From an uncultured Victivallales bacterium (GTDB lineage Bacteria > Verrucomicrobiota > Lentisphaeria > Oligosphaerales > JAFGRS01), in assembly GCA_903837355.1 (NCBI GenBank), contig CAILUI010000200.1:2311-66310 (forward strand): a stretch of DNA of 64,000 nt, written 5' to 3'. The translations under genes and the position numbers were made by a program. Below the pieces are notes generated by a model. The model had not been told where the DNA came from and searched no databases. It saw only the letters and a list, made by a program, of their open reading frames with translations. Below, in pieces: positions 1 to 64,000 of the stretch; position 1 is the first letter of the stretch, and each line of letters begins with the position of its first letter.

Positions 1-897
1 CCCTACAACTGGCAGAGCACGACCCCGATCTCGAAAGACTATGACAGCCGCGGCGACTCGCTGACCCGCCTGGCGGGTGAAGCGGGCCTCGAGGCCTCCA
101 CCAAGTTCCACCGCGTCTGGCCCACGGTGACCAACGAGACCCTGCGCATCGACGGCCTTCGGCATATCCTGCAGCCCTACGTCAACTACACCTTCGCCCC
201 GGATCCCAGTGAGGACCGTGAGCACATCTACTTCTTCGACGAGGTCGACCGCCTGACGGCACAGAACTTCGTCCGCGTCGGCGTCGATCAGCGCGTGCAG
301 ACGCGCCGTAAACAGCGCATCTACACCCTGGCGCGGATGCAGAGCTATGCAGATTTCCATTTCGACGACGCCAACAACAACGGCCAGGACTATGGCACTG
401 GCGCCGGCGACCTCGGCAACAAGATCGAGTTCACGCCCCACGACGCGCTCAAGGCCTGGGTGACCCTCGTTGCTGACCTCGACACGTTGGACATGCGCCG
501 CGCCGAGACCGGCCTGCTCGTCGGCCGCAAAGATGGCATCCGCTTCTCTCTGGCCTATGTCTATCGCGACTCCTACTACCCCCGCAGCACCTACTCGATG
601 GGCAGTTCCCTGGTCGATCTTACCGGCGAGCACGGCTATCTCGTCCGCGAGTACGGCGCCACGCAGTCGGCGGTCGGCGAAGTCTGGATCCCGCTGACCG
701 AGAAGCTGACCGGTCGCGTCCGCCTGGAGTACGACATCGAGGAGACCGAACTGGCCCGCCAGGTCTACGAACTCATCCGCGACATGCACTGCTGGATGGG
801 CTCCGTGGCCTTCTCCGAGGATAACGGCGACTACCGCATCATGCTGATGCTCTACCTGAAAGCCTACCCCAGCGTCAAGGTCGACGTCGGGAGCTGA
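1..897 (+). CDS. lptD: LPS-assembly outer-membrane beta-barrel LptD, C-terminal part (5'-truncated by window edge)
   Basis: Frame is open from base 1. Alternating beta-strand pattern, RHILQP motif and C-terminal DMHCW...LYLKAYP end typical of PVC LptD. Lies upstream of msbA. Confidence 0.7.
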   Translation, partial: PYNWQSTTPISKDYDSRGDSLTRLAGEAGLEASTKFHRVWPTVTNETLRIDGLRHILQPYVNYTFAPDPSEDREHIYFFDEVDRLTAQNFVRVGVDQRVQTRRKQRIYTLARMQSYADFHFDDANNNGQDYGTGAGDLGNKIEFTPHDALKAWVTLVADLDTLDMRRAETGLLVGRKDGIRFSLAYVYRDSYYPRSTYSMGSSLVDLTGEHGYLVREYGATQSAVGEVWIPLTEKLTGRVRLEYDIEETELARQVYELIRDMHCWMGSVAFSEDNGDYRIMLMLYLKAYPSVKVDVGS

Positions 898-909
898 GGA
901 CGCGAGACG

Positions 910-2031
910 ATGTCCGTTCCGTTGCTTGACCTGAAGGTCCAGTACGCCCCCATCCGCGACGAGATTCGCCGGGCCATCGACGAGGTTTGTGACGCCCAGG
1001 GGTTCATCCTCGGTCCCAAGGTGACCGAACTCGAACAGCGGATCGCGGCCTATTGCGAGGTGCCGGCGGCCTGCGGCGTGTCGTCGGGCTCTGACGCCCT
1101 GCTGCTTTGTCTGATGGCCGCCGGGATCGGTGCCGGGGATGAGGTCATCACGACGCCCTACACCTTCTTCGCCACGGCCGGCGTCATTCATCGCGTCGGG
1201 GCGCGCACGGTCTTCGTCGACATCGATCCGCTGACCTACAGCATCGACCCGGCGCAGATCGCCGCCAAGGTAACGCCGCGGACCAAGGCCATCATCCCGG
1301 TCCACCTCTATGGACAGTCTGCCGATATGGACCCGATCATGGCCGTGGCGCGCCAGCATGGCCTGCTGGTGATCGAGGATGCCGCGCAGGCCATTGGGGC
1401 TGAGTACAAGGGGCACCGCGTCTGCAGTTTCGGCGACTACGGCTGCCTGAGCTTCTTCCCCAGCAAGAACCTCGGGGGCTTCGGCGATGCCGGCATGGTC
1501 GTGACCCGCACTGCCTCCCGCCTCGAAACCTTGATGAAGTTCCGCAACCATGGCATGGCGCCAGCCTACTACCACGCCTACGTGGGCGGCAACTTCCGCC
1601 TCGATGCCCTGCAGGCGGCGGTGTTGCTGGTGAAACTCGCCTATCTCGACCAATGGACCGCGCAGCGGCAGGTGAACGCAGCGCGCTACCAGACGCTGTT
1701 CCAGGCCAGTTCCGTGGCGGGGCTGGTAGGCTTACCCGTAACCGCCTCGTGGGCCACCCGGCACGTCCAGAACCAGTATGTCATCCGCGTTCCCGCAGCG
1801 CGGCGGCAAGCCCTGTGGGACGGCCTCAAGGCAGCCCACATCGGCTGCAATGTCTACTATCCTGTGCCGCTGCATCTGCAGGAATGCTTCGCCCCGCTCG
1901 GCGGCCGGCCGGGGGACTTCCCGGAAAGCGAACGCGCGGCCCAGGAGACCCTGGCGCTGCCGATCTATCCTGAACTGACCGCGGCGCAGCAGCAGCTCGT
2001 GGTGGACACGGTCGCCGCGCTGCTTGCCTAG
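910..2031 (+). CDS. DegT/DnrJ/EryC1/StrS PLP-dependent sugar aminotransferase (WbpE/GnnB-like)
   Basis: Motifs IIPVHLYGQ, EDAAQAIG and SFFPSKNLGGFGDAG (PLP lysine). Confidence 0.92.
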   Translation: MSVPLLDLKVQYAPIRDEIRRAIDEVCDAQGFILGPKVTELEQRIAAYCEVPAACGVSSGSDALLLCLMAAGIGAGDEVITTPYTFFATAGVIHRVGARTVFVDIDPLTYSIDPAQIAAKVTPRTKAIIPVHLYGQSADMDPIMAVARQHGLLVIEDAAQAIGAEYKGHRVCSFGDYGCLSFFPSKNLGGFGDAGMVVTRTASRLETLMKFRNHGMAPAYYHAYVGGNFRLDALQAAVLLVKLAYLDQWTAQRQVNAARYQTLFQASSVAGLVGLPVTASWATRHVQNQYVIRVPAARRQALWDGLKAAHIGCNVYYPVPLHLQECFAPLGGRPGDFPESERAAQETLALPIYPELTAAQQQLVVDTVAALLA

Positions 2032-2047
2032 GGCCGGCCGTTCGTCT

Positions 2048-3979
2048 ATGGCCAAGAACAAGAGTAGTATCGCCGCGCTCTGGCGGTTGTTCTGGCGGTT
2101 TGGCCGGACCTACCGCGGTCATATCGCCATCGGCGTCCTGACCGGCATCCTGCTTGGCGGGGCCGTGCTCGGAATCCTCAAGTCCTCCGTCACCCTGCTC
2201 CAGCCGTTCGAACTCGGGACGCTCAGCACCAGCCGCGGGAGCCCGTCGGCTCCGACGCCGGCCCTGGCCCCGGCCGGCGACCCGAGCCCCGGCACCGGCA
2301 AGGCCTCCCGCAAGGCGGCCGCGACCGGCCCGGACTGGCTGGAGGACGGGCTCAAATGGGCCGAGCGTCTCGGCCTCGGTCACGTCGAGCGCGAGCAGAC
2401 CCGGAATCTGCGCCTCCTGTCCTTCGGTATCGTCCTGATACTGACCTTCGTCGTCCTCCGTCTCGTCGCCATTGTTCTGAACAACTACTGCCTACGCTGG
2501 CTGGGAGCGCGCATCGTCGTCGACCTCCGCACCGCCCTACTCGAGTCTCTGCACCGCCAGAGCCTCAGCTTCTTCGGTCGCCAGGACATTGGCCAACTCA
2601 TCAGCCGCTGCACCTACGACACGGCCCGCATCGAGGGGGGCATCGCCAACAGTATCGTCGATCTGTCGGGGGCTCCCTTCGTGATCGTGGCGACCCTCTT
2701 CTTCGGGGCCAGCTATGCCTACAAACATGATCTCGGGCGTATGGCCCTGTTCTTTGGCGTCGCGGCCCCGCTGGTCATCGTGCCGCTGCTCATCACCGGC
2801 CGCTGGGTCAAGCGCTACTCGCGCCAGGCCCTGCGTCGCGTCTCCATCCTGGTTTCCCTCTTCCAGGAGAATCTGACCTGCATCCGTGTGGTCAAGGCCT
2901 ACAACACCGAGGAGCAGGAACAGGCACGTTTCCGCCAGGACAGCGAAACCTACTTTCGGGCGGTGAAGAAGGCGATCGTCGCCGAGGTGCTGATGGGCCC
3001 CAGCCTCGAGTTGGCGGCGGCCTTCATCGTCTGTCTGTTCCTGGTGCTCTGTTACCTGCAGGGAACGCCGTTCGTGCGCATCGTCCCCATGGCCATGGCC
3101 GGCTACTTCATGTACAAACCGCTCAAGCAGTTGGCCAAGATCAACTCGGTCGTGCAGCGCACCGCCGCCGCCGCCGACCGGGTGCAGGAACTGCTGGATA
3201 CCGACACCAGCCTGCCCCTGCCGGCCTGCCCGGTCGTCATCCCGGCTTTCCGCGAGCGCGTCGTTTTCGAGCATGTCGACTTCCGCTACGACGCCGAGGG
3301 CAACCAGGTCCTCTACGACATCCAACTCGACGTCCCCCGCGGCAGCGTCATCGCGTTCGTCGGCGAGACCGGCTCCGGCAAGACGACCATCGTCAATCTG
3401 CTGGCGCGCTTCTATGATCCCACCACCGGCCGCATCCTGATCGATGGACACGACCTGCGCACCCTCGACGTCAAGTCCCTGCGCTCCCTGATCGGCTTCG
3501 TGACCCAGGAAACCCTGCTCTTCAACGACACCATCGCCCGAAACATCGCCTATGGCACCCCCGGAGCCACGCCCGCCCAGATCGAGGACGCGGCCCGCAA
3601 GGCCAACGCCCATGACTTCATCATCGCCGAAACCGAGGGCTACGAGCGCAATGTCGGCGACAAGGGCATGCTCCTCAGCGGCGGCCAACGCCAGCGTCTC
3701 GCGATCGCTCGCGCCATCCTCAAGAATCCCCCCATCCTCATCCTCGACGAAGCCACCAGCGCCCTGGATACGGCCACCGAGGTCCTCGTCCAGGACGCCA
3801 TCAACCGCGTCATGGTCGACCGTACCGTCTTCGCGATCGCGCACCGGCTCAGCACGGTCCGTCACGCCGACAGCATCTGCGTCCTGGACAAGGGGCGCAT
3901 TATCGAGCGCGGCACGCACGCGGGCCTCTATGCCCAGGGTGGCCGCTACCGTGACCTCTGCGACATGCAGTTTCGCTGA
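2048..3979 (+). CDS. msbA: ABC exporter, fused TMD+NBD, MsbA-like lipid A flippase
   Basis: About 6 TM segments, Walker A GETGSGKT, signature LSGGQRQR and Walker B ILILDEATS. Same operon as lptD. ATG at 2048 chosen as start. Confidence 0.75.
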   Translation: MAKNKSSIAALWRLFWRFGRTYRGHIAIGVLTGILLGGAVLGILKSSVTLLQPFELGTLSTSRGSPSAPTPALAPAGDPSPGTGKASRKAAATGPDWLEDGLKWAERLGLGHVEREQTRNLRLLSFGIVLILTFVVLRLVAIVLNNYCLRWLGARIVVDLRTALLESLHRQSLSFFGRQDIGQLISRCTYDTARIEGGIANSIVDLSGAPFVIVATLFFGASYAYKHDLGRMALFFGVAAPLVIVPLLITGRWVKRYSRQALRRVSILVSLFQENLTCIRVVKAYNTEEQEQARFRQDSETYFRAVKKAIVAEVLMGPSLELAAAFIVCLFLVLCYLQGTPFVRIVPMAMAGYFMYKPLKQLAKINSVVQRTAAAADRVQELLDTDTSLPLPACPVVIPAFRERVVFEHVDFRYDAEGNQVLYDIQLDVPRGSVIAFVGETGSGKTTIVNLLARFYDPTTGRILIDGHDLRTLDVKSLRSLIGFVTQETLLFNDTIARNIAYGTPGATPAQIEDAARKANAHDFIIAETEGYERNVGDKGMLLSGGQRQRLAIARAILKNPPILILDEATSALDTATEVLVQDAINRVMVDRTVFAIAHRLSTVRHADSICVLDKGRIIERGTHAGLYAQGGRYRDLCDMQFR

Positions 3980-4047
3980 GACGACACGGCCCGCTAGCGT
4001 GGCGTTGGCCAGCCGTTCAGAAACCCTGAAGCGGGAGGCTTTGAGAC

Positions 4048-6408
4048 ATGTCCGAACCTGCGACTGAAGCCCTCTGTCCACAGCGCTGGAGCCTCGACGG
4101 CACCTGGTCACTTGCCTTCGGCCTCGACGCCGCCCCGGCGCCGGCCGACCCGGCCGCCCTGGCCGGCTGCGGCTGGCCGGTCGTGCCCGCCGCCGTGCCC
4201 GGTAATGTCGAGTTGGACCTGGTGCGGGCCGGCCTGCTGGCGGAGCCCTTCTACGCCGCCAACATCGAAGCCCTGCGCCCCCTGGAGTTCAACCAGTGGT
4301 GGTACCGGCGTGAGTTCCCCAGCCCCGAATACCCGACCGGGCACGGCCTGGATCTCGTTTTCGAGGGCCTCGACTGCTTTGCCACCGTTTGGGTCAATGG
4401 GGTTCGCGTTGGTGACAGCGCCAACGCCATGGTGGCGCAGCGCTTTGCCGTCGGCGCGGCTCTCGCCCCCGCTGGCCAGCCCAACGAACTGGTGGTACGC
4501 CTGCGCTCCGCCGTCAACGCCGTGCGTGACATCCCGCTGGGGCCTCGTGACGCGGCGCAGACCCACGCCTACGACAGCCTCTGGGCTCGCAAGCCCGCCC
4601 ACGCTTACGGCTGGGACATTATGCCGCGGGCGGTCTCCGCCGGCCTCTGGCGCCCGGTCTACCTGGAGGAGCGCCGGCCCACCGAACTCACCGAGGTCTT
4701 CATCACCACGCGCTCCGCCGATGCCTCCCAGGCCCTGCTCGATGTCAATGCGCACTTCCGTACCGACACCGCGGTCCTCGACGGCTTCGAACTGCGGGTC
4801 ACGGGACGTTGCGGGGCCTCCGTCTTCGAGGCGCGTCAACCGCTCTATTTCACGGCCGCCAAGCTGTCCATCCACGTGCCTTCGCCCCGGCTCTGGTGGC
4901 CGCGCGGCTACGGCGCCGCCGACCTCTACGAAACCACCGTCGAACTCTGGCACCAGGGTCGCGCCGTCAGCCGCTGGACCTGCCGTCTCGGCATCCGCAC
5001 CGTTCGCCTCGACCGCACGCCCCTGTGCACGCCCGATCACCCCGGCCGCTTCCAGTTCTACATCAACGGCGAACGCATCTTCTGCAAAGGCTCGAACTGG
5101 GTGCCCGCCGACGCCTTCCACAGCCGCGACGCCGCCCGCATTCCCGACATGCTGGCGCTCTTTGCCGACATGGGCTGTAACATGGTCCGCTGCTGGGGGG
5201 GCAACGTCTACGAGCCGCATCTGTTCTACGATCTCTGCGACCGCGATGGCATCATGGTCTGGCAGGACTTCTCCATGGCCTGTGCCTCCTACCCGCAGGA
5301 AGCCGCCTTCCAGGACGCCCTGCGGCGCGAGGCAGACTGGGTGGTGCGCGAACTCCGCCAGCACGCCGCCATCGTGCTCTGGTCGGGCGATAACGAGTGC
5401 GATTGCGGCTACGTCGGCTGGTGGGGGGCGCCACTGGATCCGGCCCAGAACCGGCTCACGCGCCACGTCCTCCCCGAGGTCGTCAGCAGCCTCGACCCCA
5501 GCCGGCCCTACCTGCCCAGCTCGCCCTTCGTCTCCCCCGAGATGTTCGCCCGCGGCGGCGATCAGCACCTCGGCCCGGAACAGCACCTCTGGGGACCGCG
5601 GGACTACTACAAGAGCGATTACTACGCCCGCAACACCGCCTGCTTCGCCTCGGAGATGGGCTACCACGGCTGCCCCAACGTCGCCTCCATCCGCCGTTTC
5701 ATCAGCCCCGCCGCCGTCTGGCCCTGGCAGGACAACCACGAGTGGCTGGTCCACAGCACCGACCCCATGATCGGCATCTCGAGCATCCGCTACCGCATCC
5801 AGCTCATGGCCGACCAGCTCATGGAGGTCTTCGGACTTATCCCCGCCGACCTGGAGACCTTCACCCTGGCCTCGCAGATCGTTCAGGCCGAGGCCAAGAA
5901 GTTCTTCGTCGAGATCTTCCGCCAGCAGAAGTGGCGCACCAGCGGCATCCTCTGGTGGAATATGATCGACGGCTGGCCGCAGTTCTCCGATGCCGTCGTC
6001 GACTACTACTTCGGCCGCAAGCTCGCCTACCACTACCTCAAACGCGTCCACACCCCGGTCTGCATCATCGTCGGCGAACCGGAAAGCTGGAACTGCCGGG
6101 TCACGGCCTGCAATGACTCCCGTGAGCCGGTCCAGGGGCGCTTCAGCATCCGCGATGCTGACACCGGCGCCACCGTGCTCGCCGGCACGCTCGCGCTGCC
6201 CGCCAACGCCAATGCCGGCCTCGGTCACCTGCGCACGCCGCGCGGCGTGCAGAAGCTGTTCCTCATCGAGTGGGACGCCAACGGCGTCCACGGTGTCAAT
6301 CACTACCTGCTCGGTACCCCGCCCTTTGATCTGGAGAGCTACCGCCGCTGGCTGCCGCAGATCGCGGCGCTTGACGGCAGCTTCGATGCCGCCCAGGTCG
6401 GGCAGTAA
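4048..6408 (+). CDS. Glycoside hydrolase family 2, beta-mannosidase-like
   Basis: Motifs FEGLDCFA, RKPAHAYGWD, KGSNWVPAD, NMVRCWGG, WSGDNE (acid/base) and FASEMG (nucleophile). Confidence 0.9.
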   Translation: MSEPATEALCPQRWSLDGTWSLAFGLDAAPAPADPAALAGCGWPVVPAAVPGNVELDLVRAGLLAEPFYAANIEALRPLEFNQWWYRREFPSPEYPTGHGLDLVFEGLDCFATVWVNGVRVGDSANAMVAQRFAVGAALAPAGQPNELVVRLRSAVNAVRDIPLGPRDAAQTHAYDSLWARKPAHAYGWDIMPRAVSAGLWRPVYLEERRPTELTEVFITTRSADASQALLDVNAHFRTDTAVLDGFELRVTGRCGASVFEARQPLYFTAAKLSIHVPSPRLWWPRGYGAADLYETTVELWHQGRAVSRWTCRLGIRTVRLDRTPLCTPDHPGRFQFYINGERIFCKGSNWVPADAFHSRDAARIPDMLALFADMGCNMVRCWGGNVYEPHLFYDLCDRDGIMVWQDFSMACASYPQEAAFQDALRREADWVVRELRQHAAIVLWSGDNECDCGYVGWWGAPLDPAQNRLTRHVLPEVVSSLDPSRPYLPSSPFVSPEMFARGGDQHLGPEQHLWGPRDYYKSDYYARNTACFASEMGYHGCPNVASIRRFISPAAVWPWQDNHEWLVHSTDPMIGISSIRYRIQLMADQLMEVFGLIPADLETFTLASQIVQAEAKKFFVEIFRQQKWRTSGILWWNMIDGWPQFSDAVVDYYFGRKLAYHYLKRVHTPVCIIVGEPESWNCRVTACNDSREPVQGRFSIRDADTGATVLAGTLALPANANAGLGHLRTPRGVQKLFLIEWDANGVHGVNHYLLGTPPFDLESYRRWLPQIAALDGSFDAAQVGQ

Positions 6409-6438
6409 GGCTGTCGCCAGGGGCGCGGACTGGGCTGC

Positions 6439-6502
6439 TGGAGGGCAAGAGCAGGCCGCCGGGGCGGCCGCATCGCAGCCGCAGCCCTGCCGTCCGGCAG
6501 GG
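6439..6502 (+). repeat. Dispersed structured repeat (family H): TGGAGGGCAAGAGCAG-hairpin-ATCGCAGCCGCAG-hairpin
   Basis: The two blocks recur exactly on the minus strand at 42389-42404 and 42355-42367. The hairpin CCTGCC-GTCC-GGCAGG recurs at 10379, 31330 and 42371. Confidence 0.7.
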
Positions 6503-6590
6503 CTCCCAACCCGGCGCCGCGCCGCGGCGGCGGCGCTATAGTCTGGCAGTGGCGCCACCACGGCGCGCTGAAAACATAGGGAGCCCGATC

Positions 6591-7217
6591 ATGCAATCCC
6601 CGCCTACCGCCAGTGCCGCCGTACGTGGCCTGATCACGATCGCCGTGGCCCTCCTCTGTGCGGCCGGGATGCGCGCCGCCGAGGAGCCGGCCGCCCCGGC
6701 TGCCAGCGGGCCGTCCGCCAAGGCCCTGCTCGACGAGGCCCTCGCCGACTGGGATGATCCCGCGGCCAAGCAGGCCATCCTGCGCGAGATTCACGATGTC
6801 CTCCCCGCCCGTCTGACCGAACTGCAGGGGGTCGCCGAGCGCAACCATGACGCCGCCCTCGAGATGGCGGGACAGATGGTCGAGCAAGCCAACCGTCTGG
6901 TCGATCTCAAGAACGACGAGCCGCGCGAGTACGAGCGCGCGGTCCGTCTCTGCCGTCTCGAGGATGAATGCCTCGGCCTGGCCCAGAAGGCCCGCGCCGC
7001 CCAGGGCGCAGCACGCGAGCCCCTGGTGGCCAGCCTGAAGCAGAAGCTCAGCGAGGCCTTCGACGCCAAGCAGGATACCATGACTCGCCAGATCGCTGCC
7101 ATGGAGGCCGAACTCGACGAACTGCGCCGACGCGCCACCAAACGCAGCGAGAGCCGCGACGCGCTCATCGAACGTCGCGCCCTCGACCTGCTTGGCGACC
7201 GCGACGCGGAGTGGTAG
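6591..7217 (+). CDS. Hypothetical secreted helical/coiled-coil protein
   Basis: Signal-peptide-like N-terminus (…GMRA|AEE), then charged amphipathic helices. GGGAG RBS lies before ATG 6591. Confidence 0.7.
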   Translation: MQSPPTASAAVRGLITIAVALLCAAGMRAAEEPAAPAASGPSAKALLDEALADWDDPAAKQAILREIHDVLPARLTELQGVAERNHDAALEMAGQMVEQANRLVDLKNDEPREYERAVRLCRLEDECLGLAQKARAAQGAAREPLVASLKQKLSEAFDAKQDTMTRQIAAMEAELDELRRRATKRSESRDALIERRALDLLGDRDAEW

Positions 7218-7225
7218 GCCGCCGC

Positions 7226-9736
7226 CTAGATGAACAGCGTGGTGCTGCTGGCTCGGGCCATGGCTGCGAACTTGCCGACCCCGGCCAGTTCGTCCACCTC
7301 GTCCAGCAGTTCCTCGCGCTGCAGCCCCATCACGTCCATGGCCATGTCGCAGGCAACGAAGCGCACGCCCAGACTGCGGGCTTGGCGCATCAGTTCCGGT
7401 AGCGAGCTGACGTGCTTGCGGGCCATCACCTGCTTCATCATGTTCGTGCCCAGGCCGAGCATGTGCATCTTCGACAGGGCGAGCCGTCCGGCCCCGCGCG
7501 GCAGCATGAAGCCGAACATGGCGCTGATGACGTCCTTGATGGTATGCGGCGCGGGGTCCTTGCGCAGCACGCTCAGCCCCCAGAAGGTGAAGAACATGCT
7601 GACCTTGGTGCCCAGGCTGGCCATGCCGGTGGCGATGATGAAGGCGGCCATCACCTTGTCGAGGTCGTTGCTGAAGAGCACCACCGTGGCGCTGTCCGGA
7701 ACGCCCTGCACGGCGCCGGTGTTCAGGGCGCAGGCGGCACCCGGGGCGTTACCCTTACGCACCTGCGCCGCGAAGGACGTCGCCGCGCTGGACAGGGCCA
7801 CGATCTCATGGCCGCAACTGGCGCACCAGGCCTCCAGATCGTTGCGGAAGGCCAGCGCTCCCTGCACGGCCACCACCTCGCCGGCCTGCATGCTGTCGAT
7901 TTCCTGACGGACGCGTACGATCGGCCCCGGGCACTGCATCGCGGTCACGTCCAGGCGCCGTTCGGGTGCCGGCGGCGGCGTCGCGGCGACCGGGGCCACG
8001 GTCACGGGGAGGGCCTTCAGCGGAGCCGGGGCGGCCGGGGGCGCGGCCGGCGTGCTGGCGCTGCCGGGCGCGGCCTTCAGCGGGGCCGCCGGGGTCGCGG
8101 CGGGGCCGGGGTGGGTGTGCTTCCAGGTTACCCAGCCGCCGCTCAGGTTGGCGGCCTGGAAGCCATGCTGCTTGAGGATGCGTTCGGCGACGTAGCCGCG
8201 CAGGCCGACCTTGCAGTAGACCACGATCTGGCGGTCGCGCGGCAGTTCGCCGAGGCGCTGGCGCAACTGCCCCAGCGGGATCAGCCGGGCGTCCGGGATC
8301 AGGCCCAGGTCGGTCTCGGCCGGCTCGCGCACGTCCAGCAACAGCGCCCCCTTGGGCAGCGCGTCGGCATAGACCGCGTCGCTGTCGCCGCGCAGGAGAT
8401 TGGCGGCCACCATGCCGACGACGTTGATCGGCGACTTGGCTGAGCCGTAGGGTGGCGCATAGGCGAGTTCGAGTTCCGCCAAGTCGTAGACGGTCAGCCC
8501 GGCGCGCATCGCCGTGGCCAGCACATCGACCTGCTTCTCGACGTTCTTGCGGCCCACCACCTGGGCGCCCAGCAAGGTACCGTCATCACGGCACAGCAAT
8601 TTCATGTGCAGGACCTCCGCCCCGGGGTAGTAGGAAGCGTTGGACAGCGGGTGCACATAGACGCGGCGGAAGGGCGTCTTGGCCGCTGTCAAGGCCTCGG
8701 CTGTGCGGCCGACGCTGGCCGCGGTCAGGCCGAACACCTGCACCACGCTCGTCCCCAGCGTGCCCCGGTAGCGGCTGTCCCGTCCGCAGGCATTCTCGGC
8801 CGCGATGCGGCCTTGCCGGTTGGCCGGTCCGGCCAGGGGGATCAGCGTCGCCTCGCCGCTGACGACGTCGCGGACCGCGATGGCGTCGCCCACCGCCAGG
8901 ATGCTCGGATCGCTGCTGCGCAGGTGCTCGTCCACCGCAATGGCGCGTCCGGCGCTAAGGGTCAGCCCGGCGGCCGCCCCCAACTCGCTGTTGGGGCGCA
9001 CCCCCACGGCCATGATGACCACGTCGGTCTCCAGGCGCTCGCCGCCCTGCAGCGCGACGGTCAACGGCCCATTCGGCGCGACGCTCTCGATGGCCGTCGC
9101 CGCCTGGTTCAGGTGCAGCACGACGCCCTTGGCCGTCAGTTCCTGGTGCAGCGGCTGGGCCATCTCCGCGTCGAGGGTGCGCAGGACATGCGGCAGCACG
9201 TCGACCAGATGCACCTCCAGACCGCGCGCTCTGAGATTCTCCGCGACTTCGATGCCGATGAACCCGCCACCGATGACCGTGGCCCGCCGCACGCCCTGCC
9301 CCAGGCGCGCCAAAATGCGGTCCATGTCGCCGAGGGTCCACAGCGTGTGCACCCCCGGAGCGTCCGCACCGGGGATCGGTGGAATCACCGGCCGCGAGCC
9401 GGTCGCCAGAATCAGCGTGTCGTAACGCTCTTCATAGACCTCGCCGGTCTCCGCCTTCCTGACGACCACCGTCTTGCGGTCGCGGTGGATCGCGGTGACC
9501 TCCTGCCGGATACGCACGTCGACGCTGAAACGCGCCTTGAAGCGCTCCGGCGTCATGACCAGCAGGCTCTCGCGCTGCGGAATCACCCCGCTGAGGTGGT
9601 AGGGCAGGCCACAGTTGGCAAAGGAGATGAACTCGCCGCGCTCGAACATCACGATCTCGGCCTGCTCATCCAGCCGCCGGGCCCGTGCCGCCGCACTCGC
9701 CCCACCCGCTACACCGCCGACGATTACCAGCTTCAT
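7226..9736 (-). CDS. CoA-disulfide/persulfide reductase fused to rhodanese, TusA/SirA and DsrE2-like domains
   Basis: GGVAGG FAD motif, SFANCGLPY redox Cys, GGGFIG NAD motif, YAPPY, rhodanese YCKVGLRG, TusA CPGP, and DsrE2 FFTFWGL and ACDMAM. Confidence 0.9.
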   Translation of the reverse strand: MKLVIVGGVAGGASAAARARRLDEQAEIVMFERGEFISFANCGLPYHLSGVIPQRESLLVMTPERFKARFSVDVRIRQEVTAIHRDRKTVVVRKAETGEVYEERYDTLILATGSRPVIPPIPGADAPGVHTLWTLGDMDRILARLGQGVRRATVIGGGFIGIEVAENLRARGLEVHLVDVLPHVLRTLDAEMAQPLHQELTAKGVVLHLNQAATAIESVAPNGPLTVALQGGERLETDVVIMAVGVRPNSELGAAAGLTLSAGRAIAVDEHLRSSDPSILAVGDAIAVRDVVSGEATLIPLAGPANRQGRIAAENACGRDSRYRGTLGTSVVQVFGLTAASVGRTAEALTAAKTPFRRVYVHPLSNASYYPGAEVLHMKLLCRDDGTLLGAQVVGRKNVEKQVDVLATAMRAGLTVYDLAELELAYAPPYGSAKSPINVVGMVAANLLRGDSDAVYADALPKGALLLDVREPAETDLGLIPDARLIPLGQLRQRLGELPRDRQIVVYCKVGLRGYVAERILKQHGFQAANLSGGWVTWKHTHPGPAATPAAPLKAAPGSASTPAAPPAAPAPLKALPVTVAPVAATPPPAPERRLDVTAMQCPGPIVRVRQEIDSMQAGEVVAVQGALAFRNDLEAWCASCGHEIVALSSAATSFAAQVRKGNAPGAACALNTGAVQGVPDSATVVLFSNDLDKVMAAFIIATGMASLGTKVSMFFTFWGLSVLRKDPAPHTIKDVISAMFGFMLPRGAGRLALSKMHMLGLGTNMMKQVMARKHVSSLPELMRQARSLGVRFVACDMAMDVMGLQREELLDEVDELAGVGKFAAMARASSTTLFI

Positions 9737-9793
9737 CGCACCTTCCTCCTCGGTCTCAGCCGTACACTTCCGGCGCTTGTTACGCCACTCGTT

Positions 9794-10135
9794 TCAGCCG
9801 TTTTCACTCACGGTGCACTCCGCCTCGCTGGGCAGATGCAGCACGGTCAGCAGGTGGTTGCGCATGCACGAAAAGAGCTTCAGGAAGTCGGGATTGCGCA
9901 AGGCGCAGTACTTCACCGTGCCCTCCTTCCGCGTGCGGATCAGCCCATGCGCCTCCAGAATCCCCAACTGCTGCGACATCATGCTCTGGCTGCAGCCCAG
10001 CTTCGTGTAGAGTTGCGACACCGTCAACTCCCCCGAACGCAGGTGCTGCACTACCCCCAGGCGTAGCGGGTGCGCCAAGGCCCGTAAGACCCGCGCCGCG
10101 GGCTCCAACTGCGCGCTCGTCAACTCGTCCGCCAT
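9794..10135 (-). CDS. ArsR/SmtB family transcriptional regulator
   Basis: LRALAHPLRL...ELTVSQL...SQSMMSQQLGIL winged HTH with four Cys residues. Confidence 0.9.
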   Translation of the reverse strand: MADELTSAQLEPAARVLRALAHPLRLGVVQHLRSGELTVSQLYTKLGCSQSMMSQQLGILEAHGLIRTRKEGTVKYCALRNPDFLKLFSCMRNHLLTVLHLPSEAECTVSENG

Positions 10136-10162
10136 CGCTGTCGCCTCTCTGGGTCAGACCAT

Positions 10163-10207
10163 GAAACTACATAACATTATAATACAATGATATTCAGAAT
10201 ATGCAAT
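10163..10207 (-). promoter_or_regulatory. AT-rich promoter/operator of the ArsR-reductase operon
   Basis: AT-rich patch in GC-rich DNA directly upstream of arsR. Contains the palindrome ATATTC-A-GAATAT (10190-10202). Confidence 0.55.
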
Positions 10208-10490
10208 CGATGGACCGTAGAAATCTCTGCGCGAGTGTTTGGGGCGCGGGACTGCCTCAAGAAGGCTCGCGCGAGGCCGACTGGCGGTGCTTGTCTCAGT
10301 ACGCCGCGCGGCCCCCGGTCTGCCCAACGGCAAGACCCCGCGCGGTACCCCAGAGGCGCTCGGGACCCTGCTGGCCAGTCCTGCCGTCCGGCAGGACTGC
10401 GCGCCCTACCGGAGATGCCGCGCTCCGGATCTTGAAACCGCCCTGTCCGGGAGGCCGGGCGGCTGGCGCGGGTGGGCTCGGGGCGCTAAC

Positions 10491-10677
10491 CTAGTGTGTC
10501 GTCCGCCTATCCCGGTGGTGTGTGGCGGGCACCTCTGAACGTCCAACATCGAACACTGAACATCGAACATCGAAGTACCACCGCACGGGCGAGTGTCCTT
10601 CCTTCGACGTTGGACGTTGGACGTTCAGTGTTCGATGTTCATGGATAGCACAACGGATCTTGCGGGCGTTACACTAG
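10491..10677. mobile_element. MITE-like element A with inverted heptamer-repeat core
   Basis: Ends CTAGTGTGTCGTCCGC / GCGGGCGTTACACTAG are a 13/16 inverted match, with CTAG at both ends. Inside are five (G/C)AAC(A/G)TC-type 7-mers at about 10537-10574, inverted at about 10602-10641. Confidence 0.65.
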
Positions 10678-10734
10678 CGCCGTTGTGCTGGAGTCCTGCC
10701 TACGTACGGGGCTGATAAGGTGGAGGATTGACCC

Positions 10735-11664
10735 ATGGCTGTGCCCTTCCCCAAGCTGGATACGGCGGCGCTGATTCGGCGCCTCGAACTGCCGGCGGCC
10801 AAGCCGGTGCGGGCGGTGCTGGACACCGACACCTACAACGAGGTTGACGACCAGTTTGCCCTGGCCTACGCCGTGCTGGCGAAGGAGTCACTGAGTTTGG
10901 AGGCGGTGTATGCCGCGCCCTTCACGAACGACCGTTCCAGCGGCCCTGGGGACGGGATGGAGCGGAGCTATGAGGAGATTCTGCGGGTTCTGGACCGCCT
11001 GGGCGAGGCGCGTCGGGACGGCTTCGTGTTCCGGGGTTCGGATCGTTACCTGCCGGGTCCGGGCCAGCCGGTCGACAGCCCCGCTGCCCGCGACCTGGTG
11101 ACCAAGGCCATGGCCGGCGACGGCACGGCGCCGCTGTACGTGCTGACCATCGGTGCCCCGACGAATGTGGCCAGCGCCCTACTACTGGAGCCGCGCCTCG
11201 TCGAGCGCATCGTGGTGGTCTGGCTCGGCGGGCAGCCGCACGACTGGCCCACGGCCCGCGAGTTCAACCTGCAGCAGGATCTGCCCGCCTCGCAGTTGCT
11301 GTTCGACGCCGGCGTGCCCCTGGTGCAGGTGCCCTGCACCAACGTCGCCGAGCATCTGCGCACGACGCTGCCCGAACTCGAGGCCTGGATGCGCGGGCGC
11401 AGCGCTCTGGGCGACTACCTGTTCGACATCGTGCGCGGCTACCACACCGACCACTTCGCCTGGTCGAAGGTGATCTGGGACGTCTCCACCGTGGCCTGGC
11501 TGGTGAACCCCGGCTGGATCCCCTCCGCCCTCGTCCACAGTCCGCACCTCACGGACCAGATCACCTACAGCCAGAATCTGCACCGCCACTTCATACGCGT
11601 CGCCACGCACTGCGACCGCGACGCCATCTTCCGCGATATCTTCACGCGCTTTGCGGCCCTGTAG
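10735..11664 (+). CDS. Inosine-uridine preferring nucleoside hydrolase family protein
   Basis: N-terminal DTDTYNEVDDQFA Asp cluster, plus IGAPTN, EFN and IWD motifs. Confidence 0.88.
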   Translation: MAVPFPKLDTAALIRRLELPAAKPVRAVLDTDTYNEVDDQFALAYAVLAKESLSLEAVYAAPFTNDRSSGPGDGMERSYEEILRVLDRLGEARRDGFVFRGSDRYLPGPGQPVDSPAARDLVTKAMAGDGTAPLYVLTIGAPTNVASALLLEPRLVERIVVVWLGGQPHDWPTAREFNLQQDLPASQLLFDAGVPLVQVPCTNVAEHLRTTLPELEAWMRGRSALGDYLFDIVRGYHTDHFAWSKVIWDVSTVAWLVNPGWIPSALVHSPHLTDQITYSQNLHRHFIRVATHCDRDAIFRDIFTRFAAL

Positions 11665-11672
11665 AGGCAGGG

Positions 11673-12794
11673 TCAGTGGTGCGAGAAGACGCGCTCGGGG
11701 GCATGGCAGAAGGCCACCCCGAGTTCGTTGGCGCGGACGATGACCTCGGCATCCTTCAGCGAACCCGCCGGGGCGATGACGGCGCGCACGCCGGCCTGGG
11801 CGGCGACCTCGAGGCCGTCGTAGAAGGGGAAGAAGCCATCGCTGGCCATCGCCGCGCCGTCGATGGTTTCCGTTCCGGCGTACTTGTGCTCGACCTTCCA
11901 GACCGCCTTCTCGACCGCGCCGACGCGGTCCTGCTCGCCGGTTCCGACGGCCAACGAACTACCGTTCTTGAGCAGGATGACGCCGTTGGAGCGCACGCTG
12001 ATGTTCATGTACCAGGCGATGAGCAGGTCGCGCTTCTGCGCCGGCGTCGCCGCCACCGTACTGCGCACCCGGCCCAGTTCCTTGCTCTCGGCCTCGGCCG
12101 GCTTGAGGTCGTCGCAGCTGCGCACCTGCGTCAGCAAGGGATCCGCCACCACCAGCGAGCCGTCGGCCAGGACCTTGATCGTGCGGTAGCCTTCGACGGG
12201 GTCGCCGACGAACTTCGGTAGCGCCGCCAGGTCGCCGCAGCGGATGATGCGGATGCTCTTGTTCAGAGCGTAGGTCGTGGCGTCGTTGAAGACCGCCAGG
12301 GCGTCGGCGTCGAAGTCCGGCGCCACCACGCACTCGACGAAGGTGCCCATGATCTCGCGGGCCGTCGCCGCGTCGACCTTGACGCTGAAGGCGACCACGC
12401 TGCCGAAAGCCGCCCGCGGATCGCAGTCGCGCGCCTTCTTGTAGACACTCAGGACGGTGTCGCCGGGGATCGCCACCGCGGCGCCGCTAGGATTGACGTG
12501 CTTCATACAGGCGCAGGCCGGTTCACGGAAGAACTTGAGGATGTTCAGCGCGTAGCTGATATCCTCGAGATTCGTCTGTGAGAGACCGCTCTTGCCGGTC
12601 TTGAGGATGGTCATGCCACCGATGACGCCGGGGGCACCCACGGGTCGGTAGAAGGCGGCGGTCTGGTGCGGGTTGGTGCCGTAGCGCAGGTCCTCGACCT
12701 TCTCGTAGTCCAGGCCCAGCATCTGCAGGGTGGTCGCGTAGTCGCCGACGTTGCGGGAGACGTAGGTCGAGCGCGAGAGTTTCGGCGCAGCCAT
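11673..12794 (-). CDS. purH: AICAR transformylase domain of PurH (stand-alone, lacking the IMP cyclohydrolase domain)
   Basis: Motifs LRYGTNPHQ, KHVNPSG, AFGSVVA, SNG, GEQDRV and ASDGFFPF. Only 373 aa long. Confidence 0.85.
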   Translation of the reverse strand: MAAPKLSRSTYVSRNVGDYATTLQMLGLDYEKVEDLRYGTNPHQTAAFYRPVGAPGVIGGMTILKTGKSGLSQTNLEDISYALNILKFFREPACACMKHVNPSGAAVAIPGDTVLSVYKKARDCDPRAAFGSVVAFSVKVDAATAREIMGTFVECVVAPDFDADALAVFNDATTYALNKSIRIIRCGDLAALPKFVGDPVEGYRTIKVLADGSLVVADPLLTQVRSCDDLKPAEAESKELGRVRSTVAATPAQKRDLLIAWYMNISVRSNGVILLKNGSSLAVGTGEQDRVGAVEKAVWKVEHKYAGTETIDGAAMASDGFFPFYDGLEVAAQAGVRAVIAPAGSLKDAEVIVRANELGVAFCHAPERVFSHH

Positions 12795-12882
12795 CGGGCA
12801 TCCTCCTGAGGGATAATGATCTTCGGAAGGCCTCTAATGTCAGCCGCGCCAGGCGCCCTGTCAACCGTCGGCGCAGGCTCAT

Positions 12883-13057
12883 CAGGGCTGTTCCAAGATC
12901 GCGGTTCCCGCTACGGGTGAGCGCGTGAGAACGTGAAAGCGTGGATTCGTGGCAGACGGCCGGCTCACGCGCCTTAACCCTCACGCAATCACGCTCTCAC
13001 GCTTTCACCGTGCCGGTGACCAACACCGATGGTCGTTGGGAAAACGGAACAGCCCTG
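12883..13057. mobile_element. MITE B, copy 1 (175 bp)
   Basis: Perfect 12-bp TIR CAGGGCTGTTCC and perfect 9-bp target duplication CAGGCTCAT (12874-12882 / 13058-13066). A near-identical copy lies at 60253-60427. Confidence 0.92.
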
Positions 13058-13177
13058 CAGGCTCATACGCCGCGCTGGCAGAGCGCGCCGCAGCGGGGCA
13101 TATTGGCAGGACCGGCGGGTCCCGGACCGGGTACGCGCGGTGCCACGAGAGTACGTTTTGATGGGGGGGGTGATCCC

Positions 13178-16100
13178 ATGAACAGAGCCGCCTACGCGGG
13201 GGCATTGTTGGCGTCGACGTTGGCCCTGGCCCAGGGCGCCAGTCTGTACGTGTCGCCGACCGGTAGCGATGGCAACGACGGCTCCGCACCGGCAGACGGC
13301 AAGGCGCTGCGCACGGTGCAGGCTGCGGTCGACCGGGCCCAGCCGGGTGACACGGTGCTGCTGCGCGGCGGCGTCTATCGCGAAACCGTCGTCTTCCCGC
13401 GCAGCGGCAGCGCCGAGCAGCCGATCACGGTCAAGGCCGTCGCTGCTGAGAAGGCGCTGATCAGCGGTTGCGACCCGGTGGGCGGGTGGACGGTGCACGA
13501 TGCCGCCAAGGGCATCTGGAAAGCGCCCATGGCCTGGACGCTGGGGCTGGGCCGCAACCAGGTTTTCGTGGCCGGCGAAGTGCTGATTGAGGCCCGCCAC
13601 CCGAACCTCCCCGACCCCGGCCTGGGGATGTACGTCGCCGACCTCAGCCCACTGTGGCCGACCTTCGCCGAAACCTCGATCCCCGACGCCAAGGTCGCCC
13701 CGGGACGCATCACGGGCCGGTTCCTCGAGGGGGTCCCGGACGACTACTGGAAGGGCGCCTGCTACTACGGGGTGCATTACGAGGGTTGGGCGGCCCAGAC
13801 CGGCGTCGTCGAGAGCTCGCAGGCCGGCGAGATCAGCGTCGGTGATCGCACCCGCACCTGGTGGTTTGGCTCGGCCTACGGCGGCGGCTACCGACCCGAG
13901 GAAGGCCGGGGCATGCTGGTCGGCCACCTGAACGCCCTCGATCAGCCCGGCGAGTGGCACTGGCAGGACGGCACGCTGTACCTGATCCCGCGCGACGGCC
14001 AGCAACCCGCCCAGGTCGAAGCCAAAGCCCGCCAACTCGCCTTCGATTTCAGCGGGCGCGAGCACCTCCGCCTCGAGGGGCTGACCGTCCGCGCCGCGTC
14101 GCTGCGCCTGGACGGTTCCGCCTCCTGCACCGTCGAGGGCTGCGACCTGGCCTACATCTCGCACTACACGCGGCACTACGACATCGGCCAGATCGAAACC
14201 GGCCGCAATACCATCACCTCGGGCGAGACCGGCATCTTCGTCGGCGGACACGATAATACCTTCCGCAACTGCAGCGTCCGGATCAGCGCCGGGGCGGGCT
14301 TCTACCTCCGCGGCTACCACCACACCATCCACAACTGCCTGATCGATGAGGTCAGTTACACCAGCCACTACCTCAATGCCATCACCGACGCGGTCTCCGA
14401 TTTCCAGGACTACGAGAACTTCCTGGTCGGCGGACACGTCATCACCTACAACACCATGCGCAATGCCGGCCGGCATTTCTTCAATGTCTACGGCAATGGC
14501 ACCAGCACCGCCTCGCGCACCCGTGGACCGATGGATTACATGGCCACGCTGTTCGCGCATAACCACCTGTACAACGGCATGTTACAGACCAAGGACGCCG
14601 GCTTCATCACGGGCTACTACTCGAGCGGTGGCACGCTCGACGGGTTGAACACGCAGATCGCCTACAACGTCATGCACGACTGCTACGACATCTTCGCCAT
14701 GCGCATCAGCGTGCTCGGCATCGTCTATCTCGATGCCGGTTCCTGCGACGTCGACCTCTACAACAACCTGCTCTGGGCCGCGCCCGGCTCGCTGCAGCGG
14801 GGCCTCTGGTATAACACCATGTGCGTCGACGTCCATGAGCGCGACAATCTCTTCCACGGCGACTTCGAACGCAGCAGCACCGAGCTCCAGCCCGCGGACT
14901 TCCCCGGCGGCAAGCCCTTCCGTTTCGGCCACGATTTCGCGAATCCCCCGCCGCTGCCGGCCTGGCCACAGCTCGAACGCCGTGTCGTCGAGGCCGAGGC
15001 CGGTACCGCCCAGGGCGCCACGGTGGCGCCGACCGCTACCGGCCTCGGCGGGCTGCAGGACGGCGACTCCATCGATCTGGGCGCCGTCGACTTCACGGCG
15101 GGCTGGCAGTCCGCCATCGTGCAATTCGCCAGCGCCGTGAAGGAATTGAACGCGGACAAGGCGGCGCGCGCGGCCCCCCGGCACCAGAAGGCCACCGACC
15201 CGCTGGTGCTGGAGGCGATCGTCAACGACGGCGCTCAGGAAAAGATCCGCACCCAGTGGACCTTCGTCCACGGCGTCCGCGACAGCGCCTGGATCCGCTT
15301 CAATCAGGTGCCGCTGGGCGAGGGCTACGGGCGCTTCCGGGCCATCTACGGCAATGACCAGGAGACGCCGCGGCGCCTGGAGATCCGTCTGGACGCAGTG
15401 GACGGCCCGCTGGTCGGCGAGGTCACCCTGCCGCAGACCGACCGGCCCCGCGGCGGCCGTATCCAGATCTACGGGGCGGCAACCGGCACGGTCACCCCCG
15501 AGGCCACGGGCACGCATGACGTCTTCCTGGTCTTCCGTGCCGACGACGGCAAGGCGGTCGCTGAGTTCGAGTACTTCCGTTTCGAGCAGTACCGCGGCCA
15601 GATTGCCCTGCAGAAGAACGAGGTCAAGCTGGAACTCCGCGTTGGCGCGGCAGACGGCGCGAAGATCGGTGAGTTCTACCCGCGCTGCAGCGGCGGGCCG
15701 GACACCTTCCGCGAACTGGTGGCCACGCTCGAACCCGTCACCGGCGTGCAGCCCCTCTTCGCCGTGGTGCGCTCGGCCGTGAGCGGTCCCATCGGCACCA
15801 TCGACGCCTTCCGGCTCGAGAAGGCACGCCAGCCCATCGACTGGACCGGCGTCGGCAGTGCCCCCCTGGAACGCGACGGCCGGCCCCTCTACCCCGAAGC
15901 CACGAACCGCCCGTGCGCCCGGCCCGCGGACAAGTACCCGCAGGCCAGCGCCGCAGCCGCCGATGGCCGCCCCCGGCCGGTGGCCGTGGCCGTGCCGCTC
16001 GACGCGGCGCCGGTGATCGATGGCGCCCTGGACGAATGGCCCGTCAGCGATCCTGGGCGCACGCTGGTCCTGAAGGAGTCGTTTGACGCCACGCCGACCA

Positions 16101-17170
16101 CCGCACCCCATAGCCAGGCGTGGATCGGCTACGACGCCGAGGCGCTCTACCTCGCCCTGCGCCACCCGGTAACCAACGCGGCGGCGCTGCTGCCCTCCGC
16201 ACACACCTGGGGCCGTGACGACGGTGTTGAGATCGCCTTCCAGGACGCTTTCGCGAAAACGGCGGGGCCCATCCTGACGCTCTACGGCTTCCCCGATGGC
16301 CACTTCAGCAGCGAGGACTACGGCGGTGCCAGCCCCGCGGCCAGCGCCGGCCTGGAAAAGGCCGTGACCTACACGGCCAAGGTCGGCACCGGCGAGTGGA
16401 CCTGCGAATGGCGCATCCCCTTTGCCGCCTGTGGCTTTACGCCGGCCACGGCGCCCGCCCTCCGCTTCAACCTGGGCGTCCGGAAGACCACTCCGGAAGC
16501 CTGGGTGATCTGGCGCGGTACCGGTGGGGCCACCTACCAGGTTGCCAACGCCGGCCTGCTTGTCTTCCCCACCCAGATGGTCGTCGCCGGAGTGCCCAAC
16601 GAGGGGCTGGAAGTCTGGCTGGATGCGGCCGCTGCGGCCACCGTACAGCGCGACTTGGCCGACAATGTCGCCGTCTGGAAGGACAAGAGCGGCAAAGGCC
16701 GCGATGCGCGCCAGGACGCCGCGGCGTTTCGGCCGCAGTTCGCGGCGACCGGGCTGAATGGCCGGCCGGCCCTCTGCTTTGACGAGAAACGCCTGACCCG
16801 CCTGGAACTGCCTGATCTCAGCGAGAAGAAGCTCAGCGGCATGGTCTTCGCGGTCATCAGCAACCCGGTCGAGAGCGCCGAGGTCAACCACGACCCGCGC
16901 ATCTTCACCAGCAGCGACGGTAAGGAGTTCGATTTCCTGGTCGGCATCGCGGCCACGGTCCCGAACCTGGAAACCGGCGGCCCGCGCCTGGTCGTCCACG
17001 GCTTCAGCGAGCGCTGGGCCAAGGTCGTCCGCGTCGGCTGTTTCTCGCCCAACCCGCAGACCTTCTTCAGCGGCCCCATGGCCGAGATCCTGGTCTACAG
17101 CCGGGCCCTGTCTCCGGCCGAGCAGGACCGCCTGCGGGCCTATCTTGCCGCCAAGTGGGGCGTGGAGTAG
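13178..17170 (+). CDS. Large secreted multidomain CAZyme-like protein: beta-helix (pectin lyase fold), CBM6-like, CBM9-like and C-terminal LamG-like domains
   Basis: Signal peptide; YVSPTGSDGNDGS...GDTVLLRGGVYRE; LDQPGEW; LEIRLDAVDGPLVG...GTHDVFLVF (CBM6); PVIDGALDEW...DDGVEI (CBM9); LEVWLDAA...WKDKSG (LamG-like). Confidence 0.8.
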   Translation: MNRAAYAGALLASTLALAQGASLYVSPTGSDGNDGSAPADGKALRTVQAAVDRAQPGDTVLLRGGVYRETVVFPRSGSAEQPITVKAVAAEKALISGCDPVGGWTVHDAAKGIWKAPMAWTLGLGRNQVFVAGEVLIEARHPNLPDPGLGMYVADLSPLWPTFAETSIPDAKVAPGRITGRFLEGVPDDYWKGACYYGVHYEGWAAQTGVVESSQAGEISVGDRTRTWWFGSAYGGGYRPEEGRGMLVGHLNALDQPGEWHWQDGTLYLIPRDGQQPAQVEAKARQLAFDFSGREHLRLEGLTVRAASLRLDGSASCTVEGCDLAYISHYTRHYDIGQIETGRNTITSGETGIFVGGHDNTFRNCSVRISAGAGFYLRGYHHTIHNCLIDEVSYTSHYLNAITDAVSDFQDYENFLVGGHVITYNTMRNAGRHFFNVYGNGTSTASRTRGPMDYMATLFAHNHLYNGMLQTKDAGFITGYYSSGGTLDGLNTQIAYNVMHDCYDIFAMRISVLGIVYLDAGSCDVDLYNNLLWAAPGSLQRGLWYNTMCVDVHERDNLFHGDFERSSTELQPADFPGGKPFRFGHDFANPPPLPAWPQLERRVVEAEAGTAQGATVAPTATGLGGLQDGDSIDLGAVDFTAGWQSAIVQFASAVKELNADKAARAAPRHQKATDPLVLEAIVNDGAQEKIRTQWTFVHGVRDSAWIRFNQVPLGEGYGRFRAIYGNDQETPRRLEIRLDAVDGPLVGEVTLPQTDRPRGGRIQIYGAATGTVTPEATGTHDVFLVFRADDGKAVAEFEYFRFEQYRGQIALQKNEVKLELRVGAADGAKIGEFYPRCSGGPDTFRELVATLEPVTGVQPLFAVVRSAVSGPIGTIDAFRLEKARQPIDWTGVGSAPLERDGRPLYPEATNRPCARPADKYPQASAAAADGRPRPVAVAVPLDAAPVIDGALDEWPVSDPGRTLVLKESFDATPTTAPHSQAWIGYDAEALYLALRHPVTNAAALLPSAHTWGRDDGVEIAFQDAFAKTAGPILTLYGFPDGHFSSEDYGGASPAASAGLEKAVTYTAKVGTGEWTCEWRIPFAACGFTPATAPALRFNLGVRKTTPEAWVIWRGTGGATYQVANAGLLVFPTQMVVAGVPNEGLEVWLDAAAAATVQRDLADNVAVWKDKSGKGRDARQDAAAFRPQFAATGLNGRPALCFDEKRLTRLELPDLSEKKLSGMVFAVISNPVESAEVNHDPRIFTSSDGKEFDFLVGIAATVPNLETGGPRLVVHGFSERWAKVVRVGCFSPNPQTFFSGPMAEILVYSRALSPAEQDRLRAYLAAKWGVE

Positions 17171-17171
17171 C

Positions 17172-17669
17172 ATGTCAGCACCAGCCATCCGTCTGGCGCG
17201 GGCTGAGGACATGGGTGTCGTCAACGACATCTATAACCACTATGTGCTGCACTCGACCTGCACCTTCCAGGAGACGCCCGAGCCGCTGGCGGGCCGCCGG
17301 GAATGGTTTGCCCGGCATGGCACGGCCCACCCCGTGACCGTCGCCGAACTCGACGGGCAGATCGTGGGCTGGGGCGCGCTCTCGGCCTACCACAGCCGCA
17401 GCGCCTACCGGTTCACGGTCGAGAACTCGGTCTACGTCGACGCTCGCTTCCAGCGCCGCGGCCTCGGGGCGGCGATCCTGGGTGACCTCGTCGAACGGGC
17501 CGGCGCCCTGGGCCATCACGCCATCATCGCGGTGATCGCCGCCGACCAGGCCGCCAGCCTCGGCCTCCATGCCCGCTTCGGCTTTGCCGAGGTAGGGCAC
17601 TTCCGCGAGGTCGGCCGCAAGTTCGGGCGCTGGCTCGATGTGGTCTACATGGAGCGCCAGAATGGCTGA
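17172..17669 (+). CDS. GNAT acetyltransferase, phosphinothricin/methionine sulfoximine acetyltransferase (Pat/YncA) type
   Basis: Motifs IYNHYV..STCTF, YRFTVENSVYV, QRRGLG and VGRKFGRWLDV. Confidence 0.9.
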   Translation: MSAPAIRLARAEDMGVVNDIYNHYVLHSTCTFQETPEPLAGRREWFARHGTAHPVTVAELDGQIVGWGALSAYHSRSAYRFTVENSVYVDARFQRRGLGAAILGDLVERAGALGHHAIIAVIAADQAASLGLHARFGFAEVGHFREVGRKFGRWLDVVYMERQNG

Positions 17670-18564
17670 CAGATATCGTGGTGCACTCGTGGGGCTGGCT
17701 GCCGGCGATGCGGTCGGCACCACGGTCGAGTTCAGCCCGCGCGGCTCGTTTGCGCCCCTGACGGACATGGTGGGCGGCGGACCCTTCGGCCTGCAGCCTG
17801 GCCAGTGGACAGACGACACCTCGATGGCCCTCTGCCTGGCCGTCAGCCTGGTCGAGTGCCGGGGCTTCGATGCCGGCGACCAGATGGCGCGCTATCAAGA
17901 TTGGTCGCAACACGGTTACCTCAGCAGCACCGGCTCGTGTTTCGACATGGGCCGGACCGTGGCCGAGGCGCTGGCGCGTTTCGGCCGCACCGGCGAACCC
18001 TTCAGCGGCTCGACCGCGCCCAACACGGCCGGCAACGGCTCGCTGATGCGGCTGGCGTCCATCCCCATCTTCTACGCCCCTGACCTGGCCCAGGCTGAGC
18101 ACTTCGCCGCCGAGAGCTCCCGCACCACACACGGCACGGCGGAGTGCCTGGACGCCTGCCGCCTCTTCGCCCGCATGCTCTGCCGTGCCTTCGCCGGCGC
18201 CAGCAAGGACGAGGTGCTGCTCGCCGATGCCGCGGCGTTCTCCGGAGCGCCGAAGATTACGGCCATCGCCCGCGGCGACTACCGCGGCAAGCCCGCCAGC
18301 GCCATCCGTGGCAGCGGCTACGTGGTGGCGTCCCTGGAAGCGGCGTTGTGGTGTTTTCACCAGACCGCGAGCTTCGAAGCCGCCATCCTCCTGGCCGCCA
18401 ACCTTGGCGACGACGCCGACACCACCGCCGCCGTCTGCGGTCAGATCGCGGGAGCCTTCTACGGCGAAGCGGGGATCCCGCCGGGGTGGCTGGCCAAACT
18501 GGCCCAGCTCGACACCCTGCGCCGTACCGCCGACCAACTCCGGCAGGGAAGGACAGGAGGCTGA
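17662..18564 (+). CDS. ADP-ribosylglycohydrolase family protein (DraG/ARH)
   Basis: Motifs GLAAGDAVG, WTDDT, GNGSLMR and GDDADTTAAVCG. Confidence 0.92.
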   Translation: MADRYRGALVGLAAGDAVGTTVEFSPRGSFAPLTDMVGGGPFGLQPGQWTDDTSMALCLAVSLVECRGFDAGDQMARYQDWSQHGYLSSTGSCFDMGRTVAEALARFGRTGEPFSGSTAPNTAGNGSLMRLASIPIFYAPDLAQAEHFAAESSRTTHGTAECLDACRLFARMLCRAFAGASKDEVLLADAAAFSGAPKITAIARGDYRGKPASAIRGSGYVVASLEAALWCFHQTASFEAAILLAANLGDDADTTAAVCGQIAGAFYGEAGIPPGWLAKLAQLDTLRRTADQLRQGRTGG

Positions 18565-18747
18565 CACTGGCTCGAGGGTTTGCTCGAATTCCCCAAAGGC
18601 GTCGACTACCTGCGGCAGCTTGCGGCCTGCCTGGACGGGTGTCCTGAGGCGCTGGCGTGCCGCCACTGGCTCCTGCCGCTGCGACAGGTGCTGTTCGCCG
18701 CGACGGTACTGGTCCACGTGCTCCGGCGCTGGCTGCCGCCGTGGTGA
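18565..18747 (+). pseudogene. In-frame 60-codon tail after the ARH stop codon, resembling the C-terminus of another ARH subfamily
   Basis: Translates to HWLEGLLEFPKGVDYLRQLAACL...VLVHVLRRWLPPW* in the same frame as the ARH gene, with coding-like codon usage and no good start. Confidence 0.45.
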
Positions 18748-18864
18748 CGAGCTCGGCCCTCGCAGATCCCGCCGGCCGGAGGCCCTCAGATGCCCACGTG
18801 CGAGCGCCTCGCCCCGGCGCGCCGCTCTGGCAGAGCCCTTGCCGCGATGGTATCTTCAGGGCCC

Positions 18865-20778
18865 ATGAACACCGAGAGTAAGGCCCTCCTCGCTGCCCTG
18901 GCGTGCCTGATGCCCTGCGGGGCGCAATCGGTCCAGTTGTGCAACGGCGACTTCGAGAGCCCGGCGCCGGCGGCGGGAGGCGCCCCGGTGGGCTGGTACG
19001 CGGAGGATCCCACGGCGGGGGTGCCGGCGTTGGAGACGACCCTTGTGCACGGCGGCAAGCAGGCGCTGCGCCTGACCAAGGCGGCGCCGGGCCTCGGCTT
19101 CGCGGTCAAGAGCCGTCTGTACCCCGCGGTACCCGGCCAGACCTACACCGCCAGCGCCTGGGTGTTCAACGAAAGCGGCGACGGCTGGCTCTACCTCGAG
19201 TTCTATAGCAACGAGTCCACCCGCGTGGCCGAGACGCACCGGGGCGCCGGCAAGGCCGGTTCATGGGAACAGATCACGGTGGAACAGGCCTGCCCGGCGG
19301 AGGCAAAGTACGTGGGTGCGCTGCTCTACTCCAGCGCCGCAAACGTGGGCACGTCGGTCTGGGACGACGTGGCGATCGCCGGGCCGCAGGCCCCGGGCGA
19401 CGTCCTCGCCGTCGATGTGCGGATCGCCGAGGAGGACGCCGCACAGCCGACGGCGCTGGGCTACGACCTCGGCTCACGCCTCGAGCTGTTCGTCGACGAC
19501 TACCTGATCGAGACCATGACCGGGACCACGCTGCGCCTGCACGAACCGCGGCGCGAGGAGATCGCGGTCACTCTCGATGCGCCCTGGGAAGGCGACACCA
19601 GCCACTACGTCACCGTGTTCAAGGATGGCGACCGTTACCGCATGTACTACCGCGGTTCGGTCGAGGTGACGACGGCGACGACCCCAGCCCATGAGGAACT
19701 CTGCGCGTACGCCGAGAGCCCGGACGGGCGCCAGTGGACGAAGCCGAACCTGGGTCTCTACGAGTTCAACGGCAACCGGGACAACGCCATCGTCTACATG
19801 GGGCGCGCCCGGCACAACTTCACGCCCTTCAAAGACGCCAACCCCAACGCCAAGCCCGACGAGCTCTACAAGGCGCTCGGCGGCGGCCCGCTCTGGGCCC
19901 TGGCGTCGCCCGACGGCCTGCGCTGGCATGAACTGTCGCCGGAGCCCGTCATCACCCAGGGCGCCTTCGACTCGCAGAACCTGGCCTTCTACGACGCCCT
20001 GCGGGGGCTCTACGTGTGCTACCTGCGCGACTTCAGGAAGGACGTGCGGACCGTCCGCATGTGCACCTCGAAGGACTTTCTGACATGGACGACGCCCCGC
20101 TGGCTGAGCTACGGCGACGCCCCGGAGGAGCATCTCTACACCAACGCCATCACGCCTTACTTCCGCGCCCCGCACCTCTACCTGGGCTTCCCCAAGCGCT
20201 TCGTGCCGGAACGCACGCTGGATACCACACACCGCTACACGGGCCTATCCGACGGCGTCTTCATGAGCAGCCGCGACGGCTTGAACTTCCGGCGCTGGGA
20301 CGAGGCCTTCCTGCGCCCCGGGCTCGACCCGGAGAACTGGACCGACCGCAACAACCACATCGCCTACGGCATCGTGCCGACGGGTCCCGCGGAGATCTCG
20401 CTGTACGCACTGGAGCACTACCAGCACCCGACGAACCGCATCCGCCGGCTGTCGTTGCGTCCCGACGGCTTCGTGTCGGTGCACGCCGATGCCAAGGGCG
20501 GCGAGCTGGTCACCAAGCCCTTCACGTTCACGGGGAAGGAGCTGCTGCTGAACCTCTCGACCTCCGTGATCGGCGGTGCGCAGGTCGAGGTGCAGCAGCC
20601 GGATGGCCAGCCCGTGCCCGGTTTCGCCCTGGCCGAGTGCCCGGTCCTCTTCGGCGATGGCCTCGAAATGCCGGTGGGCTGGGCCGCCAACCCCGACCTG
20701 AGCCGGCTGCAGGGCCAGCCGGTCCGCCTGCGCTTCGCCCTGAAAGACGCGGATCTCTACGCGCTGCGCTTCCGTTAG
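18865..20778 (+). CDS. Secreted protein: CBM4/9-like N-domain plus putative beta-propeller glycoside hydrolase (GH32/GH43-like)
   Basis: Signal peptide, NGDFES, RLELFVDDYLI, YRMYYRG, YAESPDGRQW, FDSQN and LRPDGFVS. Confidence 0.7.
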   Translation: MNTESKALLAALACLMPCGAQSVQLCNGDFESPAPAAGGAPVGWYAEDPTAGVPALETTLVHGGKQALRLTKAAPGLGFAVKSRLYPAVPGQTYTASAWVFNESGDGWLYLEFYSNESTRVAETHRGAGKAGSWEQITVEQACPAEAKYVGALLYSSAANVGTSVWDDVAIAGPQAPGDVLAVDVRIAEEDAAQPTALGYDLGSRLELFVDDYLIETMTGTTLRLHEPRREEIAVTLDAPWEGDTSHYVTVFKDGDRYRMYYRGSVEVTTATTPAHEELCAYAESPDGRQWTKPNLGLYEFNGNRDNAIVYMGRARHNFTPFKDANPNAKPDELYKALGGGPLWALASPDGLRWHELSPEPVITQGAFDSQNLAFYDALRGLYVCYLRDFRKDVRTVRMCTSKDFLTWTTPRWLSYGDAPEEHLYTNAITPYFRAPHLYLGFPKRFVPERTLDTTHRYTGLSDGVFMSSRDGLNFRRWDEAFLRPGLDPENWTDRNNHIAYGIVPTGPAEISLYALEHYQHPTNRIRRLSLRPDGFVSVHADAKGGELVTKPFTFTGKELLLNLSTSVIGGAQVEVQQPDGQPVPGFALAECPVLFGDGLEMPVGWAANPDLSRLQGQPVRLRFALKDADLYALRFR

Positions 20779-20820
20779 CAGTCTGGGCGGGCGGTGGGTG
20801 GAGGATCCGGTACGTCTCCC

Positions 20821-20930
20821 AGAGCGGCGTCAAGCCGCCGCAGTCCAAAGCGCGGCCGCCTGGGGCGACGCGCGCAGTCTGCCTGACCGACGCGTAGCGT
20901 CTTTGGACTGCTGTGGCTGGACACAGCTCT
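20821..20930. repeat. REP pair (REPIN-like) upstream of RAYT
   Basis: AGAGCGGCGTCAAGCCGCCGCAGTCCAAAG (20821-20850) and inverted CTTTGGACTGCTGTGGCTGGACACAGCTCT (20901-20930). Confidence 0.85.
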
Positions 20931-20980
20931 CCCCCCGCGACACGGTACCGGCAGCAACGGCAAGGGATGGAGGAGTCACC

Positions 20981-21526
20981 ATGCCCGACTGGCCACATGC
21001 GCCACCACACCGGCTTCTCGACCGCGGCGCCTACTTCGTCACCGCCAGTACCCTTCACAAGGCCTTGATCTTCCGAGACCCCGACCGGCTGAGCCTTCTC
21101 CAGCACCACCTGCTCACTACGCTCGGGGAGTACGGTTGGCGGGTTCAGGCTTGGGCTGTGTTCGGTAACCACTATCACGTCGTAGCGCTCGCCCCGGTCG
21201 ACCCCGGCACGCTGTCAACGGCGCTGTCCAAGGTCCATACGCTCACGGCCACGGAAGTCAACCACCTGGACGCCACCGCTGGGCGGCAAGTCTGGTTCCA
21301 GTTCCGGGATACGGCGCTGACCTTTCAGCGCTCGTACTTCGCACGACTGCGGTACGTCCATGAGAACGCCGTGCACCACGGCCTGGTGCAACGGGCCTGC
21401 GACTATCCGTGGTGTTCGGCTGGCTGGCTGGAACAGCACGCTGATCCAGCGTTCCGCAAGATGCTCTCAACCTTCAGGATCGACCGGCTGAGCGTGCCGG
21501 ACGACTACGAGGTGGCGGGAGCCTGA
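20981..21526 (+). mobile_element. rayT: REP-associated tyrosine transposase (RAYT, IS200/Y1 HUH family)
   Basis: YFVT, HUH motif NHYH, catalytic-Tyr region YVHENAVHHGLV and YPWCSA. GGAGGAG RBS. Flanked by REPs on both sides. Confidence 0.88.
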
Positions 21527-21529
21527 AAA

Positions 21530-21690
21530 GCGACGCGCGCAGTCTGCTTGACCGACGCGTAGCGTCTTTGGACTGCTGTGGCTGGACACAGCTTTCGGAC
21601 CCGGAAAGGCGGCGTCGAGCCGCCGCAGTCCAAAGCGCGGCCGCCGCCTGGGGCGGTTCGCGCAGTCTGCCTTGCCGATGCGTAGCGTCC
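21530..21690. repeat. REP cluster downstream of RAYT
   Basis: 21530-21595 is a near-exact direct repeat of 20865-20930. An inverted REP lies at about 21605-21635, followed by a degenerate spacer copy. Confidence 0.85.
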
Positions 21691-21692
21691 TT

Positions 21693-22490
21693 TCAGATCT
21701 GTGAGCCGGGCAGGGGGCGCAGGACCAGGTTGGTGATGCGCGAGACGGTGTCGGCGTACTTCGGGTCAGCTTTGAGCTTCTCCCAGTCGGGGTGCTTGAT
21801 GAAGGCCGCCCAGGCGGCCTCCTGTGCCGCGGCGCTCTCGAAGCTGATCATGTAGGTCAGGTTCGGCAGCAGGGTGCCGGCGATGGACTGGCCGAAGAAG
21901 ACCGGGGTCAGGCCGAGTTTCCGGAACAGCGCGATCTCGCCGCCTTCGTTGAACATCTCGATCTTGAGCCGGGCCCGCGCGTCGTTATGGCTTTCGTAGA
22001 TGCGCAACTGCAGCAGGCGGCCGGCGGCCAACGTCGGCACCTCGACCGTGGGGCAGGCGCTGAAGCCCAGCATGAGTTGCGTCTCGAAGCGCTCATAGAC
22101 CGGGTCGGCCAGCGGCGTGCCAAGCACGGCCTTGGCCAACGGCGCCAGCACCGTATCGGCCTCCAACCGTGCCGGCAGCGTCAGCGCCGCGGCCAGATCG
22201 GCATGCGGCAGGAGCACGTAGAGCTTCAGTTCGTCGGCCTCGAGGGTGAGCTTGGGGTTGTCGGCCTTGAACAGGCGGACGACGCCGACCGGCGTCACGC
22301 CAGCGCGGTTGAGCGCCGGCACGTAGGCCTGCGCCAGGAAGTCAGCGAAGGTCTTCAGCTTCGCCTCGGATGCGAAGCGATAGGTACGCAGTTCGATCAC
22401 CTGCTGCGCCGCCGGCTCGGCCGCCCGCACCACGCCGGTCAGCGCCACCGCTGCTGTCAATGAGGTCATCACCAGGCTCCTGCACTTCAT
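21693..22490 (-). CDS. Secreted NIPSNAP-family protein (two NIPSNAP domains)
   Basis: Signal peptide, ELRTY and LRIYESH repeats, PVFFG, PNLTYM and HPDW. Confidence 0.85.
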   Translation of the reverse strand: MKCRSLVMTSLTAAVALTGVVRAAEPAAQQVIELRTYRFASEAKLKTFADFLAQAYVPALNRAGVTPVGVVRLFKADNPKLTLEADELKLYVLLPHADLAAALTLPARLEADTVLAPLAKAVLGTPLADPVYERFETQLMLGFSACPTVEVPTLAAGRLLQLRIYESHNDARARLKIEMFNEGGEIALFRKLGLTPVFFGQSIAGTLLPNLTYMISFESAAAQEAAWAAFIKHPDWEKLKADPKYADTVSRITNLVLRPLPGSQI

Positions 22491-22615
22491 GGTTCACCTG
22501 TCGTCTGGACGTTTCTGCTGGACTTCCTGCGGCCGCCCGCGGCACAGCCCCCGAGGCAACCACGCCGGGTAGCCCCGTAATGTGCGCCGTCCGCTGCTGA
22601 GATGCAACGTCCCTC

Positions 22616-23341
22616 CTAGCGCCACCAGGCACCGCGCAGCATCGTGAGGACCACGAGGAAGATGACCCAACCGCTGGCCAGCGCACCAGGCACCCCCAGC
22701 GGCTCCCGGCCCAGGCGCAGAACCACCATCAGGGCGAGCAGGGCCAGCATCAGCACGGGAATCTGCCGGACCATCGTCCAGAGGCTGTTCCGCGCCTCGT
22801 AGGCAGCGATGACGCCAACCATCGGGAAGACGGTCACGAAGCCGCGCAGCCAGCCTTTGATCAGAATGAGCGTCGCGACGACACCCACGATGATGGGGAC
22901 TTTGACGTAGACCGGCAGCGGGCTGCGGTGGCCGGGTTCATCACGCGCGGGCAGTCGCCAATGCAAGCCGGCAGCGAGGGTGGCGCATCCGGCCACGGCC
23001 GCCCAGAAGGCTGTATCGTGGTCAGGGAGGTGCCTGGCAATCAGCGCGCCGCTGAGGATGTAGCCCAGGGCGGCGCCGATGATGGCGGCCACGATCGGCC
23101 AGGACTGGCGGGTGTGCAGGTACCAGACGGCCCAGGTGAAACCGAACAGCAGCCCCAGCCCCAGCACGTTGGTGGCGTCGACTGGCCGGCCGATGGCCAG
23201 GGTCGCGATACTGAAGGGAATGGGCAGCGTGATCAGCAGTGCTTTGTGCCGAGGCTGGTAGGCGTAGGCGATCGCGGTGGCCTGCACGGTCACCGCCGCC
23301 AGCAGAGCACCGTCCCAGACAGTGAGGTGTGGCCAAGGCAT
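22616..23341 (-). CDS. Hypothetical polytopic membrane protein
   Basis: About 8 hydrophobic segments, with conserved-looking EPGHRSPLP and FPMVGVIAAYE. Confidence 0.7.
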   Translation of the reverse strand: MPWPHLTVWDGALLAAVTVQATAIAYAYQPRHKALLITLPIPFSIATLAIGRPVDATNVLGLGLLFGFTWAVWYLHTRQSWPIVAAIIGAALGYILSGALIARHLPDHDTAFWAAVAGCATLAAGLHWRLPARDEPGHRSPLPVYVKVPIIVGVVATLILIKGWLRGFVTVFPMVGVIAAYEARNSLWTMVRQIPVLMLALLALMVVLRLGREPLGVPGALASGWVIFLVVLTMLRGAWWR

Positions 23342-23453
23342 AGTGCTGGAGCGGGCTCGCGTCCGGCCTGGTGCGATTCCGGCGCGCGAGCGACCACTGT
23401 AGCCCCGTAACGAACGCCTGACGAGCCTTGGGCCAAGCGTGGACGTGCCAGCG

Positions 23454-23481
23454 TCCTGGGACCGCCGACCGTCGGGTCGGC
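23454..23481. repeat. Dispersed REP-like palindrome (family K), copy 1
   Basis: TCCTGGGACCGCCGACCGTCGGGTCGGC is identical to 42473-42500. Confidence 0.75.
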
Positions 23482-23654
23482 AGACTCGCGGCAGGCCGCA
23501 CCCGCCCCGCGGCCGTACCATTCCGGGTGACCGCTGTCGGAAGGGGTTGACTCAGGACGTAGGCGGTCCATGTTTTCGGCGTAGCTGTCCGGCCCCGGGA
23601 GCGGTCCTCTTGGTGCGTTGTAGCAGCCCGGTGTGCGGCAGGGGGAGAACGACG

Positions 23655-24620
23655 ATGACGGACGGGATGAACCGACGCGGATTCCTGGCGGTGTCTGCCG
23701 CTGCCGGAGCCGGCTTGGCCTTGGCGCCGGCGATTGGCGCGGCTGAGTTCAAGACCACACTACGTCAGGCGTTGATCCGCGGCCTGCCGGATGACCCCAC
23801 CCTGGCCGCGCTGAAGGCCGCTGGCTTTGCGGGCATGGAATGCACGGCCTGGGACGCGCCGGCAGCGGCTGCCGAGGCGGCCCGGCAGCGTGCCGCCGCC
23901 CAAGGCCTGTCCATCCACTCGGTGCTGCGCGGCTGGTGCGAGTTCAACCACGCCGAGGCGGCCAAGGTCCAGGCCGATATTGATTCGATGAAGACGGCGT
24001 TGCAGACCGCGCAGCGCCTCGGGGCGGATGCCGTGCTGCTGGTGCCCTGCCGCGTCGGCGGGGCGCAGCCAGACCCGTGGGCCTTCCGCCTGGAGTTCGA
24101 CCCGTCGACCCTGGTGGTCTCGCGCGTCGCCGAGGGCGACAACGCCCCCTTCGCGGAGTACATCAAGGCGCAGAACCACGCCACCGAAACCAGCCGTAAG
24201 GCGGTCGAGGCGCTGATCCCGACCGCCGAGAAGTGCGGCGTGGCGATTGCCCTCGAGAACGTCTGGAATAACCTCTGGGTGACCCCGGAGTTCTTCGCCG
24301 CCTTCGTGAAGTCCTTCAAGAGCCCCTGGGTGAAGGCCTACCTCGATCTGGGCAATCACATCAAGTACGCGCCCACGCCGAAGTGGATCGACGCCCTCGG
24401 CGACCGCATCGCCAAGTGCCACGTCAAGGACTTCCGCCTGAAGCCCGACGGTAAGGGTGGCGACTTCGTGGACATCTGCGACGGCAGCAACGACTGGGTC
24501 GCGGTGCGCGCGGCGCTGGAGCGGGTGGGCTATAGTGGCTGGCTGACGATCGAAGGCAGCGACGGCTTGTCTCTGACCGAGCAGCATCGCCGTTTGGACC
24601 TGATCATCCGCGGCGCCTGA
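23655..24620 (+). CDS. Tat-exported sugar-phosphate isomerase/epimerase (AP endonuclease 2 TIM barrel)
   Basis: NRRGFL twin-arginine signal and metal ligands in ENVWNN, DLGN, HVKD and TIE. Confidence 0.88.
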   Translation: MTDGMNRRGFLAVSAAAGAGLALAPAIGAAEFKTTLRQALIRGLPDDPTLAALKAAGFAGMECTAWDAPAAAAEAARQRAAAQGLSIHSVLRGWCEFNHAEAAKVQADIDSMKTALQTAQRLGADAVLLVPCRVGGAQPDPWAFRLEFDPSTLVVSRVAEGDNAPFAEYIKAQNHATETSRKAVEALIPTAEKCGVAIALENVWNNLWVTPEFFAAFVKSFKSPWVKAYLDLGNHIKYAPTPKWIDALGDRIAKCHVKDFRLKPDGKGGDFVDICDGSNDWVAVRAALERVGYSGWLTIEGSDGLSLTEQHRRLDLIIRGA

Positions 24621-24643
24621 GACCGCTACCAGTGGAGACGAAC

Positions 24644-25963
24644 ATGGCACAGACGTTGATTGAGCGTCGGGACTTCCTCAAGCGCACCGCCGTGGCCGGC
24701 GCGGGCCTGCTGATCCTCAAGTCAGGCACGCTCAGCGGCCAGGCCGCGAGCAACAAGCTAAACATCGCCGTGATCGGGGTTGCCGGCCGTGGTGCGGGCG
24801 ACATCGACGGCGTCAAGCACGAGAACATCGTCGCCCTCTGCGACGTCGATGCGAACAATCTCGCCGCCGCCGCCAAACGCTTCCCTGAGGCCAAGACTTA
24901 CAGCGACTGGCGCCTCTGCCTGGAGCAGAAGGACATCGACGCGGTGGTCTGCGCGACCACCGACCACACGCACGCCTTCATCAACACCTGGGCGATGAAC
25001 CGTGGCAAGCACGTCTACTGCGAGAAGCCCCTGGCCAACGGCGTGCACGAAGCCCGCGTGGTGCGCGAGACCTACCTCAAGAATCAGGGTAAGCTGGCCA
25101 CCCAGATGGGTACCCAGATTCACGCCACGGACAACTACCGCCGCGTGGTCGAGTTGATCCGCGACGGCGTGATCGGCAAGGTCGACGACGTGCGCATCTG
25201 GTGCAGCCGCGAGCCCAAGGGCGGCACCTACCTGCCCGCCGCCGGCCAACCGCCGGCGCACCTGAACTGGGACCTTTGGCTCGGGCCCAGCCCCGAGCAT
25301 CCCTACAACCCGGAGTACTTCGGCGGCTGCCTGGCGTGGAACCTCTACTGGGACTTCGGCAGTGGCCAGATCGGCGACATGGGCAGCCACATGCTGGATC
25401 TGCCTTACTGGGCGCTCAACCTGCGCTTCCCCACCAGTTGCGAGGCGCAGGGGACGCCGCTGAGCACCGACACCTGCCCGCAGTGGCTCGAGGCCAAGTG
25501 GGAGCACCCGGCGACCGCAGAGCGTGGGCCGGTGACCGTTTACTGGTATGACGGCGGCAAGAAGCCCGGTATGCCCACCAAAGTCTTCAACCGCGACGAA
25601 CTGTTCAAGGGCGTCCTGTTCAAAGGTGACCAGGGCTGGCTGCTGGCCGACTACGACTTCCGCATCGTCATGCTGCGCGGTGATATGACCCACTACCAGC
25701 GGCCGGAAACCAAGGACATCATCCCGCCCTCGGTCGGCCACCATCAGGAATGGCTCAACGCTTGTCGCGACCCGAAGCTGCCCACCTTGTGCAACTTCGA
25801 CTACTCCGGCGCGCTCATCGAGCATAATCTGCTGGCGATGGTCGCCTACCGCACCGGCAAGCGGCTCGAGTGGGACGCTGCCAATCTCAAGGCGACGAAC
25901 TGCCCCGAAGCCGACGCCTTCGTCAAGAAGACGTATCGCCAGGGCTGGACGCTCAACGGTTGA
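24644..25963 (+). CDS. Tat-exported Gfo/Idh/MocA oxidoreductase
   Basis: ERRDFLK Tat signal, IGVAGRG, TTDHTH, YCEKP, WDLWLGP and GDMGSH. Confidence 0.92.
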   Translation: MAQTLIERRDFLKRTAVAGAGLLILKSGTLSGQAASNKLNIAVIGVAGRGAGDIDGVKHENIVALCDVDANNLAAAAKRFPEAKTYSDWRLCLEQKDIDAVVCATTDHTHAFINTWAMNRGKHVYCEKPLANGVHEARVVRETYLKNQGKLATQMGTQIHATDNYRRVVELIRDGVIGKVDDVRIWCSREPKGGTYLPAAGQPPAHLNWDLWLGPSPEHPYNPEYFGGCLAWNLYWDFGSGQIGDMGSHMLDLPYWALNLRFPTSCEAQGTPLSTDTCPQWLEAKWEHPATAERGPVTVYWYDGGKKPGMPTKVFNRDELFKGVLFKGDQGWLLADYDFRIVMLRGDMTHYQRPETKDIIPPSVGHHQEWLNACRDPKLPTLCNFDYSGALIEHNLLAMVAYRTGKRLEWDAANLKATNCPEADAFVKKTYRQGWTLNG

Positions 25964-26929
25964 TCAGTCCAACAGTTCGGCGCGGCCGTAGGTGCGCACC
26001 ACGGGCGGGCCGTCGGCGGCTTCCGCCTGGACCACCATGGCCCAGACGTCGGCATGGCGCCGGACAAAGGCGTCCGCCTCCGCCGGCGAGAAGACCATGA
26101 AGGCGGTTGACAGGGCGTCGGCCGCGGCCGCCGAGTCGCAGAGGGTCCAGGCGCCGAGGATGGCGGTGACCGGACGGCCGCGCCGGGGGTCGAGGATGTG
26201 ACGGCCCTTGACCGCCATGCCTGAGCCACTGAGGGCGGCGTTGTGCAGGCGCAGCCGCGAGAAGCCCAGCGCCTTGCCCCAGTCGCCTCCCGCGCCGACC
26301 ACCCAGCCCTTGCCCTCGGGTTCCGGTCCCGGCCCGAGGGCCAGCGCCGTGCTGGTGCCTGAATGCACCAGCACATTGTCCACCTTCCAGTCGTTCAGCG
26401 TTTCGCGTAACCCATCCAGGGCAAACCCCTTACCGACCGCGCCGAGGTCAATGACCACGCCGGTTGAGTCCGCGGCCAGGGTGACACTGAACTCCCGCGG
26501 GCCGCCGTTCCCCGGCGGGGTAGCATGCAGGCGCAGTTGTCGGATCCCCACACGGGCCAGCGCCGCACTGAGTAAGGCCGGAGACGGCGCCTCGAGTCCT
26601 TGCCGGCGCGCCTCAGCCCAGCAGGCCAGGAGCGGCCCGCAGCTCGCCTCGAAGGCGCCGGCGGTCTCCTGGGCGACGTAGGCCGCCAGACGCAGGCAGT
26701 TGTAGACCTCGAGAGAGACGCGGACGGTCTCACCGGGCTGGAGGCGGTTGATCTGTGAGACGTCACTGCCGGGATCGTGCCGGCTGAGCAGACGCTCGTA
26801 GCGGTCGACCTCCCGGAACAGTTCCGTGGCGACCTCACCGCCATAGCGAGCACTGCCGCCCGCCACGATGACCTCGAATCGGGTCGTCATGGCCTCATGA
26901 GCAAAGCGGTGAAGCGGCAAGTCTGCCAT
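25964..26929 (-). CDS. apbE: FAD:protein FMN transferase (ApbE family), no signal peptide
   Basis: Motifs AMTT, SDVSQIN, DLGAVGKGFALD, ALSGSG, HILDPRRG and ADALSTA. Confidence 0.85.
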   Translation of the reverse strand: MADLPLHRFAHEAMTTRFEVIVAGGSARYGGEVATELFREVDRYERLLSRHDPGSDVSQINRLQPGETVRVSLEVYNCLRLAAYVAQETAGAFEASCGPLLACWAEARRQGLEAPSPALLSAALARVGIRQLRLHATPPGNGGPREFSVTLAADSTGVVIDLGAVGKGFALDGLRETLNDWKVDNVLVHSGTSTALALGPGPEPEGKGWVVGAGGDWGKALGFSRLRLHNAALSGSGMAVKGRHILDPRRGRPVTAILGAWTLCDSAAAADALSTAFMVFSPAEADAFVRRHADVWAMVVQAEAADGPPVVRTYGRAELLD

Positions 26930-26942
26930 CGGAGGACCAGGC

Positions 26943-27476
26943 CTATCGCGGCGCCTGATGCAGGCGGGCTTCGGCGAGGGCCAGGCTCAGCGCCAGCGCC
27001 ACAATCGCCAGGGCGCACAGGCGGTGGATGGTAACCAGTACCTCCTGACCGTGCGTCCCGAACCAGGGCAGCATGGCGACGAGGGGCGTCACAATCGCCC
27101 CGATCACGGCAACCGCCAACAGCCAGAAACCGAGGCGGTGAGCCGGACAATAGGCCGGACACCCCGTGTCCCCGACCTCAAAGGCGAAGCGCGGAGCCCA
27201 GAAGAGCAGTCCCAGCGTGAACGCTGCCGCCAGCACGGCGCCGCAGCCGACATGCAGCAACAGCGGGTAGCCCGACAACGCCGAACCCGTAAGTCGGATC
27301 CCGAAGCCGCTCAACGCCAGGGCCAGGAAACTGAGTCCGGCACCCGCGGCGAGCAGCCGTTCCAGCCGTGGGAAACGGCGGGTGCTCGCAGCGCCGCGGC
27401 CCCGCCGCAGGCGCACACATGCGAGCACCATGACCACGGTACCGAAGAGACCGAGAGCCGAAAGTAGTTGGAGCAT
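26943..27476 (-). CDS. Small membrane protein, cytochrome-b-like (His in TM helices)
   Basis: About 5 hydrophobic segments with LLLHVG and TIHRL histidines. RFPRLER resembles the start of FdnI/HyaC-type cytochromes b. Confidence 0.5.
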   Translation of the reverse strand: MLQLLSALGLFGTVVMVLACVRLRRGRGAASTRRFPRLERLLAAGAGLSFLALALSGFGIRLTGSALSGYPLLLHVGCGAVLAAAFTLGLLFWAPRFAFEVGDTGCPAYCPAHRLGFWLLAVAVIGAIVTPLVAMLPWFGTHGQEVLVTIHRLCALAIVALALSLALAEARLHQAPR

Positions 27477-27487
27477 GGTGTTCTCCC

Positions 27488-29800
27488 TCATCCCTTGCTG
27501 CTGAAGAACCCGGCCGCACGCCGCACGCCGGGCAGGACGAAGGCAAGCACGATCAGCCCGGCGACTGCGACGGCCGCCCCCAGGGCTGCCTTGAACCACG
27601 GACGGACGTAGAAGCTCCAGGCAAACAGCCGGTTGAACGGGGCCTGCAGCCCATGCCAGTCGGACATCCGCGTCACGGCGCCGCGCGTGGTGAGCAGTGG
27701 CCCGGCCGCCGGTACGGATCCAAACAGCAGCGCTGCCGAGGGCGAGTGGCAGTCTGTGCAACCGCCGCTGCCCAGCGCCTGCGTGGCGGGCCGGACATCA
27801 TGCCCGACCGCCCATGAGCACGGCGCCGCGGCCGGGTCGTCCACTGCCTCCAGCGCCGTACCGCCCGCCGCTGCCAGCCGGAACAGTTTGCCCGAACTCA
27901 CATAGCCATAGGCGACTCCCGGCGCCTTCTCCGCCGCGGCCAGGACCTGCAGCACGCGGGCGACCTGGTCCTCGTTGAACGCTTCTTCGCGCCCTGTCGT
28001 CGCGGCGACGGCCGCGAAGACGAAGTCCGGGAGCAGCGGCGTGGTCGCCGCACTCTGCTGCCATACCCAGCCGGTCAGTGCCGGCGGCGTTTCCAGGGTC
28101 GTGGCCTCGATGGCGCCATTGGTCACGGCGTAACGCTTCGTACCGACGATCAGCACTGGCTGGCCGGGGGCCCCAAGCCACTGCGACAAGGACTGCAGCG
28201 TCGCCTGCAGGCGGGTCGCGACAGCAGACTCGAGGTCGACGGCAGGATCGAAATCCGGCAACAGCGGCAACAGCCCATCCGGACCCAGCCGCCCCCACCA
28301 GCACCCCGCCCGCGCCCCCGCCGGGGCCGGCTGCGTCTGCACACGCCCATCCGCGGTCGGCTCGTAGACCGCGTTATCCATGACCAGCACCGCCGGCGCC
28401 GGCGCCTCGACATCGCGGCGCAGCGCGCTGAGGATACCAGCCACCTGCTGGGCTGCATCCAGGATGCCTTTGCCGGCCAGCGTCACCGCCTCCGGCCGCA
28501 ACGGCGTGGTCTTGCCGCCTTCGGTCCGGGCCCAGAAGGCCGGCCAGGCCATCCGGTGCGGCGCGATCTTGCCGTCGAAGGTCTTCATGAACACCGGTTC
28601 GACGATCTGCGGCGCGCTGGTGAACCACTGCGCCCGACCGTGGACGCCGAGGCGGTTGGCACGGGCCGTGCGTACCCGCTGCGGCTCTTCCTGCGGCCGG
28701 TAGCTGGAGTGACAGACCGTGCAGGAGAGCTTCTCGAAATGGCTCGGCGGCAGACCGCGGTGCAGCGGCCGGGGCGCGCCGAGGCGACCGGCCGACGCCG
28801 TGCCGGCCGTGTCCGTGCCTAGGTGACAGCCGCGGCAGGAGAAGTCGCCCGCGCCGCGGGAGGTGCCTACTTGGGGTTCGCCCTCGTAGCCGCGGATGAC
28901 TTGGTGATCCTGGCCATTGCGGTGGCAATCGGCGCATTGCAGGCCGGCCCGGCTGTGAACGTCGCCGTCTACCTGCCAGCGCTCGCTGTTGACGGGTGTT
29001 ACCGAGTGACAGAACAGGCAGTTGCGGTCTGGCGGCCGGTAGCTGAGGTCGATGAGCGTGCGGTGCTTGGCGTCAAACTGGCCCTGATCGTAGCGGATGT
29101 AGGGCGGCACCGCATACTGATGGTCGTCGGGATTCGGGCCATCAATCTGCCGCCAGCTTTCCCGTACGCGCGAGGCCATGCCGCCGACGTCGCCGAAGCC
29201 GTCGGCAGCGGTCGCGGCCCAGCGGAAGTTCTCGCGTGCGATCTGTTTGGCCCACTCGCTGGGGTCCTGCCGAGGCGAGGCGCCGTGACAGGCCTGGCAG
29301 TGGACGTCCACCTTGCCCGAGACGTCCCAGCGGGCTTCGGGGTCGGCGAACTCATCGGCCGGCTCGCCCCAGCCACCGCCCGGGAAGTGCCGGCCCCAGA
29401 GCTTCGTGCACTGCCAGGGCGTGAGCCCGAGGTCGGCCGGCTTCCAAGTCTGTGGCCAGCCATGGCCCGACACCGGGATCTGCGTCCCGGTTGCCGAATC
29501 CACCCAGAACCACGGTTGGGCGGGACGGCCCAGTTGGCTGGCCGGGACATCCGGGCTGAAGTGGAAACCGCCGGCGATAGCGGCGTAGTCGTGGCAGGAG
29601 CCACAGGTCTGACGCGAGGAGTAGGGGGGCGCGCCCGGCAGCGCCGGCACGATGGCGTCGCCAGCCTCGTCGGTCAGCACCAGCCGGTGCACCGGCGTGG
29701 TGCGACTCCCGTCCCACACCTCGCCCCGGCCGGCCGGCTCCTGGGAGCGGGCCGTGGCGATCAGAAGCAGCAGTGTTGCAGCGGCTACGGGGATTTTCAA
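27488..29800 (-). CDS. Multiheme cytochrome c (7 CxxCH motifs), signal peptide and C-terminal membrane anchor
   Basis: CGSCH, CQACH, CLFCH, CADCH, CRGCH, CTVCH and CTDCH. TTG start at 29800 overlaps the upstream TGA. Hydrophobic N- and C-termini. Confidence 0.88.
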   Translation of the reverse strand: MKIPVAAATLLLLIATARSQEPAGRGEVWDGSRTTPVHRLVLTDEAGDAIVPALPGAPPYSSRQTCGSCHDYAAIAGGFHFSPDVPASQLGRPAQPWFWVDSATGTQIPVSGHGWPQTWKPADLGLTPWQCTKLWGRHFPGGGWGEPADEFADPEARWDVSGKVDVHCQACHGASPRQDPSEWAKQIARENFRWAATAADGFGDVGGMASRVRESWRQIDGPNPDDHQYAVPPYIRYDQGQFDAKHRTLIDLSYRPPDRNCLFCHSVTPVNSERWQVDGDVHSRAGLQCADCHRNGQDHQVIRGYEGEPQVGTSRGAGDFSCRGCHLGTDTAGTASAGRLGAPRPLHRGLPPSHFEKLSCTVCHSSYRPQEEPQRVRTARANRLGVHGRAQWFTSAPQIVEPVFMKTFDGKIAPHRMAWPAFWARTEGGKTTPLRPEAVTLAGKGILDAAQQVAGILSALRRDVEAPAPAVLVMDNAVYEPTADGRVQTQPAPAGARAGCWWGRLGPDGLLPLLPDFDPAVDLESAVATRLQATLQSLSQWLGAPGQPVLIVGTKRYAVTNGAIEATTLETPPALTGWVWQQSAATTPLLPDFVFAAVAATTGREEAFNEDQVARVLQVLAAAEKAPGVAYGYVSSGKLFRLAAAGGTALEAVDDPAAAPCSWAVGHDVRPATQALGSGGCTDCHSPSAALLFGSVPAAGPLLTTRGAVTRMSDWHGLQAPFNRLFAWSFYVRPWFKAALGAAVAVAGLIVLAFVLPGVRRAAGFFSSKG

Positions 29801-31188
29801 GCGAGGAACTCCCCTTCGTTGAAGTGGAGTTTCCGCGCCTGCTCGACCGCCTCGTTGACACGCAGGACCGCCACCGCGGTCTCGTAACCAACCTGGGCCG
29901 GGCAGTTCAGCGGGACGCCGAGGCGGATGGCATTGAAGAAGTTCTCGAGGTGCGGTTGGTGCGCCGGCTTGGCCAGTTCGACCGGCAGCGGCCAGTTCCC
30001 GGACTCCATGGTGACGCGCACGTCCACCGTGACATCGCGGGTGGCAGCGCGAACGATCGGCGCCTTCACCGGACTGAGCAGGCCCATCTTGACGTAGGGA
30101 TCCCAGTCGGGGGCGTGCGGCTCCCGCATCGCGGCGTTGCCGCGCGACGGGACCTCGGAGATCAGCAGCGAACCATTCTCGCCCATGAAGGTCTCGTAGA
30201 AGCCGCCGTGGGAGGTCGTGGTCAGGACTTGGTAGAAGGCGCGCGCCGTTCCCTCCGGCGTCTCGTAGTCGAAGATCGCCATGACGTTGTCGTACCATTC
30301 GTGGAGTTTGTAGAAGTCGATTCCGCCTGCCGCCGTTACCGCGCTTGGGTTACGTCCGAAGACCCAGGTGAAGATGTCGATCTGATGCGAGCCCAGATCG
30401 ACGATCGGACCGCCGCCGTACTTCTTGTACCAGCGCCAGTTACGGAACTGCGACATGGATGCGTAACCGTACTTCTCGAGGATGTCCGCCGGGACCGGGC
30501 TGCGCTCTGGCCAGCCGAGGTCTTCGCTCTTGGCGCGGTTCCACTGCCCGTACCCGTGCGTCACCCGACCAAGGAGTTTGACGTCGCGGATGAGCTTGTT
30601 CACCGCGTGGATATAGCGCGGATTACTGCGGCGCTGGTGCCCGATCTGCAGGAGCTTGCCGGTCTCCTTCGCGGTCTGCACCATGGTGCGGGCCTTTTCC
30701 AGGCTGTTGGACATCTCCTTCTCGCAGTAGACGTGCAGCCCGGCGCGCATGCAGGCATTGGCGTGCTCGGCATGCATCCAGTCCGGCGTCGCCACGATGA
30801 CGGCGTCGAGGTCCTTCTCCTTCTCCAGCAACTCGCGGTAATCCTCGTAGACGTTGACCGTATGGCCGTATTTCTTGAGGTAACGGCTGCCGTACTGCTG
30901 GCTGTAAGCCCAGATATCGCAGACGGCCTTAAAGCGGATGCCGGGGATACGCAGGGCGGCCTCGATCAGCACCCGGCCCTGAGCCCCGACGCCCATCACC
31001 GCCACGTTCAGGTCGTCGCCCTTCGCTTTCGGCGCGGTTGGCGGCGCCGCCGCGGCTGGGGCTTCTTGCGCCAGCGCGGTCTGCAACACGGAGGATGCGG
31101 CCAGGCCGGCTCCCACACCGGCCGAGGTGCGCAGGAAATCGCGGCGACTGGCGTCCGCCGCAGGCAGGGAAGTAGCGTTCTCGTCCAT
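29797..31188 (-). CDS. Tat-exported Gfo/Idh/MocA oxidoreductase
   Basis: SRRDFL Tat signal, MGVGAQG, ATPDWMH, YCEKEM, GHQRRS, NWRWY and DLGSHQID. Confidence 0.92.
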   Translation of the reverse strand: MDENATSLPAADASRRDFLRTSAGVGAGLAASSVLQTALAQEAPAAAAPPTAPKAKGDDLNVAVMGVGAQGRVLIEAALRIPGIRFKAVCDIWAYSQQYGSRYLKKYGHTVNVYEDYRELLEKEKDLDAVIVATPDWMHAEHANACMRAGLHVYCEKEMSNSLEKARTMVQTAKETGKLLQIGHQRRSNPRYIHAVNKLIRDVKLLGRVTHGYGQWNRAKSEDLGWPERSPVPADILEKYGYASMSQFRNWRWYKKYGGGPIVDLGSHQIDIFTWVFGRNPSAVTAAGGIDFYKLHEWYDNVMAIFDYETPEGTARAFYQVLTTTSHGGFYETFMGENGSLLISEVPSRGNAAMREPHAPDWDPYVKMGLLSPVKAPIVRAATRDVTVDVRVTMESGNWPLPVELAKPAHQPHLENFFNAIRLGVPLNCPAQVGYETAVAVLRVNEAVEQARKLHFNEGEFLA

Positions 31189-31315
31189 AAGCGATCCACC
31201 CTTTCGGTTAGGCGCGCGTCAGCATAGCGCCGGGTCGCTGTAATCGCAAGACGGCAAGGCGCGCTTTGGTAATGCCTCGCTAAAGTCCGCAGCAACCCGG
31301 CTTTGCGGGCACGCT

Positions 31316-31355
31316 CTGGAGGGGGCGAATCCTGCTGTCCAGCAGGACCCTCCAG
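31316..31355. repeat. Family H-related nested hairpin upstream of the cytochrome operon
   Basis: Outer stem CTGGAGGG...CCCTCCAG encloses TCCTGCT-GTCC-AGCAGGA. Confidence 0.55.
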
Positions 31356-31413
31356 GCCGGCCCCCGGCTGGCGCCAGACACACCTACAGGCGAACCGCGG
31401 CCCCTTGCTTTTC

Positions 31414-31467
31414 GTCATGGGTCATGGGTCATGGGTCATGGGTCATGGGTCATGGGTCATGGGTCAT
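31414..31467. repeat. Perfect heptamer tandem repeat (GTCATGG)7 + GTCAT
   Basis: Read directly from the sequence. Confidence 0.95.
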
Positions 31468-31481
31468 TCATACGACCACGA

Positions 31482-32210
31482 TTACGATAGCGATGTCGGG
31501 GTTCGACCGCTCTCCCGTTCCAGACGGCGGAGGGCGGCCACGACCTCCTCGATGGGCAGGCCGATGACGTTGCTGCGCAGACCAGCGATCTCGGCAACCA
31601 GCATCTCGCCGTGCTCCTGAATGCCGTAGGCACCGGCTTTATCGAGCGGGTTGGCGCAGGTGCAGTAGGCCTGGATGGTCTCCGCAGGCAGGGCGGCGAA
31701 ACGAACGCGCGTGCGGCAGACCCATGCCTGGCGCTGGGCGGGTTCGCGGCACACCAGGGCGACGCCGGTGAGGACCTCGTGCCAGCGCCCCGACAGCGCG
31801 GCGAGCATGCGCTGGGCGTGGGCGAGGTCGGCGGGCTTGCCGAAGATCACCCCGTCGAGCACGACGACGGTATCCGCACCGAGCACGAGCGCCTGCGGGT
31901 GTCGCCCGGCCACGGCATCGGCCTTGGCCAGGGCCAGGCGCCGGACGTGGGCCGCGGCGGTCTCCCCGGGCAGCGCGGTTTCATCGACGTCGGCAGCATC
32001 GACACGGATGGCAATCCCCGCCTCCTGCAGCAGTTGCCGTCGCCGTGGCGAGGCACTAGCCAGGACGAGGGGGCCAGGCCTCGAACCCTCCAGCGGCGGG
32101 CGGACGGGTTCGGGAGACCGCGTGACCGCGGAACGACGGACGGAGCCCCCGCCGCCCGGCCGGTTCTGAGTCTGTCGTTCCGCCTGCAGGCGGTCGAAGC
32201 GGGGCGACAT
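31482..32210 (-). CDS. maf: Maf family nucleoside triphosphate pyrophosphatase (start uncertain)
   Basis: Motifs LVLASASPRRRQLL, GADTVV, GKP, LSGRWHEV and DKAGAYGIQ. Confidence 0.88.
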   Translation of the reverse strand: MSPRFDRLQAERQTQNRPGGGGSVRRSAVTRSPEPVRPPLEGSRPGPLVLASASPRRRQLLQEAGIAIRVDAADVDETALPGETAAAHVRRLALAKADAVAGRHPQALVLGADTVVVLDGVIFGKPADLAHAQRMLAALSGRWHEVLTGVALVCREPAQRQAWVCRTRVRFAALPAETIQAYCTCANPLDKAGAYGIQEHGEMLVAEIAGLRSNVIGLPIEEVVAALRRLERESGRTPTSLS

Positions 32211-32215
32211 GCGGG

Positions 32216-33703
32216 TCAGTCCTTCTTGCGCCAGCCCTTCTTGCGTTCCCGGTGCCGTGCCATAGCCTGAACCACGGCGGCCTTCTGGCGCTGCGCTCCG
32301 GAGGCGGCGCGCCGCGCCCCGTCGTCCGGCGTGGCATCGGCGCGTTGGCGGATGTCGAGCCGGATGGGGAGGCCGGTCTGCGGGAAGAAGGCTTCGCGGA
32401 TCTGGTTCTCCAGGAAGTGCAGGTAGTGCGCCGGGCAGGCCTCGCGGTCGTTGGCGAAAAGGACGAAATGCGGGGGCGGATTGCCGGTCATGGTGCCGTA
32501 GAAGACCTTGAAGCGGCGGGTCGTGGCGGACGGGGGCGGATTGCGCGCCAGCGTGTCCTGCAGGAACTGGTTGAAGACGCTGGTGGGAACCATCACCTTC
32601 ATCTGCTCGCGCAGGTAAAGAATGTGGTCCAGGATGGCGTTGACGTTGTAGCCATCGAGGGCGCAGATCACCTGCACCGGCGCATGCTTCATGAACTGCA
32701 GCCGTTCGTAGACCGAGTCCACGAGCTCGCGCTGTTTGACGCCCTCGGCGGCCGCCAGGTCCCACTTGTTGACCAGCAGGATGCAGGGCTTGCCGGCATC
32801 GAGGACCATGCGGGCGATGTTGCTGTCCTGCCCGGTGGCGGCCTCCATGGCATCGAGCACCAGCAGCACCGCGTCGCTGCGGCGGATGGCCTGTTCCGTG
32901 CGCGTCATGCTGAAGAAGTCGACGACCGTATCGATCTGGCGTTTGCGGCGCAGGCCGGCGGTGTCGATCAGAATCAGCGGCACGTCGACGGCGCCGTCGC
33001 GCATGGTGACCGGCACGTCGATGGCGTCGCGGGTGGTCCCGGCGACCTCGCTCACGATCACCCGCTTCGCCCCGAAGATGTGGTTGACCAGCGAGGACTT
33101 GCCGACGTTCGGCCGCCCGACCACGGCAAGCTTCATTACCGGGTCCGGCCCCAGGGTTCGCGTGGCCACGGGCAACTGCTCGGCGACGGCATCCATGAGG
33201 TCCCGGATACCGCGCTTGTGGGTGCAGGAGGTGGGAACGATGGTGCTGAAGCCCAGGCGGCTGAATTCGGCCTCGGCGGCACTGGCGCGGGTGTCATTGT
33301 CGGCCTTGTTGGCCGCGATCACGACCGGCCGCTGCGCGCTCCGCAGGAAGGCGGCGACCTCTTCGTCCTGGGCGGTGACGCCGGACTGGCAATCCACGAC
33401 CCAGATCAGCGCGGTGGCCTCTTCGACGATCGTCGCCACCTGCTCGCGGATCAGCCCGTCGAACAGGCCCACATTCTTCTCACGCCGGCCCACGCCCAGG
33501 CCGCCCGTGTCGACCAGGGTGAAATGGTGCTCGCCATGCGACCCCGGTGCCGCAATGCGGTCACGCGTTACGCCGGCCTCCTCGTGCACGATGGCGACGC
33601 GGCGGCCGATGATGGCGTTGAACAACGCCGACTTGCCGACGTTGGGGCGGCCGACGATGACCACCAGCGGGACCTGAGTTGCTTGCGTCATGGTGGCGCT
33701 CAT
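32216..33703 (-). CDS. der: Ribosome biogenesis GTPase Der (EngA)
   Basis: Two tandem GRPNVGKS G-domains with DTGG/DTAG and NKAD/NKWD, followed by a KH-like C-domain. Confidence 0.96.
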   Translation of the reverse strand: MSATMTQATQVPLVVIVGRPNVGKSALFNAIIGRRVAIVHEEAGVTRDRIAAPGSHGEHHFTLVDTGGLGVGRREKNVGLFDGLIREQVATIVEEATALIWVVDCQSGVTAQDEEVAAFLRSAQRPVVIAANKADNDTRASAAEAEFSRLGFSTIVPTSCTHKRGIRDLMDAVAEQLPVATRTLGPDPVMKLAVVGRPNVGKSSLVNHIFGAKRVIVSEVAGTTRDAIDVPVTMRDGAVDVPLILIDTAGLRRKRQIDTVVDFFSMTRTEQAIRRSDAVLLVLDAMEAATGQDSNIARMVLDAGKPCILLVNKWDLAAAEGVKQRELVDSVYERLQFMKHAPVQVICALDGYNVNAILDHILYLREQMKVMVPTSVFNQFLQDTLARNPPPSATTRRFKVFYGTMTGNPPPHFVLFANDREACPAHYLHFLENQIREAFFPQTGLPIRLDIRQRADATPDDGARRAASGAQRQKAAVVQAMARHRERKKGWRKKD

Positions 33704-35310
33704 GCTTTCTGCTCTGCCTGTCCGGCCGTGGCTCGGGCCAGGGTCACGGCGTGACCCAAGCGGCGGAGCGCGCTGTCGCGACCCAGGACGCTGAGTGTTT
33801 CGTAGACCCCGGCGCCGACGGTGCAGCCGGTGCTGGCCACGCGGATGGGCTGGTTCAGACGGCCCGGCTCGATGCCGCAGGCCGTAGTCACAGCGGCGAC
33901 GACGGTCTCGATGGCCGCCGGCGTCGCGAAGTCGGCCTGTCCCAGGGCCGCCGCCAGGCTGGCGAGCGCCTCGGGGATCCCGGGCTTGGCCAGGAATTTG
34001 CGTACTGCCTTGTCATCGTAGGCCGGGATATCGGTGAAGAAGTACCCCCAGCCGGCGACGTCCGTCCACAGCTTGGTCCGCGATTGCAGCAGGCGGGCCA
34101 CGGCCGTCAGCCGCGCCTCGTCCGCGCCCGGCCCCCAGGCCGTGGCCGCGGCGGCCTGGCGGGCGCCGGCCAGGAAGGCGGCAAAGGGCAAGTCGGCAAT
34201 GTACTGCCCGTTGAGATTCAGCAACTTGACTGCATCCATCTGCGCCGAAGATTGTTGCACGCGTTCGAGGGAAAAGGCCTGCTGCAGTTCGGTCCGGCTC
34301 AGTTTCTCGCGTTCGTCACCCGGGTTCCAGCCCAGCAGCGTCAGATAGTTGAACAGGGCTTCCGGCAGGTAGCCCTTATCACGGAAATCGCCGACAAAGG
34401 CATCGCCGTCGCGCTTGCTGTAGGGCTTGCCGCTGGCATTGACGATCATCGGCAGGTGGGCGTAGGCCGGGGCGGTCGCGCCGAGAGCCTGGAAAAGGAA
34501 CAGGTGCCGGTAGGTGTTCTCGACGTGATCGTCGCCGCGGATGATGTGCGAAATACGCATGGTGACGTCGTCGACCACGTTCGCCAGATGAAACACCGGC
34601 GAGCCGTCGCTACGTACGATCACGAAGTCCCGCATGCTGTCCAGCGGCTTGCTCAGGCTGCCCTTGACCAGATCCTGGTAGGTGATGGCGCGTCGCGTAA
34701 AGCGCAACTGCGCCGCACCCTCGACCGTGAAACTCTCCCCGGCCAGCACGCGCTGGATGGTGTCGTTGAGGCGGAAGCGCACCTGACCGGCGCCGTCGAC
34801 CACCTCGAGATCGCGGAAGCCGGCCAGACCGGCGCCCGCGGGCGCCGGCGTGCCCTTGGCCGAGGGCGCGGCGAACTGCACCCCGTCCGGGCCGACGCGC
34901 ACCGGCTCGGAGGCGTGCACGGCTAGTTGGGCCGGCCCGGTCACACTCACTCCCGAGACCCGCTCGGCGTCCCAGGGGATGCGAAAGATGATGGCCTCGC
35001 CGTCGCCGCCCTTAGCGGCGGTGTAGGCGTCGCCCTGCGCCAGCAGCCGCGCCGCGGCCCGCGTGTGCTCGCCGCGCTGCTGCGTCTGGTAGATGGGCGT
35101 TTCGTCAACATCGAGCCCGAGCCACTGCATGACCTCGAGCAGGGTCGCGATGGCGGCGGGGGTACTGCGCTCGAGGTCGGTGTCCTCGATGCGCAGCAGA
35201 AAGGCGCCTCCGGCATGCCGGGCAAACAGCCAATTGAAGATCGCGGCACGGATATTGCCGATATGCACCTGCCCCGTCGGCGATGGCGCAAAACGAACAC
35301 GTACAGACAT
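33700..35310 (-). CDS. gltX: Glutamate--tRNA ligase
   Basis: RFAPSPTG..HIGN, LRIEDTD, IIRGDDH, PYSKRDG (KMSKS-equivalent) and an anticodon-binding C-domain. Confidence 0.93.
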   Translation of the reverse strand: MSVRVRFAPSPTGQVHIGNIRAAIFNWLFARHAGGAFLLRIEDTDLERSTPAAIATLLEVMQWLGLDVDETPIYQTQQRGEHTRAAARLLAQGDAYTAAKGGDGEAIIFRIPWDAERVSGVSVTGPAQLAVHASEPVRVGPDGVQFAAPSAKGTPAPAGAGLAGFRDLEVVDGAGQVRFRLNDTIQRVLAGESFTVEGAAQLRFTRRAITYQDLVKGSLSKPLDSMRDFVIVRSDGSPVFHLANVVDDVTMRISHIIRGDDHVENTYRHLFLFQALGATAPAYAHLPMIVNASGKPYSKRDGDAFVGDFRDKGYLPEALFNYLTLLGWNPGDEREKLSRTELQQAFSLERVQQSSAQMDAVKLLNLNGQYIADLPFAAFLAGARQAAAATAWGPGADEARLTAVARLLQSRTKLWTDVAGWGYFFTDIPAYDDKAVRKFLAKPGIPEALASLAAALGQADFATPAAIETVVAAVTTACGIEPGRLNQPIRVASTGCTVGAGVYETLSVLGRDSALRRLGHAVTLARATAGQAEQKA

Positions 35311-35473
35311 GGGACTGGTTCCGTGACTCATGGCGCGGTCTGGGCGCGGGGACCGCTGGTACTCAAGGGTTTCTCCGCCGCGGGGATCCCGGACGACGCC
35401 AGTCCGGTTCCCGACGGTGAACAGCAAGCGCCGTACTATACCCTCTCGCAGGTGTTTAGCGCGCTCGCGCGGA

Positions 35474-35517
35474 GGCCTGAAGGGCCGAGATCCCTCAGCC
35501 CAGGCCAGCGGCCTGGG
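35474..35517. repeat. Dispersed REP-like palindrome (family P), copy 1
   Basis: ATCCCTCAGCCCAGGCCAGCGGCCTGGG. A homologous inverted copy lies at 62449-62492. Confidence 0.65.
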
Positions 35518-35594
35518 TGAAGGTGGCGCAGCGCCGCGGCCTGAAGGGTCGCGCTAGCCCCCGCGCACCCATCCCGCCCCTTCAGCGCTCTCGC

Positions 35595-37112
35595 TTACGC
35601 CGCCGTCTTCCCTTCGACCAGGGCGCGGAAGCTCACCGTCGACAACTGCTTGGAGAAGCTGTCGTAGTGGTCCAGCACCGCCTTGGCGACCGGCTCTGGC
35701 GCCAGCCGGAGAAGCTGCCCCGTGTACTGCTTGTTGTCGGCGCGCACCGCCCGTTCCACATCGGCCAGCGTCAGCAACTCCGGGGGCTTGCCCGGGACGT
35801 AGTAGCGCTCCCGGTCCCCCCCCTGCTCCACGGGGATCAGGATGCCCTGCTCCACCAGGGTTGCCGCGACGTTCGCCAGCAGCCGTACGGGGATGGCATG
35901 GATGCGGGCGAATTCGGCCAGCCGCCAGGCGTGCTCGCCAGCCAGGAAGGCACGGCAGGTCTCGTAGGTCAGCACGACCCCCAGAGCTACCTGGGATGCC
36001 GGTGACGCGGCCGCCGCCGAGCCGCCGAGGATGTAAGTACGGTAGTTCTGCACGGCAAAGCTGAACTCGCCCCCAAGCAGCACGATAGTCCAGTTCGTGT
36101 ACAGCCAGGCGAGGAAGAAGGGTACCGCCGCAAAGGTGCCGTAGATCGCGTTGTAGTTGGTCACGCCGATCTGGAAGGTGATGTAGGCCCATTGGGTGGC
36201 GTACCAGAGCGCGCCGCCCACCAGTCCAGCCAGCAGCGCCGGCAGGGTCTTGACCTCGGTATTGGGCATGAACTTGAACAGGAAAGTGAAGGCCCCCACG
36301 ATCATCGCAACGCCGAAGAGCCGTAGGATGCCGGTGTAAAGCCCGGCCAGCGGCCCAAACCAGAGGCCGATGCGGTCGATCACTGCCGGTGCCGACAGGG
36401 CCGCATTGACGCTGGTGACCACCACTAGCAGCACCGGCATCAGGGCCAGCACGAAGAAGTACTCGGTACAGCGGCGAAATAGGGACCGAGGCGTACGCGC
36501 GCCCCAGATCAGATTGAAGGTCTCCTCCAGTTTGATCATGGCCTGCACGGCACCCCAGAGCAGCAGCAGCGAGCCCACCACGCCCAGGGCACCGAAGCTG
36601 GTATTCTCAACATAGGAGAAGACCGTCGTGACCACTTTCTGCAGGGGGTCGGGCAGCTCAGCGAGGGCGAACGGGCCACTGCCCGCGGCGCGCGCCTCCG
36701 GGGAGCCCGGCGCGGCCACGCGGAACTCGATCCGCTTCTTCTCGTGGCCGTCGACCTGCTCTACGATCTCGGTACGCTGCATGCCGATCAACTCGATCAG
36801 TCGGTTTTGCATCCCCATGCCTTTGGAGAAGGAGAACATCAGGGCCAGCACCGGGATCATGCTCATCAGCGTGATGTAGGTCAGGGCCGATGCCTGCAGG
36901 CTGCAGTTGTCCGTCACGAAACCGCGCGAGACGATGGTGGCGATACGGCAAAGGGAGAACAGCACGCGTCTGGGGCCCGAAAGCAGCACCACATCGAGGT
37001 CCCACAGGTCGTCGGCAAGGAAGCGCCGGGCCGAGCCGGTGATCTGCCGGAGTCTCGCGATCCGGCTGTGGGCGGAGGGCGTTGACGTTGGGGGGCTTTG
37101 CATCGTACGCAT
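35595..37112 (-). CDS. YihY/virulence factor BrkB family membrane protein with C-terminal winged-helix extension
   Basis: Motifs ASALTYITLMS, FNLIWG, FMPNTEV and YNAIYGTFAAVPFFLAWLY. Confidence 0.88.
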   Translation of the reverse strand: MRTMQSPPTSTPSAHSRIARLRQITGSARRFLADDLWDLDVVLLSGPRRVLFSLCRIATIVSRGFVTDNCSLQASALTYITLMSMIPVLALMFSFSKGMGMQNRLIELIGMQRTEIVEQVDGHEKKRIEFRVAAPGSPEARAAGSGPFALAELPDPLQKVVTTVFSYVENTSFGALGVVGSLLLLWGAVQAMIKLEETFNLIWGARTPRSLFRRCTEYFFVLALMPVLLVVVTSVNAALSAPAVIDRIGLWFGPLAGLYTGILRLFGVAMIVGAFTFLFKFMPNTEVKTLPALLAGLVGGALWYATQWAYITFQIGVTNYNAIYGTFAAVPFFLAWLYTNWTIVLLGGEFSFAVQNYRTYILGGSAAAASPASQVALGVVLTYETCRAFLAGEHAWRLAEFARIHAIPVRLLANVAATLVEQGILIPVEQGGDRERYYVPGKPPELLTLADVERAVRADNKQYTGQLLRLAPEPVAKAVLDHYDSFSKQLSTVSFRALVEGKTAA

Positions 37113-37285
37113 CTCCGGCGTCTCCTGGTCCGACCCGCGGCCGGCCTGCGTGGCAATATAGGGGACGAGCCCCGGCCGGGCAACTCCCTGAGCGTAAGCC
37201 ACGGTGTAGAGTAGAGGCTCTGGCTGACAACGCGCCAGCGCCGTTCAGCCCCGGCGCAGACAGGAACGAGCGGAGGTAGGACGAC

Positions 37286-38542
37286 ATGGCTACACCGGAT
37301 ACCACCGGCCGCGACACGGTCCGCGAACTGGCGCAGCGCGTGGCCGAACTGGCTCACAGCGACGAGAATGCGCGCCGGCTGCAGCGCTGGCGCGCGGTCA
37401 ACAGCCTGCGACCGACTGACCGGCCGCCGGTCATCTGCCATCCGGGCAGCGGCGCCTGGGAGGAGTTGCTGCCCCGCGCCAGCCTGGTCGCGACCGATCC
37501 CTACCTCGCGGGGATTGAGCAGCAGCTTCGGCAGCAGCTCTTCAAGTGGTATGAGATCGGCGATGATACGGTCGTCGACCCCTGGATAGCAGTGGGCACG
37601 GTGATGCGCCTTGAGGGGGAGCACTTCTGGGGCCTGCCGATCCGGCACATCCAGCCGGAGAATGTCACGGTCGACGTCTCGACGCGAGTGGCCTGGCGCT
37701 ACGAGCCGCCCCTGCGCACCGAGGCCGACATCGAGAAGATCGTGGCGCCGCGCTACCATCTCGACCGCGCTGCCACCCAGGCCGGCCTGAGCCGCATGCA
37801 GGACCTGCTGGGCGACATCCTGCCGGTGCAGGAGGTCTGTGCCGTGCCCGGCCCCGGGGCCTGGCTGCACGGCTGGGCCACCGAATTGCGCGGCGTCGAG
37901 CCTCTACTGTTCGACCTCATGGACCGCCCGGCCTGGGTGCACCGCCTGATGCGTACGCTGATGGAGGGCTTCCTCGGCGTCATGGACCAGTTTGAACAGG
38001 CCGGCGTGCTGACCCTGAACAACGTCGGCATCATGGCCTGCGCGGACCTGCCGGCGCCCGGTTTCGACCCCGCCCACGTCCGCCTGCGCGACCTCTGGGG
38101 GCGCGGCGAAAGTCAGGAGTTCCAGGGCGTCTCTCCCGCCCAGCATGAGGAGTTCCTGCTGCGCTACCAGAAGCCAATCCTCGAGCGCTTCGGGATCAGC
38201 TTCTACGGTTGCTGCGAGGACCTGAGCCAGAAGATCCCGCTGATCCTCTCGATCCCAAACCTGCGGCGGTTCGTCTGCTCCCCTTGGACCGACATTGGGA
38301 AGCTGGCGGCGGCCGTGGGGTCCCGGGTCTCCATCGAGTGGCGGCAGAAGGCAACCGATGCCGTCTACGCCCCGGCTGGACTGCAGCCGCTCCGCCAGCA
38401 CCTCGAGCAGGGCCTGCGCCTGGCCCGCGGCGGCCACCTCTGCATCGTCCTGCAGGAACTCGAGACGGTCAACGACAACCGTCGCCGCCTGGCCGAGTGG
38501 GCCGCCCTGGCGAAAGAGGTCGGGACGCGGTGTTGGGCCTGA
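37286..38542 (+). CDS. Uroporphyrinogen decarboxylase-like (URO-D/MtaA superfamily) protein
   Basis: Motifs ELRGVEPLLFDLMDRP, ESQEF..VSPAQHEEF, YGCCEDL and SPWTD. Confidence 0.7.
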   Translation: MATPDTTGRDTVRELAQRVAELAHSDENARRLQRWRAVNSLRPTDRPPVICHPGSGAWEELLPRASLVATDPYLAGIEQQLRQQLFKWYEIGDDTVVDPWIAVGTVMRLEGEHFWGLPIRHIQPENVTVDVSTRVAWRYEPPLRTEADIEKIVAPRYHLDRAATQAGLSRMQDLLGDILPVQEVCAVPGPGAWLHGWATELRGVEPLLFDLMDRPAWVHRLMRTLMEGFLGVMDQFEQAGVLTLNNVGIMACADLPAPGFDPAHVRLRDLWGRGESQEFQGVSPAQHEEFLLRYQKPILERFGISFYGCCEDLSQKIPLILSIPNLRRFVCSPWTDIGKLAAAVGSRVSIEWRQKATDAVYAPAGLQPLRQHLEQGLRLARGGHLCIVLQELETVNDNRRRLAEWAALAKEVGTRCWA

Positions 38543-38576
38543 CCCCGGAGTGCCCGGGGACGGCTCTTTGTCTGCT

Positions 38577-38753
38577 GGGCGAAGCTCCACAGGCGCGCCA
38601 GCGCCGCTGAGCCGTCGGCTGGAAACCGGGACACGGGGGGGACTGGAGGGCGAAGCTCCACAGGCGCGCCAGCGCCGCTGAGCCGTCGGCTGGAAACCGG
38701 GACACGGGCACGGCTCACCGCCTGCAAAGCAGGCCGTGGAGGTTCGCCCTCCA
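38577..38753. repeat. REP-like element with a 61-bp tandem duplication
   Basis: 38577-38637 equals 38648-38708. TGGAGGGCGAAGCTCCAC (38644-38661) is inverted to GTGGAGGTTCGCCCTCCA (38736-38753) with 1 mismatch. Confidence 0.8.
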
Positions 38754-38915
38754 AGAGAGCCCCGGTTGCGGCCGGGCATGGCGAGGCGAGGCTGCAGGAG
38801 TTGCGGGGTCAATACGAGTTCACGCTTGAGCGTGTCCCCCAGGCACCCTTGGGACTGGACGCTGAACGAAGGTCGCAGACGGGGCACGCCCCAGCGGCAA
38901 CCGCCCCGCACCCTC

Positions 38916-41171
38916 TCACTCGTCGTCGTGGCCCTTGGTCTTGAAGGTGAAGACGCCGTCCCAATCCTCCGGCGGGGGCCGCCGGAGGAAGAGCTCGAGG
39001 CGTTCGAGATAGAGGGCATAGAGCACCTGCGGGGAGTCTGCCTGCAGGGCCTGCAGCGTGTCCCGGCAAGCCGTGAAGTCGCGGCTACGGTAGAGGCCCA
39101 ATGCGGCCTCAAAGCGCTCGAGTTCGAGGCGTCGTTCGGCGGGGGGCGGCCCTTCGGTCAAGGGCTCAAACAGGGCCACAGGCTCGCGCTTGCCCTTCAC
39201 GCGCACCACGTCAATGGGCCGGTAGCAGAAGCCGTCCCCGGCGGCCTGTCGGGTGGCCGCACTGACCAGGATGCCGGCCCCATAGATCTTCGTCAGTCCT
39301 TCGAGGCGGCTGGCCAGATTGACGGCATCGCCCATGACCGTGTAACTGAAGCGCGTGCGGCTACCCATGTTGCCGACGCTGACGACACCACTGTTGGCGC
39401 CGATGCCGGTCTCGACCGGCGGCAGGCCGCGGGCGACCCACTCCGGGCGCAGTTCGGCGAGTCGTTGGCGCATCTCCAGGCAGGTCGCGAGAGCGTGGCG
39501 GGCGTGCTCGCGGTTGTCCACCGGCGCCCCCCAGAAGGCCATGATGGCGTCGCCGATGAACTTGTCGACCGTGCCGCCGCGCGCCATGATGATATCCGTC
39601 ATCGCCGAGAGATACTCGTTGAGGAAGGCGCTGAGCTGGCGGGCCGTCATGGCTTCCGAGATGCTGGTGAAACCGCGGATGTCGGTGAACAGGATAGTCA
39701 GCTCCTTCTCCTCGCCTGCCAGGGTCAGGCGCTCTGGATGCTCGACGATCGAAGCCACGATATCTTCGGACACGTAGAGGCTGAAGGCCCCCTGCAGGAA
39801 GCGCTTGCGGCGGCCCTCGAAGAAGTAGTTGGCGATGGTGACGGCCAGGAAGACGACCAGCAGCACGGCAATGACATAGGTCACGCCGACCAGGCGCTGA
39901 TTGAGAAAGAGGAGCCGGTAGTTGCCGTAGCCGATCAGCAGCAGGAAAAGCATCCCGCACAGCCCGCCGATGCGCGGCCCCAGGAAGGCGAGGCCGGCGG
40001 CCAGCGTCACGCCGAAGACGGCGGCGGAGATCAGGCTCAGGCCCAGGTCGAGGGTCTGATCGTAGACCATCGGGTCCCCGGCCAGCAGGTTGTCGATGAT
40101 GGAGGCATTGACCTCGACGCCGGGAAAGGCCTTGTCAAAGGGCGTTGCGCGCAAGTCGAGCAACCCGGTGGCCGAGGTGCCGAGGAGCACGTACTTATCC
40201 CTCAGCGCGTCTTCGGGGCAACGCCCGCGCAGGACCTCCACAGCCGAGAAACGCGCGAAGCTGCCCCGCGGGCCGCGGAAATTGATGCAGAGCTGCCCTT
40301 GCCGGGTGATCGGCAGGACGCGCTCGCCCAGCTTGACCCCGGTGACGCCGACCCCGGTGGTATTGCTGACTAGCTCCGGCGTCGCCTTGCAGCCTTCACG
40401 CACCATTTCCAGGGCCAGCGAGGGGTACAGCACGGCGCCATAGCGGATGAAGAGGCTGCCGCGGCGCGTGACGCCATCGAGGTCGGGGATGGTGTTGAAG
40501 AACCCCTCGGTCAGGGCCGTGTCGTTCAGGCAGGCCAGGTTCAGCACCGCACGCCGGGCGCTGGCGAACTGGCTCTGCTCGACGAGGGTCGCCACGGCGA
40601 CGACCGGCTGGCTGAACTCGGGACAGGGCAGGCGTTCCTGGGCAGGCGTGGCCGCGGGGCCGGTCGTGGTGTCATCCTTCATCGCGAAGTAGTAGCCCAG
40701 CACGGTGTCGGCTTCACCCAGAGCCTTGGCAAGGATGGCGTCGTTGTCGGCCGTACCCTCCGGCAACTGGATCGGCGTGCCGGTGAGTTGGTGGATGCGG
40801 TCGGCGGCAAGCTTGAGCGAGGTGCGGTCCGCTTCGGCGAAGACGATGTCGAAGCCCATGATCCTGGGTTTCTGGGCACCGATACGTTGGACCAGTTCCG
40901 CCATGGTGCTGCGGGGCCAGGGCCACTGGCCCAGTTCGGCGAGGCTGGCCTCGTCGATGTCGACGATGGCGACCTGGCCACTGGCGGGCCGCGGGCCGCG
41001 GGCCGCGAACATCAGGTCGTGCATGCGGCAGTCGAACGACTCGAGGAAGCGGTGCAGCAACGGTGCGTGCAGCGGCAGAATGCAGCACATGACCGCCGTC
41101 ACCACGAGCCCGACCCGGAAGGCGGGGGGGGCCAGGGCCAGCCGTATCCAGCGTGCCAGAGTGTCCCTCAC
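38916..41171 (-). CDS. CHASE2-domain class III adenylate/guanylate cyclase
   Basis: CHASE2 motifs IVDIDEASL..GQWPWPR, DLDGVTR and PGVEVNA; 3 TM segments; cyclase motifs FTDIRGFT, DKFIGDAIMAFWG and GDAVNLASRLE. Confidence 0.93.
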   Translation of the reverse strand: MRDTLARWIRLALAPPAFRVGLVVTAVMCCILPLHAPLLHRFLESFDCRMHDLMFAARGPRPASGQVAIVDIDEASLAELGQWPWPRSTMAELVQRIGAQKPRIMGFDIVFAEADRTSLKLAADRIHQLTGTPIQLPEGTADNDAILAKALGEADTVLGYYFAMKDDTTTGPAATPAQERLPCPEFSQPVVAVATLVEQSQFASARRAVLNLACLNDTALTEGFFNTIPDLDGVTRRGSLFIRYGAVLYPSLALEMVREGCKATPELVSNTTGVGVTGVKLGERVLPITRQGQLCINFRGPRGSFARFSAVEVLRGRCPEDALRDKYVLLGTSATGLLDLRATPFDKAFPGVEVNASIIDNLLAGDPMVYDQTLDLGLSLISAAVFGVTLAAGLAFLGPRIGGLCGMLFLLLIGYGNYRLLFLNQRLVGVTYVIAVLLVVFLAVTIANYFFEGRRKRFLQGAFSLYVSEDIVASIVEHPERLTLAGEEKELTILFTDIRGFTSISEAMTARQLSAFLNEYLSAMTDIIMARGGTVDKFIGDAIMAFWGAPVDNREHARHALATCLEMRQRLAELRPEWVARGLPPVETGIGANSGVVSVGNMGSRTRFSYTVMGDAVNLASRLEGLTKIYGAGILVSAATRQAAGDGFCYRPIDVVRVKGKREPVALFEPLTEGPPPAERRLELERFEAALGLYRSRDFTACRDTLQALQADSPQVLYALYLERLELFLRRPPPEDWDGVFTFKTKGHDDE

Positions 41172-41189
41172 GTCCGGCGCTCCTCCAGC

Positions 41190-42323
41190 TTACGGGACGT
41201 CGTAGACCAGCAGGTCGCAGGGCAGATCGCCATTGCGTAACTCAAAGCGCCGGGTGGGTTTGAAGGCCATCGTGCGGGCAATGAGTGGGCTGCCGGCAAG
41301 GATGGCCAGGCGCCAGCCGCTGAGGCGGCCGAAAGCCGTGGCCATCTCCTGGTACAGTCGATTGTCGGCATCGAGGCGTTGGCCGTAGGGCGGGTTGACC
41401 ACCAACAGGCGCGCGGCGCCGCCATCCGGGCGCAGGTCGCGCACCTCGGCCTGCCGGAAGCGGATGCGCACACCGGCCTGACGCGCGTTGGTCTTGGCCT
41501 GCTCGAGCACCGCCCCGTCGGCATCCATGGCGCTGATGCTCGGGTGCTGGCCGTGCGCCCGCGCCCGCAACTCGCCCTTGAGCTGGGCCAGTGCCTGCGC
41601 GGCGCTGCTGTCGAAGCTCGCCCAGCGCTCGAAACCAAAGCGTTCGCGGAACAGACCCGGAGCGATATTGCCCGCCCACAGCGCGGCCTCGATGGCCAGG
41701 GTCCCTGAACCACACATCGGGTCGACCAGCGGCGTCTCTCCGTCCCAGCCGGCGAGGCGCAGGATCACCGCCGCCAGGGTCTCCTTCAGCGGCGCCTCAC
41801 CAGCGCCGCTGCGATAGCCGCGGCGGAAGAGCGCTTCGCCGGAAAGGTCCAGGTAGACCGTGGCGCGGTCCTGGGCCAGGTACAGGAAGACGCGGACATC
41901 CGGATCTTCGCGACTCACGTCCGGCCGCCGACCACCCTGATCCCGGAGTTGGTCGACGATCGCATCCTTGACCCGCAGGGCCGCGAAGCCGGAGTGGGTG
42001 ATGGTGCTGGCGTGCAGGAAAGCGGACACGGCCAGGGTCAGATCCGGGCTGATGAAGGGCGACCAGTCGATCTGCCGTACGCCCTCGTAGAGCGCCTCGG
42101 GCCCTGGGGCCGCGAAGCGCGCCATCACCACCATGATCCGCTGCGCGGTTCGGCTCTGCAGGCAGGCCCGCCAGCCCTCCTCCCAGTCGCCGAAGAAGGG
42201 GATGCCGCCGCGGTTGAGGCGGACGCGCCGGAAGCCGAGGTCGCTCAGTTCGTCGCGGACGACCTCTTCCGTGCCGCCCGCCGCCGAGGCGAAGAACTCC
42301 CGCTGGTCGTGGCTATCGGTCAT
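41190..42323 (-). CDS. rlmL: THUMP-domain RNA methyltransferase, RlmL-like (m2G2445), stand-alone
   Basis: THUMP domain, LFRRGYR, APLKETLAA, DPMCGSGT and NPPY. Confidence 0.8.
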   Translation of the reverse strand: MTDSHDQREFFASAAGGTEEVVRDELSDLGFRRVRLNRGGIPFFGDWEEGWRACLQSRTAQRIMVVMARFAAPGPEALYEGVRQIDWSPFISPDLTLAVSAFLHASTITHSGFAALRVKDAIVDQLRDQGGRRPDVSREDPDVRVFLYLAQDRATVYLDLSGEALFRRGYRSGAGEAPLKETLAAVILRLAGWDGETPLVDPMCGSGTLAIEAALWAGNIAPGLFRERFGFERWASFDSSAAQALAQLKGELRARAHGQHPSISAMDADGAVLEQAKTNARQAGVRIRFRQAEVRDLRPDGGAARLLVVNPPYGQRLDADNRLYQEMATAFGRLSGWRLAILAGSPLIARTMAFKPTRRFELRNGDLPCDLLVYDVP

Positions 42324-42339
42324 GCTTGCTGAGACTCCT

Positions 42340-42404
42340 GCGGCAGACGCCGCCCTGCGGCTGCGATCCGTCCTGCCGGCCGGCAGGACTGCTCTTGCCC
42401 TCCA
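42340..42404 (-). repeat. Dispersed structured repeat (family H), copy in the rlmL leader
   Basis: Reverse complement reads TGGAGGGCAAGAGCAG-TCCTGCCGGCCGGCAGGAC-GG-ATCGCAGCCGCAG-hairpin. Confidence 0.7.
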
Positions 42405-42472
42405 CACTCCGGCATCGCCCCGGGCTGGAGGGCGAGCTCAGGGGCGGCTGAGCCGGCCCGGCGCGCTGCCGC

Positions 42473-42500
42473 TCCTGGGACCGCCGACCGTCGGGTCGGC
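42473..42500. repeat. Dispersed REP-like palindrome (family K), copy 2
   Basis: 28/28 identical to 23454-23481. Confidence 0.75.
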
Positions 42501-42522
42501 TCCGGCCACGGCCGTCCCGGCC

Positions 42523-42771
42523 CTAGGCCCCGCGGGCCTGGCGCACCCACTCCAGTTCCTTCTTCAGCCCCACCTGCCCGCGCTGGTAACGGTCCTGGAG
42601 GCGCCGCTCCAACTCGGCCCACTGCGCCGGCGTGGGCGGCGTGTCGTAATCCCAGCGCTCCGCATCGGGGCAAAGGAATTGCCACTTGACCTCACCGGCG
42701 TGGATGGTGACGCGGATCTCCACCGCGCCGCCCCCATCTGCCCGGTCCATCCAGCAGATCTGCCGCCTCAT
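42523..42771 (-). CDS. Small hypothetical protein (82 aa)
   Basis: ATGA overlap with the upstream gene and protein-like composition (EVKWQF...WDYD...RYQR). Confidence 0.65.
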   Translation of the reverse strand: MRRQICWMDRADGGGAVEIRVTIHAGEVKWQFLCPDAERWDYDTPPTPAQWAELERRLQDRYQRGQVGLKKELEWVRQARGA

Positions 42772-43532
42772 GGATCGTTCCCTTTGTCGGCGCCGCGGCG
42801 TGCGGCTTTGATGGCGTTCTCGAAGTCCTCAGAGGTGAAGCGCTCCGTGAGCTTGGTCACCAGCTTGCGGGAGCGCGAGTAGAACCAGAACTGCGGCAGC
42901 GTGGTCAAGCCGTGGCGCGCGAGCGCCGGGTCGTCGGGCCCACTCACCGTCAGCCGTTTGTACACCATACGGCCCTGGCTCTCCTCCGCCAGCCGCCGGC
43001 AGTAGCTGCCCTGCCGCGTGCTGGTCACCGAGTCGGGCTGATGGAAGTGCAGCACGGTGATCAGACCCATCTCCACGAGGTCATCGAGGGTCTCCGGTAC
43101 CTGCATCTCGGCGGCGGCGACGGCGGCGCTCTCCGCCTGTTTGGCGCGCTCCATGTAGTCGGTCATGGACTGCTCGGAGGCGTGGACGGCAACGCTCCGC
43201 ACCTGGCTTTCCCGTTCGACCGCGTCCCGCTCGCCGCGCTGCAACCGGAACTGGCCGCTGTCGAAGCCCTTGAGCAGCACCGTCTCGGCGTCCTTCCGCG
43301 AACGCGTCTCAAGCACCACCTTGAGGGGCTTGTCCAGAACCAGCTTACGGACGTTCAGCGTCTTCTCACGATACGTCTTTCCGTCCCAGGTCTGGAACTG
43401 GAACTGGCCTTTGCCGAAGCTGACGAAGACGCCCTTGAGCGTCTGCTCGCCCAGCACCAGGTCGTCGGCGGCGGCGGACAGCAGGCCACACAGCGCCAAC
43501 ATCAGCCCCCATGATCTGCCACGCCGACTCAT
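42768..43532 (-). CDS. Secreted protein with a degenerate (Cys-less) thioredoxin-like C-terminal domain
   Basis: Signal peptide; ITVLHFHQPDSVTS and LARHGLTTLPQFWFY resemble the Trx fold. Confidence 0.55.
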   Translation of the reverse strand: MSRRGRSWGLMLALCGLLSAAADDLVLGEQTLKGVFVSFGKGQFQFQTWDGKTYREKTLNVRKLVLDKPLKVVLETRSRKDAETVLLKGFDSGQFRLQRGERDAVERESQVRSVAVHASEQSMTDYMERAKQAESAAVAAAEMQVPETLDDLVEMGLITVLHFHQPDSVTSTRQGSYCRRLAEESQGRMVYKRLTVSGPDDPALARHGLTTLPQFWFYSRSRKLVTKLTERFTSEDFENAIKAARRGADKGNDP

Positions 43533-43680
43533 GCCGTACACCCCTTGATCGCTCCGTCCGGGCGCCTGCCCGCACGGGTGTACTATAGCGCTGCATGGAC
43601 CACAGCAGGGCGCGTTCGCCGGTCGTGGCGCTATGGTAGCAGAAGGTCCGAGTCCACAGCCACATTCCCAGGATACATCC

Positions 43681-44583
43681 ATGCCCTCCTGTGACCACGA
43701 TACCTGCAAGAGTTGCGCCAAGACCGGCTGTGCCCAGCATGGACAGATGGCGGGGGAGAGTGCAGAGCAGTACGAGGGACGGCTGCGACTGGCCGAGCGC
43801 ATGTCGCACGTCCGCCATAAGGTTCTGGTACTCTCCGGTAAAGGCGGGGTGGGCAAGAGCACGGTCGCCGCGAACCTGGCCGTCTTCCTGGCGCTGCAGG
43901 GCCGTCGAGTCGGGCTGCTTGACGTCGATGTCCATGGCCCCAGCATCCCGACGTTGTTGGGCCTGGAGTCGTACTCCGCCTACGTGCAGGACGGCTGCAT
44001 CGTGCCTGCAGAGGCGGCGGCGAACCTGCATGTGATGTCGGTCGGCTTTCTGCTCAAGGACCGCGACACCGCGGTGATCTGGCGCGGGCCGATGAAGATC
44101 GGCGTGATCCAGCAGTTCCTGCGCGACACCGAGTGGGGCGATCTGGATTTCCTGGTGGTGGACTGTCCGCCCGGCACGGGCGATGAGCCGCTGTCGGTGG
44201 CGCAGTCGCTGGGGGACGCGGATGGCGCCGTGGTGGTGACCACACCGCAGCACGTCGCCGTCAACGATGTCCGCAAGTCGATCATGTTCTGCCGCAAGGT
44301 GAACCTGCCCGTGCTCGGGGTCATCGAGAACATGAGCGGCTTCGTCTGCCCGCACTGTGGCGAAACCAGCGACATTTTCACGCGCGGCGGGGGTGAGGCG
44401 ATGTGTACGGAGTTGGCGGTGCCTTTCCTCGGCCGGATCCCGATCGATCCGGGAATCGTGACCGCCGGCGACCGCGGCGAGCCCTTCGCTTACCTCAAGT
44501 CCAAGACCCCGGCGGGCCTGGCCATGACGGCGGCCTTCGGGCCGATCCTGGCGTTGGCAGACCAGGATCCGGCGCTGGCGTAA
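43681..44583 (+). CDS. apbC: Mrp/NBP35 Fe-S cluster carrier ATPase (ApbC)
   Basis: SGKGGVGKST, DVDVHGPS, WRGP, DCPPGTGD, ENMS..CPHC and an N-terminal Cys cluster. Confidence 0.92.
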   Translation: MPSCDHDTCKSCAKTGCAQHGQMAGESAEQYEGRLRLAERMSHVRHKVLVLSGKGGVGKSTVAANLAVFLALQGRRVGLLDVDVHGPSIPTLLGLESYSAYVQDGCIVPAEAAANLHVMSVGFLLKDRDTAVIWRGPMKIGVIQQFLRDTEWGDLDFLVVDCPPGTGDEPLSVAQSLGDADGAVVVTTPQHVAVNDVRKSIMFCRKVNLPVLGVIENMSGFVCPHCGETSDIFTRGGGEAMCTELAVPFLGRIPIDPGIVTAGDRGEPFAYLKSKTPAGLAMTAAFGPILALADQDPALA

Positions 44584-44594
44584 GGGGGTCCATA

Positions 44595-47423
44595 GTGGTT
44601 ACACGTTACCCGATCACGAGAGCCGTGACGCGCCTGGTCCTGGCCCTGGGCCTGCTGGGCTGGGCCGGCGCACGTGGGGAGGACGCCATGTCGGTATCGG
44701 CATTGACCAGCAAGCTTCTGCCGCAACCGCGCCAGGTGAGTGCCGGCGAGGGCGTCCTGCGCCTAGCCGGGCAGACCCTCGACGTCAGCCTGCCGGACGG
44801 CCCCGAGCACGATGCCTGCCGGACGGTCGTGCTGGCGGCGTTGCAGCGGGCGGGCCTGGCCACGACGGCGACCACGGCGGCGGCGGGGTGGACCTTCCAC
44901 GTGGGCGCCGGGGCGACGCTACCGGCGCTGCCCACAGAGGGTATCGTCGGCGAGGGCTATGCCCTGGCCATCGCGCCGACTGGCCTCAGCGCGGCGGCGG
45001 CCTCGCCCGCCGGACTGCTCTACGCGGCGGAAACGCTGGCGCAACTCGTCCGCCTCAGCGGTGGCACGGGCAGCCTGCCGGCACTCACCCTGCGCGACTC
45101 GCCCGAGTTCCGCCTGCGCGGTATCTACATCGAGGGCGGACAGGAGCGTTTCGGACGCATCGTCGACCCGGAGTACCTGAAGGCGCAGATCCGGCGCCTG
45201 GCTGAACTCAAGATGAATGTCCTGGTGGTAGAGGCCTATAACCTCTTCCCATACGCCTCCTTCCCGGCCTGTGCCGACGCGGGCACCCTGGCCGCAGCGG
45301 ACTGCGCGGCCGTGTTCGCCGAGGCGCGCCGCTGGCATGTGACGCTGGTGCCGTCGCTGCAGACCCTGGCTCAGGCCTCCGAACTGGTGTGGACCAGCGC
45401 CGCCGGGGAGCCCTACCGTGAGGCCACCGCCCCCGGGCTCATCTGCCCCTCGAACCCGGCGGTCTACCCCTTCATCAAAGGGCTCTACCGCGACCTGCTG
45501 ACCTGGTTCGGTGATACGCCCCTCATCGGCGTTGGCTGCAGCGAGATCGATATGCAGTGGCAGTCGCGTTACTGCCCGGCGTGCAAGGCGCGTATCGACA
45601 AAGGTGAGACGGTCCGGGACCTGCTGCTGGGCCATGCCGAACGCTGCGTTCAGGCGGTGGCCGAACTGGCGCAGGAGTTGAACCGGCCCGTGCGGCCGCT
45701 GATGTGGGGCGACGAGTTCTACATGTATGGCCCGGGCCGCGACTGGGTCGGCATCGAGCGCATCCCGCGCAGCGTGGTGATGGGCTTCTGGAAGTACTGG
45801 CCCGACTATGCCGGCATCGCCGGCTTGATGGAGCGCGGCTACGATGTCCTGGGTATCTCAGCCATCTACAATCACTGTTTCTATCTGGCTGACCTCTCGC
45901 CCGAGCAGCCGGCCAAGTCCTGGCCCTCGATGGCGGAGACGGGCGTCGTGAACATCGCCGGCATGGTCCGCGATGCCGCCGCGGCCCGCCGCGCCCACCC
46001 CGAGCGCGAATTCCTGGGCGTGGCCACGGCGTCGTTCTCCAAGCACCGTCTGCGCGCCTTCGACTCCCTCTGGCTCGGCTTTGCCCTCAACGGCCAGTGC
46101 CTGTGGAGCCAGTCGGAGCGGCCGCTCGCCGACTACCGCCGCGAGTTCCTGCTCAGCGCCGCCTGGCATCTCCACGACGCCCGCACTGCCGCCAGTGCCA
46201 CGGCGCTGGCCGACGCCTACGAGCGGCTGGACGCCTGCAAGTCGCGCCTGGAGCTTGCCAACCAGGCGCTCCATGATGTGGTCGGGGTGGTGGACACGCA
46301 GGAAGCGGGTTACCTCGGCAATACGGTGCGCGGCGCCTGGCAACGCTGCGGCGAACGGCTGACCGCCGCCGGCGAGCCCAACGCCGAGCTCACTGCCCTG
46401 CGCGCGGCCGCCGCCCAGACCAGCGCCGAGGTGGCGGCGGTCGACGCCCTGCTGGCCGCTCAGCACGCTGACGTCGGCGATGCCGCCGGACTGGCCGACC
46501 TGCGGCTGGCCGCCGCGAAGATCCGCAACCACGCCGAGCGTCAACTGCTGCTGATCGACTCCTGCGCCGGCTTGGCGCGGGCCGCCGCCCTGCCGCGCAC
46601 CGAGGCCCTCCGTCTGCTTGGCGACTATGCCGCGCGCTGGCAGACGCAGCGCCGGGAGGTCGAGACCATCCTGGGCCAGGTCGCGCCCCTGTGCACGCAG
46701 GGCGATCCCTCTGGCTACAGCGCTGTCCTCGCCGACGTGACCGCCATCGCCGCCCACCTCGCCCGGCTCGCGCTGGCCGGGCCGGCGGCGGCCGCGGGCG
46801 GCGACGGCGGCGGGGAGACACTCATCGACGAACGCTTTACCGCGGCCCCTGCTGCCGCCGTCTGGGAGGTACTCGGCTCCCCGCGCGTCGAGGCCGGACA
46901 CATGGAGACCGCGGCGCCAGGCGGCTGGGCAAACCGTTGCGGCCTGCTGACCCGGCAGTCGTTTGCGCTCGAAGCCGAACGGCCCCTGCTGATCGAGTGC
47001 GAGTTGACGCCCGTCAAGATCGGCGTCGACAGCCAGCTTGTAGCGGCCGCCACCGACCCCCGTGAGATCTCCTTCCGCTTCGCGCTCGCCGGCTCCGCCG
47101 GCCGGCTGTCCGTCCACACGCAGTCCGGCGTTGCGCTCACGGGTGGCTGGGTGAACCCCAGCCCCGGCTGGATGCAGCGCTCGGTCAGTCCCGAGGTGAC
47201 CGCGGGCCAGACCTATCGCCTGCGCGCCGAAATCACGCGCAGTTCGTGGCGGGTCATCCTGCAGCGTCCCGAAGAGACCCCTTGGGACCTGCCGTTCTGG
47301 GACACCGGCGCGGTCCCCATGGACGAACTGGCCGAGACCCGCCTGGTGTTCGCCGATGTCGAGCCCGAGGGCGGCAGTGGCGCCACCCGCTGGGGGGCGT
47401 TGCGCATCCGTCGCGGGCGCTAG
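44595..47423 (+). CDS. Secreted GH20-like glycoside hydrolase with helical and beta-sandwich C-terminal domains
   Basis: LLPQPRQV, EGYAL..GLLYAAETLAQL..LRDSPEFRLRG (GH20b + TIM), CPSNP, GCSE and MWGDE. GTG start follows AAGGGGG. Confidence 0.7.
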   Translation: MVTRYPITRAVTRLVLALGLLGWAGARGEDAMSVSALTSKLLPQPRQVSAGEGVLRLAGQTLDVSLPDGPEHDACRTVVLAALQRAGLATTATTAAAGWTFHVGAGATLPALPTEGIVGEGYALAIAPTGLSAAAASPAGLLYAAETLAQLVRLSGGTGSLPALTLRDSPEFRLRGIYIEGGQERFGRIVDPEYLKAQIRRLAELKMNVLVVEAYNLFPYASFPACADAGTLAAADCAAVFAEARRWHVTLVPSLQTLAQASELVWTSAAGEPYREATAPGLICPSNPAVYPFIKGLYRDLLTWFGDTPLIGVGCSEIDMQWQSRYCPACKARIDKGETVRDLLLGHAERCVQAVAELAQELNRPVRPLMWGDEFYMYGPGRDWVGIERIPRSVVMGFWKYWPDYAGIAGLMERGYDVLGISAIYNHCFYLADLSPEQPAKSWPSMAETGVVNIAGMVRDAAAARRAHPEREFLGVATASFSKHRLRAFDSLWLGFALNGQCLWSQSERPLADYRREFLLSAAWHLHDARTAASATALADAYERLDACKSRLELANQALHDVVGVVDTQEAGYLGNTVRGAWQRCGERLTAAGEPNAELTALRAAAAQTSAEVAAVDALLAAQHADVGDAAGLADLRLAAAKIRNHAERQLLLIDSCAGLARAAALPRTEALRLLGDYAARWQTQRREVETILGQVAPLCTQGDPSGYSAVLADVTAIAAHLARLALAGPAAAAGGDGGGETLIDERFTAAPAAAVWEVLGSPRVEAGHMETAAPGGWANRCGLLTRQSFALEAERPLLIECELTPVKIGVDSQLVAAATDPREISFRFALAGSAGRLSVHTQSGVALTGGWVNPSPGWMQRSVSPEVTAGQTYRLRAEITRSSWRVILQRPEETPWDLPFWDTGAVPMDELAETRLVFADVEPEGGSGATRWGALRIRRGR

Positions 47424-47453
47424 CAGAACGCCGGCCGCCAGGGGTTCCGGGCC

Positions 47454-49382
47454 TTACTCCACGAGCACGATGTCGTGGAGCGCCACCGAGTCGAGTGTGA
47501 GCCGAATCGTGCCCTCCTTGTACTCGTGCGGGATGGGCCTGTATCCGGGCACACGCTCGACGCGAGTCGGCTTCTGGCGGTTGCGGATGGTGATCTCGAG
47601 CGGGCCGACCGGGTCGATGGTGCCGATGATCGCGGCGGTGCGGTGCGGCCCACTGGTGTTGACGAGATGGACCGCGAGCTCGCCCTTGGTCGTCCGCAGC
47701 AGTGAAACATCGACGTCGTGACTGCCGCGGACCCTGACGATCGGCTCGGGCAGCAGTTCCGCCAGGATGGCGGCGGTGAAGTCGCGAAGCTCCGGGCTGG
47801 GGGTCCCGTAGTAAGTGGTATCCGGCGGCTTGCCGACCAGGGCAATCGTGCCGAGGCCGACCTGGTAGTAACGGAGCGAGTACGCCGGCGGCGCCGCCGC
47901 CACGACCACGGCAGCAGCGGACTCGAGGACCTCCCGGAAGATCGCGGCCGGCCCCGAGCCGACCAGCAGCAGCCTGCCACCCTTGCGGACGTACTCGGGA
48001 ACGACCGCGACGAAGGCCGGCTCCAGGAACTCCCAGTCGGAAACCACGACCAGCGGGTAGTCATCGAGCCGCCGGGCCAGCCGGTCTGCCAACACGACCT
48101 CGACGGGGACCTGGTTCTCGAGGATCGAGATGGCGGCCCCGTACTGCCAGCGGTCCCACCAGAAGAGCCCCCGACCGCCGCTATCCCAGCGCCGGTACGT
48201 GCCCGCGGTCGAGACGCAGACCGCGACCTGCGGCACCGGCGTCGCCTTGAAGCAGACCTCCTGGCGTTCGCGGCAGAAGCGGGCGACGTCCGCAAAGAGC
48301 CTGATCTTCTCCAGATCGACACTGCCGTCTCGGACGTTCCCCGGACCAGCCTGCGAGAACACCGCCTGGTAGCCGCCGCCCTGCGCAATCACGCAGGCGG
48401 CCTCACGCATGAGCTGGATGGCGGGCTTGCGCGATTCCGGGGGGTCCAGGGTGCCCAGATTCCAAGTGTTGAAGCTCCAGGACATCAGGTCCCAGGGAAC
48501 GCCTTGGGAGGCAAACATGCGCGACTCGAAACGGGCCCCATCCACGCTGTTGAGGCCACAGATATCGCCCGAGGTGAAACCGACTGGCAGACAGACCGCC
48601 TCGGGCATGTGGGTCGAGAAGGCCCAGTTGCAGCAGATCTCGAAGCCGGGGGCGGCTTTCGTGACCTGCTCGATGTAGCGACCGACATAGCGGCGGAACG
48701 ACTGGCGATGGAACTCGCGCCACTCGTGCCAACCGGGGTCGGCCGGCGAAGTCGGCACCGCCTCCCGTCCGGTCTGCTGACGGAATGCCATCTGGCTCTG
48801 CTCGCAGTAGTCCACACTCGCCCGCCACACATCCCCGTCCACCCAGATCCCGTCGAGCCGGTAGTCAACCGCCAGCTCGATCAACTGCGGGATCAGCACC
48901 CGGTCGACGTAGGGGCCGAATACAGAGGCATTCTGGGCGTCCGGCGTGCCGTCGGCAAGGACTCTGGTCCACTCCGGGTGGAGCGTCATGGCCTGGATGT
49001 CCCAGAGCCCCGAGTAGTGGCCGTAGAGCGGGATGCCGCGCCGCGCGGTGACGTCGCGCCACACCCGCAGGGGGTCCCCGACGAAGCTGCCCCCGTGGTT
49101 GCCCACCTGGGTCGGGTAGCTTGAGACTCCGGGATGGCCTTTGGTGTCGACCTCGATGTAGTCGGGCTGCAGGGTATCCAGGATCGCGGTGACCATCGGC
49201 GCCGTGGTGTTCCTCCCGAGTTCCCGGTCGTACAACTCGGCGTGGAAGTCGAAGTGCACCCCGAAGAAGCAGTCGGCCCGCCGCCGCGGCGGTGGCTCCT
49301 GCGCGGCGGCGGCCAGGGGTTCCGAGAGGGCTGCCGCACAAAGAGTCGGAAGGAGTACCGGCATGCAGTGTTCGAGGTTCAT
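47454..49382 (-). CDS. Putative glycoside hydrolase (GH29/GHL6-like TIM barrel plus trimerisation-like domain)
   Basis: Motifs GVHFDFH, KGHPGVSSYPT, DGIWVDGD and SGD. Confidence 0.6.
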   Translation of the reverse strand: MNLEHCMPVLLPTLCAAALSEPLAAAAQEPPPRRRADCFFGVHFDFHAELYDRELGRNTTAPMVTAILDTLQPDYIEVDTKGHPGVSSYPTQVGNHGGSFVGDPLRVWRDVTARRGIPLYGHYSGLWDIQAMTLHPEWTRVLADGTPDAQNASVFGPYVDRVLIPQLIELAVDYRLDGIWVDGDVWRASVDYCEQSQMAFRQQTGREAVPTSPADPGWHEWREFHRQSFRRYVGRYIEQVTKAAPGFEICCNWAFSTHMPEAVCLPVGFTSGDICGLNSVDGARFESRMFASQGVPWDLMSWSFNTWNLGTLDPPESRKPAIQLMREAACVIAQGGGYQAVFSQAGPGNVRDGSVDLEKIRLFADVARFCRERQEVCFKATPVPQVAVCVSTAGTYRRWDSGGRGLFWWDRWQYGAAISILENQVPVEVVLADRLARRLDDYPLVVVSDWEFLEPAFVAVVPEYVRKGGRLLLVGSGPAAIFREVLESAAAVVVAAAPPAYSLRYYQVGLGTIALVGKPPDTTYYGTPSPELRDFTAAILAELLPEPIVRVRGSHDVDVSLLRTTKGELAVHLVNTSGPHRTAAIIGTIDPVGPLEITIRNRQKPTRVERVPGYRPIPHEYKEGTIRLTLDSVALHDIVLVE

Positions 49383-49445
49383 GGTGCTGATCGTCCTTAC
49401 GCCTCAAGCGTCCCTTCCCGGAGCCGGCATGGCCAGACGCCTGCC

Positions 49446-52400
49446 CTAGGGGCGCCCGGGACCGGGGTCGGCTGCCCGCTCGGCGACCAGCAGGCGGAAG
49501 CCGCGCGGCTTGAGCTCGAACTCGACGGCCGCGTTGCCGCCGTGCAAGGCGTCGGTCAGGGTGCGACCGTTGAGCCGCACCGGCCTGGCACCATAGGCGG
49601 TGTTGAAGACCACGAGCAGCTCCCGGCCCTCGCGTTGGTAGGTCGAGATCCTGACCTCGGCCACCTGTGCGGCGCTCAGTTCGTTGCGCCAGTAGGGGAT
49701 GAAGGCGGTGTCCGGAGCGTCCGCCTGGAAGGCGTCCAGTGCCTGCCAGACCATCATGTTCCCCGCGATCTCGACCCCGTTGACCGTGTAGAGAGTCTCG
49801 CCGTGGAGCAGAGCCATCCCCCAGCACTCCTCCTGGATCACGCCGGAACGCTGGAAGATGGGGTACTGCTTGTAGAGCAAGCCGGCGAAGTGGTGGTTGA
49901 CCGTGCCCAGTTGCCGGGTGTTCATGTAGTGGAGTTGGAAGAAGCCCATCGACAACGTCGCATAGTTCGGCGCGGTGGTCCACTCTTCGCCGTACACATT
50001 GACGTCAACCCAGGCCGTCAGCGGCGAGGCCGCGCCACCATGCAGCAGGAGCAGGCCGTCTGGATCGTGCTCCTTGACCAGCTTCTGCATCCGCAGGAAC
50101 TGCTCGCGCACCGCCAGGAAAGGCATCGTGGCCTGTGTGGCGCCGGACTCGTCCCGCCAGCCGCAGTTGTGGAAACGGTTGGTGCAGGCCCGGATCCCGC
50201 TCATGTCCATGTAGAAGCTGCTGACCCCCTGGCGCAACCGCTGTTCGACCCCGCTCAGATAGTAGTCGGGCCAGGAGCCCGCCGCGCAGGTCAGGGTCGC
50301 GTAGGTCTCGATCGGCAGATGGGTCGCGGGATAGGTCTCGAAATCCTGCAGGAACGGCGTGGCGTGAGCCGGAGTCAAGGTCGTGCAGAGGCTGTCGTAC
50401 CAGAGCGTCGCGCGCCCGCCCAGCGAACGCCGGATACCGTCGAGGTGCCGGTCGATCTCCACGATATTGGCCGGGGATGGCCGCGGGTTACCGCTCTGGT
50501 TGTCACGCAGCGTCCAGCAGGGCAGACTCTGCGCCGCGAAGTAGCCATACGGGATCTGCGGAAAGACCTGCGGCCACATGAAACGGTCGGCAAAGCTCTC
50601 GGCTCGGCACTGCTCGGAGACCTTGGTGGCCCGCGTGTAATCCGGCTGCCAGGGCGGTTCGCCGTCGGGGAAGAACTGCCCGACCTTGCGCAGCCGCGAC
50701 CAGTCAGTGACCGGCTTGGCGGGCGTGATCATGACCCCGAATTCGTAGTCGAGGACACCCGTCACGCGGGTCGGATGGTCAATCAGGTTGAAGGCCAGTT
50801 CCAGCCGCTGGTCGGTCTCGGCAGTGGTGACGTAGTCGCCCGCGACCGCCAGGTTCCGGGTTGACGGGAACAGGACGTACACACCGCGGTCCTCGCCGCC
50901 GATCCAGTAGCTATGGAAGAAGCTGTTCTTGGCGATCCAGCCGTCGTCCGCGACCCGCCCCACATCGCAGGTCATCTCCGGGGTGGGTACCGAGCCCGGC
51001 GCGCGGGCGCCGCAGATCAGCGCCGCAAAGCCGCGGTTGGTCATCGGCGCCAGCGAGGCCGAGGCGCGCACGTAGCGCAGGCCCGTGGCCGCCAGCGGCA
51101 CGTCGAGGGCCAGGCGCTCGACGGTCACCGGCGCGGTCTTCGGCGCCAGTTCGACCCGGTACCAGGCCAACCCGTCGAACTCGATCCGGATCTCGGCTCG
51201 CAGGGTCAGGGACTCGGCGGCACCGCGGTAGGCCAGCGTGGCACCGCGACCATCGCGGGCGCTGATCCGCAGCGGCTCGACAGCCTCGAACCTGACCTCG
51301 CGGCCGTCGACCACCGCAACGACGCGCCACGGGGCCGCGCTGAAGCCGTCACCAAACAGCCGGATGGCGTCGGGCAACGGCGAGGTCCCGAAGCAGATCT
51401 CATGCTTGAAGATGCCGACCCTCACCGTGTCGGCGGTCTCGTTCAGGGTGATCGGGCTCCAGGGCGGCGGCGGCGTGTCCAAGGCCCCCGGGTGGCGGTC
51501 CATCCAGCTCGGATCGCGCTCGACCGGAGCGATGTCCAGAGCGGTGGTGTAGAGGACACTGCCGGCGGCGTCGACCAGCATGGCCGCCGCGCTCGCGGAG
51601 TTGTCGGGCATCGCGGTGGTCAGCTCGGCCCAGCGGCGGCCCGGCGGTAGCGTCTGCTCGGCCTGCGTGAGGACGTTGCCGGCGGCGCCGCGCGCCTCGA
51701 GGCGAACGCGCGCCCCGGGCGGCACCGTCTCGAGGGTGGTCGCGGCCAGGCACACCAACTGGCGCGCCGGAAACAGCGGGGCGATATCCGCGTAGAACGG
51801 CGGCCGGATCACGGCATGGCCCTGGTTCCGCCCGACGACCCCGTCGGCATCGCTGACGGTGTAGCTCCACATTGCCGGGACCGATCCGGCGACGTCGATC
51901 GTGCGCAGGAACTCCACCCGCCTGTCCGCGACCGGGACCTGCTCGTCGAGGTAGGTGCGCTGGTAGTCGGAGACGTGCCAAACCCGGCCGGCCACGGTGC
52001 ACCCCGCGCCCGCCTGGCTCAGTTCGCCCATTACGCCACCGCGGCCTTTGCCGAAATTCTCGATCTGCCCAAAGCGAAGTACCCGCTTCTCCGGCACGAA
52101 CAGGAGGGTGCCAAAGAGATCCGGGTTGGGGAGGTCCCAGACGCTCTCGGATTTGCCCCAGGCGCTGATCGACGGCGTTGCCGAGAACCGCGTGTTGCCG
52201 TGGAAGCGGACGAACTGCGCCGGGAAGGCAAGCGCTGCCGTCGGCGCCGTCATCGCTAGTGTCGCCCACGGGATCGCCAGTTCCGCCTCCCACACCGCCC
52301 CGGCCAGAAACGCTTCCGGCAGAACCCGGCTGCGGTACTCCCACGGCGGGTTCCAGTCGCCGTAAGGCTGAACATCCCAGCGCTGGTAGCGGACCTCGGC

Positions 52401-52811
52401 CTTGCCGCCGCCGCGCTCGATGACGAACTTGTACCAGGCCTGTTCCCCGGGCTTGCAGAGGGTGATCTCAAGGCTGTCGATGCCGCGGGTCTCGGTGGTG
52501 TCATGCGGCACCGGAGCGATCTCCGGGTCGAAGTCCATCCGGCTACGCAGCGCAATGTAGAGGTTGGCGGTGTCGTACTTCAGCAGCACCGCCGCCGGCG
52601 GTTCGACCGGGACCATGCGGGTGTCGACCGAGATGAACGGCGGCAGTCCGGCCGCGTCCGCCCATTCGGCCTCGCCGACGACGCCATCGATCGTGGGGGC
52701 GCTCCCGGTGGAGACCCGCTGCGCGATGGCGTCATTGGCGGCCGCGTCGCCGCAGCCGCTGGCAATCAGCAGCGCCGCCACGATGCTGGCACCCCGTCTC
52801 TGGCTCGTCAT
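49446..52811 (-). CDS. Large secreted putative glycoside hydrolase (CBM9-like N-domain plus DUF6067-like domain)
   Basis: Signal/lipobox-like N-terminus, PTIDGVVGEAEW, PPPWSPI, IEFDGL, TPAKP, YMD...CTNRFHNCG and FIPYW. Confidence 0.6.
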   Translation of the reverse strand: MTSQRRGASIVAALLIASGCGDAAANDAIAQRVSTGSAPTIDGVVGEAEWADAAGLPPFISVDTRMVPVEPPAAVLLKYDTANLYIALRSRMDFDPEIAPVPHDTTETRGIDSLEITLCKPGEQAWYKFVIERGGGKAEVRYQRWDVQPYGDWNPPWEYRSRVLPEAFLAGAVWEAELAIPWATLAMTAPTAALAFPAQFVRFHGNTRFSATPSISAWGKSESVWDLPNPDLFGTLLFVPEKRVLRFGQIENFGKGRGGVMGELSQAGAGCTVAGRVWHVSDYQRTYLDEQVPVADRRVEFLRTIDVAGSVPAMWSYTVSDADGVVGRNQGHAVIRPPFYADIAPLFPARQLVCLAATTLETVPPGARVRLEARGAAGNVLTQAEQTLPPGRRWAELTTAMPDNSASAAAMLVDAAGSVLYTTALDIAPVERDPSWMDRHPGALDTPPPPWSPITLNETADTVRVGIFKHEICFGTSPLPDAIRLFGDGFSAAPWRVVAVVDGREVRFEAVEPLRISARDGRGATLAYRGAAESLTLRAEIRIEFDGLAWYRVELAPKTAPVTVERLALDVPLAATGLRYVRASASLAPMTNRGFAALICGARAPGSVPTPEMTCDVGRVADDGWIAKNSFFHSYWIGGEDRGVYVLFPSTRNLAVAGDYVTTAETDQRLELAFNLIDHPTRVTGVLDYEFGVMITPAKPVTDWSRLRKVGQFFPDGEPPWQPDYTRATKVSEQCRAESFADRFMWPQVFPQIPYGYFAAQSLPCWTLRDNQSGNPRPSPANIVEIDRHLDGIRRSLGGRATLWYDSLCTTLTPAHATPFLQDFETYPATHLPIETYATLTCAAGSWPDYYLSGVEQRLRQGVSSFYMDMSGIRACTNRFHNCGWRDESGATQATMPFLAVREQFLRMQKLVKEHDPDGLLLLHGGAASPLTAWVDVNVYGEEWTTAPNYATLSMGFFQLHYMNTRQLGTVNHHFAGLLYKQYPIFQRSGVIQEECWGMALLHGETLYTVNGVEIAGNMMVWQALDAFQADAPDTAFIPYWRNELSAAQVAEVRISTYQREGRELLVVFNTAYGARPVRLNGRTLTDALHGGNAAVEFELKPRGFRLLVAERAADPGPGRP

Positions 52812-52839
52812 GCCGATCCCTCAAGGCCGCTGGTTTCGG

Positions 52840-53898
52840 TCATTCGGGGCTTGCCTGATCGGGGCGTTCTGCGGCGGCGGGCGTTCTGCGGCGCAGTTGG
52901 CCGCAGGCGGCCTGGATGCGCTCGCCTTTGCGCTGGCGCAGAGTCACTTTCGCCCCCAGGCTGCGAACGCGTTCCTCGAAGGCGCGGACCTGACGCTCAG
53001 CCGGCGCCTGGTAGTGCTCGCTGACGGGGTTGCAGGGGATGAGGTTGATCTTGGCATCGAGGCGGCGCGCCAGGGCGGCGAGGCCGAGAGCGTCGTCCTG
53101 ACTGTCGTTACCGCCAGCCATGAGGGCGTACTCGAGGGTGACGATGCGGCCGGTGCATTCGCGATAGTAGCGGCAGGCATCGAGGATCTCGGCCAGGGGG
53201 TAGCGGTAGCGTGCCGGGATCAGGCGCCCGCGCTGCTCATCGGTCAAAGCGTGCAGGCTCAGGGCCAGGTGCCATTGCCGGCGCAGTTCAGCCAGGCGGC
53301 GGATGCCGGGGACGATGCCGCTGGTCGAGATGGTGATGTGCCGGGCGCCGACGCCGAGGCATTCGGGACCGCAGATCAGGTCGAGGGCGGCGATCAGGTG
53401 CTCGAGGTTCAGCAGGGGTTCACCCATGCCCATGACCACGATGTTGTCGACGCGCTGCTGCAGGTGCCGGCAGGCGGCGATGACCTGGTCGACGATCTCC
53501 CCCGGCTCCAGGTCGCGGATGAGACCGTCGCGGCCGCTGGCGCAGAAGGTGCAGCGCACTGGGCAACCGACCTGGGTGCTGATGCAGACGGTTTGGCGGT
53601 CGGGGGCGCGGATGAGGACGGTCTCGATGCTCTCGCCATCAACGAGGCGGAATAACCACTTGACGGTGTCGTCGTCGGCCGTCTGCGTCTCCAGCGGCTC
53701 CAGGCCGAAGGCGAGGAAGTCGTCGGTCAGCGCCTGGCGCAGGGCGGTCGGCAGGTTCCCCATGGCCACAAAGTCGATGGCCCAACGGCTGTAGAGCCAG
53801 TCGCGGATCTGCTTGAGCCGGAAGGCAGCCTGGCCGTGGGCCTGAAGCCAGGCGGTCAGCTCGGCGGCAGGCAGGTTTTTGATCAGCCGTAGGGCCAT
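52840..53898 (-). CDS. rlmN: Radical SAM 23S rRNA m2A2503/tRNA methyltransferase RlmN
   Basis: Motifs CISTQVGCPVRCTFCASG, MGMGEP, ALSLHA and AACGQL. Confidence 0.95.
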   Translation of the reverse strand: MALRLIKNLPAAELTAWLQAHGQAAFRLKQIRDWLYSRWAIDFVAMGNLPTALRQALTDDFLAFGLEPLETQTADDDTVKWLFRLVDGESIETVLIRAPDRQTVCISTQVGCPVRCTFCASGRDGLIRDLEPGEIVDQVIAACRHLQQRVDNIVVMGMGEPLLNLEHLIAALDLICGPECLGVGARHITISTSGIVPGIRRLAELRRQWHLALSLHALTDEQRGRLIPARYRYPLAEILDACRYYRECTGRIVTLEYALMAGGNDSQDDALGLAALARRLDAKINLIPCNPVSEHYQAPAERQVRAFEERVRSLGAKVTLRQRKGERIQAACGQLRRRTPAAAERPDQASPE

Positions 53899-53913
53899 GC
53901 GTCTTTCGGGCCT

Positions 53914-55920
53914 TCAGCGCCGCACGCCGCGGTAGAGTCGCACCGCCTCGGGCTGGTACTCTTCGGGCTTCGGCGTGTCGGCCTCGAGGGTCGAGCCCTC
54001 GGCGGCGGGCGTGGGTTTGTCGGTGGCGGCCTTGCCGGCGTCAGGAACGGGCGCGGCCTCGGTGTAGAGACGCAGAAGCGTCATCTGGCCCGGGAACCAC
54101 TGCGCCCGAACTGCCTTCTGGCGGCGCAGGTCGAGTGGGGGAGTGAGCGGAGTCCATTCGACGGCCGGCACGACGGGAGCGCCGCTATCGCAGAGGGCAT
54201 AGACAGCATCGCGGTACGGGCTGGCGGCGGGGTCCTCGCCCGAACGCATGCCGAGGGATGGGGCCTCCGGGACGACGTCACCCAGCACCTGGCGTGGGCC
54301 GGGGATGGGGAGCGGGATCTGCGCTTTCGGGTCCAGCACGCGGACCACGGGCCGGCCTAGATAGAAGCAGACGGACAGGTAGTAGTTGGCCGTCTGCCGG
54401 TAGATGATCGATTCGGACAGCGGCCGGTGGAGCAGCGCCGGACCAGCGGCCGGACCCGCCGCTGCCGGGAGGGCGGTCGCCGAGGCCGCCACCGCGGCTG
54501 GGGTTGCAGCAGTGCCCGGCGCGGTGCCCGTCTCCGCCGTGATGGCGGGTTTGACCACGAGGAAGTCGGGAGGCACGATCTGCCCAGCGAGGGCCAGGCC
54601 GGCCAGGCGCTGCTCGCTACCGGACCATGACTCCCAGACCGCCTGCTGGGTCTGGATGCCGCAGGCCAGCACCATAAACGCAATGATCAGATGGGTATGA
54701 TACGGCAAGGCCCGCAGCGGCCCGCGCAGGGCCAGCATGGCGATCACCAGCATGACGAGGAGGAGCGCGCCATTCCAGGTCATCAGGCCAGGCAGCATCC
54801 CGTCGAAACGGACGATATCGGTGAGGTGCAAAGCGGCGATGGCCGCCCCGCCGGCGGCGACGGCCGCCCCGGCTGCCAACAGCGTCTGGTTGAGGCGATA
54901 GAGGTGGAGGTGGTGGCGGCGCACCAGCAACTCGGCGTGCAGGCCGGTCATGATGGCAATCGGCCCCAACGCGGGCAACAGGGCCAACGGCGAGAGCTTG
55001 GGGGTCAGCCAGGCCGCCACAAAGGCCGAGATGACGATGGTCCGCAGGTAGTGGAAGACCACAGGACTGCTCTCGAGCGGCCGGTATGCCATGCAGAACG
55101 CCGGCCAGAACAGGAAGGGCCAGGGCATGAGGTAAAGGATGCACTTGACCGGAAACAGGATCATCTCGACAGGATAGCTCAACGTGACCCTGGGCAGGGT
55201 GTTCAACTCATTCCAGGGCAGGAAGATCTGGTTGGGGACCTGGCGCAACCAGAAGACCAGAACCCCCACCGTGACCGCCAGCACGGCGAGATGCGACGGC
55301 AGCAGCAGTCGCCGGCGCCCTTTGACGGGGCGGCGAAGGAAGATGAACGGGAGGTAGAAGAAGGCGACAGCGCGCGCGCCGGCAGTGAAGGCTGCCGGAA
55401 CCACGAAGAGCATGGCACCGATCCAGGCGAGCGTCCAGCGCTTGCGCCGTTGCCCCACCGAGTACCAGGTCATCCAGGCGGCGCAGAGCAACAGCGCCAG
55501 CAGGGGCTCGCTCTGCGCCCGCGTGCCGGCCCGCAAGGCCGCGGGGTTACAGATGACCATCGCGGCCGCGACGGCACCCGCAACCGGTCCGCCGCGGCGG
55601 TAGCCGACCGTCCCGCAAAGGGCGGCGAGCGCGACGAGGCAGAGCACGGCGGGCAGGCGAAGGGCGACCTCAGGGGACAGGCCAGACTTCTGGCAGGCTG
55701 CCACCAGCCAGGAGTAACCGGGGTAGGCCGGCTGGGGGGCCCCATGCACCGTCGTTACCCAGGCAGCGCCGGTGCGCACCATATCGGCGGCGACGCTGGC
55801 GTACAGAGCCTCGCCCTTACGCACCTCGCGGGTCGTCATATTGGGCAAAAACAACACGGCCGCAGTCAGTACCAGCAGCCACAGGTCGCGGGCCGAAAAT
55901 GTGCGCTCCTCTGCAGGCAT
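53914..55920 (-). CDS. ArnT/PMT-like (GT83/GT39) polytopic glycosyltransferase
   Basis: EALYASVAADM, PGYSWL and ALRLPA motifs, many TM segments and a periplasmic C-terminal region. Confidence 0.7.
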   Translation of the reverse strand: MPAEERTFSARDLWLLVLTAAVLFLPNMTTREVRKGEALYASVAADMVRTGAAWVTTVHGAPQPAYPGYSWLVAACQKSGLSPEVALRLPAVLCLVALAALCGTVGYRRGGPVAGAVAAAMVICNPAALRAGTRAQSEPLLALLLCAAWMTWYSVGQRRKRWTLAWIGAMLFVVPAAFTAGARAVAFFYLPFIFLRRPVKGRRRLLLPSHLAVLAVTVGVLVFWLRQVPNQIFLPWNELNTLPRVTLSYPVEMILFPVKCILYLMPWPFLFWPAFCMAYRPLESSPVVFHYLRTIVISAFVAAWLTPKLSPLALLPALGPIAIMTGLHAELLVRRHHLHLYRLNQTLLAAGAAVAAGGAAIAALHLTDIVRFDGMLPGLMTWNGALLLVMLVIAMLALRGPLRALPYHTHLIIAFMVLACGIQTQQAVWESWSGSEQRLAGLALAGQIVPPDFLVVKPAITAETGTAPGTAATPAAVAASATALPAAAGPAAGPALLHRPLSESIIYRQTANYYLSVCFYLGRPVVRVLDPKAQIPLPIPGPRQVLGDVVPEAPSLGMRSGEDPAASPYRDAVYALCDSGAPVVPAVEWTPLTPPLDLRRQKAVRAQWFPGQMTLLRLYTEAAPVPDAGKAATDKPTPAAEGSTLEADTPKPEEYQPEAVRLYRGVRR

Positions 55921-55972
55921 CGGTGGCTCCGTCAGACAGCTCCGGGCACGGGCCAGTAGGCTTACGCCGCGA

Positions 55973-56093
55973 GTAACTACTCAGGTAGGCTTCCTGACTT
56001 CGGCCTCGGGGTCGGAATCGATTCGCCAAGCCTGCCGACCCCGATACCGACGCCGACCCCGAACTGAGCTCGGCGGAATACCTGAGTCGTTAC
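55973..56093. mobile_element. MITE C (121 bp) with inverted hexamer-repeat core
   Basis: TIR GTAACTACTCAGGTA / TACCTGAGTCGTTAC (14/15). Flanks CGCCGCGA and CGCCAGCGA form a degenerate 8-bp TSD. Internal CCGAnn repeats face TCGGnn repeats. Confidence 0.75.
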
Positions 56094-56111
56094 CGCCAGC
56101 GAGACCGGGGT

Positions 56112-56140
56112 ACTATACCGGTCCGCCGTGGCTCTGTCAC
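56112..56140 (-). promoter_or_regulatory. Sigma70-type promoter for the ArnT-like gene
   Basis: GTGACA-N17-TATAGT on the minus strand. Confidence 0.5.
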
Positions 56141-56190
56141 ACGGGTACGGCATTGCCGTGGTCCAGTTCGTCCAGTCCGTCATCCGGCGC

Positions 56191-56724
56191 TCACTCGAAA
56201 TCGCGCAGGATTTCATCGCGCGCTGCACGCAGTTGCCGCAGGATCTCGGGGGCCGTGATCTGTGCGGCGCCGCGCCGGTAGTAGCCCTCGGCCAGGGTCG
56301 GATCGCGCAAATCACGGGCGGCGATGTCCATCATGCTCACGAAGCAGCGGCTCTCCTGGGGGTGTTCCTGCAGCACCCGCTCGTACTCCGCCAGGGCCTC
56401 CAGAGGCTGGCCCTGAGCCCGCTTGCCTTCGGCGATGCTGAACACGGGTTGCGGCCGCTCGAACTGGCGGTCGGGGAAGAACAGGCCGCCGGCAAGGCCG
56501 CCGAGGCGTTGGGCCACCCAGGGCGCGAGCAGGAGGCCGGCGCCGATGAAACAGGCCGCCGCCATGAGCATGGCCCCCGCCGCGGCGAAGCCGCCCAGGC
56601 GCAGGCCCGCAACCATGACCGCCAGCCCCCCCACCAGCAGCGGGACCGCCACCGCCAAGCGGGCCAGGAGGTCGTTCCTCGGGTTCTCAGACCACTGCGA
56701 CACGCTCTCGGACCACCTACGCAT
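56191..56724 (-). CDS. Hypothetical membrane protein with TPR-like C-terminus
   Basis: Two TM helices followed by TPR-like helices ([14 protein letters not shown]). Confidence 0.65.
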
Positions 56725-56881
56725 CTGGGTGCCCTCCCGGCCGACCGCCGACCACGTCCGACCCAATGTAGCCCCGGGCGCACCCGGTTGCTGCGGCCGG
56801 TGGCCCGCAAGGCTCCGGGCTCCCTGCGGCACCCCCGGCAGCAGGCGGGTAAGTAGGTCGGGGAATCCCGCCGGGCTGGGG

Positions 56882-56909
56882 TTGCGTCGCGAGACTGCCC
56901 CGCTATGGT
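56882..56909 (+). promoter_or_regulatory. Sigma70-type promoter for the prepilin gene
   Basis: TTGCGT-N16-TATGGT. Confidence 0.4.
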
Positions 56910-56968
56910 CTACGCTTCCGCGCTGCTATCTACACACCCGGCGCGGGGAAAACCAGAAAAGGAGTAGG

Positions 56969-57637
56969 ATGACCATGCGCAGACCGAGACGACAATCCGC
57001 AGGTAGAGCTTTCACCCTCATCGAGTTGCTGGTGGTAATCGCCATCATCGCCATCCTCGCGGCCATGCTGCTGCCAGCTCTCTCCAAGGCGCGAGCCAAA
57101 GCCCAGGCCATCAGTTGCACCAGCCAGCAGAAGCAGCTCGTCCTCGGCTTCACCATGTACACCAACGACTACAACCAGTACGTCCCCATGGCCTGCTACG
57201 GCGTGGGCAACACCTGCTGGGACCGGCGCGATTACAACTACAAGACCGGCGCCAACACGAGTGCCTTCGCGATCTATCCCTACATCGGGGACTGGAATGT
57301 CTACTTCTGCTCGACGGTCGACGTTCCCGGCGATGTGTCCGCCAGCACCTACAGCTACAACCGCGAGATCGGCTGGAACGGCGGCGTCAAGAAAACCTCG
57401 GCGCTGCCCAGGCCCAGCATCACCATCGCCTATGGCGAGGGCAACGGCCTGCGCTGGATGCCCTATGACCTCGGTTGCTGCGGGGGCGGCGCGGTAGCGC
57501 ACAAGCTGGCACCGAACCACAATAACGGCGTGAACCTGGCCTTTGCCGATGGCCACGCGAGCTGGTTCAACATCAAGCAGATCCCCGATACCGACACCCA
57601 GAACAGCGTCGTCTGGGTGCGCTCGAACCCGCCGTGA
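56969..57637 (+). CDS. Prepilin-type N-terminal cleavage/methylation protein, DUF1559 / H-X9-DG family
   Basis: [29 protein letters not shown] and [22 protein letters not shown]. Confidence 0.93.
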
Positions 57638-57674
57638 GCTCGCGACGCGAGCCGGCCTAACCTAACGCCGGCAG

Positions 57675-57727
57675 AAAAACAACGGCGCCCTGGCGAGCTT
57701 CGATTCGCCAGGGCGCCGTTTTCATTT
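57675..57727. terminator. Bidirectional rho-independent terminator
   Basis: 16-bp perfect stem AACGGCGCCCTGGCGA / TCGCCAGGGCGCCGTT with A-rich and T-rich flanks, between convergent genes. Confidence 0.85.
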
Positions 57728-57771
57728 CCTAGGCCCCGCCGCGATGGCGGCGTGGCCCAACGTTGCCGTGC

Positions 57772-58215
57772 TTACTTGACTTCCTTGACCGGCTCGACCA
57801 CCTTCGTCTCGGCGGCCGGCAGCGTGTAGCCACAGCTCTTGCTGGCGGCGCCGCAGGTCTTGGCCGCACCGCAGGCCGTGGTCGTCGCGGCAGGCGTCGT
57901 GGCCGTGGTCGTCGCGGCGGCAGCAGGGCAGGTCTTGGCGGCGGGGCAGGTGGCGCACTTGGTCGCATCGCCCTTGCAGCAGCCGACCTTGCAGTCACCC
58001 GTACACTTGGCGACAGGCTGGGTGGCGTCGGCGCCCTGAGCCTTGGGACAGGCCACGCACTTCACGGCCGGGGCGGTCGTGACCGCGGTGGTCGCGGCAG
58101 CCGCCTTCGCGGCCTCAGCCTTGGCCTTGCAGCCGCAGTTCTCGCAGGCACTGACCCAACTGGCCGTGCCCAGCAGAGCCGCCATCAGCACCACACTCAT
58201 CGTGATCTTCTTCAT
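57772..58215 (-). CDS. Exported Cys/Ala/Thr/Lys-rich small protein (15 Cys)
   Basis: AAGGAG RBS, MKK + hydrophobic signal ending VSA|C, CxxC, CC and CxC motifs, and a downstream terminator. Confidence 0.75.
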   Translation of the reverse strand: MKKITMSVVLMAALLGTASWVSACENCGCKAKAEAAKAAAATTAVTTAPAVKCVACPKAQGADATQPVAKCTGDCKVGCCKGDATKCATCPAAKTCPAAAATTTATTPAATTTACGAAKTCGAASKSCGYTLPAAETKVVEPVKEVK

Positions 58216-58467
58216 CGCCCTACTCCTTCTGTGTTTGCCTTCGGTTTGCCGGTCTCAACACTCCCCCGAACCCGTGATCCGGTCTGGCGGAGTGCAGCGG
58301 ACTATACCCTTTGATGGCTGCAGCGCCCACGAGTTCCCGCCGATTCTCGAATTAGCCATGAAATTCATCTCATCCCGTGCGGCAGGCTGGCGGCGGCCCT
58401 CCAGAGTCGTCCCCCGGCGGTATGGTAGGGAGGCGGTCGAGTCCAGGTTGCGACCAAGGAGGCCACG

Positions 58468-59292
58468 ATGCAGTATCCCATGGGGGAAGCTTTGCTGGGG
58501 GCGATCAAGGGGACCGTACCCGCGGCCGGGCGGGCGGTATTGTGGTGGCTCGGGCAGCACAGCTTCGTGCTGCGGCTGGGAGCGGCCACGGTCTACATCG
58601 ACCCTTACCTGACGGACAACCCGCGACGCCGGGTGCGCCCCCTCCTGGACGCAGCCGCCGTCACCAACGCCGATATCATCATTGGCACGCATGATCACAG
58701 CGACCACATCGACCGCCCGGTCTGGCCGCTCCTGGCGCAGGCCTCGCCCCAGGCCGTCTTCGTGGTCCCCGAGTTGCTGCGCACGGCGCTGACCGCGGAC
58801 CTCGGCCTGCCGGCGGCGCGCGTCCGCGGTCTTGACGACGGGCGCGTACTCGAACTCTGCGGGCTGCGCCTGCACGGCCTTCCCGCCGCTCACGAACTCC
58901 TCGAACCCGACCCGCTCAGCGGCGGGTACCGCGCCCTCGGCGTGGTCATCGAGGGTGGTGGCTGCAGCGTGTATCACGCCGGGGATACGTGCATCTACGA
59001 GGGCATGCAGGAGCGGTTGCGCGCCTTCCGCCTCGCCGCGGCGCTGCTCCCCATCAATGGCCGCGACGCGGAGCGGCTGGCGCGCAACTGCATCGGCAAC
59101 ATGACCTTCCAGGAGGCCGCAGACCTGGCGGGCGCAATCCGTCCAGGGGTGACCCTCTGCGCCCATTTCGACATGTTCATGGGCAACATGGAAGACCCGC
59201 GGAAGTTTGCCGACTACATGCGCGTCAAATACCCCGACCTGACCACGGTCATCCCCGAGTACGGGATCGGTATCGAGGTGGGGGCATGCTGA
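58468..59292 (+). CDS. MBL-fold metallo-hydrolase, UlaG-like
   Basis: Motifs WWLGQHSF, IDPYL, THDHSDHID, YHAGDT and LPING. Confidence 0.88.
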   Translation: MQYPMGEALLGAIKGTVPAAGRAVLWWLGQHSFVLRLGAATVYIDPYLTDNPRRRVRPLLDAAAVTNADIIIGTHDHSDHIDRPVWPLLAQASPQAVFVVPELLRTALTADLGLPAARVRGLDDGRVLELCGLRLHGLPAAHELLEPDPLSGGYRALGVVIEGGGCSVYHAGDTCIYEGMQERLRAFRLAAALLPINGRDAERLARNCIGNMTFQEAADLAGAIRPGVTLCAHFDMFMGNMEDPRKFADYMRVKYPDLTTVIPEYGIGIEVGAC

Positions 59293-59308
59293 AACGGGGG
59301 CGCTGCGA

Positions 59309-60124
59309 CTAGAGCTTCTTGACGGCGTAGGGGTGGTCCTGTTTCAGGACGACCTCGATGGCGAAGCGCACGTCGGTACTGGGGACGCCTGACTGCGAGC
59401 CAATCTTCTCCAGGCGATCCAGGACCTGCTGGCCGGCCACGACCTTGCCGAAGACGGTGTGCTTACCGTTGAGATGTGCGGCCGCAGCGAAGCAGAGGAA
59501 GAACTGGCTGCCGTTGGTATTCCGGCCGGCATTGGCCATCGAGAGGATGCCGCGATCCGTGTGTTTGAGGCTATCGTTGACTTCATCGGCGAAGGTGTAG
59601 CCGGGCCCGCCGGTTCCGGGCTGCCCCGTGGCGCCCTGCTTCGAGTTCGGGCAACCGCCCTGCGCCATAAAGCCCGGAATGATGCGGTGGAAGCTCATGC
59701 CTTTGTAGAAGCCCTTATCAGCGAGCTCGACCAGGTTCGCCACCGTGTTGGGGACCTTGTCCTCGTAGAGTTCCACCAGCATATCCCCTTTGCCCGTCGT
59801 GATCCGAACCACGGGGTTGGTGGGGTTTGACAGCAACTCGCGGATTTCCTCCGGGGCAATGGGCAACGGCGCGTCTTGTACGGCTGCCGCTGCGGCCGCG
59901 GGTGCCGCGCTCACGGGCGTCGTCTCGACGGCGGCACCCGGCGGGGGACGGTTACGGCGGCCGGCAGCAAAGCTGAGGGCGCCCACGAAGGCCGCTAGCG
60001 CCAGACCGACGGCGAGGTACAGGAAGAACAGGCGCCGCTGCCGCTGCGCTTCCTCGCGGGTTACGGCCGCACCGTCTGCCCCCTGATTCCAACGTGACAC
60101 GGAATGCTCCTCTGGTGTGCTCAT
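59309..60124 (-). CDS. Cyclophilin-type peptidyl-prolyl isomerase with N-terminal membrane anchor
   Basis: Motifs FHRIIPGFMAQGG, LSMANAGRNTNGSQFF and HLNGKHTVFG. Confidence 0.93.
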   Translation of the reverse strand: MSTPEEHSVSRWNQGADGAAVTREEAQRQRRLFFLYLAVGLALAAFVGALSFAAGRRNRPPPGAAVETTPVSAAPAAAAAAVQDAPLPIAPEEIRELLSNPTNPVVRITTGKGDMLVELYEDKVPNTVANLVELADKGFYKGMSFHRIIPGFMAQGGCPNSKQGATGQPGTGGPGYTFADEVNDSLKHTDRGILSMANAGRNTNGSQFFLCFAAAAHLNGKHTVFGKVVAGQQVLDRLEKIGSQSGVPSTDVRFAIEVVLKQDHPYAVKKL

Positions 60125-60252
60125 GGTCGGTACCCCGTGGATGCCGCTACGGTATGCGGGCCGCCGGGCGGCGTAGCGCGCCGCTGCCGCCGATTCCCTG
60201 GTTACAACATAGCGGGGGCGGCGGCCGCCCGCAATCCGCGCCCGCCGGCGAG

Positions 60253-60427
60253 CCGGGCTGTTCCAAGATCGCGGTTCCCGCTACGGGTGAGCGCGTGAGA
60301 ACGTGAAGGCGTGGATTCGTGACAGACGGGCGGCACACGCGCCGTAACCCTCACGCAATCACGCTCTCTCGCTTTCACCGTGCCGGTGACCAAGACCGAT
60401 GGTCGTTGGGAAAACGGAACAGCCCTG
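60253..60427. mobile_element. MITE B, copy 2
   Basis: Collinear with 12883-13057 with a few substitutions. TIR 11/12; flanks GCCGGCGAG / GGCGGCGAG match 8/9. Confidence 0.9.
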
Positions 60428-60476
60428 GGCGGCGAGCCGGGCCGGCGGGCGGTCTTCCCGTGCGCCCTGGGGGTGC

Positions 60477-62339
60477 TCAGCGGCGCAGCCTCTCGAGCTT
60501 CTTGCGTACCCGTGCTGCCTCCTCCTGATCGCCGTCATTCTCGAGGGCCTGCAGCATAATGTTGAGGAAGATGGCGCGGTTCTTTTCACTGTCGCCGTAG
60601 AGGGTGTCGAGGGTGGCGAGGTAGCGCTTGAGGAAGCGGACGGCCTCGGTGGTCTGGCGGGTGTCGACCGTCAGCTTGAGGTACTCGTCGAGGAGACTGG
60701 CCAGCTTCTGGCCTTCCTGCTTCTGGTCCTTGAGGAGGCTCTCCAACTGCTGCCGGGCGCCGGCGTAATCGCCCTTCTCGTAGGCGATGCGGACCTGTTC
60801 GGAGACCAGGGAGCGCGCCAAGTCGTCGCGGTGGTCATTGAGGTTGCGGACATGTCGCTTCAGCAGTCGCTCGGCGGCAGCATCATCGCCGAGCTGGCGC
60901 AAGGCCTCGGCCTGCCGGGTGTCGATGCCTGCCAGGATGTCGGGGTAGCGGCGGAAGGCGAGCGCCTGGCGGGCGAGCACATCGGCCAGGCCGCGCCAGT
61001 CCTTGGCCTCTTTGAGGATCTCCTCCTGGACGATCCACGGCAGTTCATAGAGGGGTGAACGCTCCAGGCTACGCTCTGCCGTCTGGCGGGCCCCGGCCAG
61101 GTAGCCGAGCTTCCAGAGGACGAAGGCGAGCCGCCCGAGGCGAGCGGCGGCGCTGAAGTCGTCGTCGTGCAGGGCCCGGTCGCAGAGGAAGCTCACTTCG
61201 TGGTCGGACATGGGCTGGTTGGTCTGGGCGTTGAGCGCGTAGCCCGTGGCGAGTTTGTCGTAGGTGTAGCGCCCGACGTCCATCTCCCACTTCTCGGTGC
61301 CCTTCATGTAGCCATACCAGGCGTGACCGCCACGCCGGCCCTCGCCCACGAACAGGAGAGCCGGCACGCCGTAGGCACGGGCGCAGAACGTGGCGTAGTA
61401 GGCCTGATCCGTGCAGATGCCCCCTTTCTCCTTGATGGCCGCCAGGGTGTAGGGACCGTCGGGCCACTGGTACGCCTCACGTTCGATCCGGCGCTCGTCA
61501 TAGCGGATGTCGAAGAACTTGCGCTCCCAGTTGGTGGGGCGGACGTTCTGGCGCACCCACTCGAGCTCGGAGAGCGGCACCGGCGTATCGACCACACTGG
61601 TCAGGGCCGTCACCGAGAGCCGGGCATAGGGGATGTCCGCACGCTTCGAGGCGTAGAGGTCATGGAAATAGTCGTAGCGCTGCGTGATCGCTTCAGTGAA
61701 GGGTAGTTGGCCATTGCCCATCTGCGGCTGCGGGGGCGGCCGGGGTTGGTCCCAGACCAGGGCCAGGGCCAGGATCAATCGCCGGTAATCGTCGCGGCCC
61801 TTGGGGTCATGGTCGAACAAGGTCTCCACGATGCGGTACGCCGCCGGCCGGTCATCCTGCGGGCTGATGATGTCGAGGAACCCGCGCAGCCGGCTCTCCG
61901 AGCCGAAAAGCCAGTCCGCGACCTCGCGTCGGAAACTGACTTCGCCGCCGTGTTCCTGGGTGTCGGCCAGCAGGATGAAGGCATCGGCAACGCGCAGCAA
62001 GACTGCGAGCTCGCCCTCGCTGGGCACGTCGGTCTTGGATCTAAGGGCCTGGCCGAAGACCTTCACCAAGGCCTCGAGGCCCTCGGGAATGCGCTTCGCG
62101 ACTAGCGCCTCAATGGCCAGTTCGCGGTAGAGTCCCTGGACGCCGGGCGCGCCGGGATCGGCCAGGATGCGTGCCCGCCGAGCCGCGAGGTGATCCTCGG
62201 CAGCCTGGAGCGACCCCAGCGCCAGCGCCAGGACTACCGCGCCACGGCGCCAGGCCAGGCCGGCGCCGTGGCGGCAGCGGCCAGTCGGCGTAGCCCGGGG
62301 GCGGCCGTAGGACGGAATCCGCATCGCCTTTGCCCTCAT
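60477..62339 (-). CDS. Secreted protein with transglutaminase-like Cys-His-Asp domain and TPR C-terminus (start uncertain)
   Basis: KGGICTDQA, GHAWYGY and WEMD motifs, followed by TPR-like helices. Confidence 0.6.
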   Translation of the reverse strand: MRAKAMRIPSYGRPRATPTGRCRHGAGLAWRRGAVVLALALGSLQAAEDHLAARRARILADPGAPGVQGLYRELAIEALVAKRIPEGLEALVKVFGQALRSKTDVPSEGELAVLLRVADAFILLADTQEHGGEVSFRREVADWLFGSESRLRGFLDIISPQDDRPAAYRIVETLFDHDPKGRDDYRRLILALALVWDQPRPPPQPQMGNGQLPFTEAITQRYDYFHDLYASKRADIPYARLSVTALTSVVDTPVPLSELEWVRQNVRPTNWERKFFDIRYDERRIEREAYQWPDGPYTLAAIKEKGGICTDQAYYATFCARAYGVPALLFVGEGRRGGHAWYGYMKGTEKWEMDVGRYTYDKLATGYALNAQTNQPMSDHEVSFLCDRALHDDDFSAAARLGRLAFVLWKLGYLAGARQTAERSLERSPLYELPWIVQEEILKEAKDWRGLADVLARQALAFRRYPDILAGIDTRQAEALRQLGDDAAAERLLKRHVRNLNDHRDDLARSLVSEQVRIAYEKGDYAGARQQLESLLKDQKQEGQKLASLLDEYLKLTVDTRQTTEAVRFLKRYLATLDTLYGDSEKNRAIFLNIMLQALENDGDQEEAARVRKKLERLRR

Positions 62340-62448
62340 CTGGCCACCATGCAGTCGCTTCGGCAATATGCCGTTCCGGGTGCCGGCTTGCCAGCGGCGC
62401 GAGCGGCAGCGGGCATAAGTCAGCTAAGAATCTGGGGTATGCCCGGTA

Positions 62449-62492
62449 CCCAGGGCGGTGCCCTGGGCTGAGGGATTACGCCCCTGCGGGGC
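62449..62492. repeat. Dispersed REP-like palindrome (family P), copy 2
   Basis: CCCAGGGCGGTGCCCTGGGCTGAGGGAT; the reverse complement matches 35474-35517. Confidence 0.65.
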
Positions 62493-62599
62493 TGAAGAGG
62501 CAGAGGCGAACCAGCGGCTTCTGTGAATGGGGGTGCCGCCGCCCGAGTTGGCCGCGTTGGCTCTGCCGGTGTCAGACGTCGCCGAGATGAAAGCGCAGC

Positions 62600-64000
62600 T
62601 CAGCGCGCCCGGATGGCCTGCGCCGCCGCGGCGGCGGTCTGCTTGACCAGGGGGTTGTCGTCGCTGGCGGCTACGGCATCGAGGGCTTTGAGACTGTCCT
62701 TGCTGCCGACCTGCTGGAGGATGCGGCAGGCTTCGAGGCGGACGCCCCAGTCCTTGTCCTTGAGCAGCTTCGCGACTACGCCCTCGGCGGGCGTGCCGAT
62801 GGCGGTCAGCGCGGCCGCGGCCTCGAAGCGCCAGGACATATCGGCCAACTTTGCGGCCAGGACTGGCGCGGCGCGCTTCTCCTTCAGCTTCCCCAGGACT
62901 CGCCCCGCGGCGCGCGCGTCGAAGCCACTCCCCTCAAGGGCCTTCAGCAACGCCGGGGCCTCAGCCGCAGTGCCCCAGTTGGCCAGGGCCTCGGCAGCCT
63001 GCTGACGGATGAAGGTGTCGGCGTCGCCGAGCCAGCCCGCAATGGCTGCCGCGATGGCCGCATCGGGCTTCTCGGGCTGCTTGTGCTGCAGTGTGTTGAT
63101 GGCGCGGCGCGCACGCTCCTTATCGCCGGACTGCAGTTCGGTGAGCAGGGCATCTCGTTCCGGCGGCGTGGGCGGCGCCCGGCGCGCCTCCGCTGCGGCT
63201 TTCGCGGCGCCCAGTGCGGCCTTGGCCTGCTCCTCCTGCTGTTTCAGGTCGGCCTCGTTCAACAGCTTGCAGGAGAAGCGGATGGGATAGCGTTGTTCGC
63301 GGTTCTCTGCACGTTCATGAAAGCGCAGGGCGTAGGTGACCTCGGCCGGCATGCCCCGGACCCGGTCCAGGGCGATCGTGCCCGCGCCGCTCAGTTCCAT
63401 GGCCGGTTCGCCGCCGACCGTCTGCACCGTCTTCAGGACATAGGTCCGCACCAGGTTCACGCGAGTATCGGTGAGCGCGCGGACCTCGCAGGCCGTGACT
63501 TCCTCGGCGTTGAGGCGACCGGTCTCGGTCTCGGCCCGGAAGGGATTCCGGAATGGCCCGTCCGCAGTCACCCGGATGGCGGTTTCCTGGGTCCGTTGCC
63601 AGCGGGCCTCGGCGGCCTCGGGAAGGGGCTGGAAAAGCAGCGGCAACAGCGCCCCGAGGGCAAAGGGCAACTGCGCCTCGCCGCGCTCCGAGATCACCCG
63701 CCCGCGCGCGTCCATCTTCAGTTCATGGCCGTTGAAGGCGCCGATCTCCGGCGGGCCCAGGACTGGCATCCGCGGCACGAGGGGGCCGAAGCCTGGGACC
63801 AGCGGGTTGCGCCCCGGCTTCAGGGTGCGCTGCGACCCCAGACGCAGCGGCGGTATCGAGACCAGCGCCTGCCCTTCCTCTCCCGGAGTGACGCTGACGA
63901 AGACGGTGCCCTTCTGCGTCTCGATCTCGTCTCCGTGGTCGATCTCGATCTCCAGCGCATAGGCCAGCTTGCCCGCCTGCGCCCAGGTGTAGCGCAGCGG
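62600..64000 (-). CDS. HEAT/PBS-repeat-containing protein (5'-truncated by window edge)
   Basis: Frame is open to base 64000. C-terminal HEAT repeats (IRQQAAEALANWG, VRLEACRILQQVG). Confidence 0.75.
   Translation of the reverse strand, partial: PLRYTWAQAGKLAYALEIEIDHGDEIETQKGTVFVSVTPGEEGQALVSIPPLRLGSQRTLKPGRNPLVPGFGPLVPRMPVLGPPEIGAFNGHELKMDARGRVISERGEAQLPFALGALLPLLFQPLPEAAEARWQRTQETAIRVTADGPFRNPFRAETETGRLNAEEVTACEVRALTDTRVNLVRTYVLKTVQTVGGEPAMELSGAGTIALDRVRGMPAEVTYALRFHERAENREQRYPIRFSCKLLNEADLKQQEEQAKAALGAAKAAAEARRAPPTPPERDALLTELQSGDKERARRAINTLQHKQPEKPDAAIAAAIAGWLGDADTFIRQQAAEALANWGTAAEAPALLKALEGSGFDARAAGRVLGKLKEKRAAPVLAAKLADMSWRFEAAAALTAIGTPAEGVVAKLLKDKDWGVRLEACRILQQVGSKDSLKALDAVAASDDNPLVKQTAAAAAQAIRAR

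Follow-up and report, generated by a model that had tools for sequence, protein, structure and literature searches.

Many bacteria of the PVC group, of the Acidobacteriota and of other environmental lineages export numerous Gfo/Idh/MocA enzymes, and to our knowledge it has never been clear how periplasmic enzymes with a buried NAD(P) dispose of their electrons without a second sugar substrate. The locus presented here would offer a concrete answer to this question, in the form of a haem wire of its own leading to the membrane, together with an enzyme dedicated to flavin attachment. Both are encoded in the window, by which the whole analysed stretch of 64,000 nt from an uncultured Victivallales bacterium is meant. 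With slightly better than even confidence, four genes of this locus can be regarded as encoding an FdnGHI-like, membrane-bound periplasmic dehydrogenase:quinone oxidoreductase, in which a flavin acts as the adaptor between two-electron and one-electron transfer. The gene set is widely conserved, yet no published description of it was found in the literature search, in line with the first-pass annotation of this DNA, which knew no characterised system of such composition. It may show a route by which electrons from exported enzymes reach respiration.

All four genes lie on the minus strand. They encode, in order, the Tat-exported Gfo/Idh/MocA protein Gfo1 (29797-31188, 463 aa), which is the proposed catalytic subunit, a heptahaem cytochrome c (MHC; 27488-29800, 770 aa), a cytochrome b-like membrane subunit (26943-27476, 177 aa) and an ApbE-family FAD:protein FMN transferase (25964-26929, 321 aa). 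The TTG start of the cytochrome c gene (29800-29798) runs into the TGA stop of Gfo1 (29799-29797), which results in a TTGA overlap. The cytochrome c stop is separated from the cytochrome b-like gene by 11 nt (27477-27487), and the cytochrome b-like stop from ApbE by 13 nt (26930-26942). The overlap and the short gaps are consistent with translational coupling. Gene order, coordinates and families agree with the first-pass annotation, and its overlap and both gaps were reproduced from the gene coordinates. The features it had read in the products were also found, namely the twin-arginine signal of the Gfo/Idh/MocA protein, the seven CxxCH motifs, signal peptide and C-terminal anchor of the cytochrome c, the relation of the small His-containing membrane protein to cytochrome b, and an ApbE devoid of a signal or lipobox. 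In four metatranscriptome libraries, which come from two studies, contigs cover the operon and extend across the Gfo1/MHC junction as well as those of MHC/cytochrome b/ApbE; such RNA-library contigs can include DNA and do not by themselves prove one transcript.

The search for related loci gave 96, which were reduced to 87 non-redundant ones by clustering at 90% identity. The recurrence of the gene order across these 87 loci indicates that the arrangement is beyond chance. Of the 80 loci whose upstream sequence is 300 nt or longer, 76 have a Gfo1 orthologue as the gene immediately upstream of the cytochrome c. A same-strand ApbE follows downstream of the cytochrome c in 58 of 67 loci (in 44 of them within 1.3 kb), and a cytochrome b could be recognised in 50 of 74. 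The first-pass annotation had treated the four genes as one unit and had named a gene order not kept in relatives as an outcome that would refute it; the order is kept, and the neighbourhood check it had suggested for PVC genomes gave Gfo1-MHC-(cytochrome b)-ApbE-discoidin in 10 of 14 genome regions of the same phylum. Two of the 14 genomes (G128 and G247) retain MHC-cytochrome b-ApbE, with Gfo1 missing within 8 kb upstream and its position occupied by ExbBD and a lyase. The usual operon comprises six genes, the four described here together with those for a discoidin-domain lipoprotein and a GT-C glycosyltransferase, and in the genome of the window the latter two are encoded on another contig, the discoidin protein on C172. 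Close relatives are mostly without the queried operon gene, which was present in 3 of 61 genomes, the window's own included, and a scan of genome contigs with a single operon protein revealed one locus, in the same genus. The cytochrome c family as a whole is large: at E ≤ 1e-30, clustering at 50% identity leaves 480 representatives. Sources named for the family are Verrucomicrobia, Kiritimatiellae, Aminicenantes and a gammaproteobacterial MAG. Two neighbouring genes of the window were rejected as members of the conserved set: among 50 loci that are 12 kb or longer, the gene for the BT_2158-like Gfo2 recurs in just 5 and that for a Tat TIM-barrel protein in none.

Gfo1 is a member of the Gfo/Idh/MocA family by both of its domains. 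The Rossmann domain matches PF01408 (E 9.7e-20; 71.9 bits, cut-off 24), and the C-terminal domain matches PF22725 (E 2.5e-13; 50.6 bits) and PF02894 (E 2.3e-11; 44.4 bits). In 51 aligned orthologues the GxGxxG glycines G66, G68 and G71 are invariant, as are E156 and K157 (read as EKE), D264 and H268, which we take to be the catalytic Lys of an EKP-type motif and an Asp/His pair. The N-terminal signal, SRRDFLRTSAGVGAGLAA, follows the pattern of Tat substrates (S/T-R-R-x-F-L-K and then a hydrophobic stretch). Within its SRRDFL motif, neither R15 nor R16 varies among the 51 aligned orthologues, and F18 is conserved in at least 90% of them; the Pfam TAT_signal model gives 20 bits, just below its cut-off of 22.7. 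The closest PDB relatives are DgpA (7xr9, E 5e-19) and GFOR (1h6a), with further matches to 5a02, 8tdf, 8tdh and 8tdi. Gfo1 falls outside the glycoside 3-dehydrogenase BT_2158 model NF058561 (92.7 bits, cut-off 750), the match being confined to its N-terminal half (residues 14-272), and the convergent neighbour Gfo2 also remains under this cut-off with 329.5 bits. A search for longer fused forms of Gfo1 gave none at E ≤ 1e-60, which is weak evidence, and a protein of 1108 aa (P0009) was discarded as a fusion, being devoid of a Gfo domain. The fold and catalytic residues of Gfo1 are shared with Zymomonas glucose-fructose oxidoreductase (GFOR), Caulobacter aldose-aldose oxidoreductase and Bacteroides glycoside 3-dehydrogenases of the BT2158 type, all of them periplasmic enzymes that bind NAD(P) tightly. 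GFOR is exported by Tat in a folded, nucleotide-loaded form. In enzymes of this type a second sugar substrate serves to regenerate the bound nucleotide, unlike what is proposed for Gfo1, and we know of none among the three that has a dedicated cytochrome partner.

The cytochrome c combines an N-terminal hydrophobic signal with seven CxxCH motifs (residues 66, 168, 261, 289, 322, 360 and 681) and a single C-terminal hydrophobic, transmembrane helix at 738-756; CxxCK does not occur in the protein. Its PF14522 match (33.8 bits, cut-off 24.8) places it among multihaem cytochromes c. All seven motifs and eight further histidines (H38, H80, H138, H282, H299, H347, H354 and H667) are invariant or nearly so across 110 relatives. 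The middle domain, at about residues 440-640, is haem-free and gave no BLASTP match to the discoidin protein at E ≤ 10. For the AF2 model (pLDDT 83.2, pTM 0.84) Foldseek returned no PDB match at E ≤ 0.001, and the sequence-profile search of the PDB yielded only NrfA, weakly (E 0.0015). The best structural match, found with VIA-align, is the octahaem tetrathionate reductase of Shewanella oneidensis (1sp3_A; Z 8.8, rmsd 4.9 Å, 311/436 residues, 20% identity, model residues 33-730), all rows after it being at Z 5.8 or less. Unlike 1sp3, which has eight haems, the window protein has seven, and it adds a haem-free, beta-rich insertion of ~200 residues and a membrane anchor. By the TIGR04315 model it is not a member of the octahaem tetrathionate reductase family (17 bits, E 0.0023, cut-off 375). 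Since the model is nearest to a catalytic octahaem enzyme, the cytochrome c is not necessarily a mere wire.

The third protein has five hydrophobic helices. Its own match to PF01292 (E 0.0076, 16.5 bits) is under the cut-off of 30.1. Homologues of it from sister operons do score above this cut-off (E to 5.4e-19), and hhalign of the window protein against these PF01292-passing operon homologues gave a probability of 99.8% and E 6.7e-30. Judged by these profile comparisons, the protein is a true, degenerate FdnI/PF01292 relative. Helix 1 of the sister-operon homologues matches the FdnH anchor family PF09163 weakly, and in one related locus (L078) cytochrome c and cytochrome b-like protein form a natural fusion, with the anchor helix of the former replacing helix 1 of the latter. 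Residues G57, G69, H75, W118, M135, Q144, H151 and L156 are invariant in 29 sequences. H75 and H151 are all that is kept of the four haem ligands of FdnI; by assignment from FdnI, they are presumably the ligands of the periplasmic-side haem. The His of the RxxH motif and the His at +14, present in the homologues L014, L024 and L082, are missing from the window protein. In FdnI we take these two to bind the cytoplasmic-side haem beside the quinone site; therefore, the quinone step is not assured in the window protein.

FdnGHI is a periplasmic respiratory dehydrogenase of three subunits, a Tat-exported catalytic subunit, an electron-transfer subunit anchored by one helix and a cytochrome b. The operon corresponds to it in the Tat-exported, cofactor-loaded catalytic subunit (Gfo1), in an electron-transfer subunit anchored in the membrane by a single C-terminal helix (the cytochrome c) and in an FdnI/PF01292-type cytochrome b. 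However, Gfo1 is a Rossmann-fold NAD(P) enzyme whereas the catalytic subunit of FdnGHI is a molybdoenzyme, the wire is built of seven c-type haems instead of four FeS clusters, two of the four haem-ligand His of FdnI are present, and the set includes an ApbE. This likeness is one of architecture alone, and the reduction of quinone is predicted from it. From the gene set we infer which way the electrons flow, what kind of substrate is oxidised, that a flavin is bound and where, and that quinone is the acceptor, as follows. Gfo1 would fold around NAD(P) in the cytoplasm, be exported by Tat and oxidise a sugar or polyol in the periplasm. In the membrane-anchored cytochrome c the electrons would run through seven haems, then on to haem b of the small FdnI-type subunit, and further to the quinone pool. 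NAD(P)H is a hydride donor and haems are one-electron acceptors, and therefore an intermediate flavin would be needed, which the signal-less ApbE of the operon may provide as covalently bound FMN. ApbE would dock on Gfo1, and either modify it before export or ride with it through Tat and act in the periplasm.

The ApbE protein is a clear member of PF02424 (E 8.5e-47; 160.3 bits, cut-off 25.6). It aligns with S. enterica ApbE (3pnd, E 2.2e-17), and in this alignment the transferase motifs DLGAVGKGFALD, HILDPRRGRP and ADALSTA are kept. In 46 sequences D161, G163, K167, G168, D271 and T275 show no variation, and H244 is conserved in at least 90%; the conserved motifs are presumably those of FAD binding and of Mg binding and catalysis. 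A signal peptide or lipobox is usual, not universal, in ApbE proteins. In the window ApbE neither of them, nor any hydrophobic segment, was found, and a stop directly 5' of the ATG closes the frame, so that a signal peptide cannot be added. The orthologues examined are also signal-less and start 8-15 residues before HRFxHxAM(G/T)T. The genome encodes a second, canonical and membrane-anchored ApbE on contig C54, which is 27% identical to that of the operon. Fusion proteins of relatives bear on the side of the membrane at which the operon clade of ApbE acts. In three of them (L015, P0122 and P0123) such an ApbE is fused behind an 11-helix GT-C, after helix 11 and with no hydrophobic segment in between, and by the predicted topology it should lie on the periplasmic side. 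In P0124 the order is N-terminal ApbE, one hydrophobic segment and then ThuA-DUF1080, so that the fused ApbE would sit in the cytoplasm.

No site for FMN attachment of the pattern seen in known ApbE clients was found. The [S/T]GA[S/T] flavinylation motif occurs in none of Gfo1, cytochrome c, cytochrome b and ApbE, and the broader [ST]G[AS][ST] is missing from all four window proteins and from 8 discoidin proteins. Pfam revealed no FMN_bind, NqrB/RnfD, DUF2271 or DUF3570 domains in the operon proteins, which by both motif and domains thus fall outside the known clients. The genome has two FMN_bind proteins only, both encoded on other contigs. Among Gfo1 orthologues no conserved Ser/Thr was found in a [S/T]GA[S/T]-like context. 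The GGMAS of the cytochrome c (residues 206-210) was ruled out as a flavin site because its Ser is not kept: L010 (GGMAA) and L013 (GGMAL) are without it though ApbE is present. Cytochrome b was rejected as a client for having no invariant Ser/Thr in 29 sequences, and the discoidin protein for being without [ST]G[AS][ST]. The ApbE-dependent extracytosolic systems named in the portion of Meheust et al. (10.1101/2021.01.07.425746) used here are NqrC/B, RnfG/D, NosR, PplA, DUF2271 and DUF3570. Like in these systems, the ApbE of the operon adjoins membrane and extracytosolic redox proteins, and the covalent FMN, which there keeps the flavin outside the cytoplasm, is proposed to do the same here. 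Unlike the systems named in that portion, the window operon is without FMN_bind, DUF2271, DUF3570 and [S/T]GA[S/T], and its ApbE is signal-less.

The complex prediction supports binding of ApbE to Gfo1, its score being the model's own confidence and not a measurement. The predicted complex scored 0.84, compared with 0.00 for the best of 3 controls. Of 80 solved complexes, 58 attain the mark applied to such scores, as do 2 of 110 mismatched pairs; these counts are only approximate for this case because custom alignments were used. The contacts agree between runs by at least 94%, and the pLDDT of the partners is at least 86. We know of no solved ApbE-Gfo complex, and a score that merely reproduces a training structure is therefore unlikely. 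The predicted interface is built from clade-specific conserved residues, on the Gfo1 side L224, G225, W226 and P227 (conserved in 43-45 of 51) with K407 and P408, and on the ApbE side W181 (conserved in 45 of 46). No ApbE catalytic-motif residue is listed in it, and the contact thus resembles stable docking, not catalysis.

The compartment in which ApbE would act can be read in two ways. The first-pass annotation had it stay in the cytoplasm and attach FMN to a partner before Tat export; with folded Gfo1 as this partner, the exported enzyme would bear NAD(P) and covalent FMN together. This is a possible course of events, but a doubtful one. It is consistent with the missing signal in the window ApbE and in the orthologues examined, with the predicted binding to Gfo1 (0.84 versus 0.00) and with the P0124 architecture, which would keep ApbE cytoplasmic. 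Klebsiella pneumoniae offers a precedent for an ApbE in the cytosol, according to the part of a review consulted (PMC12052999). Moreover, Gfo1 is the sole partner folded on both membrane sides, and therefore it could be served by a cytoplasmic as well as by a GT-C-fused periplasmic ApbE. However, Gfo1 orthologues are without [S/T]GA[S/T] or a conserved Ser/Thr in similar context, the interface contains no catalytic-motif residue, the GT-C-ApbE fusions point to the periplasmic side, and MHC-cytochrome b-ApbE stands without an adjoining Gfo1 in 2 of 14 genomes. The periplasm-placing fusions can be squared with the missing signal if FAD-loaded ApbE binds Gfo1, crosses the membrane by the Gfo1 signal and flavinylates a client in the periplasm, for which Gfo1, the cytochrome c and the discoidin protein are candidates. 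Tat does co-export signal-less partners, NosX is a Tat-exported relative of ApbE, and the predicted docking surface is away from the listed catalytic motifs. Co-export is nevertheless doubtful as well: there is no direct evidence of ApbE export, P0124 favours a cytoplasmic ApbE, G128 and G247 are without an adjoining Gfo1, and the client motif is missing in the four window proteins and the 8 discoidin proteins. Rather unlikely is the fuller proposal that an ApbE hitch-hiking through Tat installs FMN at a site other than [S/T]GA[S/T], giving an NAD-flavin-heptahaem-haem b chain; if true, this chain would be a new class of respiratory periplasmic dehydrogenase present in several phyla.

Two further explanations concern the chemistry of the chain and the clients of ApbE. 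Cytochrome b might oxidise quinol and pass the electrons to the cytochrome c, which would either act as a terminal reductase itself, like octahaem tetrathionate/nitrite reductases, or supply Gfo1 working as a periplasmic keto-sugar reductase. The lone outstanding structural match (1sp3_A, Z 8.8), the weak matches to NrfA (E 0.0015) and TIGR04315 (E 0.0023), and the retention in cytochrome b of only the periplasmic-side haem, which would fit a simple quinol dehydrogenase, are in favour of this reverse chemistry. It is nonetheless improbable, as all seven haems are of the CxxCH type and the eight conserved His suffice for bis-His ligation everywhere, which leaves no obvious open catalytic haem; the TIGR04315 score is 17 bits against a cut-off of 375, and a stand-alone reductase leaves the almost obligatory pairing with a dehydrogenase-type enzyme (76/80) unexplained. 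It would be surprising indeed if ApbE served Rnf/Nqr-type FMN_bind clients elsewhere, its place in the operon being unrelated to the dehydrogenase. The two FMN_bind proteins on other contigs and the missing motif in the operon proteins agree with such a role, but a canonical membrane-anchored ApbE is already encoded on C54, members of this clade accompany the MHC operon at 58 of 67 loci, and the protein is predicted to bind Gfo1. If the preferred reading, the FdnGHI-like dehydrogenase:quinone oxidoreductase, is confirmed, it would mean an added respiratory route for extracytoplasmic oxidation of sugars or polyols, and a new type of ApbE client, perhaps also a new export route of ApbE.

The region 25500-31800 contains no consensus of a sigma-70 promoter or terminator. 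The RNA-library contigs (two studies) stop at 31203-31215, which is a weak hint of a transcript start there. The intergenic region upstream of the operon (31189..31481, minus strand) contains a 7-nt tandem repeat at 31414-31467, for which TRF gave a period of 7, 7.7 copies and 100% matches. As a separate observation, the discoidin proteins have an invariant G-T-P within an N-terminal LPKPxFxGTP stretch.

The four co-oriented minus-strand genes described in the first-pass annotation were recovered, with all reported features, from the ORF table, the translation and the raw sequence. They encode Gfo1, a Tat-exported Gfo/Idh/MocA dehydrogenase (29797-31188, 463 aa), the heptahaem cytochrome c, MHC (27488-29800, 770 aa), a small cytochrome b-like membrane protein (26943-27476, 177 aa) and the FAD:protein FMN transferase ApbE (25964-26929, 321 aa). 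The claimed TTGA overlap is present, the TTG start of MHC sharing bases with the TGA stop of Gfo1, and the distances were as described: 11 nt from the cytochrome c stop to the small membrane protein gene, which is preceded by GGGAG, and 13 nt from that gene to ApbE. ApbE does lack a signal: a stop codon immediately 5' of its ATG leaves no room for a signal peptide from an earlier start, and it has no hydrophobic segment.

The first-pass annotation had made its proposal dependent on this gene order being conserved in relatives, which proved to be the case. The best 80 of 573 confirmed stretches from a metagenome scan for MHC loci were taken together with two further loci (L001, L006) and 14 genome regions; L002-L005 were excluded as repeats of the window, L001 and L006. 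The resulting 96 loci form 87 clusters at 90% cytochrome identity, and one representative was counted per cluster. A Gfo1 orthologue, sharing 40% identity or more, stands directly 5' of MHC on the same strand in 76 of the 80 loci that have 300 nt or more of upstream sequence; the exceptions are L133, L136, L137 and L138. Of the 67 loci that extend 1.8 kb or more beyond MHC on its 3' side, 44 have a same-strand ApbE 3' of MHC no farther than 1.3 kb away, 14 have it at a greater distance and 9 showed none; tblastn picks up a cytochrome b up to 500 nt from MHC in 50/74. An initial tally with duplicates kept gave 73/73 for Gfo1, 38 plus 12 of 58 for ApbE and 44/67 for cytochrome b. A Pfam scan of the ORFs together with tblastn revealed two more recurrent downstream genes, encoding a secreted F5/8 type C (discoidin) protein, often a lipoprotein, and a PMT_2/PMT membrane protein (GT-C), called TIGR03663 by one source; the usual form of the operon is one of six genes. 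Representatives with at least 5 kb downstream (n=54) contained ApbE in 48 cases, the discoidin gene in 41 and the GT-C gene in 30, and the order Gfo1-MHC-(cyt b)-ApbE-discoidin occurs in 10 of the 14 genome regions. In the window's own genome (G000) the discoidin/GT-C pair is located on contig C172 (L144, 6860-9277), and a second discoidin gene on contig C109 (L145, 6789-7388), two ORFs from another Gfo/Idh/MocA gene. Genome G014 splits the set otherwise: one contig carries Gfo1-MHC, and cyt b-discoidin-GT-C-ApbE sits on a second.

Gfo1 is recognised by the Pfam Rossmann and C-terminal domain models of the Gfo/Idh/MocA family (E 9.7e-20 to 2.3e-11), and no hydrophobic segment was found in it by a segment scan of the four window proteins. 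The nearest NCBIfam, that of the BT_2158 glycoside 3-dehydrogenases, matches its N-terminal half only (92.7 bits, cut-off 750), and the best sequence relatives in the PDB are DgpA, anhydrofructose reductase, aldose-aldose oxidoreductase and glucose-fructose oxidoreductase. Three loci (L007, L018 and L019) carry two tandem Gfo1 paralogues 5' of the cytochrome c, with 43-68% identity to the window protein.

The MHC of the window has, as claimed, exactly seven CxxCH motifs, with no CxxCK, and one C-terminal hydrophobic helix (residues 738-756); only short multihaem Pfam models match it. Across 110 sequences, little or no variation is seen in the seven haem motifs or in H38, H80, H138, H282, H299, H347, H354 and H667. 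These eight extra histidines are enough for bis-His ligation, which every haem could therefore have. The AF2 model is confident (pLDDT 83.2, pTM 0.84); among its features are a long terminal helix and a beta-rich middle domain without haem, which a class of shorter family members lacks. The only solved protein that a PDB profile search brought up was NrfA, as a marginal match, and Foldseek of the model against the PDB gave no match at E <= 0.001. The exhaustive VIA-align comparison yielded a single stand-out match, octahaem tetrathionate reductase 1sp3_A (Z 8.8, rmsd 4.9 Å, 311 residues aligned, model range 33-730); the rows after it had Z of 5.8 or less and covered the terminal helix only. 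MHC is mostly missing from close relatives, being present in 3/61 genomes of the order sample (the window's own counted) and in 22/401 genomes of the phylum sample (12/185 genera), yet the family is large: 1255 of the 8000 candidates scored fall at E <= 1e-5, and the representatives of 50%-identity clusters number 480 at E <= 1e-30, 725 at <= 1e-10 and 1072 at <= 0.001. Its sources include Verrucomicrobia, Kiritimatiellae, Aminicenantes and one gammaproteobacterial MAG, and where they name the protein, it is hypothetical or 'cytochrome c3 family'.

The small membrane protein has five hydrophobic segments and matches PF01292 weakly (E 0.0076, below cut-off). Longer versions in sister operons (L014, L024, L082, G014 and others) pass PF01292 (best E 5.4e-19), with helix 1 giving a weak match to the FdnH anchor family. 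Profile-profile comparison joins the window-type and longer groups with 99.8% probability (E 6.7e-30), which identifies the window protein, at the level of sequence profiles, as a cytochrome b of the FdnI/HydC kind. The only residues common to 29 window-type proteins are G57, G69, H75, W118, M135, Q144, H151 and L156. We take the two histidines kept to be the FdnI ligands of the periplasmic-side haem, and the histidine pair lost to be presumably those of the cytoplasmic-side haem. A natural fusion of cytochrome c and cytochrome b (L078 6918-9761, 947 aa), in which the anchor helix of the former takes the place of helix 1 of the latter, fixes the topology of the pair and is an argument for their acting together.

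The best-supported reading of the four-gene set is an FdnGHI-like periplasmic dehydrogenase:quinone oxidoreductase. Gfo1, as a Tat-exported NAD(P) enzyme, would be the catalytic subunit, the heptahaem cytochrome c would be the electron wire delivering to the FdnI-type cytochrome b, and ApbE would supply the flavin that turns two-electron hydride chemistry into one-electron haem chemistry. Within this scheme the nature of the substrate, the direction in which electrons flow, where the flavin sits, on which side of the membrane ApbE works and quinone reduction by a single-haem cytochrome b are inferred. We class the set with the three-subunit periplasmic respiratory dehydrogenases, but its catalytic subunit, wire and accessory enzyme are unprecedented in this setting. 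Nothing was found on a Gfo/Idh/MocA enzyme or glycoside 3-dehydrogenase together with a multihaem cytochrome and ApbE in the literature covered, which lies mostly outside subscription journals.

The ApbE of the operon matches PF02424 (E 8.5e-47) and aligns to solved ApbE/Ftp proteins, with the DLGxxGKGxALD, HxxDPxxGxP and ADALST blocks kept. Its orthologues start 8-15 residues before the conserved HRFxHxAM(G/T)T block, and none of those examined has a hydrophobic N-terminus. Besides the operon copy, the window's genome encodes another ApbE, anchored in the membrane by its N-terminus and sharing 27% identity with it, and, elsewhere, two FMN_bind proteins; the operon copy therefore looks dedicated. 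The ApbE target motif is given as [S/T]GA[S/T] in the available text of the flavinylation survey (Meheust et al., bioRxiv 10.1101/2021.01.07.425746) and of a review (PMC12052999); the motif is absent from the four window proteins and from 8 discoidin proteins. The available part of the 2024 sequel of the survey makes no mention of a sugar or Gfo system.

Complex prediction with mature Gfo1 (residues 56-463, 51-row alignment) and ApbE (46 rows) gave 0.84 both as the best run and as the median of three runs, with 0.00 for the best of three controls. The score mark is reached by 58/80 solved complexes and 2/110 mismatched pairs, a rough guide here, as own alignments were used. The runs share at least 94% of contacts, with partner pLDDT of at least 86, which supports, but does not show, binding of ApbE to Gfo1. 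The predicted interface comprises L224-G225-W226-P227, K106-Y107-G108, L79-R85 and E404-P408 of Gfo1, and Y29-L73, P139-E146 and D180-W181-K182 of ApbE; within clades the LGWP block is conserved in 43-45/51 and W181 in 45/46 sequences. The listed contacts include no residue from the catalytic blocks of ApbE, so the contact looks like stable docking. Two readings fit about equally well: one in line with the first-pass annotation, in which cytoplasmic ApbE flavinylates folded Gfo1 before export, and one in which ApbE crosses the membrane with Gfo1 through the Tat pathway and acts outside. A cytosolic ApbE is on record in Klebsiella in the available text of the review (PMC12052999). Genomes G128 and G247 speak against Gfo1 as the sole client: in both, MHC-cyt b-ApbE is retained but is preceded by ExbBD and a lyase rather than by Gfo1.

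Export together with Gfo1 would agree with fusions of GT-C and ApbE. Four fusions were found among longer ApbE relatives; P0122 and P0123 are GT-C-ApbE proteins, to which L015 4025-6586 adds a third (L015, P0122 and P0123 being 853, 866 and 979 aa long), and P0125 is a more distant Nramp-ApbE fusion. The GT-C protein has 11 hydrophobic segments, with loops obeying the positive-inside rule, and its model (pLDDT 91.1, pTM 0.91) places an alpha/beta domain after 11 membrane helices. The 37 matches of the model at E <= 0.001 include AglB, PglB, ALG12 and Pmt4, as well as ArnT (5f15), which it matches over its full length (TM-score 0.64/0.64). In enzymes of these types the C-terminal domain faces outward, and the fusions have no hydrophobic segment between this domain and ApbE; therefore, going by the model, their ApbE should be periplasmic. 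The arrangement of P0124 (768 aa), with ApbE, one hydrophobic segment and then ThuA-DUF1080, would leave ApbE in the cytoplasm.

Locus L059, which has no ApbE, carries a flavodoxin-domain gene after cytochrome b (10012-10521, PF12724 E 7.7e-28) that may be an alternative flavin supply. The discoidin proteins of 56 related loci share, before their discoidin domain, an N-terminal LPKPxFxGTPxN in which Gly-Thr never varies; its Thr is a candidate modification site for the neighbouring GT-C or ApbE.

The window stretch is present in 20 listed runs, drawn from 8 lake and freshwater studies; 4 of these runs are recorded as metatranscriptomes, and their contigs cover the operon. The Gfo1/cytochrome junction is bridged by record 8 of contig set X11 (28492-31205) and record 15 of X15 (28770-30114), while record 19 of X16 (26915-27544, with no differences) runs from the end of the cytochrome c gene through cytochrome b into the start of ApbE. 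In two studies, contigs stop at 31203-31215, just 5' of the Gfo1 ATG. These observations are no more than supportive evidence of expression, as RNA libraries may contain DNA and a contig over two genes is no proof of one transcript. In the 293-nt intergenic region 5' of Gfo1, 7.7 perfect copies of a 7-nt unit (GTCATGG on the plus strand) are repeated in tandem (31414-31467), and an altered copy number could affect expression.

Convergent to the operon, two Tat-signal genes on the plus strand (23439-25963) encode a xylose-isomerase-like TIM-barrel protein (PF01261 E 5.4e-34) and Gfo2, a BT_2158-like member of the Gfo/Idh/MocA enzymes (329.5 bits, cut-off 750); the Gfo2 stop (25963) abuts that of ApbE (25964). 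The Tat motif of the TIM-barrel protein at residues 77-96 suggests a true start later than the called one. A Gfo2-like gene occurs in 5/50 larger loci and the TIM-barrel gene in 0/50; the pairing of these sugar genes with the operon is not conserved. Just beyond them, on the minus strand, 21693-22490 encodes a secreted NIPSNAP-domain protein (PF07978 E 7.5e-13), and 22616-23338 a membrane protein of several helices without Pfam match.
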